A stretch of 64,000 bases of DNA. Source: Dipteris shenzhenensis (lineage: Eukaryota). Every line of letters begins with the position of its first letter. Within the stretch, counting starts at the first letter, position 1. The translations under genes were made by a program, and so were the position numbers. Below are positions 1-64,000 of this stretch, piece after piece. The notes under the pieces are model-generated. The model ran no database searches. It saw only the letters and a program-made list of their open reading frames with translations, and was not told the origin of the DNA. Location: assembly GCA_047967505.1 (NCBI GenBank), contig CM106538.1. One strand, 5' to 3'.

Positions 1-732
1 CACATGTCCCTTCTTGCCACAATAAAAGCATTCAATTTCCTTTTTACCACGGGACTGACTTCGGGATTTGGACTTACTAGCAGATCTCCCCTTCTGCTGA
101 GTCCTGCCTCTATCCTGTACTTGCAAAGCATTTGAAGACTTGCTGCCCGCATTATTCTTCCTGCTCATCTCCTCCATAAGGAGAGAGCTCTCTACATCAG
201 CATATATAAGAGTGACATTTGAATTAGACAGGGTGGTCTTGAAAGTGTCCCAACTCTCAGGGAGGGTACACAACAAGAAAGTAGCCTTGAACTCCTCATC
301 AAGATTCAACCCCTGTGCAATCAGCTGTGTAAAGATGGCATTGAACTCACTCAAGTGTGAGGTCATAGCTGTACCTTCCTTCATGCGAAGATCAACCAGC
401 TTCTTCAGCCAATAAACCTTACTGGCTAAGCTCTTTTGGGCATACAATTCTTCTAGCCTTTGCCATAGACCATAAGAGGTCTTTTCAGCCTGAACATTGA
501 ACACAAGAGTGTCTGAAATAGTGAGCATGATAGCTGCCCTTGCAGACAAATCAAGCTCTTCCCAGTCATCAGCTGCCATGTCAAATGGCTTGACACCCTT
601 CACCCTTATGGGCTTAGCAATCTTCTTTAACAGAAGTACATTCAAGCACTGTTCTGCCCATAATGCATAGTTGTGTGCTCCTTCCAGTTTCTTTATGTTC
701 AGAATTGAAGAATCACTTCCCCCTGATGCCAT
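1..732 (-). CDS. gag: Ty1/Copia gag (5' part of gag-pol, runs off the window start)
   Basis: Hand translation from ATG at 732 is open for 244 codons: MASGGSDSSILNIKKLEGAHNYALW...LEELYAQKSLASKVYWLKKLVDLRMKEG...FLLCTLPESWDTFKTTL...CFYCGKKGHV (UBN2-type Copia gag plus zinc knuckle). Absent from the ORF track because the stop lies outside the window. Confidence 0.93.
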   Translation of the reverse strand, partial: MASGGSDSSILNIKKLEGAHNYALWAEQCLNVLLLKKIAKPIRVKGVKPFDMAADDWEELDLSARAAIMLTISDTLVFNVQAEKTSYGLWQRLEELYAQKSLASKVYWLKKLVDLRMKEGTAMTSHLSEFNAIFTQLIAQGLNLDEEFKATFLLCTLPESWDTFKTTLSNSNVTLIYADVESSLLMEEMSRKNNAGSKSSNALQVQDRGRTQQKGRSASKSKSRSQSRGKKEIECFYCGKKGHV

Positions 733-2395
733 ATCAGATAAGGAAAGTACCTGACTCCCTGGAAGTAAAAAAAGACTGAATAAAAAATTCTGATTTCTCA
801 GAAAAAACCTGCTCTATTCAAGAGCCAGAAGCACTCTCAATGGTGCTGTTTTTTACTGTCAGGAAAATCTGCAGCAAAACAGTAAATGACCCTGCAAATA
901 CTGTACCTTCTGACACACTGTACCGAGCTCAAAGAGGCATAAAAACAGTAATTTCAGACTGCTGCAGCTGCTCAACAAGTGCTTAACAGTGCATAATCAT
1001 CTGACAAAGCACAAACACTGCTGTACTGACTGTACTGATCACTTCTCCCACCTCAGATGAGGTATTGCACTGAGTTAATATGCATAAACCACTTGGCAAA
1101 CACCCAAAAAAAAAATGACACTTCAGCCTGTCACAAAACCTGCAACAGAAAAATGGGATAAATCCCAAGCAATCACCCTTCTGCCAAGGCTTCTGCCAAG
1201 GGGATAAAATGCATCTGAAGATCTCTGTCGGTGACCCAAGTGCTATCAAACAACATCTGGGCAAAAGCCCCTTGATCTGACACCTGAACCAAGTGAAGAA
1301 CACCTCAACACTGAGGTAGCATGCAATATGAAAATCTCTCTGACAAAATCATCCACCAGTGTAATGCATATACTGCCCTGTGTAGAAATGACATACACAG
1401 ATCCCAACGTACAAACACTCAATGAGGAACCTTTTGAGCACTGTCAACGATGGACAGTTAGGGACCGAGTAAACTCGATGCGCCCTGGCCAAGCGTGGCT
1501 CAACTGAGGTTCTCTGAGTGTTGCACAAGAAATGTGACCTGCAAGAAAATGTCACCTCGACACTGCGGAAATCAAGACAAATGTGTGCTCTCTGGCACCA
1601 CACTGCCTCAAGGCATACAATGCATCACCTTCCGGTCAAAAGCCCTATGATCTGCTCACCCGGAAACTGAGATTCAAACCCAGTAAAAGCATATGTCCTC
1701 TTGCAAAATCAAGGCATTACCTTCCCAGAACAAAATAGCTGTGCAATCAACCACACACTGTGGTTCTCTTCACCTCAAGCACAAGATGAATGAAAGTACT
1801 TGCTGTACTGTCAAGATAACACAGTTTTGTGAACTGAAAAATGACCCTGAATCAAGAGGAATGAAGAGCAGAATGCGCTTTCACCTCTCTTTCTTCCCCA
1901 AACAAAAACCAATCTGCACCTGCTGTACTTACTGTACCTGCGCAGTGTACGGAATCCCAGAAAAGGGGGGAAAAAATTTTTTCGAAAATTTTGCCCTGTT
2001 GAAGTTCCCTGCAGGTACGACGGCGTCGTCCGTACGACCGTACGGCAGTCCGTACGACTGCGTACGGTCTCCCTTGTGTAGACTGCGCGACGCCCAAAGG
2101 GCTTAGCAGCTAGTAGCAGCTGCTAGCTGGCTGCTGGCTTGATGCGGCGCCGCCCTGCTGCTGTACAGCCCGCGACCCGCGCCACAGCCCGTGCCCGCTC
2201 CCGAGCTGCGCCCGTGCCCACGCCACAGCCCGCGCCCGCGCTGCTCCCGTGCCCACGCTCGATGCCCGCGTTTGCGCCTTGATCAGCCGCTCGAAGTCCG
2301 TCCGTCCGTACGGCTGTACGGACGTCGTACGTCCGTACGGCGCTGGCTATGTAGAGGTCGAAGGGGGGAAGGGAAAAGGTGGCTCTGATACTAGT

Positions 2396-3130
2396 TGAAA
2401 GGGACTCAAGGGGGAATGAGAGCAAGAGGGAGAGAGTGAGAGAGAGAGAGAGAGGACTCAAGGTGTGCGGGTGTGAAGTGATGAGCCACACCACAAACTC
2501 ATTTGTTTTTATTAGGATTAGGTTTACCCTATGACTATCTTAAGACAGTCATAGGTGTCCTATCTTTAATGAAGGGTTGGCAATGTGCCTTTACCCCAAC
2601 AATAGAGTGGCAGTATCTTTCAGGTTAACAAAGAAGTTGAAGGCTTGGCATACAAGGTGGCCAGTTAAAATTGATGTGTTTAATAGAACAGTTACCAAGG
2701 ATCGAGAATGCTCCGAGAAGGTGGGATGCCATGTTTCAGGAAAGGGGGACGTCAGCCTGGAACACCATGTCATATGACATGTCATTATATGATAAATATA
2801 CCAACATGCAGAAGTTTTGCACTTTTACAACTCTAACCTTTAGTAAGGGACCAAGGTAGGAGAGTGCAGGGTAGGAGAGGCTGGAAGAGCCGAAGGGAGA
2901 GTTGAGTAGGCTGGAGAGTAGTGTAGGAAATGGGAGTGGAAAGTACAAATTGTAGGGCGAAACACGGTGTTCTGGCATTCCTGAATGTTCCAGAATGATC
3001 CGGAGTGTATTCCCGACATTTAAGGGTGTAATGGTGTTTCGCGAATGCAGACTTTCTGGGACACAATTCCTAAGTTCTACAAAGGGGGAACAGCATTCGC
3101 TGGTAGCTACCTTATTGGATACTAATAACA
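2396..3130 (-). repeat. 5' LTR of the Copia element
   Basis: Adjoins the PBS; minus strand begins TGTTATTAGT and ends CCCTTTCA. Has a GA-rich tract like the LTRs at 21161/36259. Confidence 0.7.
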
Positions 3131-3371
3131 ATTACCTCCTATGCAATATATGGTAGCTATGGTTTCATAATTCCTTACTTGGGTGGCTACTAAGAGCTCC
3201 CTTCCATCAAGACAACTTCCATATACAAGATATTTTTCCACAGAAGATCATTGAGTTTACAAACGGAGTCCTCAAACATGGAATCCTTAACAGTGTTGAG
3301 CCCTTTTATTATAAATCAACACACCGATATATTATATGACACAGGAGGTCACATTAGCTCCACATGTATAC

Positions 3372-3445
3372 CTGAGGTCCAGCAAAGGGAAACAAACTGC
3401 CTGTAAAGAGTCCAGGAATGGCCTGAGGCAGCCCTGCTAGCTGGC
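3372..3445 (-). CDS. U2AF65: U2AF large subunit, coding exon 5
   Basis: tgcag|...|gtatac; 74 bp, phase 1 to 0; encodes (G)QLAGLPQAIPGLFTGSLFPFAGPQ, matching the linker after the ULM in plant U2AF65. Downstream RRM exons lie beyond the window start. Confidence 0.85.
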
Positions 3446-4152
3446 CTGCACTTCATGGGCTCATATCCATTAGTTTGGTTATACAAGAAATATGGAAATT
3501 TTCACAATCTCTACTGCTTTATCCAAAGCAAAGAATATATGCTGCCTGATAAAGTACAGATACCCTTAAATCTGTATGTAAGCAAGGTAGCACAACTTTA
3601 TTCCTGGCAGAAATTGCAAGATTAGTTTTGCAACGGTATTATAACAAGAACAAAGAAATCTCCTACTAATTGCAAAGCTATTTATTAAAGGTTACAATTA
3701 AGAAGTTCCTTCGATTGTGCATAAACATTAGGAAACTAAAAGGCCAAAAAGGAAGAAGTTGCAGAGTATATATGATGATGAATAAACTGACATGTCTGCC
3801 TTTAATCCTCGTTGCACATATGAACCATGGTAGGGAACACCGGTGTAAAGGCCAGATGGCTCGTCATGCCTTCCGCACTTAAAAAACAAGCAACAACAAC
3901 AAGAGACGACAAACAACCAGACAACCACAAGCAAACCAACAAATGATCTTCTTCAGTGCCCATTTTGAACCTCAAAAAGTAATGAACAACATCACTTGAT
4001 TTACCATGAATCTCACTCTCTCAACTTTGTGTGATTAGATGTTTGATAAGCTTACAAATTCATTGACACTCGAAACAGAAATTGATGCCAAGAGAAAGGC
4101 GTTGCTCACACCGAGGAGGCCATGCAAACTCACTCCAAATCTGATAGCATAC

Positions 4153-4223
4153 CTGGCAATGCAGTACTGGCAACTGTTGCAGTTCGAGGAGCCATATCAA
4201 ATCCACTTTGCCTCTTCGAAGAT
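4153..4223 (-). CDS. U2AF65: U2AF large subunit, coding exon 4 (GFDMAP/ULM motif)
   Basis: ttttccag|...|gtatgc; 71 bp, phase 2 to 1; encodes SSKRQSGFDMAPRTATVASTALPG. SGFDMAP is characteristic of plant U2AF65. Confidence 0.92.
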
Positions 4224-4949
4224 CTGGAAAACAGCAAGGTCAGAGCAGTAACTTCAAAATAAAGTGCAGCTAGAAAACATCCAGAAATCGTAATATTCAT
4301 GGCACTTCTTGAGGTAAAGAAGGAACTATGCAGCATTCGGCTAGTGTCATCCAACAATTTAGAGAGCTACAAGGTGGGTCTGAAGTCAACAACCTGCCTG
4401 GCCTCCCTCCGTGCCCATTGCCCCTCCCTGGTGTCCCTCTCACAAGCTTGGCCAGCATTTCTCTACCGCTTTTCCCTTTCAACTCTCCACCCTCCCTCTT
4501 CTCCCTGTCAGCTTGCATTCAGTCCCCTCTCCCCCTCCATGCCTGCCTTTCTGGCCCCACAGCTCATCCTCTCTCCCTTGAGCTGCCTACATCTCTGTTT
4601 CGCCCCGCTCCCACCCCCCCCTCTTCTCTCCACCCACTGCAGCATCTTGTGCCACAAACCCTCCACTAGGCTGCTCCCACCACCGGCGTGAATTTCTAGA
4701 CATCTGAATACCCTTGGCCTCTTATTGATTAAAAAGGCTGATCCAGTGCAGCTGAAGGGCAAGAGGGGGTAAAAATCCCACTGCTAAAAACAGCTCCATG
4801 GGCCAGGCAAGGTAGCTTGGGAAGCAAGCAGAAAAGTCGAAATTTACTTGGAGGCACAATTCGGGACCACAGAAAGACAGGGAGAGGCAAGTCACAGGCT
4901 GGAAAAGTGCCCCAGGGCTGTTCTAACAAATCACCTTGCTGGATATTGA

Positions 4950-5235
4950 TGTTGGAGATAAGTGCACACTAAGTGTACTATTTCCTAGTCTAAGTCTAAG
5001 TCTAGTCTTTATGTCTTGAGTGTGTGCCATGTGGCACTTCTACAATTATCCCATAAACACTCTTGCATTATGTCTTGTACTTTGGCCCATATATTCAATG
5101 GGTCACATCATTCTAATGTATCAGTCTAGCTTGTGTCTTGTCTACACTCTTCTCAAGGTATTTCTTGTCTTTTAGTCTTGTCATTTCATTTCCATTTCCA
5201 GTTTCTAGTTCTAGTTCTTTTTCCATATTCCAACT
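4950..5235 (+). repeat. 5' LTR of the TR-GAG element
   Basis: Direct repeat of 7213-7498; TGTTGGA...TCCAACT; directly followed by the PBS. Confidence 0.95.
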
Positions 5236-6052
5236 TGGTATCAGAGCTAGATTGATCCCTCTTCTCTCCTCTAAGTCTGCTGTAGCCATAGCTGCCTCTT
5301 CTCAGATTTCTCCCCCGCTCAGCTGGTCGCCATCTTCATCTTCTGCCCGTCTTCTCCACGCTGCTGCCGTTCCTGCTGTCGCTGCAGATCTGCCCGCCAT
5401 CTCTCTGCCACGCTGCTGCCGTTCCTGCTGCCGCTGCAGATCTGCCCGCCATCTCTCTGCCAGATTTGCACGTCAGATCTGCACGCCATTACACTGCCAG
5501 ATCTGCTGCGCAGTTCTGCTCTCTGCCAGATCTGCGCGTCAGATCTGCACAGATCTGGCGCTGCTGTAGCTCCTGCTCTTGCTGTCACTGCTGCAGCTCC
5601 CGCTCCTGCTATCGCTCCTGCACCTGCATCAACAAACGAACATTTCGAAGTACAGTCCAGACTGTCCGTACAGTCCGTACGACTGTACGGAATCCGTACC
5701 TGTACGGAATCCGCACCTCTCCAGCTGCTGTTCGCGATCTGCGCCATCTGTTCGTGACTGTCTTGAAGCTCGTGCTGCCTGCATCTCCTGGACCGCGCTC
5801 TTTTTTGCGCCTCTGCCTCTGCCTTGGGATTAAGGTACTGTGCATTGCCTCTTTCAGTTTGCTCAGCATCAGTTTACTCAGCAGTTCCTTTTTTTGCTGG
5901 TTCCTCCTGCTTCGATGGGCTGTCATATGCTATGGCCTTGACAAAGTGGTGAGAGAACCGGCTTCTTGCATCTCTCCTTTCATTTATTTTTGCAATATTG
6001 TAAGGGAATAGACACTACCCTTGCATCTTAGCAAGCGGTAAGACCTTCCCAC

Positions 6053-6883
6053 ATGGCATCTTCCTCTCATTCTCTCATCTCTATCGACAAATTCAATGGG
6101 TCCAACTTTCATACTTGGCAAATCAAAATTAAGTGCCATCTTATGAAAGAAGGCCTTTGGGACATTGTTCACCGTGGTACTCCCGAAGGTCCATCTGAGG
6201 AAGTTGTTGCTGCCAAGAACGACAAAGCCTATGCTATCATATTGCTCGGCCTTGGAGATGATTACATTCATCACATCTCCGACATACAGTCTGCTCCTCA
6301 AGCATGGATCACTCTGGATACTCTTTTTGGAGCCCGATCTAAAAACTCTAAAATTGCACTTATGATCTCATTCTTTGATCTACATATGCAGGAAGGAGCT
6401 ACTATAGCCTCTCATGTTAATTATCTTCGCAGTCTTATGGTTCAGCTTGCGTCAGTTAAGTCTCCCATCTCCGAAGATATTGCTATTGCTGTGCTTCTCA
6501 AAAGCTTACCTGACTCCTATGATACTCTTGTCACTACCTTCAAGTATCATAATAATCCTTCTCTTGAGGGTATCATCAATGCTCTCCAAGAGGAAGAAAG
6601 AACTCAACTACGAAAGGTAACTGACACTGCATTTTTAGCAAAGAAAGGAAGTTCTAAGGTAAGAAAGCCTTGCACCCATTGTGGCAAAACTAATCATGTG
6701 GAGAAGGACTGTTTCAAGGCTCATCCATGCACCATTTGTGGCCGTGATAATCACCGGGAGAGGGACTGCTACTCCAAAACCTCTACATCAGCTCCTGCAT
6801 CTACCTCAGCCCATGTTGCTGCAACGTCTCCATCAGCTGATCCTGCTGTTCCTTCCTTACATGATGAGAAGTGGGCTTTTTGA
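6053..6883 (+). CDS. gag: Copia-type Gag, 276 aa, with two CCHC zinc knuckles
   Basis: IDKFNGSNFHTWQIKIK N-terminus; UBN2-like core (AVLLKSLPDSYDTLVT); CTHCGKTNHVEKDC and CTICGRDNHRERDC. Confidence 0.93.
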   Translation: MASSSHSLISIDKFNGSNFHTWQIKIKCHLMKEGLWDIVHRGTPEGPSEEVVAAKNDKAYAIILLGLGDDYIHHISDIQSAPQAWITLDTLFGARSKNSKIALMISFFDLHMQEGATIASHVNYLRSLMVQLASVKSPISEDIAIAVLLKSLPDSYDTLVTTFKYHNNPSLEGIINALQEEERTQLRKVTDTAFLAKKGSSKVRKPCTHCGKTNHVEKDCFKAHPCTICGRDNHRERDCYSKTSTSAPASTSAHVAATSPSADPAVPSLHDEKWAF

Positions 6884-7212
6884 ATACTTCTATGTCTTGT
6901 CTACCACCTTGACCACCGATGATGTAGGTCAAGGGGTTCTAGTGTCATTGGTCTTTCTATTTTGTCTACAGTCAGTCTTCTGTCTATCTAGTCTTGTCTG
7001 TCTGTCTATCTGTCTATCAATCTGACTGTGTTTTGTTTTAGATCCATCTTGTCCTTACCCTTGTGGACCCATATGAGGATATCACTTGAGGAGGGGTGTC
7101 TCAGGATCTTTTGTCTGTCATGTTTTCTATCTTGTCTCTCAGTCTATCAGTCTTTATGTCTGTCTTCTAGTCTTGTCTTTCTGTCTTACTCCTAGTGTCC
7201 ACTTAAGGAGGG

Positions 7213-7498
7213 TGTTGGAGATAAGTGCACACTAAGTGTACTATTTCCTAGTCTAAGTCTAAGTCTAGTCTTTATGTCTTGAGTGTGTGCCATGTGGCAC
7301 TTCTACAATTATCCCATAAACACTCTTGCATTATGTCTTGTACTTTGGCCCATATATTCAATGGGTCACATCATTCTAATGTATCAGTCTAGCTTGTGTC
7401 TTGTCTACACTCTTCTCAAGGTATTTCTTGTCTTTTAGTCTTGTCATTTCATTTCCATTTCCAGTTTCTAGTTCTAGTTCTTTTTCCATATTCCAACT
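7213..7498 (+). repeat. 3' LTR of the TR-GAG element
   Basis: Direct repeat of 4950-5235, preceded by the PPT and followed by the TSD. Confidence 0.95.
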
Positions 7499-7569
7499 AT
7501 TGAATACCAGATCAGTCCATGGGCTGGTAGGGAGCTGCCAGGGCTGCTAGAAGCTCCAAAGCAAATTTG

Positions 7570-7860
7570 TTTTTGTGCCAAGAGCCTCCAAGAGAATTCG
7601 TTTTTGTGCCAAGGAGGCTCTAGAATAAATCGTTTTTCGGTCAAGGACCTACCTGGGAATTGCGTTTTTCAGTCAGAGACCTGCCTGGGAATATCGTTGT
7701 TCAGTCAGGGACATGCCTGGGAGTTTCGTTTTTCAGTCAGGGACCTGCCAAGGAATTTTGTTTTTCAGTTAGAGACCTGCCAGGGAATTTCGTCTTTCAG
7801 TCAGCAACCTGCCAGGGCAATTTGTTTTCAGGCAGGGAGCAGCCAAGGTGATTCGCAATC
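7570..7860 (+). repeat. 32-bp minisatellite, ~9 diverged copies
   Basis: Consensus approximately TTTTCAGTCAGRGACCTGCCWGGGAATTTCGT, head-to-tail with no spacers; decays towards ~7990. Confidence 0.85.
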
Positions 7861-10836
7861 AGATGTAGGGCTGCCTGGAGCAACCAGGGTGATTCGCAGT
7901 CAGTTGTAGGGCTGCTGGGTGCAGCCAAGAAGATTCGTTGCTGATGCAAGGCTACCTAATGCAGCCAGGAAGATTCACCATCTACTGCGGGTTGCCAGAA
8001 ACTGCTAAAAGGATTTCGCCTAAGGCTAAGCGACTTGATTCCATGGTTGCCCGTGGGCTGATTTTGTTCCAATGTGCCAGTGGGTTTCAGGAAAGGCCAT
8101 CCTTTGTCTATTTCCCTTGTGGTTTGTTGGCCGGTTGTGCACAGGCTTGAGGGAGCCCCAGGAATAGTTGCAGGGGAAGCTGTGTGGCCAAGGTAGGCCG
8201 CTAGTAACAGCTCCTGGCTGTACAAATTCCTCTGGGTAAACTTTGGATTGTGTGCCTGTTCAAATGCTTTTGGGTTGATGCTGGCCAACTTGGGAAAGGA
8301 TAGAGAAACTTGGACTCTTATTCTGCCAGGACTTCAGCGATGGTCATCTAGTCTAGGGCTGAATTTCAGCTATAGTATCCAGGTGGACAGCAAGAAATTT
8401 GGCATTAGTGACGGCCCGTGAGAGCTGTGTGGCTGAGTTGGGCTGCTAGTAACAGCTCCGGGTTGTGTGCAGGCCTTGTGTGTCTGGGAATTGATGCTAG
8501 GACAGCCCGAAGAGGGTGATTATGCCTTGAAGGTTCTTGTGGATTTCCAGAGCATCTTGCTAGAGTTTCTGTATTGGAAGTGGATGCTCTTTTCACCAGG
8601 AATTGGCTAGAGTTTCAGATAGTTGGATGCCTGCCAGTTATGGAAGTTAGATGAGCTGGTTTATGACAGGTGCAAGGGAGTTTATCCTTGCTGTAATATT
8701 GTATTTGTATCTTTGACTATTGAATAAAAGAATAAAGAAAAACCAAAAGCGGCGCCAAGTTTTGGGGCCAATCGAGTGTCTGGTTTCTGAGCAGGAGCAC
8801 TCTAGCTCCCCGTGTTCTCTTTGCGTTGCTGAAATCATTCTCTAAGTGGCTGAAATAATACTACTTAGTGGTTAATATTCATTCACCGCCCTTTGGTTTC
8901 CCTGAAGGCTGGTTTCAACAGCACCTCTCTTGCCCCTTCCACCCCAACAGGCCTCCTATTATAGCAATAGTAATATGATGTGATTACCGCTAGGGGTGTT
9001 AGAAAAATAGGAGACAAGATAGTGGTCATTATTTAGAGGGTTTAAGTGACCCCTAGGGGCTAGTAGTGCACATAGCACTAGCCTAATGTCCTAGGTGTAC
9101 GAGATATCCTAAGTAGGCTAGTCTCCAAGGTCTCATAACAAATAAACAATATCCAACAGACTTTAACCTATTAGAGGTTAGCTAATGAATACATTCTAGT
9201 TCTTGGACTAATCCTAGTCCCTTGTGGGCATCCCCACTATGCAATGTAAAATAAAGGAAAGAAAACTTGAGCTAGTTGACTAAAGTGAACTTTCTTTGGC
9301 CAGAGTCAAGATTTCTCTAGGAACGTGCAATTTCGTGACAAGTCGACCCTCAAATGCTAAAACCTACCAACTACTACCTAACTGAATAGTAGGAAAACAT
9401 ATGCATTCTTTTGGCAAACATTCTAATGTAAAGAACTTGAAATTCTAATGCAAGGGAATGTGTTTTGTGAAGAGAAGTGACAATGGCAAAGAAGTAAAAC
9501 AAGCTGCGAAAGACTTGGAAAATTTATATCGGCTAAGTTTGAAGATGATTGGTTTTCGCCTTGTCACCACTTAATCAAGCATGGACAAATGATTTAACAT
9601 GGGGGTTGAGAGAAGCTACACACTTTATGCAGTGCTGATATTTCAGATGACATAAAGTGTAAGTAGCTGAACGTAGTTTGTAGCTCTTTGGTTATGCAAC
9701 AACAATTTCCATCCCCTCTGGCAATCAGGCTTTTCACACATAATCAGTGACGAAGTTTTCTTTGAGCACATCCTTACAAGGGCGGAAAAGGTCATGTGTG
9801 CACATTCTTGGATGGGTTCAATGGTATTTGTTTACTTACTCGTTGATTTGCGCTGTTGTTGTCTTTGCTTAATTCTATGCAGAAAGATAACGAATGCTAA
9901 CTTTTTGAAGGGACACTCAGTATTATCAATCCAAAGATGCAGAGTCGGGCCCTATTCAGCAAGCTTATCGTTCAAGGCATCCAGAAGCTCTGTTACAGCA
10001 TGGTCTCCTCACGACACCCAAGGATGGGGGGATATCGCAGCCCTTACACAAGGATTTCCTAAGGGCCCCACACTAGGAAGGGCTAAGGGATGATGAGAAG
10101 CTTAATAAGGGTTTGGAGACACCTCCATGCAGGTCACACTGAGTCCAGCCCACGATGCATTGAGGAGATAAAGAGGCAGCAATGAGATCTGGAACTCAGA
10201 GGACACCATCCTAGGGACCTGTCTCATCGTCGCCAGGTAGCAGCACTTCGAGAAAAAGCCAGAGCTCAGCTTACAGACCCTCCAGCTGACATGCAGCTGG
10301 CCTCGACACTCATACACGCTATCAGGATCAACAAGAGCCAAAGCATTATACCGCAACAAACGGCAGACAGACGTGCTTAGCAATTCATGTCGTGCCTGTG
10401 TCACTTCATAGTCAGAAACACAAACACAATCGCACAGTACTCAGAGAAAAATTGAAGCAGATGCACACACACACAGGATAAAAAGGGTCTGAGACTTGAG
10501 TGAGAGACACTAGCCATTTGTGGACAAAAGGCTAGGGCATTGCAGCTGTATGAGGTTGCAAGAGAGAGGTAAGACCTTCAGTGTAACAAACTTTGGAAAG
10601 TGTTTCAACTTTTTCTATGACTTATCCCTAACGAGGCATTTATTCTATATTCTCAAGCTCTTCAAAGAAATACAAAAGAAATTATGCATTTTGATATCTT
10701 GATATTCTAACATCACTTTGAAGAAGACTGAAAGGAACCTGAAGCCACAATCACACGCTTGGACTGCCAACTTTCAAATCAAACGCACAAAGGATGGAAA
10801 AAAGAAAAACAAAAAACAAAAAAGCACAACATATAC

Positions 10837-10974
10837 CTTCTGTCTCTCTCTCGAGACTGCGAGCGTGAATGCCGTGAATGCGACTTTGAACGTTCCATTG
10901 GCCTACCCTTTGACCTGGATCGAGATCTATGTCTATGCCTTCTCTCTCGATCACCGTCAGGTTCATGACTATGC
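10837..10974 (-). CDS. U2AF65: U2AF large subunit, coding exon 3 (RS domain)
   Basis: gcag|...|gtatat; 138 bp, phase 2 to 2; HSHEPDGDRERRHRHRSRSRSKGRPMERSKSHSRHSRSQSRERDRR. An in-frame alternative acceptor exists at 11001. Confidence 0.88.
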
Positions 10975-11192
10975 CTGCATCCAATGGATGGCGTAGAGTA
11001 GCTGCTAAGAAGAGATCAGGAAGCTGCAAAACGTCTATTTTGTGGAGTGATGCTAAGCAACGATAATTACTGTTGCTTTATTCTATTGAACAAGCAAATT
11101 TACATATAATCCTTATAAAGAAATAAGACAAACAATTCTTTATGTGACTTTGGCATGTCATCATGATCAAAGTCCAGTTCCAATATGACTAC

Positions 11193-11365
11193 CTGTAACA
11201 ATCGTCACCCCTTTCACGATCACGGCTTCTATGATGCCTGCGATCACTGTCTCTCTCGTCTCTTTCACTCCTGCCTCTATCATCTCTACGTTCATGATCT
11301 CTGTCCCGCTCATAATCCCTCCTATGACTCCTTCCCCTTGACTCATGGGAGTCATGAGAGCTACG
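11193..11365 (-). CDS. U2AF65: U2AF large subunit, coding exon 2 (RD/RS-rich)
   Basis: ctgcag|...|gtagtc; 173 bp, phase 0 to 2; RSSHDSHESRGRSHRRDYERDRDHERR...GDDCYR. Confidence 0.88.
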
Positions 11366-12268
11366 CTGCAGCAATTGTCATAAATTTGAACAAAGTTTCA
11401 GATAGTTCATATAAGGAATTGGCACCAAAAAAAAGAGGCATTCACAAAACATCATTTGATACTCATTTCATGTGTCTCAACTGCAAAATTGCAAGAAGCC
11501 ATCATGAGCTCACTGGCGAAAACAGAAGCAGACTAAGGAAGACGTGCAAAGAGCAAAAAGGACTTGCAAAACGTTTAATAAATGCTCATATCTCCCCAAG
11601 CAGGTAAGGCTGCTTGAATATCACTAAGCATAAAAGGCCAATGTGGTCCCGTCAGGTGGGCCCCGGGCTGCTGGGCAATTCCCTTCAGCCTGAAGGCAGC
11701 AATGGGCTGCCTAGGGCAGCACAGGAGAGCTAAGGTGCACAGTGCCCACGAACATTGCAGGCAGGTCAGGGGTGCAGGTAGTACGTGGAAATGGGGATGG
11801 ACGGGGTAGTCACCCACGAGTAGGTAGGAATTGAGGGGAACAGGACAGGGGGGACCATCAGATATGATCTCCCTGTCAAGACATGGTGCTGTCAACATTT
11901 TCGTGACATAAGGACATCCTGCCAATCTACAGACAAATAATAGAAAGGCAAAGGCTGCTTTGGTTCGAACAAGTTACGTTAAATATAGTGCGGCCTCCAG
12001 GAATTTTGCCAACCCTAGTTTACACAGATAGCTAATCTATAGATATACACGGTAATCATTGAATTCTGCAAGCACCTCAATCATAAACGATATACGACTG
12101 TTTCTTGGCGCACAGGTATGGCTTGATTAAATTGCAGCCATAAAAAATCACGTGACGAACAATTCATAGACCGAACAACCAAACCCGTAGAGAGGTTTTC
12201 TATGCAAATTCCTTACAGCCATGGCCTCAGCCTGCCAAACACAAACCATTGAAAGCGACAAAACTCAC

Positions 12269-12355
12269 CTCGTGATGCCTAACTCCATTGGAAGCCCCAT
12301 AATCGCCGTGTTTCCTATTCTCATAATATCCCCCGTTGTCCTCGTAACCGGCCAT
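12269..12355 (-). CDS. U2AF65: U2AF large subunit, coding exon 1
   Basis: gccATGG start context; MAGYEDNGGYYENRKHGDYGASNGVRHHE then gtgagt donor; phase 0 fits exon 2. All five exons join in frame. Confidence 0.85.
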
Positions 12356-12852
12356 GGCAGAACGACGCACCGCACAAAGTCTGAGAAGAATGCAAGCACT
12401 GAAGGAGCAATTTCTCTGTAAAGATAGGATTTTTCGAATTTGCCGGCAATAATTTTTCGTGCTCTTAATTCCTGTGGTACTAAGAATCCTTCTATGATCT
12501 AGAAAGCGTGCCGCTCCAGTCTGTGCAGAAGACCTGACGAGGCGTCTTCCGGCAGGGGGCTTCCAAAAGAGGAATTGGTGGGATAATTAATGGGAGATGA
12601 GCAAAAAATTTGTGTTTTGAGAAGGCAACCTGGTGCAGGAACAATACAAAATGTCGAAACATCATGAGGAGCCCTGCATGCTGGATAACCGAACTAAAGC
12701 GCTGGCTCTGCTGGTTCTCTGCTGCTGCAGCTGCTTGTTTTACTTCATCTTCTTCTTCTTCCTCCTTTTCGCACTTACCACCCTTGATTTTCTTTCAACC
12801 TCTAGACCCCTTACTTAGCACACGCATCCCTGCCCTAATAGGAGATGAGTTT

Positions 12853-12865
12853 TGGGCCATATATA
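12853..12865 (-). promoter_or_regulatory. Candidate core promoter of U2AF65 (TATATAT next to a TGGGCC site-II-like motif)
   Basis: TATATAT at 12865->12859, ~500 bp upstream of the ATG. A possible 5'UTR intron (gtaagt donor ~12778, tttacag acceptor ~12416) lies between. Motif match only. Confidence 0.35.
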
Positions 12866-12895
12866 CGGAGGCTTAAGTGAAGCCGATTGCATTTG

Positions 12896-13144
12896 ATGGT
12901 CAAATATTTGACATTTTCCATGATTCCCTTTATGTTGATGCTAATTGAGTTGATGCTATTGGCTGTTAATTCGAACTTTCTGGTATTTCCTGTTTATTCG
13001 GATGATACGATGGGTTAATCACTCGCTTTACTAGTGTTAACGGTGGCAGTTGTGGAATCCGCAATTGGGCTGGCCATTCTAGTGATAACTTTTCGGATTC
13101 GCGAGACTATTGCCGTAGAATTTCTTAATTGCATGGGAGGTCGA
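12896..13144 (+). pseudogene. nad4L: Mitochondrial nad4L copy, unedited, with an internal deletion
   Basis: MVKYLTFSMI[~17 codons missing][71 protein letters not shown](CGA); clearly Nad4L. In-frame TAA at 13016-13018 sits where Gln is conserved. Confidence 0.95.
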
Positions 13145-13445
13145 GCGCTATTATTATCGTTGTGCTTCGCTTTTCTCTATTGAATATGGAGTATACTTTG
13201 GCATTGAGGGAGGTACGATTCGAATCTCTCTTTCGAAATTCAACGGATTTACTGAAATGAAATCAAACGCTTTTTTCATTTGGCCACTCCGCTTCGACTT
13301 TCTGAGCCAAGATTGGGGTTTGTTTTGATACGTGAACCCGTTAAACCATATTACTGATCGATAAATTGGGAAATGTGGTTAGGGCTTGGGATCAGATCAG
13401 CAGCTAGAAGGGGTCTCGAAATGGGAGGAACACATTTCCCAAGCG

Positions 13446-13526
13446 TGCGAAAGGGGGGACTTGAACCCCCACAAGTGGCCTCACTACCACCTCAAGGCAG
13501 CGCGTCTGCCATTCTGCCATTTTCGC
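13446..13526 (-). tRNA. trnL-GAG: tRNA-Leu(GAG), bacterial type, within the NUMT
   Basis: GCGAAAATGGCAGAATGGCAGACGCGCTGCC-TTGAGGT-GGTAG-TGAGGCCACTTGT-GGGGG-TTCAAGT-CCCCC-CTTTCGCA folds as a class II cloverleaf; anticodon GAG at 13493->13491; one A7:C66 mismatch; no encoded CCA. Confidence 0.92.
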
Positions 13527-13984
13527 TGCTCTTATTGGCTTTGCTGCCTAACAAGATTACACTGAAGCATAAATTAGTTCGGGAAATTTCATAAATAGAA
13601 TGCCCCGCTCTCGAAGCTTTTTCAAGAGCTTCGCTTGGCCATTTCTGGTTCCTCTAGGGGAGGGGTCTCATTATCTCTTGGCCTGCCAAATGTGAACGGT
13701 TTCATAATCAGCCCTGGAACTATTTTTGAAACTTCAATCCCAACGGATTTCACTCAACCTATCTACACTAACGACTACCTCCCATTCATTTTCGTTGCCC
13801 ATCGCAGTCACACTCTTAATGATAGGGTTTTCTAAACATGTATCTCTGTATGGATCGGACTGTACCTTTATCTATCATCTTGTCATGAAGCCTTTCCTTT
13901 GGAGAATCCTTCGGGTCTGCTCAAGCTTTTCCCGATTATTCCTATAGTAGATGGCCCTCGACCGGAGCTTCAGCTCCAGTGATT

Positions 13985-14725
13985 TCATACCTTTGAATCG
14001 GCGAAGAGCCAACTCATGCCAAGCATTGCCCTACTGTGGACAGTCCTTAATCGATAGAGGCACGACCTTTCAATGAGCTGAGTAGGAATATGTAGCCTCT
14101 GTCCTATAGCCTCTAATAAAGGCCCATCCAATTCTTTTTGAGTCAAGCCAACCACGATAAAGATCCGTTGTTGTTTTCCATCCCTCTCATATAAGATCTC
14201 TCTGCCTCTATAAAGCCCGTGGTAGTATGCTAGCAGGCTCGCATACTCGGCTATCCGTCCTGAGTAATAAGACCGAAGGAAGGAAGGGCTTGAGCTTCCA
14301 ACCTCCTCAAGCAGGGCTTGCGCAAGCTCTTCCGGCTTTGCCGCCCCGGTGCGACCGGAAAGCACATTATTCGCCGTATCCACACCCCCTGTGCATTCAG
14401 AGAAGCTACAGATTAGGGGGAAAAGTACGTCGGGGGCAAACGTTGGGGCCATACCCCCGATTTGTTCTAGAAGGTGCTAGATCTCCCGCGTTTCCTCCGG
14501 CCCCAAGGGGTACCCCCCGGTTATAGCTTCGGCGATATGATTCCGCACGTTCGCTCCCAGGCTTACTGCAAACTCGTAGAAGTCCCCTCCTGCCGGAAAA
14601 CGCCCTCCCAAACACTCCCTTGCAATATGATTTGCATCAACCCAATCAAGGGCTAGGGCAACCCGGGCATCTTCTAAGGGTACATGTGCAAACTTTTCCA
14701 TCACAGGAGCATGTTGTTGCCCCAT
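13985..14725 (-). pseudogene. Unknown 246-codon ORF interrupted by a single TAG
   Basis: Track ORFs 14477..14725 and 13985..14452 are in one frame, joined by ...EETREI*HLLEQIGGMAP...; globular-looking composition; stem-loop right after the stop. Family not recognised. Confidence 0.55.
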
Positions 14726-14995
14726 TTCCTTAAGAAACGAAAGCTACAGCTTTTCACCGGTTAGCTCCCTATGCTTGAGCATTGCTAGATGCGTTACACC
14801 GCGCCAGGGGGAAAGATTGTGGGGGCTCCAGGGTGAAGAGGTGGGCAATAAGTTAGCCGTTCGGCCCTTCTGGGTGGAAGATCCAGAGGAATAGAACCTG
14901 TAAGCTCATGTTTTTGAGGGATTGGCGCCCCGTGGAGCCACACTAAATCCTCTCTTTCTTTTTCTCCCTCTCTCATTGCTAATTTCTTCCCTTCA

Positions 14996-15000
<5 letters not shown>

Positions 15001-15046
<46 letters not shown>
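15001..15046. repeat. (TC)23 microsatellite
   Basis: Direct reading. Confidence 0.95.
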
Positions 15047-15049
<3 letters not shown>

Positions 15050-15061
15050 GGGAGAGGCATT

Positions 15062-15515
15062 GTGCCAATTCATGGCATACCTCAACAAAGTTGGAAAGAT
15101 GGACGCCAATAGGATACCACACAGAGCAATGGAAGCTATGTGAATCGCTGGATGGCACAAAGTGAGGCTGAAATGGATGGAATTATGGGGTAGAACCGCT
15201 GCTGATATCCCCGAAGATGCATGTGAAATCAGGGAGTTAGTGACACAGAGAATGCTATAGAAGCTATGGCAAGAACCGGGGGCAAAAATGCAGTTTTATA
15301 AGCTCGAAATCAATCCGATGGATAGCTATGGATTGTAGAAATACCTCGGGGAAGACATATCAATATTTAAAAGACATCTAATCTGCAAAATCAGAACGAG
15401 CTCACATGATCTCAAGGTGGAGAGGGGAAGATGGGCAAGACCCAGGGTACCAAGAGAGAAAAGAGTATGTAAAATCTGCCCCACAGGAGAAGTAGAAAAT
15501 GAGTAGCATGTACTC
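15062..15515 (+). mobile_element. 3' fragment of a LINE ORF2 (RTEX/L2-like C-terminal zinc finger)
   Basis: ...KRHLICKIRTSSHDLKVERGRWARPRVPREKRVCKICP.GEVENE*HVL..., with several stops. Confidence 0.7.
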
Positions 15516-16999
15516 CAAACATGTAGAGCATATGCGCAAAGTAGAGAATGTTATGGGGGCAATAGAGATTTTGTCACCCTCCTTCACCCATTTACAATTG
15601 TTGCTTGTAGATTCTTTTCCCCATCAATCACATAAGCCCGTATGTCACCATCCATGTCTGTTTTGGCTACTCTTGCCATGTGTCCCATCAAAAGATGCTC
15701 AAGACTCTTAAAATATTGAGAAAGTCAAGAGTTTCCCCACATGGACATGCATGCACAAAGATTATTATGTTATGGATGTTCAACACAAAGATTATTTCTA
15801 GGCCATGATGGCCCTTAATATAAACAAGAGCATTTTGTCCACCATGTAATTCTTTTTTGTCTAGTCCTATAAATCCTCCACACATGTCAACTACCATATT
15901 CACACCCTTCTATTGCAGCACGAACGATAGTAATGTTGGTGATTGCTTTCTTTCATGAGTGCACACTTTCTTTCATAGGTGAGTAGTATGCACTCTTAGG
16001 ACAACGCATAGGAATTGGAATGCTGAAATATGTGAGGGAAATTTTTTTGTCAACATTTGGTGATCACAATGGGACCCTACACAAAGAATGGTGAGTGAGT
16101 CATGCAAGCCCACCATGCAGTTGTGAGTTGATTGCACAAATTGGCCATATTGTCAGAGCATGAAATGTGTTCATGGTTTGGATTTACATCCTATTTCCAT
16201 CAGTTCACACTTGTTGCAGGTGGAGGATGTGTGTGTTCTTCAAAACTGTGCCGTCATTGGCATATGGACAGAGGATTGTAGACATGGAACTAAAAGATTA
16301 GTTGTCACCAATACATGTCAAATAGTAAGATTGAATGATGCCAAAGATGCGTAGCTCGTTGGGCAAAGCACCTAGAGCATGGTAGGATGGATCTAATAAC
16401 CAAGAACTACAGGAGGTGACCTCAAAACCTAGGATTGGAAAGTAGAGGCCCAAAGTGAGTAGATTTGATAGCAACATGAACTCGAGTGGACCACAAGGCA
16501 CAAGGGGGCTCAAGCTAACTCTGATAGGAGTGCAGCATCAACTACCTCATGGAAACCCAAAGAGAACGCATTTGTCTGAGGCAAGGGGTTCTGAGACTAA
16601 GTCCTCAGAACTCCACATGTGGGCGGGTCACCCTTTGCCGAGGGAGTTTTGGCGCAACTAGGACCTTTGAACTACTTGGAGATTCCTAATTCGTACCCTA
16701 TGCCCCTGGAGCTGACCATTTTGATCATACAACCTCAGAAAGGGGGCATCAACACATTGGGTTCATGCACACATCCAGTTTGGATCCTCCACTTTGTGCA
16801 AAGAAGTGGACTCTAGAGCTTTTCGGCACAATGATGGAGCATCAGGTATATCAGATGATGGACGAATGGATGGGACCTCAGGGTATGGATCTGGTTGGTC
16901 CATGGTAGCTCCACGTATTTGTAGCTTGGCTTTTCTTCAATTAATCCTGGGCCATGTTTGGTCATAGCTATGATCAGTTTGCCACTAGAGACGGTCTTC

Positions 17000-18960
17000 A
17001 CACTACTTCACTATTAATCACTCCAGCAGTGCGCTAGCCTTTTTTGTGTTGATGTTTCCTTTATGTAGTATTGGGCTCGAAGCCAGTGGTGACGCTGGTT
17101 CAGGACACAGATTATTCGCCCTCTAAAGCCTCGACAAAGTCACTAAAATCCATCTTTCTAGAGCAGGCTCCCACGCATAAGCGAGCCTTGTTCACTATTG
17201 TCACATCTTCCTTGAGTCTCATGGTGGTGAGTTGAAATGTGGACGGTAGCCAACCACAATACCTGATTCTACGTCAAGAATTGCAGCAGCGGGCTCTAGT
17301 AGGTAGGCCAATTGATTTTCTTTTGATTCAAGAGCACATGTTCTCGGCAAGAGACATAGCATGCCTCCCCGGGAGGGGCTCAGAGATCTAGTCCCCAGCA
17401 ATTGGTAGGATTGGAGGGGTATGCATTTCAATATCTCAGGTGCTAGCCCCAGAGATTTTTGCACAAGGCGAAGGCCGTGCAGTTTAGATGGGCCTTCAGG
17501 CAGGAGAGGCCCGGATCAGTATCCTGAATGTGTATGCACCCGCTTGCAGGCAGCATTGCCCAGCTTTTTGGAGACAGCTCACAGATTGTCTCCCAGAAGT
17601 GGACTCATGGATTGTGGGGGGAGACTTCAATAACCTTGAGTTCATGAGGATAAGTGGGGAGGAGCCTCTTTCGTGGAGATGCCGGCAAGGGATCAGAGGC
17701 GAGCTAGGATATTCGAGGTTGGGGAACATATTTTGGCTTTCGATGGATTCCAAAAGGAGAGATGGCTAGGTACCTGGGCTGTCAAGTAGGCATTGACATC
17801 ATGGCATAGCATCAGTTTAGCCCGGTCCTGGAGAGTGTTGGGCAGAAGCTCTTGTACTGGAGCTCCACTAAGCTCTCGCTTGCAGGTTGAGTACTAGTGG
17901 TGAACCATGTACTTCTTGCCACATCTTGGTACATTGCTTCTTGTTGGTGCTTTCATCGAGGCTACATGGGGTAGCTACAATGCTTGGAATTTTCTATGAT
18001 CGAGATCGGATGGCACACGCAACACCAGGGCTAGGGTGGCTTGGCAGACAATGATTTTGCTCCATGCTCAGGGTAGACTTAGCATCATTGATCCAAAGAT
18101 GCAGAGCAGAGCCCTTTTGGGCAAGTTGGTAGGGGAAGGCCTCACCCCAGGGGCGAAACCCTAGAAGCTCCTACTTCAGTGGAAGCTTCTTGGGAATACG
18201 CCTCGCATCGGTGGATAGTGGCAGTAATCCCATAGGTGGATCTTCTCAAGGGCTCTGTTGACAAAGAAGGGCTCTCCGTTGATGTGGAGCCTCTACAGAG
18301 TATGGAATAGATTGTAAGGAGGACCTAGGCCATCCTGTAGAAAGAAGTTTGAGAGATAGCCGCTCATTTGGCACCTGGAGGTCAGAGCCTCAAAGGGACA
18401 TATGCTCAGGCAGCGGACTCAATTAGGCACAGTGGGACAATGGACCAACCAAATCCTTTGGGACATGGAGACACCTTCCTAGGGAGACAGAGGACCGCAA
18501 GTAAGCTCTCTCTTATCTCCAAGGAGTAGGCATCAGGATGTGAGAGATTGAGGAGGTGATCCCAAACTCTTGGTGGGAGGGATTACAGAGTCCTTGGACC
18601 CCCATTGTTGGTCATGATAGTTCTCACAAACTGGGGTACTACTCCAGATCCACTTCTTTTGGGAGTCTCTTGGCTTCCCCCAGTCTTGCTTTTATCGGGT
18701 AGAACTAAGAGGCTCACTACAGATGGAGACGGAGGAGTCAGAAGTGGACTTAGATGAGTTGGAGTGGCAGAGGGTCAGGATTGTGGCATTCTTGGGCAGG
18801 ATTTGGTACATTGATCCCTCCATAGTCCTATCAACCTCAAAGGGAGTAGTTTGGAGCCTTTGGATATGGGAGGGCACCCTTATGTGACATTCAGTGGATC
18901 CAAGGGAGTGGTTTTGGCCTTCCTGCATAGGACACTTGGACTGGGTGGAGGTCTCTAAAT
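17000..18960 (+). mobile_element. Degenerate L1-clade LINE (endonuclease and post-RT region; RT core missing)
   Basis: ILNVYAP...FWRQL...WIVGGDFNNLE (APE endonuclease, ~17520-17640); KLLYWSSTKLSLAG*VLVVNHVLLA and RVAWQTMI...IIDPKMQSRALLGKLV; many stops. Confidence 0.8.
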
Positions 18961-19539
18961 CATTGTCGATGCAGAGACGTTGTAGCTGGAGTTCATGCAG
19001 GGATAGGCAGGGTTATAATAGGCATCAAGTGAGAATGGTCCACAATTTGTGTTATCACCTTCTTGCAATACATGTAAGAAGAAAATATCAAACAAGAGAT
19101 GATAAAGAAAGCCAAATCCATCAATGAAATTGGTTTGCTTTAGGCAAGAAAGAATGCACACGTAGAATTAGAGAACATCGTGTAAATTTATGGACATTTT
19201 TCTTCTTCAAAAATTGGGTGATATCTCTTCAAGGTGATAATAACTACCAATTGAAGCAGCGATTTGGGGGAGATCTACTCCAAAGTAAAGTGCCAAAAAA
19301 AATGACAAGCCTGAACTGATTTTGAACTGTGGCAAGATATCGATTGATGGTGCTTCTTGTAGTAGATGTGGCAATTACCGAGGATCTAATAAACTAGATT
19401 CAAATTGGTAGATTTGAAAGAAAACCAGTCCAGTACATGAAAACAAATCTATGCCAATGATAAATTTGTCACTTATTGATGTGTGCCAGATAGAGGAGGT
19501 GAATACATGTCTTTAGCATTCATGAACTTTTGCAGAAGT

Positions 19540-19950
19540 CACGGCATTTGAAGACAACTCACTTGTGTAGATACTCCTCAACAGAATGCAAGAGCTAAAA
19601 GGAAGAATAGAACTTTCACAGACAGTGCTAGAATGGCAATGCTTAGTGAGAAGCATCTTCCAAATTAGTATTGGGCAGAAGCAATAGCCATTGCAAACTA
19701 TTTGCTTAATCGGCTTCCTACCAAACCAATTCGAGATATGACACCTTATGGAGCATTCACTGGACATAAGCCACACATTGGGCATCTTCGCATATTTGGT
19801 TACATAGCATATGCCCACATACATAATAATCATCGCAGGAAATTCATCATGGTTGGCTACAGTGAATAAAGCAAAGCATACAAGTTGTATGATCCCATCA
19901 ACCGAAAGGTCATTATCTCCAGAGATGTAATCTTTGATGGAGGAATCAAA
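19540..19950 (+). mobile_element. Copia integrase fragment
   Basis: TPQQN...YWAEAIAIANYLLNRLPT...TPYGAFTGHKP...FIMVGYSE*SKAYKLYDPINRKVIISRDVIFD. Confidence 0.85.
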
Positions 19951-21272
19951 ATGGAAGACCTCAAACACAAAGGAGATAGATGCATTGGGGACTCTTTTCC
20001 CACTTGGAAAATGGCGAGTGGACGAGCAATCCATGAGCCATTTTCCAAGTGGAAAAGGAGGGCTTCTGCACCTTTCCCAATGGCCAAAGGCTTGGGGAGC
20101 TCAATGTGTGCAATTAGGATAGTTTAGATATGTATATTTAAAGGAGGTAGATTCCCATTATGAATAATTTTTTGATCCAATAGTCATGATTTAAATTCTT
20201 GTGACCCAAGCCTTTGATAGTAGAGGTGAGATAAGGTAAGGTGGAAATTTGGTACAAGTGGAGTGAGGGGGATTAGGGTTAAGTTAAGAAGCCCAAAGAG
20301 TCACCTCCTACAGCCCCAACCCTTGCCACCTCTTTGTCGGTTGCTCCGGGTTTTGCTCCGTGGGTTTGAGCTGGTTGGTTCTTCTCTTATAGGTACATAG
20401 CCTAACGTACCCTAGCAAATCAACAAATAATGTAGAATAAGAAAATACAAACTCATCTCCCTCAATGTCTTCTTGTCTACACCACACTCGACACATGAGT
20501 ATATGGGCCTCTAGATACCTCATGGTACACAAGCTCTCATGCAAGCACTACTACTAGCTTGTGGTTGCTTGTTGATAATGGGGAGATATTACACTTGAGT
20601 GTGGCTAGGTACCATCACCACACTCAAGCAACCCTAGAAAAGAGGGAAGGTATGCCACTTTAAGTGCCTACACAAGAAGGAACCTCAACCAAGTAACACA
20701 AGAATAAGAGCTCTCAACAAGCCTCTCACACTCATAAAAGAGTTGCACACTCACAATACTACAAGAAAGAAATAAGCAGAAGAGGACCCATCTATGTACA
20801 CACTCCATGCAAGCAAGCACACGAGTGGATTCCAATCAAGCCCCACACCTAGCTCTCAATACATTGATCAAAAGGGGATAGCCCCCTGTGCCATGTGTTG
20901 TAGAATGAGAGGTTCCAAATAGGATGTGGAGGTGGATATAATCCTCCTAACATATGGTCCAAACCATGTGCTACGTGCACAAATAAATGTAATACAATGT
21001 AGTGCAAATGTGCACATAAGCCCTAGCTAGAATCTGACATGGATGGCCAATGTGTTAACCTGGGAAATGGGTTAACAAAAAGCTAGTCATATTACAAGAA
21101 AGAGGAATCTCAAGTCCTTTAATGGTCTTAAGGTGCCACTAGCACTAAAGTCACACATCTTGAGAGTGCTCTCAACAGAAGTGGAACGGAAGAGGGTGAG
21201 AGAGAGGGAGAGACAGAAGAGAGCCACACAAGTTTTGGAGGGTGCAGAACACCCTAATCTTCTATGTCATCC

Positions 21273-21319
<47 letters not shown>

Positions 21320-21421
21320 AGTATTGTACATAACGGGGGTTAAGGAACAATGGCCTTTAACTCCCACAATCTCCCACTTAAAGGCCAATGTGCCTTTAAG
21401 GGAGAACAGCTAGTGAGCATA

Positions 21422-24165
21422 TTATCCAATGCCCATCAATACATGACAATACTCAAATTGATGACTAGGTAGACTCTTATCTATAGGGTTATCGTTTGTA
21501 TGAAACTTGACAAGCTCTATGCACTTGTCCTGAAGTACCTCCCTGATGAAATGGTACCTGACCTCAATGTGTTTGGTCTTTGCATGAAAGACCGGATTCT
21601 GTGCTAAGCTGAATAGCACTTATGGAGTCACTATGCAATATCGGTACAACTTTACGAATCCCCAAATCTCCCAGTAGCTGATCAAGCCATATAGCCTCCT
21701 TACAACCCTTTGTGGCTGCAACATACTCGGCCTCTGTGGTAGACAAAGTAATGCACTTTTGTGCACAAGACATTCATGAACTGCACTGCACCGCCTACAA
21801 AGGCCAACACATAACCAGAAGTGGATCTCCTGCTATCCACATGCCCTACATAGTATGAATCTGTGTACCCAAGTATACACATCTCTCCTCTGCCAAAGCA
21901 GATGCACATCTCCTTAGTACCCTTCATGTACCTCATGATGCACTTAACGGCCTCCCAATACCTCTTTCCTAGATTAGCCATATACTGGCTAATAACTCCC
22001 ATTACAAATGCAATGTTCGGTCTAGTAGTTATCATAGCATACATACGACTCCCAACCACTAATGCATAAGGAACCTTGGCCATCATGGTCCTCTCCTCAT
22101 CTGATTTGGGACTATCTTCCTGACTCAGTTTCACATATAGAGGCAATGGAGTACTTACTGCATTCCCACCACATATTGAAATGTTGCAACACTTTTGTAA
22201 CATACTCCTTCTACGCATACCAAGAATATGACCTACAGGTCCCAAATTTGTCCTTCAATGCATCCAGCGCATAAGAGTTCTTGCTATCCCCAATAGCATA
22301 TCATCCACAAAAAGTGCTAGGAGTATTAGGCTATTATCCTTAGCCCTTTTATTATAGAGGCAGTGACAATCTCACTTCTTCTGAAACCCTGGGACCGAAT
22401 GAAAGCATCAAACTTCTTATACCATTCTCTAGGCACTTGCTTAAGGCCATAGAGACTCTTTTTCAGCTTGCAAACCAAATGCTCTTTGCCCTTTTCTTCA
22501 AAGCCTTCTGGCTGTGCCATGTAAATTCCCTCATGTAGATCCCCTTGCAAGAAAGCTATCTTGACATCCATTTGCATAAGCTCCATATCCTCTTCTACTA
22601 CAAGTCCAAATACACATCCAAGTGTGGTCAACTTCACAACTAGAGAGAAGATCTCATTGAAGTCCACACCCTTCTCTTGCTTGAACCCTTTTCTTTCCAC
22701 GTGGCAAAGAAACCAAGTCCCAAGTCTTATTATTCATGATCGAATTGCATAGAATACTCCCACTTGCACTGATACTCGCATATCATAGCCTCTCTATAGT
22801 AAGAAGGCTCCCTGCAATCAATAAGCATCACATAGTCTACCCCTGGAACAAATCTCTACACTCTAGCTGATCTTCTCAAGGGCCTTTCAACTTGCTTTCC
22901 CACCTACATATCAGCCTCATTGGACTCATTATTTCCACCAATAGATGATCCATCATTTGCCCTTGATTGTGTACCTGTGGGAGTACTTGGTGGCACCATT
23001 TCCTTCACATTCGGTGCATGGACAACTTGTTGTCTATCAATGTATGTAGGTGGATTCACATCCTAAGAAGTGATTCTCCTAATTTCCACATCCCTCATGG
23101 GTGTCTTATGCATCTTTTCATTGAAGACCACATCATGGCTTTGTATGATTTTCTTTGCTTATGGATCCCAGAGATGATAGCCTATCTCTCATTTTCACCA
23201 TAACCCAAAAAGATGCATTTTCTAGACTTAGGATCTAGCTTCTTCCGAAGCTCTTTGGCACATGTGCATATGCCTCACACCCAAATATATGCAAATGAGA
23301 GTAAGAGGGCTTCTTGCCAATCCATGCCTCTTCAGGAATACCACCATCCAAACTCTTATTAGGTGATCTATTAATCACATGCACTGCAGTCTTCATTGCC
23401 TTAGCCCAAAAACCACTAGAAAGACTTGCATTGGAAAACATATATTGCAACCTTTCCTGAATGGTGCGGTTCATCTTTTCAACAACTGGATTTTGCTCTG
23501 GAGTACGAGGGGATGTGAGCTCCTTCTTGATCCCACGTGTATCACAAAAATGCTAAAAGTCATGAGAGAGATACTCTCCAGCATTGTCAGTCCATAGGCA
23601 TTTAAGCATTCTACCTTACTAATTTTCAACCAAAGCCAGCCATTTCTGAAATACCTAGAACACATCACTCTTCTGAGCCATAACATAAGCCCACATTTTC
23701 CTAGTTGCATCATCAATGAATGTCACATAGTATTCAACCTAGCCTAATGATCACGTAGGCATGGGACCAGATATGTCTAAATGCACCAAATCGAGCTTTT
23801 TAAGCTCTTTCTTTCCCCTTCTTTTATGGGCTGATTTAGTTTGCTTCCCATAGAGAAAATGCTCACAAAATTCAAAGTAAAAAAAACTCAAATGCAGTAC
23901 ATAACCCAAATGGCATAAGAGTTTCATTCCATTTTAGCTCATATGGCCCAACCGGTAATGCCATAAAGAAGTACTTGGTTTCTCGGTTATTGCAACAACA
24001 TGATCAGACACCCTTGATACATGTAAGGATACAAAGTGCCATACTTGGCACCCCTGGCTAAAAGCATAGAGTCCTCCTGAATTTTCCAACTCCCAAAACC
24101 AAAGATGGTATGAAAACTAGCATCATCTAGCTGACCTGTTGAAATGAAACTCTTGGTAAACTTAG
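21422..24165 (-). pseudogene. pol: Copia pol remnant (INT, RT, RNase H)
   Basis: RH: LSTTEAEYVAA, PVFHAKTKHIEVRYHF. RT: QMDVKIAFL, LKKSLYGLKQ, GYTDS. INT: MNRTIQE...FWAKAMKTAVHVINRSP. Frameshifts and stops throughout. Confidence 0.92.
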
Positions 24166-24169
24166 GCAC

Positions 24170-25171
24170 TGTTATGGATAAATTTGACCAAGGTAAAAGG
24201 CATAAATATGTGTGTGTGCTTGTATGTGTGGTAATAGTATAATAAAATATGGTGTGCATAGGGCCCAGGGTTGAGGTGGTAGGGCATGACCATGTGCCGC
24301 CCTTCCATGTAAGAGGACCCATAGGTGTGTTGTACATAATCCATGGTAGAAATATTATAAAATGTTAAGGTGGCATGGTTTTTCCATGTGCCACCCCTCC
24401 ACCTAGGCATCCCATGCCTGCATTTAGTGAGACATGGCCCAAGGACCATGGGAGAAGTAATATAAAATAGGTGGAGATGGATATTATATTGGATTATTCC
24501 CTCCATGTATGATAGGCCCATGTGGGGGGGGGTGTAGATAGTCTAAGAATGCAAGTTAAATAATGGGGAAAGTAGGATGAGGTGGCAAGATTCCTTGTGC
24601 CAACCCTCTACTTGTCCTCCTAGATGTTTGAACGTATTATAAAATTGGGAAGAGACCAAGGGAGTATCTTAGACTTGGGATATGGGGTTTGATTTATGTG
24701 GAAAAATGAGGCAAAGGGTTGTCGCACACAATTGAGAGTGCGTACCCACCTAGCCCACATGGGAGATTCCTCCACACACACCATGCATGTGGGAGGATGC
24801 ATTTATTGGGAGAGACCCCCTCTCTTGGCTATAAAAGGAGGAGGCTATTCCTTGATGTGACACGCTCATTCTTGTAAAGCCAGCATGCTAGTACCTTGAT
24901 TTCCCCCATCCTTCCTTTCAAATAAAGCATGACTCTCTTTTCTTCCCTTGATGTCTCCATCCATACATTCCACCTCCCATCATGTACATGCTCCTCTTCC
25001 CCTCTCCCTTCCTCTTTGTGCCATGGTCTCCCTCTTCATTCCCACCCCTATTAATCCCTTTTCCCCACCCATGTTAACGCTTCTCCCCTCATGTTCCCTC
25101 TCCCCCATGGCCCTCGAGCATCGCCATGCCTAGCATCTAGCCTCATGCCTTGATTTCTTTTCTAGTTAATA
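24170..25171 (+). repeat. 5' LTR of the nested Gypsy
   Basis: TGTTATGG...TAGTTAATA; repeated at 30874-31866. Confidence 0.92.
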
Positions 25172-25175
25172 GAAT

Positions 25176-25197
25176 TGGTGTGGCTGCTAGGATTCGA
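25176..25197 (+). promoter_or_regulatory. Primer-binding site complementary to tRNA-His
   Basis: TGGTGTGGCTGCTAGGATTCGA versus the complement of the plant cytosolic tRNA-His 3' end as recalled (TGGTGTGGCTGCTGGGATTCGA): one mismatch. Confidence 0.8.
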
Positions 25198-25309
25198 AAT
25201 CTTCGCGGCTAGTGGCATAAAATCCGTCAACATCCGTTACTCCTACGAGTGTGTGCAGTCTACGGCATCTTTTGCATGTGGTTCTCTCTTTCTGCGTCTC
25301 CAAATGATC

Positions 25310-25515
25310 ATCTATACACCCACCTTCTGGCATCTTCAAACTGAACATACACTTCTTAAGAAATTCCTTGTGAGAAGCTGATGGTTTTTCATACAATGTA
25401 TCTAACATGCTCATCAAGTCCTTTCTTGTGTTTTATTTAAGAAGATGAAATCCACTGATGTTGCCAAACATAGTCATATCATTCCTAGTGCCTTTCTATC
25501 AAGAACTTGCTAGCT
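25310..25515 (-). pseudogene. Copia gag fragment lying antisense in the Gypsy leader
   Basis: LMSMLDTLYEKPSASHKEFLKKCMFSLKMPEGGCIDDHL, a UBN2-type Copia gag motif. Confidence 0.75.
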
Positions 25516-26732
25516 TACAACTGACATACATGTAGACTTCTTTTTAATCCCACCTTTGACAAGAAAGTTCTGCTCGCGGTTCTCCATTTCTGTGGCTACA
25601 AAACTTCTCTATTTCTATGCCTCCAATCTGTGTGTCTTCTGCTCGCGGTTCCTGCGCATCCGCACATTTTCTGCTCACGGTTCGCATCCGCACATCTTTT
25701 GCTCATGGTTGCAAAACTCATGCTCATGGTTCCTGTGCATCCACGCATCTTCTGGTCATGGCTGCAAAACTCCTGCAACATACTTCACGCCCCTCTATCT
25801 TCTTCTCTTTCTCTTCTCTTCTCCTTATATTAAGGAGTGGGAATTGAACCCAAGACCTCCCCATTCACAAAAAGAAGACTTACCAATGGGCCAGCAAATA
25901 GGAAGTGATCAAAATGTAATGACATTGCTTATATGCTGAAATCTCATGAACTGTAACTCTCTAACCGTGGGGAGTTTCCTCTTGCTATAAAAAGCAAAAG
26001 TACACTTCATGTGCTCTATTCATATCTCATACTAGATTGCAGATTCTGAAATTTTTTAAGTTCACTCCTTGGACCCATGCTACATGAGGAGGGTGGATAT
26101 TTATGTCACTTCTCGACGAGTTCAAGGATTTGGTGCTGGGTCCTCTGCTCGTTATGGCTACCAATTGGCGAGATCTCTTTCTTGATCTTCATGTCGATCT
26201 TCAACAACTGATTGTACAATGCATTGCTCGAGAAGACGATGGGTGGGGTAATACAACTTGGATGGTTCAAGGTGAAGAACTAGTGATACACTGGGAGGGC
26301 TTTGATTCCAACCCTACTCATTGTGTGGTGATTGAGCTACTTGCTACATCGGAGGTAATTAAAAGGATGACATTCTTCCAAGGGTGGGATGATCCACAAG
26401 CTTGGGGGGAGATTTGGTGCATCTGCTTATTAATTTATATGGATAAGCTCGTCTTGAATGATTTCTTCTCAACCTCACTACAAAGGTTTCTGGGGCTCGG
26501 CTATGGTAATGTTTTGACCAAGGAACCCCTTTGTACCTAATCAACCCTTTGAGCCACATTTTGAGCTTCATGTTGTAATTCTTTTTGGTCGAAAGATAAA
26601 CTATTAACAAAGGATTGTAAGTTTGTTTAGTGCTGAATGTCTTGCTCAAGTATTAAATTCTCCCCACCCTGTCCTTCTACCTACCTTGGACTACCGAGAA
26701 ACCTGGGATGTTTAGATTTTAGTCTTGGTGTA

Positions 26733-27112
26733 ATGACATCTTGGATCCTTCAATTTGACGGAGCATACAAACCTTCGACCAAGGCTGCTGGTGTGGGTGT
26801 GAAGCTCACTTCACCGGGGGGTAAGGTGTATTGTTAAGTCTGCACCTGCAAGTACTTGCAACCAAGCTGAGTACTCGACACCCATTTTTGGGCTACAAAA
26901 GGTGCAAGAACATCACATCAAGTAACTTGAGGTGCGAGGAGATTCTCAACTCATGTGTGAACAAGTTAGTGGAAGGTGGAAGGTGCGGGAGTGAAGGCTT
27001 GGTTCCACGGCATCAACAAGCATTTGAACTTTGCAAACAATTTAAAGAGGTAAAAATTCAACATATCCCTTGAGCTCAAAATTTAGTTGCTGATTTCTTG
27101 GCACGTGAAGCT
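26733..27112 (+). pseudogene. Archaeal-type (additional) RNase H domain, aRH
   Basis: WILQFDGA.K...AGVGVKL.SPGG; TCNQAEY; LEVRGDSQLMCEQVSGRWKV; FKEVKIQHIP*AQNLVADFLAREA. All four acidic catalytic motifs are present, with small frameshifts and stops. Confidence 0.9.
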
Positions 27113-27689
27113 TGTACTTCAATCACGCATGAAACGAGTGGAAGCACCACCTCAACAAAGCCGCAAGCCATGAATGAGGGTGATCATTTGTAAGGAATGC
27201 AAAGATTGTGGTCATCATGAAACTAAATGTTGTGCATATTTGATACGAGTTTACCGACTTTAGAACATCATCAAAAAGGTCCTTAAGGACATTGCTCAAA
27301 AGAAGGATGCCAAACCGCACACCCCTTGAAGAAATAGCATGGCGACTACAAGAATTGAAAGAACTTGAAGGTGATGTGCAAGCTCTCCAACTGTTGACAT
27401 TTGTCATGGCATTCTTGTTTGCCTTGATGAACAACCCCATGCAATGCCATGTCTCTAACCCTCGCTTGTAAAGATGGATGCAATATCATGCCTTGACCAA
27501 TAAGGGTTGGTCCTTTTAAGATTGTCTATGAGCTATTCTATGCTAAAGATTCTTCCTGTATAGCGTTTCACAATACACCAGTCACACCCTACCCTGCCTA
27601 TGTGTGCTTTGTGGATGTATCTTCACCTGATTTTTAGTTCAAGCTATCTCTTTCCATTGTTTGCCAATAGATAAGCCTCATTTCGCCTC

Positions 27690-28670
27690 TCTCTTTTCCA
27701 TTTTCCAAGCATGGTTGTGGTCGGGTTAAAGAAAATCCAAATGAGTATCTTATGGCCTTCAAGCGCCGTTGTGTTTCTCTCAACTTTCTTACCAAAGATA
27801 GATGGTTGTTGGTTCTTTCCACATTTCTAGAGGGTTTGGCTCAAGTGTGGTATAAGAAGCAGGACGAGGACGTTCACCAAAGTTGGCCGAGGTTGACAGT
27901 AGCTATGATCAAGTATTTTGGCAAAGAAGATGAGCCGAAGAATGTGTACCTGCAGGAGACAAACTTGAAGCACTAAGAAGGTGAGACGGCGCATCGATAT
28001 GTAGATCGAGCAACTGTGCTCTTGGACTGTTTAATTGCCATGTAGGAGGACAATGTCAAATTTCAAGCTGGAATGACTCAACATGTGCTAGGAGCAAGGG
28101 ATGAATTCTGCCTCAAGCTTAAATGGGAGAATCTAGAGACCATGGTGCTAGCACAAGAGATTGCTCAAAAGTTTGATAAAGTTCAGTCTAACCCCGTTTC
28201 AAAGAAGACGGTTGTCCCTTTGCAACCCCCTCAATTCTTGCAACAACAACCTGGGGGGTTCAACTCAGGGGCATACCCCCACCACCCATCAAGGATGTAT
28301 CCACCACCTCCACCTCCAAATGTATGGTCCTCCCTTAGATGCTTACCCTCAACAAGGTGTATATCCTCAACCTCTGCCTGGAAAATTTCCCCAGCCTCGC
28401 CCACTAGCCCCCCTCCTTCCTACTCCCCTGACCCCTCCTGCTAAAGAACCTGGAGTCAATGACCTTGCCAAGGCCTTGAGATGGTGGGCATCAAAAATAA
28501 AGCCAATCACCCTCCAAGAGATGATCTTTGGCTTGAGATGGTGGGATGATCTTTGGCTTGAGATGGTGGGCATCAAAAATAAAGCCAATCACCCTCCAAG
28601 AGAACGTGCTAATGTTGTGTGCTACGAGTGCCACCAAAAGGGTCATTAACGCACCGAATGTCCCAATATT
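27690..28670 (+). pseudogene. gag: Gypsy gag
   Basis: ENPNEYLMAFKRRC...FLEGLAQVWY...SWPRL...EGETAHRYV; Pro-rich tract; CYECHQKGH*RTECP zinc knuckle. Confidence 0.85.
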
Positions 28671-29089
28671 CCAAGCATGAATCTTCTAGGTGAATCAAGC
28701 ACCGAGAATTGTGACATAGAGGTCCTTAACCTTGGGAAGAGAAGTCATGCTACCTCAGACCTCTCTCCAAACCATGGACCACTGGGCCGCCCAGGTAGAA
28801 GGTGTCCTTCTCAGAGCCCTCAGATGCTGAGATGGTAGACCCACCAATAGAGAAGACTAAAAGATCTCACAGGAGTAAGTGGTCGCCCTCAGATTTTCCT
28901 ATTGGCTTAGGGCAAGAAGACTATTCGGTCGTTCAGGACCTTGCTCATCGGTCTTTGAGCATCATGCTTTCTCAATTAATAGCATTAAGCCCTAAGGTGA
29001 GATGTGAGCTATAGCAAGGGCTCTCAACAAGGGGGAGCAAGAAAAAGGAAAAGGTACGAGAGATTTCTTCTAGCTCTGAAGAAGTTGAT

Positions 29090-30830
29090 CGGCACCGCAT
29101 ACAATAGATGTCATCATAGATGATTGCGGTATCAAAAGTGTGTGTGTTGATGGGGGAGTTGCATGTAATATCATGGTGCCTCGTATCATGAAGAAGTTGA
29201 ATTTGAAATGTACAAGGTGTTCCTCCACTCAAATCAAGGTAGCAGATCGTCGATGACTCGCCACCTTGGTCGAAACTGAATGACGCTACTCTGAGGTTGA
29301 CAAGCATGCCTTGTCTTTGGTGTTTTGCATTGAGAAATTTAAGCATTATGTGGCTGGAAAGTACTTCATTATAATCTCTAGCAATGGTCTTGCAAAGCAG
29401 GTTCTTTAATCACCAAATCCCATGGGCCGGTTGGCCAAATGGTTGGTAGTTCTATAAGAATATGATTTTTCTTTCAAAATTGTAAAGGGGGGTTGTTCCA
29501 ACTTGAAGAATCCTTTGATTGATTTAGAAGAGTGCCTTGATGTAACCCTTGTAGTGGCCATAGAAGTTGGGGATCCATGGTATGGTGGTATCTATAGGTT
29601 TCTGACCACTTTCTCCTTTCCTCCGGAAAGTACTAGCTATGAGAGAAAGAAGATCCATAGAGATAGTAGGCACTACACTCTCTTTGATGGGGTGTTGTAC
29701 CGTAAGGCATGGATGGGGTACTAAGACAGGCCATTGATGCAGATGAAGTACCTAAGGTATTGAAGCATTATCATGATGGATTTTGTGGAAGCCACTATGC
29801 CAGTGACTATACAACTAAGAAGATTTTACATGCTGGGTACTATTGGCTGACCTTGTTCAAGGATGTCACTATGTATTGCAAAACTTGTGAACCATGCCAA
29901 TTATTTGGTAGGAGGGATTTGTGTCCTGGGCAACATCATCCAGTGATGTCCACCCATCCGTTTCAGAAGTGGGAAATAGATTTTGTCGGACCCTTGCCCA
30001 TGGCTACCTGCAAAAAGAAGTATCTTTTGGTAGCCACTTAGTATGTCACTAAGTGGGCTGAAGCTATTGCCCTCCCCACTGCAAATGGTAAGGCAGTTTC
30101 AAATTTCATATTTGAACGTATCTGCACAAGGTTTGGGACACCCATGGAAATAGTATCTGCCCTTGGGAGTCCATTCTTAAATGAAGCAGTGGAGTTGCTC
30201 ATGGATCACATGGGTATTGATCATCGCACTTCTAGCATCTATTATCTAGCATCCATGGGATGAATGGAGCGGACCAATGGCCTCCTTTGTAAATCCATGG
30301 GAAAAATGGCCATAGGGTATAGGAGCCAGTGGGATCAGAAGGTCACTGAAGCCATGTGGGCTTATAACATCACTCATAAAACGTCTATAGGTCACACTCC
30401 TTTTGAGTTGGTGTACAGTACTGAGGCAGTTTTACCACTAGAGATAGAGATTCCGGATTAGCACAAGAACAGAGGATGACAGAAGATGAACATGTAGAAG
30501 CCAGGTTGGTACAACTTGAGAAGTTAGATGAAACCTCATGCCTTGCACTACATCAAATAGAGATCCAAAAGAATCAACAAAAGGCCCGCTTGGATGCTAA
30601 GATTCGCAAGGGATGGGAAAGACACTTTGCTGAGGGGGATGTTGTGCTATGCTTTGATAAAAGATTGGACCACCAAATGGATAAAAAGTTCCTTCCACTA
30701 TGGACCGGTCCATACAAAGTCATCAAGGAATGTAGCAATGGGTCTGTACAAGTTCAAGAGCTACATGAGCCATATGGCAAGAAGGTGATCAACAAGCGTT
30801 ACCTCAAGCCCTTCTTTGTGCATGATGGTC
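29090..30830 (+). pseudogene. pol: Gypsy pol remnant: protease, C-terminal RNase H, integrase (RT absent)
   Basis: PR: VCVDGG..CNIM...IKVAD. Then directly RYSEVDKHALSLVF...GRLAKWLVVL*EYDF (RH). INT: HDGFCGSH...GYYWLTLFKD...CEPCQ, WEIDFVGPLP, ERTNGLL, TPFELVY, WTGPYKV. No chromodomain. Confidence 0.9.
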
Positions 30831-30873
30831 CCAAGCATGGAAATGCTATGCATTCCCTGCCTGGGGGGGGAGC

Positions 30874-31866
30874 TATTATGGATAAATTTGACCAAGGTAA
30901 AAGGCATAAATATATGTGTGTGCTTGTATGTGTGGCAATAGTATAATAAAATATGGTGTGCATAGGACCCAGGGTTGAGGTAGCAGGGCATGACCATGTG
31001 CCACCCTTCCACGTAAGAGGACCCATAGGTGTGTTGTACATAATCCATGGTAGAAATATTATAAAATGTTAAGGTGGCATGGTTCCTCCATGTGCCACCC
31101 CTCCACCTAGGCATCCCATGCTTGCATTTAGTGAGACATGGCCCAAGGACCATGGGAGAAGTAATATAAAATAGGTGGAGATGGATATTATATTGGATTA
31201 TTCCCTCCATGTATGATAGGCCCATGTGGGGGGGGGTGTAGATAGTCCAAGAATGCACATTAAATAATGGGGAAAGTAGGATGAGGTGGCAAGATTCCTT
31301 GTGCCAACCCTCTGCCAACCCTGTCCTCCTAGATGTTTGAACGTATTATAAAATTCGGAAAAGACCAAGGGAGTATCTTAGACTTGGGATGTGGGGCTTG
31401 ATTTATGTGGAAAAATGAGGCAAAGGGTTGTCGCACACAATTGAGAGTGCGTACCCATCTAGCTCACATGGGAGATTCCTCCACATACACCATGCATGTG
31501 GGAGGATGCATTTATTGGGAGAGACCCCCTCTCTTGGCTATAAAAGGAGGGGGCTATTCCTTGATGTGACATGCTCATTCTTGTAAAGCCATCATGCTAG
31601 TATCTTGATTTTCCCCATCCTTCCTTTCAAATAAAGCATGACTCTCTTTTCTTCCCTTGATGTCTCCATCCCTACATTCCACCTCCCATCATGTACATGC
31701 TCCTCTTCCCCCTCTCCCTTCCTCTTTGTGCCATGGTCTCCCTCTTTATTCCCACCCCTATTAATCCCTTTTCCCCACCCATGTTAATGCTTCTCCCGTC
31801 ACGTTCCCTCTCCCCCATGGCCCTCGAGCGTCTAGCCTCATGCCTTGATTTCTTTTTTAGTTAATA
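30874..31866 (+). repeat. 3' LTR of the nested Gypsy
   Basis: Repeat of 24170-25171; first dinucleotide mutated to TA. Confidence 0.92.
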
Positions 31867-31870
31867 GCAC

Positions 31871-32990
31871 ATGTCTCACATTTTTAAAAAAAATGCATAC
31901 CCATTTACAAAAGAAACTATATGTCACCTACTCCCATTATATCACATGCATAGTTATTTCCAAGATGCACACAATTGGTCTTTCCATTGTCATAAGTGGA
32001 GAACCATTCCCTATGGGGAGTAACATGGAATGAAGCACCAGAATCCAAAATCCAATCCTAGGAATATGCATCATCTAAAGTGGTAAGCAACTTTGCAGGT
32101 AGACTAGACATGAATTGTCACTATCATTAGTGACTGCATTGATCTCCTCGATCTTCATTTTTCCTTTGTCTTCCCCTGGAATCTCTTCCTTCTTATTTGC
32201 ACCCCAATTTGCATTCTTTTTCTTATCTTTTTGCTCTCTTTTCAGCTTGTAGCAATCCTTTTTCATGTGGCCCTTCTTGCCACAATGGTAACACTCAATG
32301 TTCCGTGCCCTGGATTTTTACAAGACTTCCCTGTTTCTTGGGACTTCCCCCTGAACTTATGATCTGCCCCTTTGCACATTTAAGGTTGCATCTTGCTTAT
32401 TGCTATCCATAGACTTTCGTCTAATCTCCTCGACCAACAAGCTACCCTCAGAATCATCAAACTTCAGTAGTCTAGTAGGTGCACAGTTACCGAGAGTTGT
32501 ACGGAAGGTATCCCATGACGATGGCAATGAACACAAAAGGAATATTGCCTTAGTCTCTGCATCAAAATTCAACTTCTGAGCCTGAAGTTGTGACTGAAAA
32601 TAATATTGAATTCATTCAAGTGAGAAGCAATGGAGACCCCTTCCTTCATCTACAGCTCAAACAACCTCTTCAAGAGGTAAACTTTATTAGAGGCAGTTTC
32701 CTTCTCATAAGTGGCACGTAATTTCTTCCATAAATCTTCCGTAGTCTACTCATTTACTAATGTGAAATAAAATGACTTTGTAAGATGAATTCTAACAGTA
32801 GACTTTGCTAATGCATCCATAATCATCCTCACACAGAGCTGTAAGCATAGCTGCAATCGCTTCCAAGGGCTTAATCTACTTCTTTTGAATAAGTACATCC
32901 CTTATCTATTATTTCCATAGAGAAAATTTTGTCCCATCAAAATTTTTAAAATTAAAACTCTCCTTTTTAGACATGGAAGAGGATGCCACG
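31871..32990 (-). pseudogene. gag: Copia gag and protease remnant
   Basis: FKNFDGTKFSLW; AIFLLCSLPSSWDTFRTTL; C..CGKKGHMKKDC; WILDSGASFH (~32025-32054). Confidence 0.9.
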
Positions 32991-35299
32991 ATGAAAATAA
33001 AGCAAAATTCCAAATGCTAGTGCCTGCAAGAAAGAATCACACCAAATACTTGTTAGATATCAATGCTCCACTCTCGTGTAACTATGCGGGAACCAGCTAA
33101 CTCTACTTGTAAGCCCCCCATATGAGGAGAAGGCATTTGAGTAGCTCGGTTATCCGATAGGTCTTGGTTTGGACACCAGATGGGGGCCATGTGTGGCTTG
33201 ATGGCTAGATGGCTTTAGATAGAGTTGGCACACTGCCAACTAGACTACATGCAAGTGTGGGAAGGCATCCCTTGACTGACCGCACAAAGGGTAGATGGAG
33301 CATTTCTCGGGGCAGCCCACTCTCAGGTTGCAGGGCCCATTTGGAGCCTCAGATGATCCTGAATGGCTCTGGGTCGAATGGCAACCGTAGCTCCGTTGCT
33401 CTATTTTGCGCACCGGTTCTATCATATGGTCGGTGGCCTATTTTGGGACTAACCCCCAGTCGACCGTTTTGGGCAGACTGGGTCAGTCACCCAATTGAGC
33501 CTAACCGACTACGACTGGTGGCTATATAAGAGCAAGCCCGTGAAGCCCATTTCATCACTGGCTACAGCAACCCTGATTCCTTAGCATCCAGCCTCCATCT
33601 TCTACTGTTTCCAGCATGCCATTGAAGCTTCTTTCACAAGAGCGCACGGTTGAGAGGTAGCGCCATCTATTATATCAGCTTTACAGTAATCAAATTTTTG
33701 ATTCTCCATACTATCTTGTTTTCTCTCTTGCGTACGAGATCCTATTATCTGTTGAGCACAGATGTTGTATTATTTTCTTACAATGCTAGGTGCACCCAAA
33801 TATGTCTGCCACAATGGATGGTAATATCACCGAAAACTCAAAGCTCAAAGCATCAAAATGCATCTAACTCATGTGCATATACTATGCATCCATATGAGCA
33901 AATATCGCCCAAAAGAAAATGTCAACATGCAATGACAAAATAATGGCAAACCCAATGCCAATAAGAGCCAAATGCCTCAAGCATAAACACCATCCATGGG
34001 CATAAGCATCAATAATATCTCATCCAAGAGAGGATAGCACTATTAGTGCATCAATTGCAATGTGTTAAAGCTGTCCCTCAGCATAAATTAACATCCATGT
34101 GCAAAGCGTCCATCAAAATAGCATCCCACAAGGCAATCTGAGCCTGTCAGTGCATCCAATAAGGACTGGAATGCATCCAAATGGCCTATAAAGAATCCAC
34201 TCCAACCCAATGCAAACCCAATCCAAATGGCCTATAAAGCAACCCAATGCAAACCACGAATGAGCGCACACGGCTCAAACTACAACCATAGTGATCTACA
34301 TAAGGTATGCCCAAAATCACAGTCTTATAGCAATGACGGATGCTGTAAAATAAATCATGATATGCCTCAAAACATGAAATTTACGCGATATCCAGACTCG
34401 ATGATGCAATCTGCACATTTCTCCTTTTTACTGCAACTCCAAAATCTTATTCATTGAGGGAGTAAAAGCCAATCAACCCTTGTAGTTGACTTGAAATTGA
34501 ACCTTTGAATGGTTTTCTGATAGAGAGAAAAAACAAGATGATTCGACGTCTCAAAGAGATAGAACTTCACCAAATCTCCACAGGATCGCACAAGAACTAA
34601 CAGATAGGGGTTTTTGGGCCTCCGGAACACAATGGAATAGATGGTTTTGGAAACCGTGGTTCCATTCAACGAGTCCAACACACGAAATTTTTTTTTTTTT
34701 TGGGTAAATTGATATATTTGTAAGCACAATCAGAGTGCAAATGATAAGCAGCATAGAAATTTTAGGACCTTCTGAGTCCATTGGAACTGATAGATCTGCG
34801 AATTATTGCTTCAAACTTGAGTTCCAACACACTGGCAGAAAAACGTTGAAGCAGAGACAATGAGCCAAAAATTTAACGAAATGATCCCAAATTCAAGAAT
34901 GAAGGGGTTTTGGAACTCTTAAAGTGCAACTGACACCAAAATTAAGCAATGGTTGCCTCTGCAAGTCATTCCGAACTCTCAGCCGGGGAAAATCTTTTGG
35001 CGATCTTTTTAATGTGAGCTTTTTTACCATTTCCTTTGTTTTTGCGAGCTTTTTTTAGAAATCCATACATGTTTTTGTTATAAGAAAGATGGGGAGGTTA
35101 GAAAGAGGGGGAGAGAATATAAGATATGTTCATTTTCATAGCATGTGGGAGGGGTGGAAGAGTGTATACTATGCACAAGGGGGGGGAGGATATGAGTGGC
35201 AGTAGGAGGCAAAAAATTATGGAAGATATGTCCATATTCAAAGTAGAAGGGAGGAACTATGGGAGATATGTACATTTTAAAAGTGTATAATTTGAAACT

Positions 35300-35559
35300 T
35301 TTGACCTCATATTTGGATTCCTCGTCGAATTCCGGTCATTTTGAGTACCAACATGACCATATTCTGATAAAAATTGGAAAAATGGTGTTTTTGTCATTTT
35401 GGCCTGTTTGGGGCTTGTTTTGAGTCTGCGCAGACTCAAAACAAGCCCCAAACAGGCCAAAATGACAAAAACACCATTTTTCCAATTTTTATCAGAATAT
35501 GGTCATGTTGGTACTCAAAATGACCGGAATTCGACGAGGAATCCAAATATGAGGTCAAA
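35300..35559. repeat. Perfect spacerless 260-bp palindrome (130-bp arms)
   Basis: Centre GAGTCTGC|GCAGACTC between 35429 and 35430; arms read as exact reverse complements to 35300/35559; degenerate symmetry continues outward. Confidence 0.95.
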
Positions 35560-37299
35560 TCTGTCAAATTATACACTTTGAAAATAAACAAATTTCCCAC
35601 ATGCTCTCCCTTCCCCTTTACATTTAGTAGATGAACATAACTTTCACATTCCTCATCCTCTCTCTCCTCCTTGCACTCCTCTTTGCATACCTTATAAGTT
35701 CCCCCTCTACGTTCTCCACTATGATAATGAATATATGTTCCAACTCCCCTCCCCTCCCTTCTCCATGCCACCTTACCCATGCGCCCGTCCCTCCCCCTTT
35801 CCTTTATCTCCCCTCCCCCCCCTCTCTCCTCTTAACTGCAACCACAACCCAAACTTTCAACCCACCCCACTCCATGACCCCCCCCCTCTCTCTCTCTCAG
35901 GTGAATGAAAAGCTCGCAATATTCATGAAAATTGAAAAAAAGCTCATGACAAAAAGCTCACCAAAAAATCACACCCCTCTCAGCCAATCATTGAAAGGAA
36001 CAAGGGAATCGTAAAAAAACATATTTTTGCTCCAATTACACCTGTACACTTGCAAAAAACCACACATAGACTTCCAAAAATCACTTGCAGGATTTTGCAA
36101 GGTTCAAATATCACCTGGGCAACTCAAACAAGCACCCATAGGCTTGCTCCATCCTCCCATAGAGCTACAAAAGGCAGACTCCAGGCTCTAAGCACACACA
36201 CAGGCTTAGCTAGACCACCCACAAGCATCAGATAGACCACTCAGGCTCTGATACCAGTTGAGAGTGCTCTCAACGGAAGCAAAATGGAACAGGGTGAGAG
36301 AGAGGGAGAGCCAAAAGAGAGCCACAGAAGTTTTGGTGGGTGCAAAACACCCTAATCTTCTATGTCATCCATATATATATATGTGTGTGTTTGAGTATTG
36401 TACATAATCGAGGCTAAGGCACAGCGGCCTTTAACCCCCACACATCTATAAGTAACCAATGATTCGCTCACCCACACATGCAAAAGGTGAGTTCAACTAG
36501 CCACGTAGTCTAGCCATCATACTTGAATTCAAATGCAAATCCATTTGCTATTCTTAGAGGTCTTAAGGTCTCAAATAACAACAGCAAAAACTCCTTGCTA
36601 TTCTATTCCGCATGTGCTTCTTTTGGCACACACCTCTCTGTAATCTTCCCCACATAAAATCCACTACTCATTTGCATGCTTCAAGAACTATCTTAATCTT
36701 TCACCTTGGCATCTATAGATAGTTACCCCTTCTTTGATCCATTTAAAGAAAAATCATGCCTCATATTTTTCCCCTCACCTGATTGAGTTGAAACTAGAGT
36801 GAGACTCTGTTACATAGCAGTGGGCTAGAGAAATTCTTGCACTTTCCTTGGGAAGCTTACTTCGATAGCAACAATGCAAAAGCTTTGATCGACAATAGTA
36901 GCTTACAAGGATAGATATTACTCTCATAGTAAACAAGCATCCACATCTAATGCCAACCCAATGTGATGCCTTTTTGCACATTGGAGCTATTCATCTTTTG
37001 AAGGGTACTCATCAACCACATGCTAAATGAGGTGATGCATACGTTCTTCAAATTTTTGTATGAGTATATAGGATTCAAGAAGAGCACTAAGAAAGTTCCA
37101 ACGGCCTTTGTGACCAAGTCAATCATGGCCAAATTCGAGGAAAATCTCAATTGGGAGAAACCCCTTTTTCTCCAACTTTTTGATGCATATCCAAGGGTGT
37201 GCAAATCCCAAACTCAATACAATCTTGGCACCCACCTTTGCATCCTGCAACATACTCTTGTAAGCAAAGAGCTGCATTGGCCACTTGCCCCCATTCCAT

Positions 37300-40200
37300 A
37301 ACCCTTACTTTGAAAGCCGTGGAGTCCCAAGACGAACTTGTGGTAGCAACTAAGCTAGGCAAAGGACCTAGTAGCAAGTTGGTCAAAGGAAAGTAGCCAG
37401 AATTAGAGTAGGTTTTGTATACAACCTCATTTGTTAACAAATGGATCACTTGGAAACCTTGTTTGGTGAAAACATCATTCTATGAAGGACCCCTAGCTAC
37501 CACCCAAGCAATCTAGTAGCCCAGAGCCACCACTACAAGAGGAAGTTCATCAGTAGATGGAGTAGCAAGGCTCCCTTAATCAAGCTTCCATCTGTTTTAC
37601 CACTAGAAGCTCAACATACCCAACTTTTTCTATTTTTCACAAGAAGGCTTGTTACATAGTTGGAGCAGGAATCTAGGGAGATCATCACTTCATCAAGATT
37701 TGAGCCAAGTAGCATGAGGCAAGGTTTGAACATTGGATGATGGAGTTGGTAGAAGGGCTTCACATTCTATGGAATAAGACTCATACCTATAAGGCATGAC
37801 ATGAAGATTTTTGAGCTAAACATGCCATATGCAAGAGTTAAAGGCAAACACTTAAGGCCAAAGTAATGCACTACCATAAAAAAAGCAAGGCGTTCAAAAA
37901 AGCTACGACATCTAGACCAAGGTAGCATCACGACCAGTACAATAGCTAAGTAGCTCCAAGTCAAGGGACTTGAATTGAATAGGAGGATTGCAGATGTTCA
38001 TGAACTCTTGAGTCAAAGTTTGCCTCCTCATAATTGACAAACACCCAACCAATCTACCTCGCCCCTAAGGCCCCATCCTGACAAATCCATAGGGTCATAG
38101 GAACCCCACTCTAGCATCAAAAAAGTGATAAGACCCATCCAATGGACACAACTTAGAGTCCAAGACTAGCTTCGACTTGCACCGGAAAACAAGACTAGCT
38201 TTGACTTGCACCGAAAAACAAGCCCTGTGAACCTTAGCAACATTGGCAACATATGACTCTCTAGAGCACATCATCCTAAAATTTAACATTTGAGAGGATG
38301 AGGAATTCTTTGTGAATGTTTCTAGCCAAGTTGAGGCCTTTCCATCCATAAATGATGCTATGTATCCATGATATGAAAGAGAGTAATTCAATGCCTTATC
38401 TTTTTCCCACATTTAAATGCTCTACACAACATTGTCCTCAATCTAGCCAAATAATAGAATCTAATTCCATTCAAGTACAAGGTTATTTGGCATAGACTCG
38501 AGGTACCAGATATCCTTCTTGTTCTACCACAATTCAATAATTAGCTATAGATTGAAGTCATATAGCATTGTAAGTTCTAGCAGAGCTTCATATCTTGCTA
38601 AAGCAACCAAGGTTTCAACACAAATCCATTTTTTACAAAACATCGATTCCATATCTAGATCTTAAACTTCATTTTCTATTGGCACACTCCCCAAAAGCAT
38701 TCTATTCCTTAGTGACTTACACTCGAGATCAATTCCATTGCTACACATGTGATAGTAATATTATCTAATTATTCAACAAAGCTTGCATATTCAAAATAAC
38801 ATTTTCATTCTATTAATGTTCCATTTGCAAGTTTAAAAATCCATTTCCTATTCTATTCATAGTTATTACAATAGTTTATTGGTTGTTTACCCATAGCCAC
38901 AGCTTAGAATCCTTGTCCATTTTGAAATACAACATAGTTCTACTAATACACAATTTTTGGTTCTAATTCTATGATATCCTACTAAATTCAACCAAGATTT
39001 TAACACAGAGAATTATTTGTTTTGACATCTCTATTTGCAAATGCGACCACATCATCAAAGTGACATTGCCATATCAAGTCCCTTTTGATGGTACACATAA
39101 TCAAGGCCATTAGTTTGGATCCCATAATCTATTTGGATCCTCTTCTCCAATTGCATTACCAGTAATACAAATGCCAAATTAATAATCAAATCATTGACCT
39201 TGAATCACATCCCAAGGGTAATTCTCTTTGTGGTTTATTCATCATCTAGATCTTGGCATGGCTCTTAAATGTTGATTTCAATTTTATTTTTTGAATGACC
39301 AGATTATTCCTCGAACTTAGGCTATTGGATTGTCTTTTGCTCTGATCCTAGCATAGCTTCTAGATCACAGTTTATATATATTTTAAGATTCCTTTCCAAT
39401 ATTATGCATATTCAAAATCTAGTTTGGCACACACATTCTTGATTCAATTGAGTCCTTGGCACATATTTGGCATGAGTTTTCAAACATTCCAAAGGCACGT
39501 TACCAAATTTTTAGTTTCTTGATTTGGAGGCATTTATTTCAATTCTCAAGATTCATTTAATTTGAATCCTAGATTACCTTAGCTCTTGGATCCTAGATTC
39601 CACATCATACTTGAATCCTAAACTCTAATTCCACATCAACTTTTTGACCTTTGTTTTCAATTTTCAAATCTAGAGGAACAGTCTTAGATCTTCAATTCTA
39701 GCCTCATTTCAAAACTCTAAACTTTAGTTCCACATTAGTGCATTTGGAGCTTGATCCATGTCATCATACCTAGATCTCAACTTCCAATTACACATGCTAC
39801 ATTCCATTTCACCAAAACTTCTAGTGCCACCATCAACACATTTGGTGCACATTCTAATACACACTACCATTTTGATGTAGTCATCACACTACACATTAGT
39901 AATTTGAGCCTACTGCCATGTCTACATAATTTGATGCACAAGATTCCCGACATTCAATGAAGAGTATCAATTCACAATTTTCACTTCTAATGTAATCCCA
40001 GCTATCTCCTAGTTGAAACCCAAATTCTTTGATTATATTCTTATCCTATAGCTACACTCTTCTTGGCATAGATTTGATAGTTTGCTTCATCTCCACTATT
40101 CAAGTCTCGATGTATGAAACTTTCCCTCTATGGACTTTGTTTCAAAATACCGAAAGGGTCTTGTTGAGCTCTCTCCATATTGTAAGCCCATTTTTAGCCT

Positions 40201-40400
40201 CTAATTCTAGCCATAGACTCAAACTATAGTTGAGATCCATTAACTTATCACTGGAATCCTGTTTCTTGAATGATTCTTCTTTATAGTGTGCTCTGACTCA
40301 CATGACATATTGTGTTAGGCTATCATGTGTCTTCCAAATTCAACTTTGATAATGCCTCTTGGATTTCAAGCCCACCATGTCTTGTAAATTTGCCCTAGAT
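37300..40400 (-). mobile_element. Highly degenerate L1-clade LINE
   Basis: Minus-strand RT motif relics: KNW.PL-like (~39510), KLDFEYA (~39410-39430), VIQG (~39200), HFDDVV (~39050). Boundaries approximate. Confidence 0.55.
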
Positions 40401-41699
40401 CCTCTTTAACTTATAAAGTAAAGGGGCTAGTAAAGAGGTGAGTGCCTCTAAAATGTTAGTAGCCACCCTTTTTACTCCATGGTAAGACCCAATAAAGAGG
40501 CATGAAAAAGGTCAAATATAATTATGTGTGTAGCTCTTCTAAAAAATTTAGTCAGTCAACATGTGGCATAGTAGTGGCCCAATAATGCCTTTGGTAGTGG
40601 GTACTTAAGTTTTTCACCAAGCTCATTTTTTCTCTCTTAAAAAATTAAATAAAATATATTCTCTTTCTATGGTTATTCATGTAATTCCTATACCCAATCC
40701 CTTGTATTAATTCTAATTTTCATAATATATTCCATCACCTAGATGCAAAGAATCAATTGCATTATTAACAATAAATTGAATAAACAACCAAATCAATCAA
40801 TCCTAGTGTGTCACACTTGATATACAATAATCAAACAAAATACAATTGACATATTAATACATGCAATCATCCAAAATATTGATCATCTAGCGTGGCAAAA
40901 CATGGGATTAGTTAGGCATACCTAACTTAACCTCACATAGCATCATCCAAAACTATTGCCATGTTGGTGTGCTTCCATGGCTTGAGCATGGATTACTTGC
41001 CATAGTCTCCCATTGTGGGTCATACCTAAGCAAGGATATCATTGTAATTATCTTAAGTAAGTAATAGAAATTATGTAGCACCCCTCTAGCTTATAACCTC
41101 AGTTGTGTGTTTGATTATAGGAGTTCGTGAGTTTTGTAGTAATAGCCCAAAAAAAATATATTACCCATCTCCTAAGCATCCTCCCTTGATTGATTTTTGA
41201 GTTTCAAAAAAGTTTTGACATATATTTTCTATTCACACAGTAATTTGTTGATGATCCAAAATATATTCGGTTCAAGTATTTTTGATTCATCAACTATGAG
41301 TAGTGCCTCTTCATAAATAGGTCCCTAAAATGGTTTCAATAGATGATATAAAATGCATTATGGATAGTAAATATTTGACATATACATTTCTTGTTCATTT
41401 AGCAATTTGTTGAAGATCCACAATACATTTGGGCAACTATTTCCTCTTCATCAAATATGATTGGTGCTTCTTCATAAATAGGACATGTAGGTAAAGATCC
41501 CTTAAATGGTTTTGATAGATTGATAGATAATATTAACCATGTTACGATAGGACTACAATGATGCTAAAATGTCCTAATGTTGAGTAATAATTTGCTGATC
41601 TAGAGTGGAATAGGAAACTAAATATAAGAATGTAAAATGCTTGAAAAAAGAGGTGAAGAAATTAGGGATATGCAAGAATAATTTAGCTTGGAAGGTGGA

Positions 41700-43500
41700 T
41701 GCACCATGGCATGAATCTTTAAAATCTTTAGGAAATTGAAGGACCTAAAAATGACGTACTACATGCAAATCAACATGGTCAAAGATGAAGCCTAAATCAT
41801 CAAGCATGTAATGGTTGTTCATCATCATGGTTGTCAAAGATTTCTAAAATGTAGGCTACTTCAATAGGCATTATTGCAGTGAAGACTAAGTCAATTTTGT
41901 ATAGTGGATGACTCTATAATCTTTCACATAAATTTTTTACCATCGTTGCTCTTTCCAAGCACAAATTTCTTGTGGTTTCATGACTAGATATCATTACTAA
42001 AACTACCATTTGAAATGGATACTTACCCAGTCTATGTCATTGAGAGGCTCTATCAATAGAATGATGTTGAATATTTTTTCATTGTGGAAATGTTGTAAAA
42101 GAGAATGCTTAATTGTGTGCATTCATAAACTGAGCATGGGGTGAAAATTGAGTAGCTAGTAAAGAATTACAAACAAGGCTATATTTTTTGAGGGTGCAAT
42201 AAGAAATTGGAGCTACCTTTATGGGGGATATCCTCAATCTACTTAGTATGTAATGTACCCTTTCTCAAGAATTATTTTTAAAGTAAACACAATTTAAAAG
42301 TAAGCGGATGAAGTAAAACTTCTAGAAAGGAAAAAATAACTTTTGTTGGAGAGTTGAACAAAGAATTGTTTCTCTAGCAAATGTCTAAGCTCTAGGGCTC
42401 TAGCCTTAGGAAAATGTCAATGTGTTGAGTTGAGAGAAGCGTTGAGCCTTTGAATGTTGTTGTAATCTTTTCACATGGTTTTGTAGTCTAAGGAGAAGTA
42501 AAGAAACTCAGTTGCTTTTTAGATGCTTCCTACTAATGCACACTACTGAAGATGACACGATGGATGAGTAGAAATAAATGTTTGCCTACTGAAGATACTT
42601 TGATGGCATGAAAAGTATAAGACATTGTAGTCATTTACCAGGAACAATGCTTAGAATGTACCAGACAAGGCATAAAAGCCTAGGGTAAAGGGGGGAGCCT
42701 TGTGCAACCATAATTCTTTAGTAATGTAAGGGGTTGTGCATATATTTTTTAAAAATGTTTTTAAAATGCAGTGGGCTAGTTTTTGTAATTGTATCATATT
42801 TTTATGACATGTGTAATATTTTGTTGAGAGGGATTAAATCCTTTTGTAATTTGAGCTCTATGTGTATCGCTTGTGTTTGTAGACAAAGGGAGATATCTTG
42901 TCATTATATTTGGTGCTTAGTAAAGTATTATAAATACTTTAAATGGGGAAGCATGAGCCACTTATCTAGAGCCAAAGGAGAGTATATATGGCCTTTGTTA
43001 CCATGTCTATGATATTGTGTTTGCTTTTCTAATTTTGAAGTGGCACTTTGCGGGGCTGTTTAAGTATTTAGTAGGGTTTCACCTACTACATATAACTTCC
43101 CACTTCCTATATTATCATCATGTGCAAACTACAACATGGCTAGGCAAAGTGTTGGGTGTGATAATTGAAAAGGCATGTGAAACAAGAATACATATAGAGA
43201 TTAGACCATGCTATCAAAGTTTGATTATTGTAGTGAGAGATTCACATGTGTTAAGTGAACTAACTTATGCTTACAACAAGTGTATGTCCACTAAAAATTA
43301 CTTTGTAGACATCACATTTGTAAATTCCAATAGGTTATATATCTTCTCTTTCTAGAGCTACTCACAACAATCTAACCCTTAATAAGATCACACTTGATTG
43401 AGCAATGCATTAGTGACTCACTTTCAACGGTGCTAATTACAATCCAAGGTCCTATATTTTCTTGTGCAGGGACCATGAAACATATCAAAGGTAACATGAG
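41700..43500 (+). mobile_element. Possible Mutator-like (MULE/SWIM) transposase relic
   Basis: Scattered relic motifs (GFMT(D) ~41975, KHI ~43480) in AT-rich DNA; no TIRs identified. Confidence 0.3.
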
Positions 43501-44659
43501 TTAAAATTAATGTACATACTCAAAATTTGCAACGTTGGGATAAAATTTTGCTAAGCATACAGGCTATTACAATATGGCCATATGTAAAACATTATCTCGA
43601 CTAGAGCAATTGGCTTATCAATAATTTTAAAATGCTTCTCTTATGTGCATAGAAAACTTAAAAGGCAAACATGGGAGATGGTTAGCTCTAGGCAAAAACC
43701 CATATTCCTATTAATTTGAGCCCCCAAAAGTGATGGAAAAACTAGCCATTCTAGTCCATCTTAGACACAAGTATGACATTTAGTGCAAAATAGAGCATAC
43801 AATAGTTGCTAACACTAATGAGAGATGGGTAGATGTATTATAAAATATACTCCATAAATGGCAAAGTAAATAATCATGGGGACAATCCAAGTTCAATGAG
43901 ACATGATCCCTCTATCAATCATTTTGGTATCTTATTATAATTCTCAGTCTTGGCATCCTCTCCTCTAGCACTATCATCCCAACCTCCTCCCTCATCCATG
44001 TACTTCACATATAAGATGGTGATGTGTTATGGATTTTCCGATGATTTGGTAATTCATATCTATAATAAGATCATTTATCTTTTAAATAACATTGAATGGT
44101 CCATAAAAGTGTTAACACCATCTTGATAATACCCATTTCTCAATGGACTTTAGTCTCCTTTTCTCAATTTGTAAAAAAATATAATCACCTTGTTTAAAGA
44201 CCCAATGTCTTCTTTTCTTGTTACTTCTTATTACTTGCTATTATATTATAAGATGGATGGCCACCTCACATTATCACATGCACTTCCTTGATGATATTAG
44301 GGACATCATGCAACAATATAAACCTTCAAAGAATGTGGTCCTTGTAAACCCAACCAAAAATAATCTTGAGGATTGCCACTTCAAAGAATTTGATCCTTGT
44401 GTGTGTGTGTGTGTGTGCCCATGCGTGCACGCACACACACACACACACACACTTCCCCAACTATGAGTTATTCTTTTATGTACCCCCCATGAAATCTCCC
44501 CTTTACACTCTCTTTTTTACTACCCCACAAACCATGCACACTAATCCTCCCATACCTCCACTAATCCCTTCTTAACCCATGCACTCACTCTTACTTTGAC
44601 TTAAACTTTTTTTTAAAATAAAAATACATAAATAATCTAAGAATCCATATGGTTGTCTA

Positions 44660-47560
44660 TATTCCTAGGTAAAGTGATAACAAGCCGAGGAAAATAGGCA
44701 TTACCTATCTACCCAAACATAACTAAACACCTAGTTTGTTGGGATGGTGGTAGGTAAGTGGACCTTGACCTCAGAACCTGCACTGTGATTGAGGATTCGA
44801 CATCTTTTTTCAGTATTGTGTTTGTCAAACTCAATATTATTAAAAATTCTTAATTTTGGTGGATTTTTTTGCGAACTCTAGTTGTTGCATTTTTGCCTCA
44901 AACATTTTTTCCTTATATGTTCTCCTTTTTTTAAAAACTTTTTATCCAATCGATGGAATTAATTGTATGGCTCTCTAATTCATGGGACATTTTATTCCAA
45001 ACACACACTTTAACTTCCCAACTAGCCTTTCGTCGGGCTAGTGCCATAACATTAATTCAAATCCATTGGATAATTCTTTAGCATAGATAATCCCTAGTCA
45101 TTTTGTGATCCACCTTATTTTTTACTAACTTTTGTGTCTATTTTGCAGAAGTGTTTTATGCATTTACTATTGGCATTCTTTTTTCATTTTAACACTTATC
45201 ATAAAGATCCACTTTTATTCTTACTCATTATCAATAGGTGATAAGTAAATTCCACATGGTGGGATTACTCCCCACCATGTGGTCTTACCCTTTGGGTTGG
45301 GGTGGGCCACACATACACACACACACATTTTCTATACTTTACAAACACACATGCACACACACCCACACACGATACACATACACACAAACTCCCTTTCTTC
45401 CTAAATTATTGGTCCTCATGCCCTTGCCCTCACTCCCCACTTATGATTTACACTAAATCAACTACCCCCACTTGAAAGCTTCTTATTATTACTACTAACC
45501 CTTAAAAATTTCTTTAACCCTATGCCTATTCTTTCATTTTGAATATATAATTTATTTATATTGAACTATTATTTTCCCCCTGCCCTACCTTGTTTTTTAA
45601 AAATATTTTTAATGAATTATTACAAATTATACCCCAGCACACACTAAAAATCAAATTTTACTTCCCAATAACTCTGTCTCTCCAGCATTTTATGAAACAA
45701 GATTGATTAAAAGTGATTTTGCACCTTAAAAGCTCAAAATAAGGCACTAATTTATATATATATTTAGCTAGGTCCTTCCCTCCCTTTTGTACCCTAAACG
45801 ACTTCAGTGCCATCATTGGCACGACCCGCTTGCTTTACCCCTCTTCTTGCTTAAAGGCCTATTTTTCCTACACACACACACACACACACACACAAACAAC
45901 CGCCATTTCACATGCTCTCAAAGATTGGAACGGACGTCGCATGGTCACTGCCTTCACTCACCTTGTTATTAACCTTTCTGCCTTTACATTCAACGTGCCT
46001 TTCCTTGGATACCTTTCAATTTTGATGGATCTCCTTGTCTTTGATTCCATTTAATTTGAGCACTAATTATTACTTTTTATGTTAAAAAACAAGGTAATAT
46101 GGAACTGGGATACACTTATACTAGTGACATCACTTTTTGACACTTATCATAATGATCCATTTTTTCTCTACACACTTATAGGTGGGGAGTAAGTTCCACA
46201 TGGTGGGATTATTCCCCACCATGTGGTCTTACCCTCTAGGTTGGGGGTGGGCCACACACACACACATGCACACACACACACACACATACACACACATTTT
46301 CTATACTTTACAAACACACACATGCAACACATAAACATACACACACCCATACACACAAAATCCCTTTCTTTGGCAAAATTTGTACCCCTAAATTATTGGT
46401 GTGAGAAATTTCTTTAACCCTATGCTTATTCTTTCATTTAAAATATATAATTTATTTAAATTGAACCATTATTTCCCCCCCTTGCCCTACCTTGTTTTTT
46501 AAAAAGCTTTTATATGAATTATTACAAATTATACCCCCACACACACTAAAACTCAAATTGTACTTCCCAATAACTCTGTCCCCCTGGCATTTTAGAAACA
46601 AGATTGATTAAAAGTGATTTTGCACCTTAAAAACTCAAAATAAGGAACATATATATAGCTAGGTCCTTCCCTCACTTTTGTACTCTAAATGGCTTCAGCG
46701 CCATCATTGGCATGACCCACTTGCTTTATCCCTCTTCTTGCTTAATGGCCTATTTTCCCTAGACAAACACACACAAACAACCGCCATTTCACATGCTCTC
46801 AAAGATTGGAATGGACATCGCATGGTCACCACCTTCGCTCATCTTGTTATAAATCTTTCTGCCTTTATGTTCACAGCATGCCTTCCTTGGATACCTTTCA
46901 ATTCTAATGGATCTCCTTGTCTACTCTCGTGCCTTCACCTTTTGTGCCTTCATCTTTTGTGCCTTCATCTTTATTTATGCCCTTATTGCCAACCCTCTCT
47001 CCCAGGTTCACCTTCAACACTGTCCCTCACCTTCTCACTTGAGGAGTTGGTTGTTTAGTGGCTCTTATCAACCTGGTGACCTTTACTACTTTTGCCAAGT
47101 TGTCCCGTGGACTAGCTTCTTGTTCCATGGTGGTTGACTTTATGCTTGGTTTGCCTCTAGTGCTTTAGTTATGTGACTACGATCTATAGCTAACAATCTT
47201 GCATATTGCGGTTCTTTGCCTTCATTTTTCTTTTACTCCCTTCGCTATTTAAAACTTACCACCTTTTGTGATTACCGGGTCACCAACTGCATGGAAGCCT
47301 CTTCCTTTGCCTTTTTTGGCCTCTTCCTGGGCCAATTGCCTCATCTCTTATTGGAGGTTTCTTCACTTCTAGGAAACCCCGTATTTCTTTACTTCTGGCC
47401 TTTCTTGAAGCTCAGGGTGCACGATGTTTCTTTTGAGTTGTCGCGTTACCTGCATGATAGTCTCTTGTTTTTGTCGAGTCAACTATTTGGCTGGACTTTG
47501 GCTTGCTCTTTATTTATCCTTTGTTTGGCTCTTTATTTGTTTTTAGCTTTTTTTCACACA

Positions 47561-47595
<35 letters not shown>

Positions 47596-47807
47596 ACAAG
47601 ATAAACTGTCGTTTTAAAAACTCGTGTTGCTTTGCTCTAGCCTTTCTTCAAGCTCAAGTGCCCTGACACTTCTTCTGAGTTGTCGCGTTACCTGCATGAC
47701 AGTCTCTTGCTTTTTGTCAAGTCAACTATTTGGTTGACTTTGGCTTGCTCTTTATTTGATTGGCTCTTTATTTATCCTTTGTTTGGCTCTTTATTTGTTT
47801 TTAGCTT

Positions 47808-47890
<83 letters not shown>

Positions 47891-50800
47891 TACAAGTTAA
47901 ACTTATTTATTTCATTAAAAACTATTGCTTATTAAAATCTATTTATGTAATTAAATGACTATCTTTCCCTTTGCTAGTTCTTTAGGTAGATAATTTGGAA
48001 TTGATTTATTCAATTTATTCTTCTTTGGTCATTCCTTATTTTATATTTTCTCATTTTCATTTACTCAATTTATTTTCTCTTTATGGATTCATTATCCTTT
48101 ATGCTTGATCTTAGATTCACCTTTAAACCACTTTTTTATGCTTTTTAATTTTTGACTTTGTTTCTTTGGTAGGTGGTAGCTTGTTTCTTTTACTCTTCCA
48201 AAACTAGACAAGGTTGTTTAGAAAAATTATTTATATTTTCCTTCTCAAATTTCTCCTTAAAAAAAAAAATTATGTTTCCTTACGCTTTAAAATTTTGGGA
48301 TGATATATAATTTCTAATGTTCTTTGCCTTTAACGGTGTCATAAAGCTTTATTTCATCATTTATTAACCCCTTTTAAAATATCTTATTAGGTACATTTGA
48401 TGGTATTATTGGGTTATTATTGGTATAACGTACTTAAAACCTTTTCTTCCCTTATTCACCCCCAAAAATTGTAGCTCTTGATGGTAGAATACCCCCCATG
48501 GAAATTGATTGGGCCTTAATTTGGCATTCAGGGACATGGATAACTCTTGCACCATTTAAGTATTTCTTTAATTGCCAAGAATGGATGTGGACTTACCCCT
48601 TAATCTAATTCATTTAATTTGGTTAGCCCTTTAAGTCTTCGTTGGGATGTGGATTACCCCCCTACGATAGTTAAAAATTCACATTTTTTTTGTTTTATTA
48701 GAATTCATAACTTTTCTAAAGGCAGTGCTCTTGTATCATATTGTAGGTGTCTTAATGGTCCTTGCTACTTATATAATTAATTAATTTCTTCTCACTTTTC
48801 AAAAATTTAGATTCAAATTATCTAGTTTCCATCTTTTCTCCCTTCTCTTTAATCCGGGTTAGCAAAGAGGCTCTCCATCTCCCCCTTTAGAATTTTTTCC
48901 CTTTATCTAAATTCTTTAGAATGTAAACCTCCACTATGTTCTTAAATTCCTTTAGGGCTTCCTTTTTTTTCTTAGAATTCTGAAAGGTTTGTTCATGTTC
49001 TTTGGTAAAGTGATAACAAGCCAGAGGATACATGCATTACCTATCTACCTAAATTCAACTTCATTGTTCTAACAATTGGTTGGCTTGGATGGTGGTAGGT
49101 AAGTAGACCTTGACCTTGGAGCTTGGACTAATTGATGGATTCGACACCCTTTTCCAATCTTGTGTTCCTATTTCAAACTCAATATGATTATAAATTCTCA
49201 ATTTTGTTAGAATTTTTGCAAACTCTCAAATTTTTGCAATTCCCAACTTAGCTGTCGTAAATATATTTTTGTACTTGTCTCATATATAACTTTTTATCCA
49301 AATGGTGGAATTAATTATATGGCTCATTTATTGATGGGACTATTAAAGCTAAATGCACACTGATTTCCCAACTAGCCTTTGGTCCGGGCTAGTGCCATAC
49401 AGTTAATTCACATTGATTGGATAACTCTTTATTATGTATATTTTGTAGTCATGTTATCATTGGATAATTTTTGGCTTGAGAAAAATATTTTTCAATAGGT
49501 AATGCTTTGATTCCATTTAATTTGAGTACTAGTTATTACTTCTTATGTGCAGAAACATGGTAGTATGGAACTGGGATACACTTATACTAGTGACATCACT
49601 TTTTAACACTTATCATAATGATCCATTTTTTCTCTACACAATACTAGGTGGGGAGTAAGTTCCACATGGTGGGCTTACTCCCCACCATGTGGTCTTACCC
49701 TTTGGGTTGGGGATGGGCTACACACACGCACACACACATTTTCTATACTTTACAAACACACTCATGCACAGACACACATACACACACCCATACAATACAC
49801 ACAAACTCCCTTTCTTTGGAAGAATTTGTACCCCTAAATTATTGGTCCTCACGCCCCCGCCCTCACCCCCCACTTATGATTTACACTAACTAAACCACCC
49901 CACTTAAAAGCTTCTTATTATTACTACTAACCCTTAAAAATTCCTTTAACCCTATGCCTATTCTTTCATTCAGAATATATAATTTATTTAAATTGAACTA
50001 TTATTCCCCCCCCATGCCCTACCTTGTTTTTTAAAAAGCTTTTTTACGAATTATTACAAATTATACCCCTAGACATACTAAAACTCAAATTGTACCTCCC
50101 AATAACTCTGTGCCCTCGGCATTCTGTGAAACAAGATTGATTAAAAGTGATTTTGCACCTTAAAAACTCAAAATAAGGCACTAATATATATATATATATA
50201 TATATAGCTAGGTCCTTCCCTCCCTTTTGTATCCTAATGGCATCAACACCCTTATTGGCACGACCCGCTTGCTTTACCCCTCTTCTTGCTTAATGGCCTA
50301 TTTTCCCTAGACACACACACACAAACAACTGCCATTTAACATGCTCTCAAAGATTGGAACGGACGTCGCATGGTCACGGCCTTCGCTCACCTTGTTCTTA
50401 ACCTTTTCGCCTTTACATTCATAGCGTGCCTTTCCTTGGATACCTTTCAATTCTGATGGATCTCTTTGTTTGCTTTAGTGCCTTCACCTTTTGCACCTTA
50501 ATCTTCATTTATGCCTTTGTTTCCAACCCTCTCTCGCAGGTTTGCCTTCAACACTCTATCTCACCTTCTCACTTGAGGAGTTAGTTGTTTAGTGGCTCTT
50601 ATCAATGTGGTGAGCTTTACTACTTTTGCCAAGTGGTCCTATGGACTACATTATTGTTCCATGGTGGTCGACTTTATGCTTGGTTTGCCTCTAGTGCTTT
50701 AGTTACGTGACTATGATCTGTAGTTGACAATCTTGCATATTGCGGTTCTTAGCCTTCATTTTTCTTTTCCTCCCTTATCTATTCAAACCTTACCACCTTT

Positions 50801-51075
50801 TGTGATTACCGGGTTGCCAATTGCATGGAAGCCTCTTCATTTGCCTTTGTTTGCCTCTTCCAGGGCCGATTGCCTCAGCTCTTACTTGAGGTTTCTTGAC
50901 TTCTAGGAGACCCCTTCCGGTCTTTCTTCAAGCTTAGGTACCGTGACACTTCTTGTAAGTTGTCGCGTTACCTGCATGACAGTCTCTTGTTTTTGTCGAG
51001 TCAACTTCTTGTTGACTTTGGCTTAGTTGGCTCTTTATTTATCCTTTTTTGGCTCTTTATTTGTTTTTAGGTTTT

Positions 51076-51116
<41 letters not shown>

Positions 51117-54100
51117 ATTCATTTAATTTGGTTAGTCCTTTAAGTCTTTGTTGGGATGTGGATTACCCCCCTACGATAGTTAAAAATTCACATTTTTTTG
51201 TTTATTTAGAACTCATAACTTTTCTAAAGGCATTGTTCTTGTATCATATTGTAGGTGTCTTAATGCTCCTTACTACTTATATAATTAATTAATTTCTCCT
51301 CAATTTTTAAAAATTTTTGATTCAAATTATCTAGTTCCGATCTTTTCTCCCTTCTCTTTAATTAGGGTTAGCAAAGAGGTTGTCCACCTCCCCCTTAAGA
51401 TTTTTTTCACTTTATCAAAATTCTTTAAAATGTAAACCTCCACTATGTTTTAAATTCCTTTAGGGCTTCCCTTTTTTTCTTAGAATTCTAAAAGGTTTGT
51501 TCATGTTCTTTGGTAAAGTGATAACAAGCCAGAGGATACAAGCATTACCTGTCTACCCCAATTCAACTTCATTGTTTGAACAACTCGTTGGTTTGGATAG
51601 TGGTAGGTAAGTAGACCTTGACCTTGGAGGACTACCTGATGGATTCGACAGCCTTTTCCAATCTTGTATTACTATTTCAAACTCAATATGAGTATCAATT
51701 CTCAATTTTGTTAGAATTTTTGCAAACTCTCAATTTTTTGCAATTCCCAACTTAGGTGTTGTAAATATATTTTTGTACTTGTCTCATATATAACTTTTTA
51801 TCCAAATGGTGGAATTAATTGTATGGCTCATTTATTGATAAGAGTATTAAATATAAACACACACACTGATTTCACAACTAGCCTTTGGTTGGGGCTAGTG
51901 CCATACAATTAATTCACATTGATTGGATAACTCTTTATTATGCATAGTTTGTAGTCATGTTATCATTGGATAATTTTTGGGTTGAGATAAATATTTTTTA
52001 ATAGGTAATGTTTTGATTCCATTTAATTTGAGTACTAGTTATTACTTTTTATGTGCGAAAACAAGGTAATATAAAACTAGGATACACTTATGCTAGTGAC
52101 ATCACTTTTTGACACTTATCATAATGATCCATTTTTTTTCTACACACTACTAGGTGGGGAGTGAGTTCCACATGGTGGGCTTATTCCCCACCCTGTGGTC
52201 TTACCCTTTGGGTTGGGTGTGGGCCACACATACACACACACACACACATGCACGCTCACGCTCACGCACACGCACACACACACACACACACACACATTTT
52301 TTTAAGTTTAAAAACACATACATGACCACACACACACATACACACACCCATACAGACAAACTCCCTTTCTTTGGCACAATTTTTACCCCTAAATTATTGG
52401 TCCTCATGCCCTCGCCCTCACTTCCCACTTATGATTTACACTAAATGAGCCACCCCACTTGAAAGCTTCTTATTATCATCACTAACCCTTAAAAATTTCT
52501 TTAACCCTATGCTTATTCTTTCATTCATAATATATAATTTATTTAAATTGAACTATTATTTCCCCCGCCCACCCTATCTTGTTTTTTTAAAAGTTTTTAT
52601 GCAAATTATTACAAATTATAAGCCCACACACACTAAACTCAAATTGTACTTCCCAGTAACTCTGTCCTCTCGGCATTTTAAAAGACAAGATTGATTAAAG
52701 GTGATTTTGTAGCTCAAAAACTCAAAATAAGGAACTAATATATATATATATAGCTAGGTCCTTCCCTCCCTTTTGTACCCTAAACAGTTTTAGTGCCATC
52801 ATTTGCACGATCGCTTTCTTTACCCCTCTTCTTACTTAACGGCCTATTTTCCCTACACACACACACACAATCAATCGCCATTTCACATGCTCTCAAAGAT
52901 TGGAATTTCATTTACTTAATTTATTTTCTATTTATGGATTCATTGTCCTTTATACTTGATCTTAGCTTTACCTTTAAACTACATATGGTTTTTAATTTTT
53001 GACTTTGTTTCTTCACTAGGTGGTAGCTTTTCTTTTCACTCTTCCAAAACTCGACAAGATTGTTAAGAAAAACAGTTTTTTCTATACTTTTCTTCTCAAA
53101 TTTATTCTAAAAAAAAAAAATTTTCTTTATGCCTTAAAATTTTGGGATGATATATAATTTCTAATGTTCTTTGCCTTTAACGGTGTCATAAAGCTTTATT
53201 TCATCATTTATTAACCCCTTTTTAAATATCTTATAAGGTTCATTTGATGTTATTATTGGTATAACGTACTTAAAACCTTTTCTTCTCTTATGCCCCCCCA
53301 AAGGTTGTAGCTCTGGATGGTAGGATACCCCCCATGGAAATTGATTGGGCCTTAATTTGGCATTCAGGGACATGGATAACGCTCTGCACCATTTAAGAAT
53401 TTCTTTAATTGCCAAGCATGGATGTGGACTTAGCCCATGATCTAACTCATTTAATTCGGTTAGTCCTTTACGTCTTCGTTGGGATGTGGATTACCCCCCT
53501 ACAATAGTTAAAAATTCACATTTTTTTGTTTATTTAGAACTCATAACTTTTCTAAAGGTAGTGCTCTTGTATCATATTGTAGGTGTCTTATTGCTCCTTG
53601 CAACTTATATAATAAATTAATGTCTTCTCAATTTGCAAAATTCTTTGATTCAAATTATCTAGTTCCCATTTTTGCTCCCTTCTCTTTAATTAGGGTTAGC
53701 AAAGAGGTTCTCACCTCCCCCTCAAGAGTTTTTTCACTTTATCAAAATTCCTTAGGATGTAAACCTCCATGTTCTTAAATTCCTTTAGGGCTTCCTTTTT
53801 TTTCTTAGAATTCTGAAAGGTTTGTTCATGGTCTTTTGTAAAGTGATAACAAGCCAGGGGATACAGGCATTACCTGTCTACCTAAATTCAAATTCATTAT
53901 TCTTACAACTGGTTGGTTTGGATGGTGGCAGAGGTAAGTAGACCCTGACCTTGAAACTTAGACTACTTGATGGATTCGACACCCTTTTCCAATCTTGTGT
54001 TCTTATTTCAAACTCAATATGATTATGAATTCTCAATTTTGTCAGAATTTTGGCAAACTCTCAATTTTTTGCAATTCCCAACTTAGCTGTCGTAAATATA

Positions 54101-55188
54101 TTTTTGTACTTGCCTCATATATAACTTTTTATCCAAATAGTGGAATTAATTGTATGGCTCATTTATTGATGGGACTATTAAATCTAAACACACACACTGA
54201 TTTCCCAACTAGCCTTTGGTCGGCGGGCTAGTGCTATACAGTTAATTCACATTGATTGGATAACTCTTTATTATGTATAGTTTGTAGTCATGTTATCACT
54301 GGATAATTTTTGGCTTGAGATGAAAATTTTTCAATAGGTAATGTTTTGATTCCATTTAATTTGAGAACTAATTATTACTTTTTATGTGCAGAAACAAGGT
54401 AATATGGAACTGGGATATGCTTATACTAGTGACATCACTTTTTGACACTTATCATAATGATCCATTTTTTCTCTACACACTCCTAGGTGGGGAGTAAGTT
54501 CCATATGGTGGGCTTATTCCCCACCATGTGGTCTTACCCTCTGGGTTGGGGGTGGGCCACATGCACACGCACACACACACGCACATGCACATGCACACGT
54601 ACACGTGCACGCACATGCACACGCCCATGCCCATGCCCATGCCCACGCACATGCACATGCACACGCACACACATGCGCACACACACACACATGCACATGC
54701 GCGCACACACACACACACGCACACACACACATTTTTTATACTTTACAAACACTCACATACACACACACATAGACATACACACACCCATACACACAAATTT
54801 ATTTAAATTGAACTATTATTTCCCCCCCTACCCTATTTTATTTTTTAAAAAGCTTTTATATGAATTATTACAAAGTATACCCCTACACACCCTAAAACTC
54901 AAATTGTAGTTCCCAATAACTCTGTTCCCTCGGCATTTTAGAAAACAAGATTGATTAAAAGTAAATTTGCACCTTAAAAACTCAAAATAAGGAACTAATA
55001 TATATATATAGCTATGTCCTTCCCTCCCTTTTGTACCCTAAATGACTGCAGTGCCATCATTGGCACGACCCGCTTGCTTTACCCCTCTTCTTACTTAACG
55101 CTCTATTTTCCCTAAACACACACATACACACACAAACAACCACCATTTGACATGCTCTCAAAGATTGGAACGGACATCGCATGGTCAC
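44660..55188 (+). repeat. Complex tandem array of ~2.3-3.5 kb units (about 5 partial or complete copies) with (CA)n/(TA)n tracts
   Basis: GTAAAGTGATAACAAGCC recurs at ~44669, 49005, 51513, 53838. Hairpin CCAYATGGTGGG..CCCACCMTGTGG at ~45252, 46196, 49662, 52168, 54501. GCTAGGTCCTTCCC-like motif at ~45767, 46658, 50207, 52753, 55011. Confidence 0.9.
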
Positions 55189-55550
55189 TATTGGGATATG
55201 TGTGATCAAGGGCTTGCTAGGTGCATGTGTGCATTCACTAGGAGTCATATGGTTGTGTGTGTGCGCGTGTAGAAGAGGTAGACTTAGAGCCATAGGCCAT
55301 GACACACGTGATGATGTAATGCAAAGGCAGGGTGGTGCCTATGATTGTGGAGTTCCTATGATTTAGGAGTTACCTCCATTGATGTACGAGAGGTACCATT
55401 GATTTAGGCCACCCTCTCTCCATTTCTATAAAAGAGGGACTTCCCTCTCACAATGAATAGAACACCCATTTGAATATCTCATGTGTTCTCACTCACCTCC
55501 ATGATGAAGCTATCCTATCTCCCCAAGTTCCAACATTTGGTATCAGAGCC
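55189..55550 (+). mobile_element. 5' LTR and PBS of an LTR element that truncates the tandem array
   Basis: TATTGGG (from TGTTGG)...TTCCAACA at 55189-55535 with internal TATAAAA; PBS TGGTATCAGAGCC at 55538-55550. No partner LTR in the window. Confidence 0.8.
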
Positions 55551-56930
55551 ACTCTGACCTCCATGAGCATCTAGAGCTTCCAAAACTGCCATGTCATCAT
55601 CTTTTCCATCTCTCTCCTCCTTCATGCTTTCTTCCACCTCTTTCCCCAATTTTTCCAAGTGCTTGTTCTCCCTATATAAACAATCATTTCCCAAGCCCTC
55701 TAACCTATAGCTTCCTTAGGTTAGGGCAAATCTTCAAGTCCAAGGAATTAAGGAAATACTGCTCTAGTCGTGCATGCCGACAGCTTCTCTATCCGATAAA
55801 CTTTTGTGTAATTCGGCTTGTAGGAGTAGCCATTACTCAGTTCCTCTTAGATACAAGTGGGTGATAGTACAAGAAAGGTGCTGATGAAGTTTGAGAACCA
55901 ATTCTTGCTAGAGTGAGGAAAAAATGTGAAAAAACCAGTCGGAATAAGCACATCTCTCCACGGTGACACAACATGCAATTTTGCCATTCCTCTCTCTTGG
56001 AAATAGTGCTTAGTAAGAGCTTCAATTTTCCTTTGAAAGCCCTCTCAAAGCTTTTATCTTTAGCTTCAAATGAACCCTCAAACTTGAGACTGTTCAATTT
56101 GGGGGTAACAGTGATATCTGCTTCTAATATGAACCATTGAATATGGTTAAGTACTAGAGAGTTTCATTATCCCCCCTTACCCCCCCCCTTTCCTCCTTTT
56201 CAAAATTTAGATAAATTCTTCATTGCTAATTGATAAGTCACTTTTTAATTAGTTGCTTATTTCTTCTTCTTTAATTACAATAACCCTTGTTATGTCTTCC
56301 TCCCTCTCTCACACACACATGCACACACATACACAAATTCCCAGTATTTGTACCCCACCTCCCTTCACATAGTATCTCGTAAGTAATTATTCGCTCTTTA
56401 TACCCTCTTACTACTCTTTCCTATAAGCACTATCAACCTCTCTTTGTGCATGGCACCACCGCCCACATACGTGTGATTCGAAAGTTCTTACCTCTCTACC
56501 TCCTTTATATACACATTAGCTCTTTGCAATACTTCTATTCATTACTTGACTTAATAGAATCTTGCACTATTGTGCTCATAGCATCTAAGGTGTAACTCCT
56601 CCTCTTAAGGCAATCACTATTTACACTATTTTTTAGCCGCCAAAATACACACTCAACAATCACCCGCCATCCCCACAACCCTCCCTTTCATAACATGTTC
56701 ACCACCCATGGACTCCTTTGTTCCTTCATAACATATGCACTACCCATGCACTTCTTTGTTTAATCGCTTTGCTCGTCTTAGCCATGGTTCTTGGAGTGAT
56801 TGTTTCCTGCTGACATATATTTACTCCCTTCAATCCCCTTCTAACCTTCACACCTTCTCCTCCTTCAGTACAAGGCCCCTCCCCCACAAAGGGGTCATAT
56901 GAATTTCTCTATCGAATTTTAAGTGGGTTT

Positions 56931-59900
56931 TGTAAAAGAGATTTATCAGAGAGTATTCGTAGAGTCCTTTTGAGAGTTTGAGATATTAGCCTCATAGTGA
57001 GCACTTTTCTCTCACTAGACTTAGTCTCTTTCTCTATAGAATTAGATTTTATAAAAGAATGCTTAGATATTTCTTAGAGAGAGTTTTGATTGTGCCGATC
57101 CTATTAGATCTTTTTAAAATGCTCGTAGGCACACACAATTACAAGCGGAGCATTGCTACTACTCTACATACATAGTTGACATAGGTTACCGAGTCCTCCT
57201 TAACACACCGTTATCATTCCCCCGAGTCAATTTCATTACTTGTCCTCAAGTTATGGATTATTGTGATCACAGATTTATGAATATTTTAAACTATGCTTGT
57301 TCCATGGAAATTTTTGTGTCACATTAGTCTTTGCCTTGTTGTTGAGTGCTTCTAGAGCTTCTCTTGTTTTGTAGACATAAAAAAGAAGAAGTTATTAATT
57401 GATGATGTGGCACTATGTTAGGTACTTTTTGTTGAGAGTAATGAATCCCATGTGTGCTAGATTGTGCATTTTGATCATGATGCATTGTTTGTCAAGAGGA
57501 ATCTTATCAAGAGATGAGGTAGTTGATGATGAGGCTTAGAAGTTGTATGCATATCTTTGGAAGGCATGGGTGGATTTGTGGTATTGACAATGTCAATAAA
57601 TTTGAGTTCAATGTACCTTCCTCTTGTATTGATTTCTATTGTTGTCGTATTTTACTCTTAACAACTTTCTATTTTCACCTAGAGATTGTTAGAGTGCATA
57701 GTTGGAGCTATGTGTGTGTCTTGTGCAGCCTAAAGTAGATATTCAATATGATCATCTATTCTCCTATGGAATTTGAGGGTATGCCTTAATTTTGATATTG
57801 AGTGCTTGCCATGTTGGTGCCCTTCCCTATTCAATGGGGTTTTATTTATGCATCTAGCTGATATCATGTCTAAAGTGAAAAAGCTTGTGTGTTTCGGTGG
57901 ACCTAACCTATGTCTCTAGGTATGATGGACTTATGGAGTTGTATGATTTGAGAGAGTCTTTTGTGCAAATCTCATTCATTGGTACAATGGTTGAGAAACC
58001 ATGTTATTATTTGTGTGTTGTCCCCAAATCGAGTTTTAACAAGTGCCACTTCTTTATTTGTTTTTATCTTTTCTCTTTTCACTGACCGAGATCAACATTG
58101 GGAAAATGGTTCATGGAGAAACTTCTTTCATGTTGGCATTTGGATTTTCTTGAAGCATTTCTAGTCTTGTAATTGAGTCGATAGGCATGTGGATAAGCTA
58201 GAATAGTATATAGAGTGGATGCTTGAGTTCGTATGTGGATATGCATTTGGAAAAATTGCTTGGTTATGTTCCATTTTTGTGGTTATCGAGTCACTCTTTT
58301 AAGGTTTTGCATATCGCCATCAAGATGACCATATTTCTTTTAGATCATTTCATGGTCTATCAATAGCTACAAAGTTTTGTTGGTGCAGGGGGGTTCTCAA
58401 TTGCATCTTTTGGGGATCTGTTCCCACATTAATCTTTTATCCAAGTGTGGATGTCTATTGGTGGGTACAAAGCAATGCACATATCTCTTTTGTATTGAGA
58501 TAGATTTCAGCCTTATTGTTTGGATTGCATTCGATTGTATGAATACTCATTGTTGCTGAATGAGCATTTCCTTTCCCATTTGTCAATATTTTGTTGGGTT
58601 TCCATTTTCTTGAGTGGTTTTCTTTGGAGTCCTCTTTGATGCCTATTGAATAGATCTTGAATTGCATGTCTCCTTGTCATCTTGCTATTGTTTACTCTCT
58701 ATTCTGAATTTTGAAAAATGATGTAGTTCTTTGATATGGGTTTGTGTCAATTGCTAGCATTTGTTTGAATTTAATGAGCTTCTATTTTACATCTTGTACC
58801 TCATTGTTTTGCTCTCATGGCATGAAGTTTGTTTTTCCTTTAGATCCCGCTCCTGTTGTTGCGTGAGCTATGTCAATTGATGTTGCTAACAATTTTGGAA
58901 TTCATGCGTTAGGTGTACTTGCTCGTGGAAGACATCCTTGAATTTTTGTAGATTTTGTAATTGTTCTATTCCCCTTTGTTCTCCTTTCTACAACAATGTG
59001 TCAAGAGTTGGTAATCAAGGATGTTGATAAGAGAGTGCTTCTAACTATTCTATCTTTGTATTTAGCCTTAGTAAATCCTCTATTATATGGGCAAGATGTA
59101 CCTCCTCTTCCATGGCTGGCATCCATATTTGAGACTTATCCAAGAGAATACTTCCAATATCATTTTCATGCAAAAGCATTGTATTCGAAAAGCCTAGGTG
59201 GTAGAGATGTTCTTCAATGCCACATGCGGTTTTTGCATCCGTGGACAAATATGTGTTAGAACCTTATGGTGCTCCCCTTTGGGTTGCATCCCCATTTGTG
59301 CAATCTACTTGTGTTAGGTGTGCACAGTTCACAGTCATCAAGTGACTATACATTCATAGTATGTTTCTTAGCTCCTTCCTTCTTATTTTTTTAAAATATT
59401 GTTGGTCATTGAGCACATGTTAGTTGATAGGTGATTCTTTTGAACACATTGGTAGAGTATTCGCAGTACTATTCAATGCCTTTAATGATTCTATAGGCTT
59501 TGATCTATGCGTGTTAGAGATTTAGAAATGGTTCCACTTGTATCACATCTAGGTTTAAAAACCTATCGTTCCAATTCTTCTTCAGACATTTCTCAATCTT
59601 TCATGACTGATTCTTCAATCACCATTGCAACATCACATATCTCTGTTATAGTTTTGCAACTATAGTGATCCATTTGCTTGCTAATTCTTCATGCATTTCT
59701 TTGACAAATTTTTTATTTAACTAGTTCTCTGTTGGAGAAAAGTTTCTCTCTGTGATAGCAATTTCTAGCTTGTTAAAATAATTTGCCACTATGTACCCAT
59801 TCTTTGAACTACCCCTAGCAATGCCAATTTTTGAATCTTGTAGTTTGACCTTTGAAGATTGTCAAAATTTGTGGATGGCACATTACGTTCTACAAAGTGT

Positions 59901-60600
59901 AGTATAAAGTATTATCGTAGCATTGGCCATGAGTTTTGTATTGCCAAACCCATTTTGAGGTACTAATCAAATGTTTCTCCCATGAGAGCTTGTGGAAGTA
60001 CTAGATAATCTTGCTCCTATCTTGAAAGTTAAGGTGTCTTCGAACCATTTTTTCTCAAACGAGGTAATAAATTCTTTAGGATGACCTAGGCATGAGAACA
60101 TAGGCATATATGCAAGGGGATCATGTTGCCTGCCAAATGTTGGTGGGATTGACTTGGTCCCTTGTATTGTTGGTATACATAGATTCTATGTATTGGGGGT
60201 CGTCTTCTGGAATCTAATTCCATATGGGTCCCGTTGTGAGCTTTTACACTATTTGGGGATTTCTCTTGTAAGAGGGTTATGAAGTACCAGGATTGTATTC
60301 AATACTAGTTGACCTTTGACCCAATCATGATAGCCAAGGTAATAGCTTGTCAATTTTTTCATAATGGATTGTCAAAATTCTTAAAGTGTCAATTGAATGG
60401 TCAATTGACTTGCATGAGTTCCTTGAACTATAGTTTGGTACCACCAAATCAGTTGAATTAAACTTGGCATGAGCTTATGGTACATAAGGATGAAGATTCC
60501 ATTTCTCTCATTTTGTCATGATGCTAAAATTGTCCAATTGGTGATGTCCTTGTTGAACAATGCTAATTTGTTGATGAAGTGGTGCAATAGTTATATAAAA
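56931..60600 (-). mobile_element. Degenerate Gypsy (probably chromovirus) pol with PPT and 3' LTR
   Basis: Minus strand: CTTGAGGACAAG...GGGGGAA then TGATAAC (LTR ~57216->56931); KKYL..W/TW chromodomain-like relic ~57420-57450; RT relics GYH (~60330), PYG (~60220), LGH (~60085). Confidence 0.5.
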
Positions 60601-61059
60601 AATATCCATCTACTTTAAGGTCAAGGTCACCATCATCACAATGTCGATTAACCATGATGTGGATTGTATGGACCAAGCGGATTGCATTGATTGTGGATGA
60701 CAAATTCAAGGAGGAGGGTTGTTGTAGACACCTACTAGTCGTACTTGCATGCACAAACATCCAGAAGTCGAATAAACTGTCATCAGGTCCAGCGGCGGTT
60801 GATGTGAGCTCATGTTCTCTCCCTCTGTAAATTTTTTTTGATGAGGATAGATCGACACTTTCTTTAGGTGCTTCTAGGAGTGCACCCTTCCATCTAGTCT
60901 TTCAGGAGATCTTCGACTTTGGCTCAATTCCCTCATCTTTGTGTCAAGATTGTATTTGTTTAATCTCGAGAGGGAGTAGTAGATCAAGAGATTCTATCAT
61001 GGCACCCAATCACCTTGCTAGATACAACCTACAAGATCTTAGCCAAGATTTTGAGTCTG

Positions 61060-62520
61060 GGCCGGGGCCCCATCTTGATAACATCATTCATGACATTCAA
61101 ACAAGTTTTGTTCATGAACACAATGTGATGGGCAACATATACACCTTTTGAGAGTTTTGTGGATTGGCCCGGAGAGGAGTCTTAACCTATCATAGCCTTT
61201 CTCTTGGATTTTGAGAAGGCTTACGAAAGGTGTAGAGTGGCCTTGTTTGGAGGGCACCATGCGACAGATGAGTTTCTCAGATAGATGGATTTGGAGTGTC
61301 TTTGCCTTGTATATTGGGAGTGTGAACCAGATGCTTATTGGCGGTTACACCAGAGGGGCCTTCTCCCTTTCCCATTCTGTACATCAAGGCCTCCCTCTTG
61401 CTCCTTTCCTCCAAAGGCTTTGGGCTATTTCCTACACTCCTAGGTGGCTGGCCTCATTGGGATGCGGCTCTCAATCCACTAGGAGGAGCTATTGCACTCG
61501 GAGTTTGCAGATGACATGACACTTCTTGTCGAGGTCATGGCATAGGGTCTAGAGGGAGTCCGAGGAGTATTGTTTCGCATTTGGGGCTAAGATCAATTGG
61601 ACCAAATTCGCCAACTCTGTGACAACAATTAAGGAGGTTCAAGAAATCTTGGACTGAGGGGCCACTCTTGTCTTTCGGTGGATCCTATTGCTAGATAGTG
61701 TGCGGTGCAAGATTTTGTATTGGAGCTTGATGAAACTCCCCCTTGTAAGGAGGGCCCTGATGACCAACCAAGTCCTCTTGGCCATGGCTTGGTACGTAGC
61801 CTTGTGCTAGTGTTTTCAAAAGGGATGCATGGAACAGCTCAGGTTCTTGGTGCACAATTTCTTGTGGACAGGATCAGATATCATGAGGAACACTAGAGTC
61901 AAGGTTGCCTAGCAGATGGAGATCTTGCCCCAAGTGAGGGAGGACTTGGTATCATAGACCTAGAGATGCAAAGTAGAGCCCTTTTGGTCAAGCTGGTAGT
62001 GCTAGGTCTCACCCCAAGTTTGGAGCCTTAGAAGCTCCTACATCAGAGAGGGATTCTTTGGAACACCCCCCCCCGCAGAAGAGGCCAATGGCAACAGTCT
62101 CATCAATGGATCTTCTTAGAGCCCCCCTCACAAGGAAGGGCTCACCACTAATGAGGAGCCTAGGTAGCGTTTGACTGCGTTTCTCTAGGAGACTTATTTG
62201 GGCCAGCCCTCAAGTGTTGTGAGGAGTTTGAGCGGTAGCCCTCTTATTACATCCACAAGTTCGAGATCAGAAGGGCTTCATGCTAAGGCAACGAACACAC
62301 GTTGGTTGGGTGTAATGGGATAGTAGCCAAGCTAGATAGTTCATAACATGGAGCCCTCTCTCCATTGGACAAAGGCATGAGCACAAGCCCTCACCCATCT
62401 GAGGGGGGTACGCACGTGGACACTAGAGATATACTCCACCATCCCTGAGTCTGCATGAAGAGTTTGCACAAGGTCTTAATCGCTGTTGGTATAGATAGTT
62501 CTCTAGGCTGACAAGGCTGT
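61060..62520 (+). mobile_element. Degenerate L1-clade LINE (RT and downstream region), related to 17000-18960
   Basis: IIHDIQTSFV; LLDFEKAYE; SVHQGLPLAPFL; EFADDMTL; GGLGIIDLEMQSRALLVKLV. Confidence 0.85.
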
Positions 62521-64000
62521 CCTTGAGGATTCAATATCTGCACCATGCCAATGGATCCTTCCATTCCAAGCACTAGAAAGAGAAGCTAGGAGGCCTCTAC
62601 AGCCAAAGACAAATGGTAACCAGAGTTGGATGGGGCTTTGGACTTGCTCGAGTGACAGAGGATCAAAGTAGTGGGCCTTTTTGGCATGGACTGGACCCTC
62701 AACCCAAAAGTACGAGTACTTAAACTCTTCCTCCTCCACACTCGCACTTAATGACATATACCTAGATGAATCTAGGAACATTCCCAAACTCAACCTCTAA
62801 AAACACAACATAGTGCAGTTTCAATCTCATGATAGTCACTCACAAGGTTGAAAACCATAATGACACCTCCATTGTACAATAGGATGAGTACTCAACAAGG
62901 CACATGAAGATGATATCTGCTAGTCTTTCCTACGATTCATCAATAGCAGTGATGTGTTTCAATTGCATTTGGCCACACTACAAGAAATATTAAACTGACC
63001 TGATCAACTAACATCACCATCAAAGAGGCACAATGTTTAAAGGTCGAACTTTGACATAAGGGCCTTCACCCTTCTTACAACATCTCCACCCTTCTATATG
63101 GGCCATCCATGCAACATCACAACAAGCCACATCCGCACCTTGGGGGGAATGCGACAAGCTATTCTTAAAGTAAATGAGTGTTCAAGCTATTTGTAGCATG
63201 AACCTGGACAGGGATCTAGGAGAACCATGCTACAACTCCCTAGGATGCAATAACCAATTTCGTGTAAAGTAACAACGAATTGTCTCAACCCCCTAGCCAA
63301 GTTGATTGTATGCTATGGATAATATTTATTTGCCCATTTGCTTTAGCACATGCCCTTCCTTAATAGTCAAACACCAATTTTCGTGGCCACACCAAAGGTT
63401 GACAAAACTCTCAAGTGATTCTTAAATGTCATCAAAATCACTAGACGATACCTCAAGGCCCCTCATGGTGTTCCAATAAAATAAGTGTAAGTTTGAAGGC
63501 AACCAATAAAGTAATGAATGGATGTCATGCATAACATCAACTTGGAATTATCCACACACTTGCATACATATATTTCAAAAGAAGAGGATAACTCCCAACT
63601 CACATTACTTTCGCCCCACGGCACTCAAATTACTATCCGTCTTCATTCTAATGGCTTTCTCCATCTTCATATTCTAATGGCTTCTATCAAAGCCATTGTG
63701 GCTTTTTGCATATAATTGTTATAGTAGCTTCCATATCACAATGGTTTTCTCCAAGCAACTGAAGGCTCATTTCACGTTTTTCAATGGTTTCTATCAAACC
63801 ATTTTGTTTTTTTTCATATAATGGTTTATTCTCATTTCTATTCTTGAAAACATACATAATCAGCAAGCTATATACCTTTAAAATGTTCGGAAGCACATTG
63901 CAATAGAACTCCTGACAATATTCATTACAACTTTAAGGCAAAATTAACTTATGCAAGTTTTTTCACGTGCTACACTCATACAATTACCACTGTCAAGATC

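What the first reader, a model, noticed from the sequence alone, without database searches (positions are those of the whole stretch)
26733..28670. Archaeal-type RNase H located upstream of gag: unusual LTR-retrotransposon architecture
Seen: order LTR-PBS(His)-ORFx-aRH-(CxxCxxxxxxC-like Cys cluster ~27190)-GAG-PR-[no RT]-RH-INT-PPT-LTR, all sense. The native RH runs straight into INT, with no aRH between them. Known: Tat-clade elements carry aRH within pol (between RH and INT, between PR and RT, or after INT). I know of no standard lineage with aRH 5' of gag, though I cannot exclude a report. Inference: an independent acquisition or relocation of aRH, as a separate ORF or an N-terminal Gag fusion, which would supply RNase H at capsid-like stoichiometry.
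Basis: partly seen in the sequence, partly recalled or inferred. Interest (0 to 1): 0.78.

Follow-up and report, generated by a model that had tools for sequence, protein, structure and literature searches.

The report
Solo RNase H gene before gag
A dead, RT-less copy of a plant Ty3/gypsy (Tat-type) retrotransposon carries a separate archaeal-type RNase H gene in front of gag; this rare layout is real and shared by sibling copies, but it was already described in 2023.

Summary
Two 96%-identical LTRs (24170-25171, 30874-31866; 4-bp duplication GCAC) enclose, all on the + strand: a PBS, a 145-aa unknown ORF (ORFx), an RVT_3/archaeal-type RNase H (26733-27193), gag, a remnant of the native RH, integrase and a PPT. 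RT is deleted. No aRH lies between RH and INT or after INT.

The aRH is not a one-off insertion and not a Gag fusion. Public assemblies hold 14 distinct intact 154-aa sibling ORFs with the same start and stop and an invariant D-E-D-D core. The window copy has two frame breaks and two premature stops.

The native RH remnant lacks the canonical residue at all three catalytic positions that survive, as in aRH-bearing Tat elements.

The layout is already published. It is "structure #4" (Biryukov and Ustyantsev 2023; four mosses and Selaginella tamariscina), renamed "pre-capsid" in 2026.

One point may be new. The nearest named relatives of the integrase and of a neighbouring copia gag are all ferns, and ferns were reported with in-pol aRH only. 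Host and RT clade could not be determined.

Verdict: new member of a known kind, modest interest.

The parts
24170..25171 (+). 5' LTR (starts TG; TATA-like TATAAAAG at 24830-24837, AATAAA at 24921-24926); target duplication GCAC at 24166-24169
   Evidence: 96% identical to the 3' LTR; ends read
25176..25198 (+). primer-binding-site-like stretch beginning TGG, 4 bases after the LTR
   Evidence: read; the tRNA-His assignment is recalled, not tested
26103..26540 (+). ORFx, a 145-aa open frame of unknown function upstream of the aRH; diverged siblings P0001 and P0002 are 58-62% identical
   Evidence: no Pfam family; AlphaFold2 model unusable
26733..27193 (+). stand-alone archaeal-type RNase H (aRH) ORF, 154 codons in intact siblings; in the window it has frame breaks near 26830 and 26989 and two premature stops
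27671..28664 (+). gag remnant: capsid-like part 27719-28024, proline-rich stretch, CCHC knuckle about 28620-28664 with an internal stop, and a 25-base perfect tandem duplication at 28520-28570
29240..29263 (+). approximate junction of the internal deletion that removed RT and the first third of the native RH
   Evidence: no RVT_1; RT_RNaseH profile starts at position 39; about 1,200 residues of P0008 correspond to about 390 codons here
29263..29463 (+). remnant of the native (RT-linked) RNase H; the three catalytic positions that remain are non-canonical
29706..30763 (+). integrase (H2C2 29736-29906, rve 29952-30242, C-terminal part to 30763), with internal stops
30863..30872 (+). polypurine tract GGGGGGGGAG just before the 3' LTR
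   Evidence: read
30874..31866 (+). 3' LTR; target duplication GCAC at 31867-31870

Best explanation
This is a decayed, non-autonomous copy of a repeated Ty3/gypsy family of the Tat lineage, inserted into a Ty1/copia element. RT has been deleted.

The family's layout is LTR-PBS-ORFx-[solo aRH ORF]-gag-pol-PPT-LTR. That is the published Tat 'structure #4 / pre-capsid' arrangement.

Shown: the aRH is a free-standing 154-aa gene with an intact D-E-D-D core in siblings. The pol-encoded native RH of this copy has lost the canonical residue at every catalytic position that can still be read.

Inferred: the small aRH protein is translated from the 5' part of the genomic (or a subgenomic) RNA. It supplies, in trans, the RNase H activity that reverse transcription needs, while the native RH serves only as a structural tether. 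The window copy made no RT of its own and was mobilised by autonomous relatives. With a rate of 1.3e-8 per site per year (recalled, not calibrated for this host), K2P 0.037 gives an insertion age of roughly 1.4 million years.
For: Element borders, TSD and PPT.

aRH identity: RVT_3 hits. The best solved relatives are ribonuclease H1 4e19 (E 2.8e-17), 3hst, and 2ehg/3aly.

Solo ORF in siblings: 14 of the 23 listed members of two 90% clusters (33 members in all) are full-length 154 aa. All 14 are distinct and 89-99% identical. D9, E48 and D72 are invariant; the ADFLA motif with the fourth Asp is present in all 14. Variable sites number 20 of 128 in the domain against 10 of 26 in the tail.

Family feature: contigs of four runs cover all 30 bins of 24000-32000. 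One contig runs from 26668 to 27674 (aRH to the start of the gag frame). Deletion derivatives join 25223 to 29075, 26204 to 29004 and 27521 to 28944, tying the 5' module to pol in other copies. P0005 links the end of the ORFx region to the aRH.

Degenerate native RH: the window reads D, S and N where canonical elements read E, D and D. The paper states that native RH is degraded in all aRH-bearing Tat structures.

Tat affinity of the integrase: it pairs (86/91) with P0189, an Adiantum nelumboides protein carrying aRH plus INT, inside an 89/88 clade.

Published layout.
Against: RT is missing, so the RT-based Tat cluster (A-L) cannot be assigned.

No full-length sibling was seen. The longest contig that leaves the aRH ends at 27674 with unaligned ends. 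Depth in run X1 falls from 430 (27471-27737) to 113 (27738-28004). Many aRH-bearing copies may therefore continue differently from this one.

The eight closest integrase hits (41-45% identity) carry no RVT_3. The six of them that span the native RH keep a canonical one.

The aRH does not group with in-pol Tat aRHs; its nearest neighbours are small metagenomic 'ribonuclease HI' proteins, with no starred support.

The degenerate native RH was read in one decayed copy only. Trans-complementation by the aRH protein is inference; nothing here shows expression or packaging.
Confidence: 0.78

Rival explanations
1. The ORFx-aRH module belongs mainly to a non-autonomous (LARD-like) derivative lineage, or is shared between several families. 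On this view the autonomous master carries its aRH inside pol, for example between PR and RT, the interval deleted here. The 'pre-gag only' layout would then be a feature of parasites, not of a complete element.
For: The aRH bins have 2-4 times the depth of the gag and pol bins. Contigs leaving the aRH end near 27674. The PR-RT interval cannot be inspected. The integrase's nearest named relative, P0189, has aRH next to INT.
Against: The window has no aRH between RH and INT or after INT. Three independent deletion joints tie the 5' module to pol. An element with two aRH copies is known in print only as a hornwort variant.
Confidence: 0.14
2. A one-off capture: this single copy picked up a host RNase H gene or a fragment of another element (LINE-type RNH) upstream of gag.
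For: The aRH tree places it nearest small stand-alone RNase HI proteins rather than Tat pol domains.
Against: Thirty-three near-identical sibling ORFs exist in two clusters, on separate contigs. Sibling contigs in four runs from four studies cover the region. No endonuclease or RVT_1 domain lies nearby.
Confidence: 0.03
3. The aRH is an N-terminal part of Gag, joined by read-through or frameshifting, and so is delivered at capsid stoichiometry.
For: Same strand; the aRH C-terminal piece and the gag ORF happen to share a frame in the window.
Against: All 14 full-length sibling ORFs stop at the same codon. About 480 bases with many stops in every frame separate it from gag. Both papers describe a separate ORF.
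Confidence: 0.05

Closest known systems
Tat LTR retrotransposons of 'structure #4' / 'pre-capsid' (clusters Tat B of four mosses and Tat C of Selaginella tamariscina; Biryukov and Ustyantsev 2023; Prokopeva et al. 2026)
   Same: aRH as an independent ORF in the 5' region upstream of gag, on the same strand. Native RH is degraded. No aRH was seen inside pol in the intervals that can be read.
   Different: The host appears not to be a moss or clubmoss, because the nearest named relatives are ferns. The RT cluster is untestable. An additional conserved ORFx precedes the aRH; I could not see whether the published elements have one, because figures and supplements are not available.
Fern Tat (cluster Tat D, 'structure #1', retrovirus-like RH-aRH-INT), represented here by Adiantum nelumboides protein P0189
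   Same: Nearest named integrase: 42% identity over 198 residues, sister at 86/91. Both carry an RVT_3 aRH.
   Different: There the aRH sits inside pol directly before INT. Here RH runs into INT without it, and the aRH is a solo gene before gag. The two aRHs are only 35% identical.
Tat 'structure #3' / TatIII ('post-integrase' solo aRH; conifers, Cycas, Ginkgo)
   Same: The aRH lies outside the RT-RH-INT block as its own ORF, which raises the same question of how it acts in trans.
   Different: The position is after INT rather than before gag. In the window, INT is followed directly by the PPT and the LTR.
Ogre/Retand and other Tat elements with 5' extra ORFs (PMD, Transposase_28)
   Same: An extra ORF between PBS and gag.
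   Different: Those 5' ORFs are not RNase H, and their aRH lies between RH and INT. ORFx here matches no Pfam family.

Membership tests
Tat lineage of Ty3/gypsy (aRH-bearing) | An additional archaeal-type RNase H (RVT_3) in the element besides the RT-linked RH | tested here: met
   Intact siblings.
Tat lineage of Ty3/gypsy (aRH-bearing) | Catalytic core of the native RH degraded | tested here: met
   The three positions still present read D/S/N, against E/D/D in canonical elements. The first Asp lies in the deleted part. Only this one decayed copy was read.
Tat lineage of Ty3/gypsy (aRH-bearing) | RT groups inside the Tat clade | not testable with these tools
   RT is deleted in the window. 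No sibling RT sequence could be fetched.
Tat lineage of Ty3/gypsy (aRH-bearing) | INT groups with Tat integrases | tested here: inconclusive
   It pairs with the aRH-bearing fern protein P0189 at 86/91, inside an 89/88 clade that also holds RVT_3-less proteins. No starred set was found, and no labelled Athila or chromovirus references were available.
Tat structure #4 / pre-capsid | [quoted passage not shown] | tested here: met
   The ORF spans 26733-27193, the stop is shared by all 14 full-length siblings, and gag starts more than 470 bases downstream.
Tat structure #4 / pre-capsid | No aRH inside pol | tested here: inconclusive
   None between RH and INT or after INT. The PR-RT interval is deleted.
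Tat clusters B/C (moss / Selaginella tamariscina) | Host and RT cluster as published | tested here: inconclusive
   All 16 named hits among the 37 copia-gag hits are ferns. The best named INT hits are Adiantum. The host itself is not named, and databases hold few named transposon proteins of mosses or lycophytes.
LINE (L1-type) RNase H | RNH at the end of an APE-RT ORF2 | tested here: not met
   No endonuclease or RVT_1 domain anywhere between the LTRs.

The most novel reading that the evidence does not exclude
The host is a fern (or another vascular plant outside the mosses and Selaginella tamariscina). This family would then be the first 'pre-capsid' Tat outside those groups. It would have arisen within or beside the fern Tat D lineage, so far reported with in-pol aRH only, by relocation or replacement of the aRH. 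That would be a second, convergent origin of the solo pre-gag RNase H, here coupled to a further conserved 5' gene (ORFx).
Probability: 0.3. Interest if true: 0.45.

Novelty: new member of a known kind. Interest (0 to 1): 0.3.

Why it matters
The layout poses a real mechanistic question that the 2023 paper also raises: how can an RNase H encoded outside pol serve reverse transcription, and how could it have let the native RH decay? A high-copy family with many intact 154-aa aRH genes is a convenient system for testing trans-acting RNase H in an LTR element. If the host is a fern, the published taxonomic picture (ferns with structure #1 only; structure #4 confined to mosses and one clubmoss) would need amending. 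Otherwise this is an ordinary dead copy of a described type.

Tried and rejected
- **Whole genome:** not held, so no census of siblings was possible.
- **Earlier notes of this scan:** nothing by place, sequence or words.
- **Sequencing runs:** seven holders, all with small shares and coded names; no RNA holder listed.
- **The search for related loci with P0003:** none in viral contigs. In metagenome contigs there was one distant 33% locus, L001 on a 1-kb contig, which I did not use.
- **ORFx:** no Pfam family at E <= 0.1. The AlphaFold2 model has mean pLDDT 47.7, too poor to search with, so its function is left open.
- **Protein atlas:** it only confirmed generic RVT_3/RNase H and copia-gag families.
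- **Rfam:** only a tRNA; ARAGORN reads it as tRNA-Leu.
- **aRH tree:** 209 domain rows from 154 proteins. I left out P0004, P0005 and P0097 as near-copies or parts of the query family, and domain pieces under 90 query positions. It gave no supported placement.
- **Top aRH hits:** all ten scanned carry two or three RVT_3 stretches and none carries a retroelement domain; two of the ten also have a SAP domain. They rank high through summed scores, not closeness.
- **Cys cluster near 27190:** rejected as out of frame.
- **Gag fusion, LINE origin and one-off capture:** rejected (see rival explanations).
- **Ten further window ORFs:** scanned for a host gene to place the organism; only the copia gag matched.
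- **Wang et al. 2021 (New Phytol):** cited as co-discoverer of the pre-capsid layout, but not held. I saw only its entry in a reference list.
- **Supplementary tables of the 2023 and 2026 papers:** species lists and element names could not be read. They may name the mosses and may already include further hosts.
- **Complex prediction:** not used, because no intact partner (RT or Gag) of this family was available.

Full report
**Anatomy**

A direct repeat of about 1 kb, 96.0% identical over 957 columns plus a 37-base piece, brackets the finding. A MAFFT alignment gives 953 matches, 35 mismatches and K2P 0.037.

Read from the sequence:
- The LTRs are 24170-25171 and 30874-31866.
- Both are flanked by GCAC (24166-24169 and 31867-31870).
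- A purine run (30863-30872) abuts the 3' LTR.
- A stretch starting TGG follows the 5' LTR after four bases (25176-25198).

The element sits inside a minus-strand Ty1/copia element. The copia gag and zinc knuckle lie at 32075-32611, and its pre-integrase part lies at 23934-24116 on the other side. This independently fits the borders.

**The aRH**

With stops read as X, Pfam finds RVT_3 in two frames:
- 26812-27000: profile 22-86, E 9.7e-07, 29.2 bits against a cut-off of 21.6.
- 26963-27112: profile 74-123, 19.2 bits.

A search with the frame holding ORFx and the first aRH piece returned 5 proteins among 148 candidates. Two match ORFx at 59-62% identity. Three match the aRH start at 76-97%. 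Two of those three, P0003 and P0004, are complete 154-aa proteins with RVT_3 and RNase_H domains.

tblastn maps P0003 onto the window as 26733-26834, 26821-26988 and 26990-27190 in three frames. There is no second aRH anywhere in the 64 kb. It has two frame breaks (near 26830 and 26989) and two premature stops.

By sequence, its best solved relatives are ribonuclease H1 4e19 (E 2.8e-17), Rv2228c 3hst and ribonuclease HI 2ehg/3aly. As I recall, these are the archaeal-type RNase HI group.

**Siblings**

The two 90% clusters around P0003 and P0004 hold 25 and 8 members. Of the 23 members listed, 14 are full-length 154 aa.
- All 14 are distinct and 89-99% identical to each other.
- D9, E48 and D72 are invariant. 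The fourth Asp, in the ADFLA motif, is present in all 14.
- Variable sites number 20 of 128 in the domain against 10 of 26 in the tail.
- All end at the same stop. The aRH is therefore a stand-alone gene, not a Gag fusion.

Contigs of four public runs of one coded organism, laid at 80% likeness or more, cover all 30 bins of 24000-32000. The counts laid were 599, 443, 566 and 345 contigs.
- One 1,188-base contig runs from 26668 to 27674.
- Other contigs join 25223 to 29075, 26204 to 29004 and 27521 to 28944.
- These are deletion derivatives in which the 5' module is joined directly to the pol side.
- P0005 reads from the end of the ORFx region into the aRH.

The module is thus a family feature.

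Two results count against a simple picture. Contigs that leave the aRH tend to end near 27674. Depth in run X1 also falls from 430 to 113 between the bins on either side of about 27737. Many aRH-bearing copies may therefore not continue into this gag.

**The rest of the element**

Gag is supported by three weak signals:
- a Retrotrans_gag hit below cut-off;
- a 24.5% match to the gag of polyprotein P0008 at 27719-28024;
- a CCHC knuckle with an internal stop.

No protease family and no RVT_1 were detected. RT_RNaseH starts only at profile position 39. Against P0008, roughly 800 residues are missing between 28024 and 29197. RT and the start of the native RH are therefore deleted.

Integrase (H2C2 and rve) follows. 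There is no RVT_3 between RH and INT or after INT.

I aligned the native RH remnant with relatives.
- Canonical elements (P0021 and P0007-P0012) read E, D and D at the three catalytic positions that survive.
- The window reads D, S and N at those positions.
- Angiosperm Tat proteins are degenerate at other members of the tetrad.

According to Biryukov and Ustyantsev, native RH is degraded in every aRH-bearing Tat structure and intact in the aRH-less Tat Z lineages. The window therefore behaves like the former, and its RVT_3-less integrase neighbours behave like the latter. This was read in one decayed copy only.

**What is in print**

- Neumann et al. 2019 (PMC6317226, passages) list three aRH positions, all within the polyprotein.
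- Ustyantsev et al. 2015 (PMC4408406, passages) mention ORFs upstream of gag only as PMD or Tr28 extra ORFs.
[quoted passage not shown] They report ferns with structure #1 only, and they ask how such a separate ORF could function.
- Prokopeva et al. 2026 (PMC13468544, abstract, passages, sections 2.3, 2.4 and 3.8, and the references) name the layout 'pre-capsid'. They credit the 2023 paper and Wang et al. 2021, which is not held.
- My searches for further reports (DARTS paper passages) found none.
- Supplements were closed, so species lists were not seen.

**Lineage and host**

The integrase search returned 18 proteins with E <= 1e-10 among 1,294 candidates.
- The eight best (41-45% identity) have no RVT_3.
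- Five of the 18 have RVT_3.
- The best named hit is from the fern Adiantum nelumboides.

In a 22-row IQ-TREE the window's integrase pairs at 86/91 with P0189, inside an 89/88 clade. That clade is separate from a starred clade of angiosperm RVT_3-bearing Tat proteins. P0189 is an Adiantum nelumboides protein carrying aRH next to INT. Its integrase is 42% identical to the window's, and its aRH 35%.

For an intact copia gag elsewhere in the window, 16 of 37 hits are named, and all 16 are ferns: 14 Adiantum and 2 Ceratopteris.

This points to a fern-like host. However, named transposon proteins of mosses and lycophytes are scarce, so it is not proof.

**Origin of the aRH**

HMMER against 1.84 billion representatives found 14,423 proteins at E <= 0.001. 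Of the 150 listed, 8 also carry pol-like domains.

A FastTree of 209 RVT_3 domains puts the query beside three small metagenomic 'ribonuclease HI' proteins at 77-90 local support, with no starred set. The 13 pol-borne aRH rows need only 4 changes on the tree. Relocation versus fresh acquisition is therefore unresolved, as in the published aRH tree.

**Mechanism**

Shown:
- a free-standing aRH gene that is conserved in siblings;
- a native RH with no canonical catalytic residue left at the readable positions;
- no RT in this copy.

Inferred:
- The aRH protein provides RNase H in trans, and the native RH remains as a tether.
- This copy was moved by autonomous relatives.

How two upstream ORFs are compatible with gag translation is unknown. 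How the aRH reaches the particle is also unknown.

**Verdict**

The claimed novelty is not: this is the published structure #4. What may be new is the host group and the companion ORFx.

Noticed in passing
window 21700-24169 and 31867-32611, minus strand: The element is nested in a Ty1/copia element. Copia gag plus zinc knuckle lies to the right of the 3' LTR; the copia pre-integrase part and RT lie to the left of the 5' LTR.
   Followed up: partly
window 26103-26540: ORFx is a 145-aa open frame between the PBS and the aRH. It is conserved at 58-62% identity in two diverged sibling proteins (66 invariant columns). It matches no Pfam family, and its AlphaFold2 model is unusable (pLDDT 47.7). 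It may be a second accessory gene of this family.
   Followed up: partly
P0006-P0012 (unnamed ENA/JGI proteins): The closest integrase relatives (44-45% identity) have no RVT_3. The six that span the native RH (P0007-P0012) keep a fully canonical DEDD core. This fits the aRH-less 'Tat Z' type described in 2023.
   Followed up: partly
window 6032-6883 (+) and 1-813 (-): Two further copia gag ORFs. The first is intact (283 aa; Retrotran_gag_2, DUF4219, zf-CCHC). Its named relatives are exclusively ferns, at 35-49% identity.
   Followed up: partly
window 28520-28570: A perfect 25-base tandem duplication inside gag. Sibling contigs skip 66 bases here (28479 to 28546), so the duplication looks private to this copy or a sub-lineage.
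   Followed up: no
window 25635-25710: A 28-base tandem repeat (2.6 copies, 79% matches) in the leader between the PBS and ORFx. Sibling contigs show length variants in this stretch.
   Followed up: no
P0098, P0104 and other top aRH hits: All ten top hits scanned carry two or three tandem RVT_3 domains and no retroelement domain; two of them (P0098, P0104) also have an N-terminal SAP domain. This looks like a cellular multi-RNase-H architecture.
   Followed up: no
window 13445-13526, minus strand: A tRNA-Leu (anticodon GAG) gene. It is the only Rfam match in the window.
   Followed up: no
window 38000-60000: G+C falls from about 0.42-0.47 to 0.33-0.39, with strongly negative GC skew. CA/TG microsatellites lie near 47600 and 54500.
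   Followed up: no
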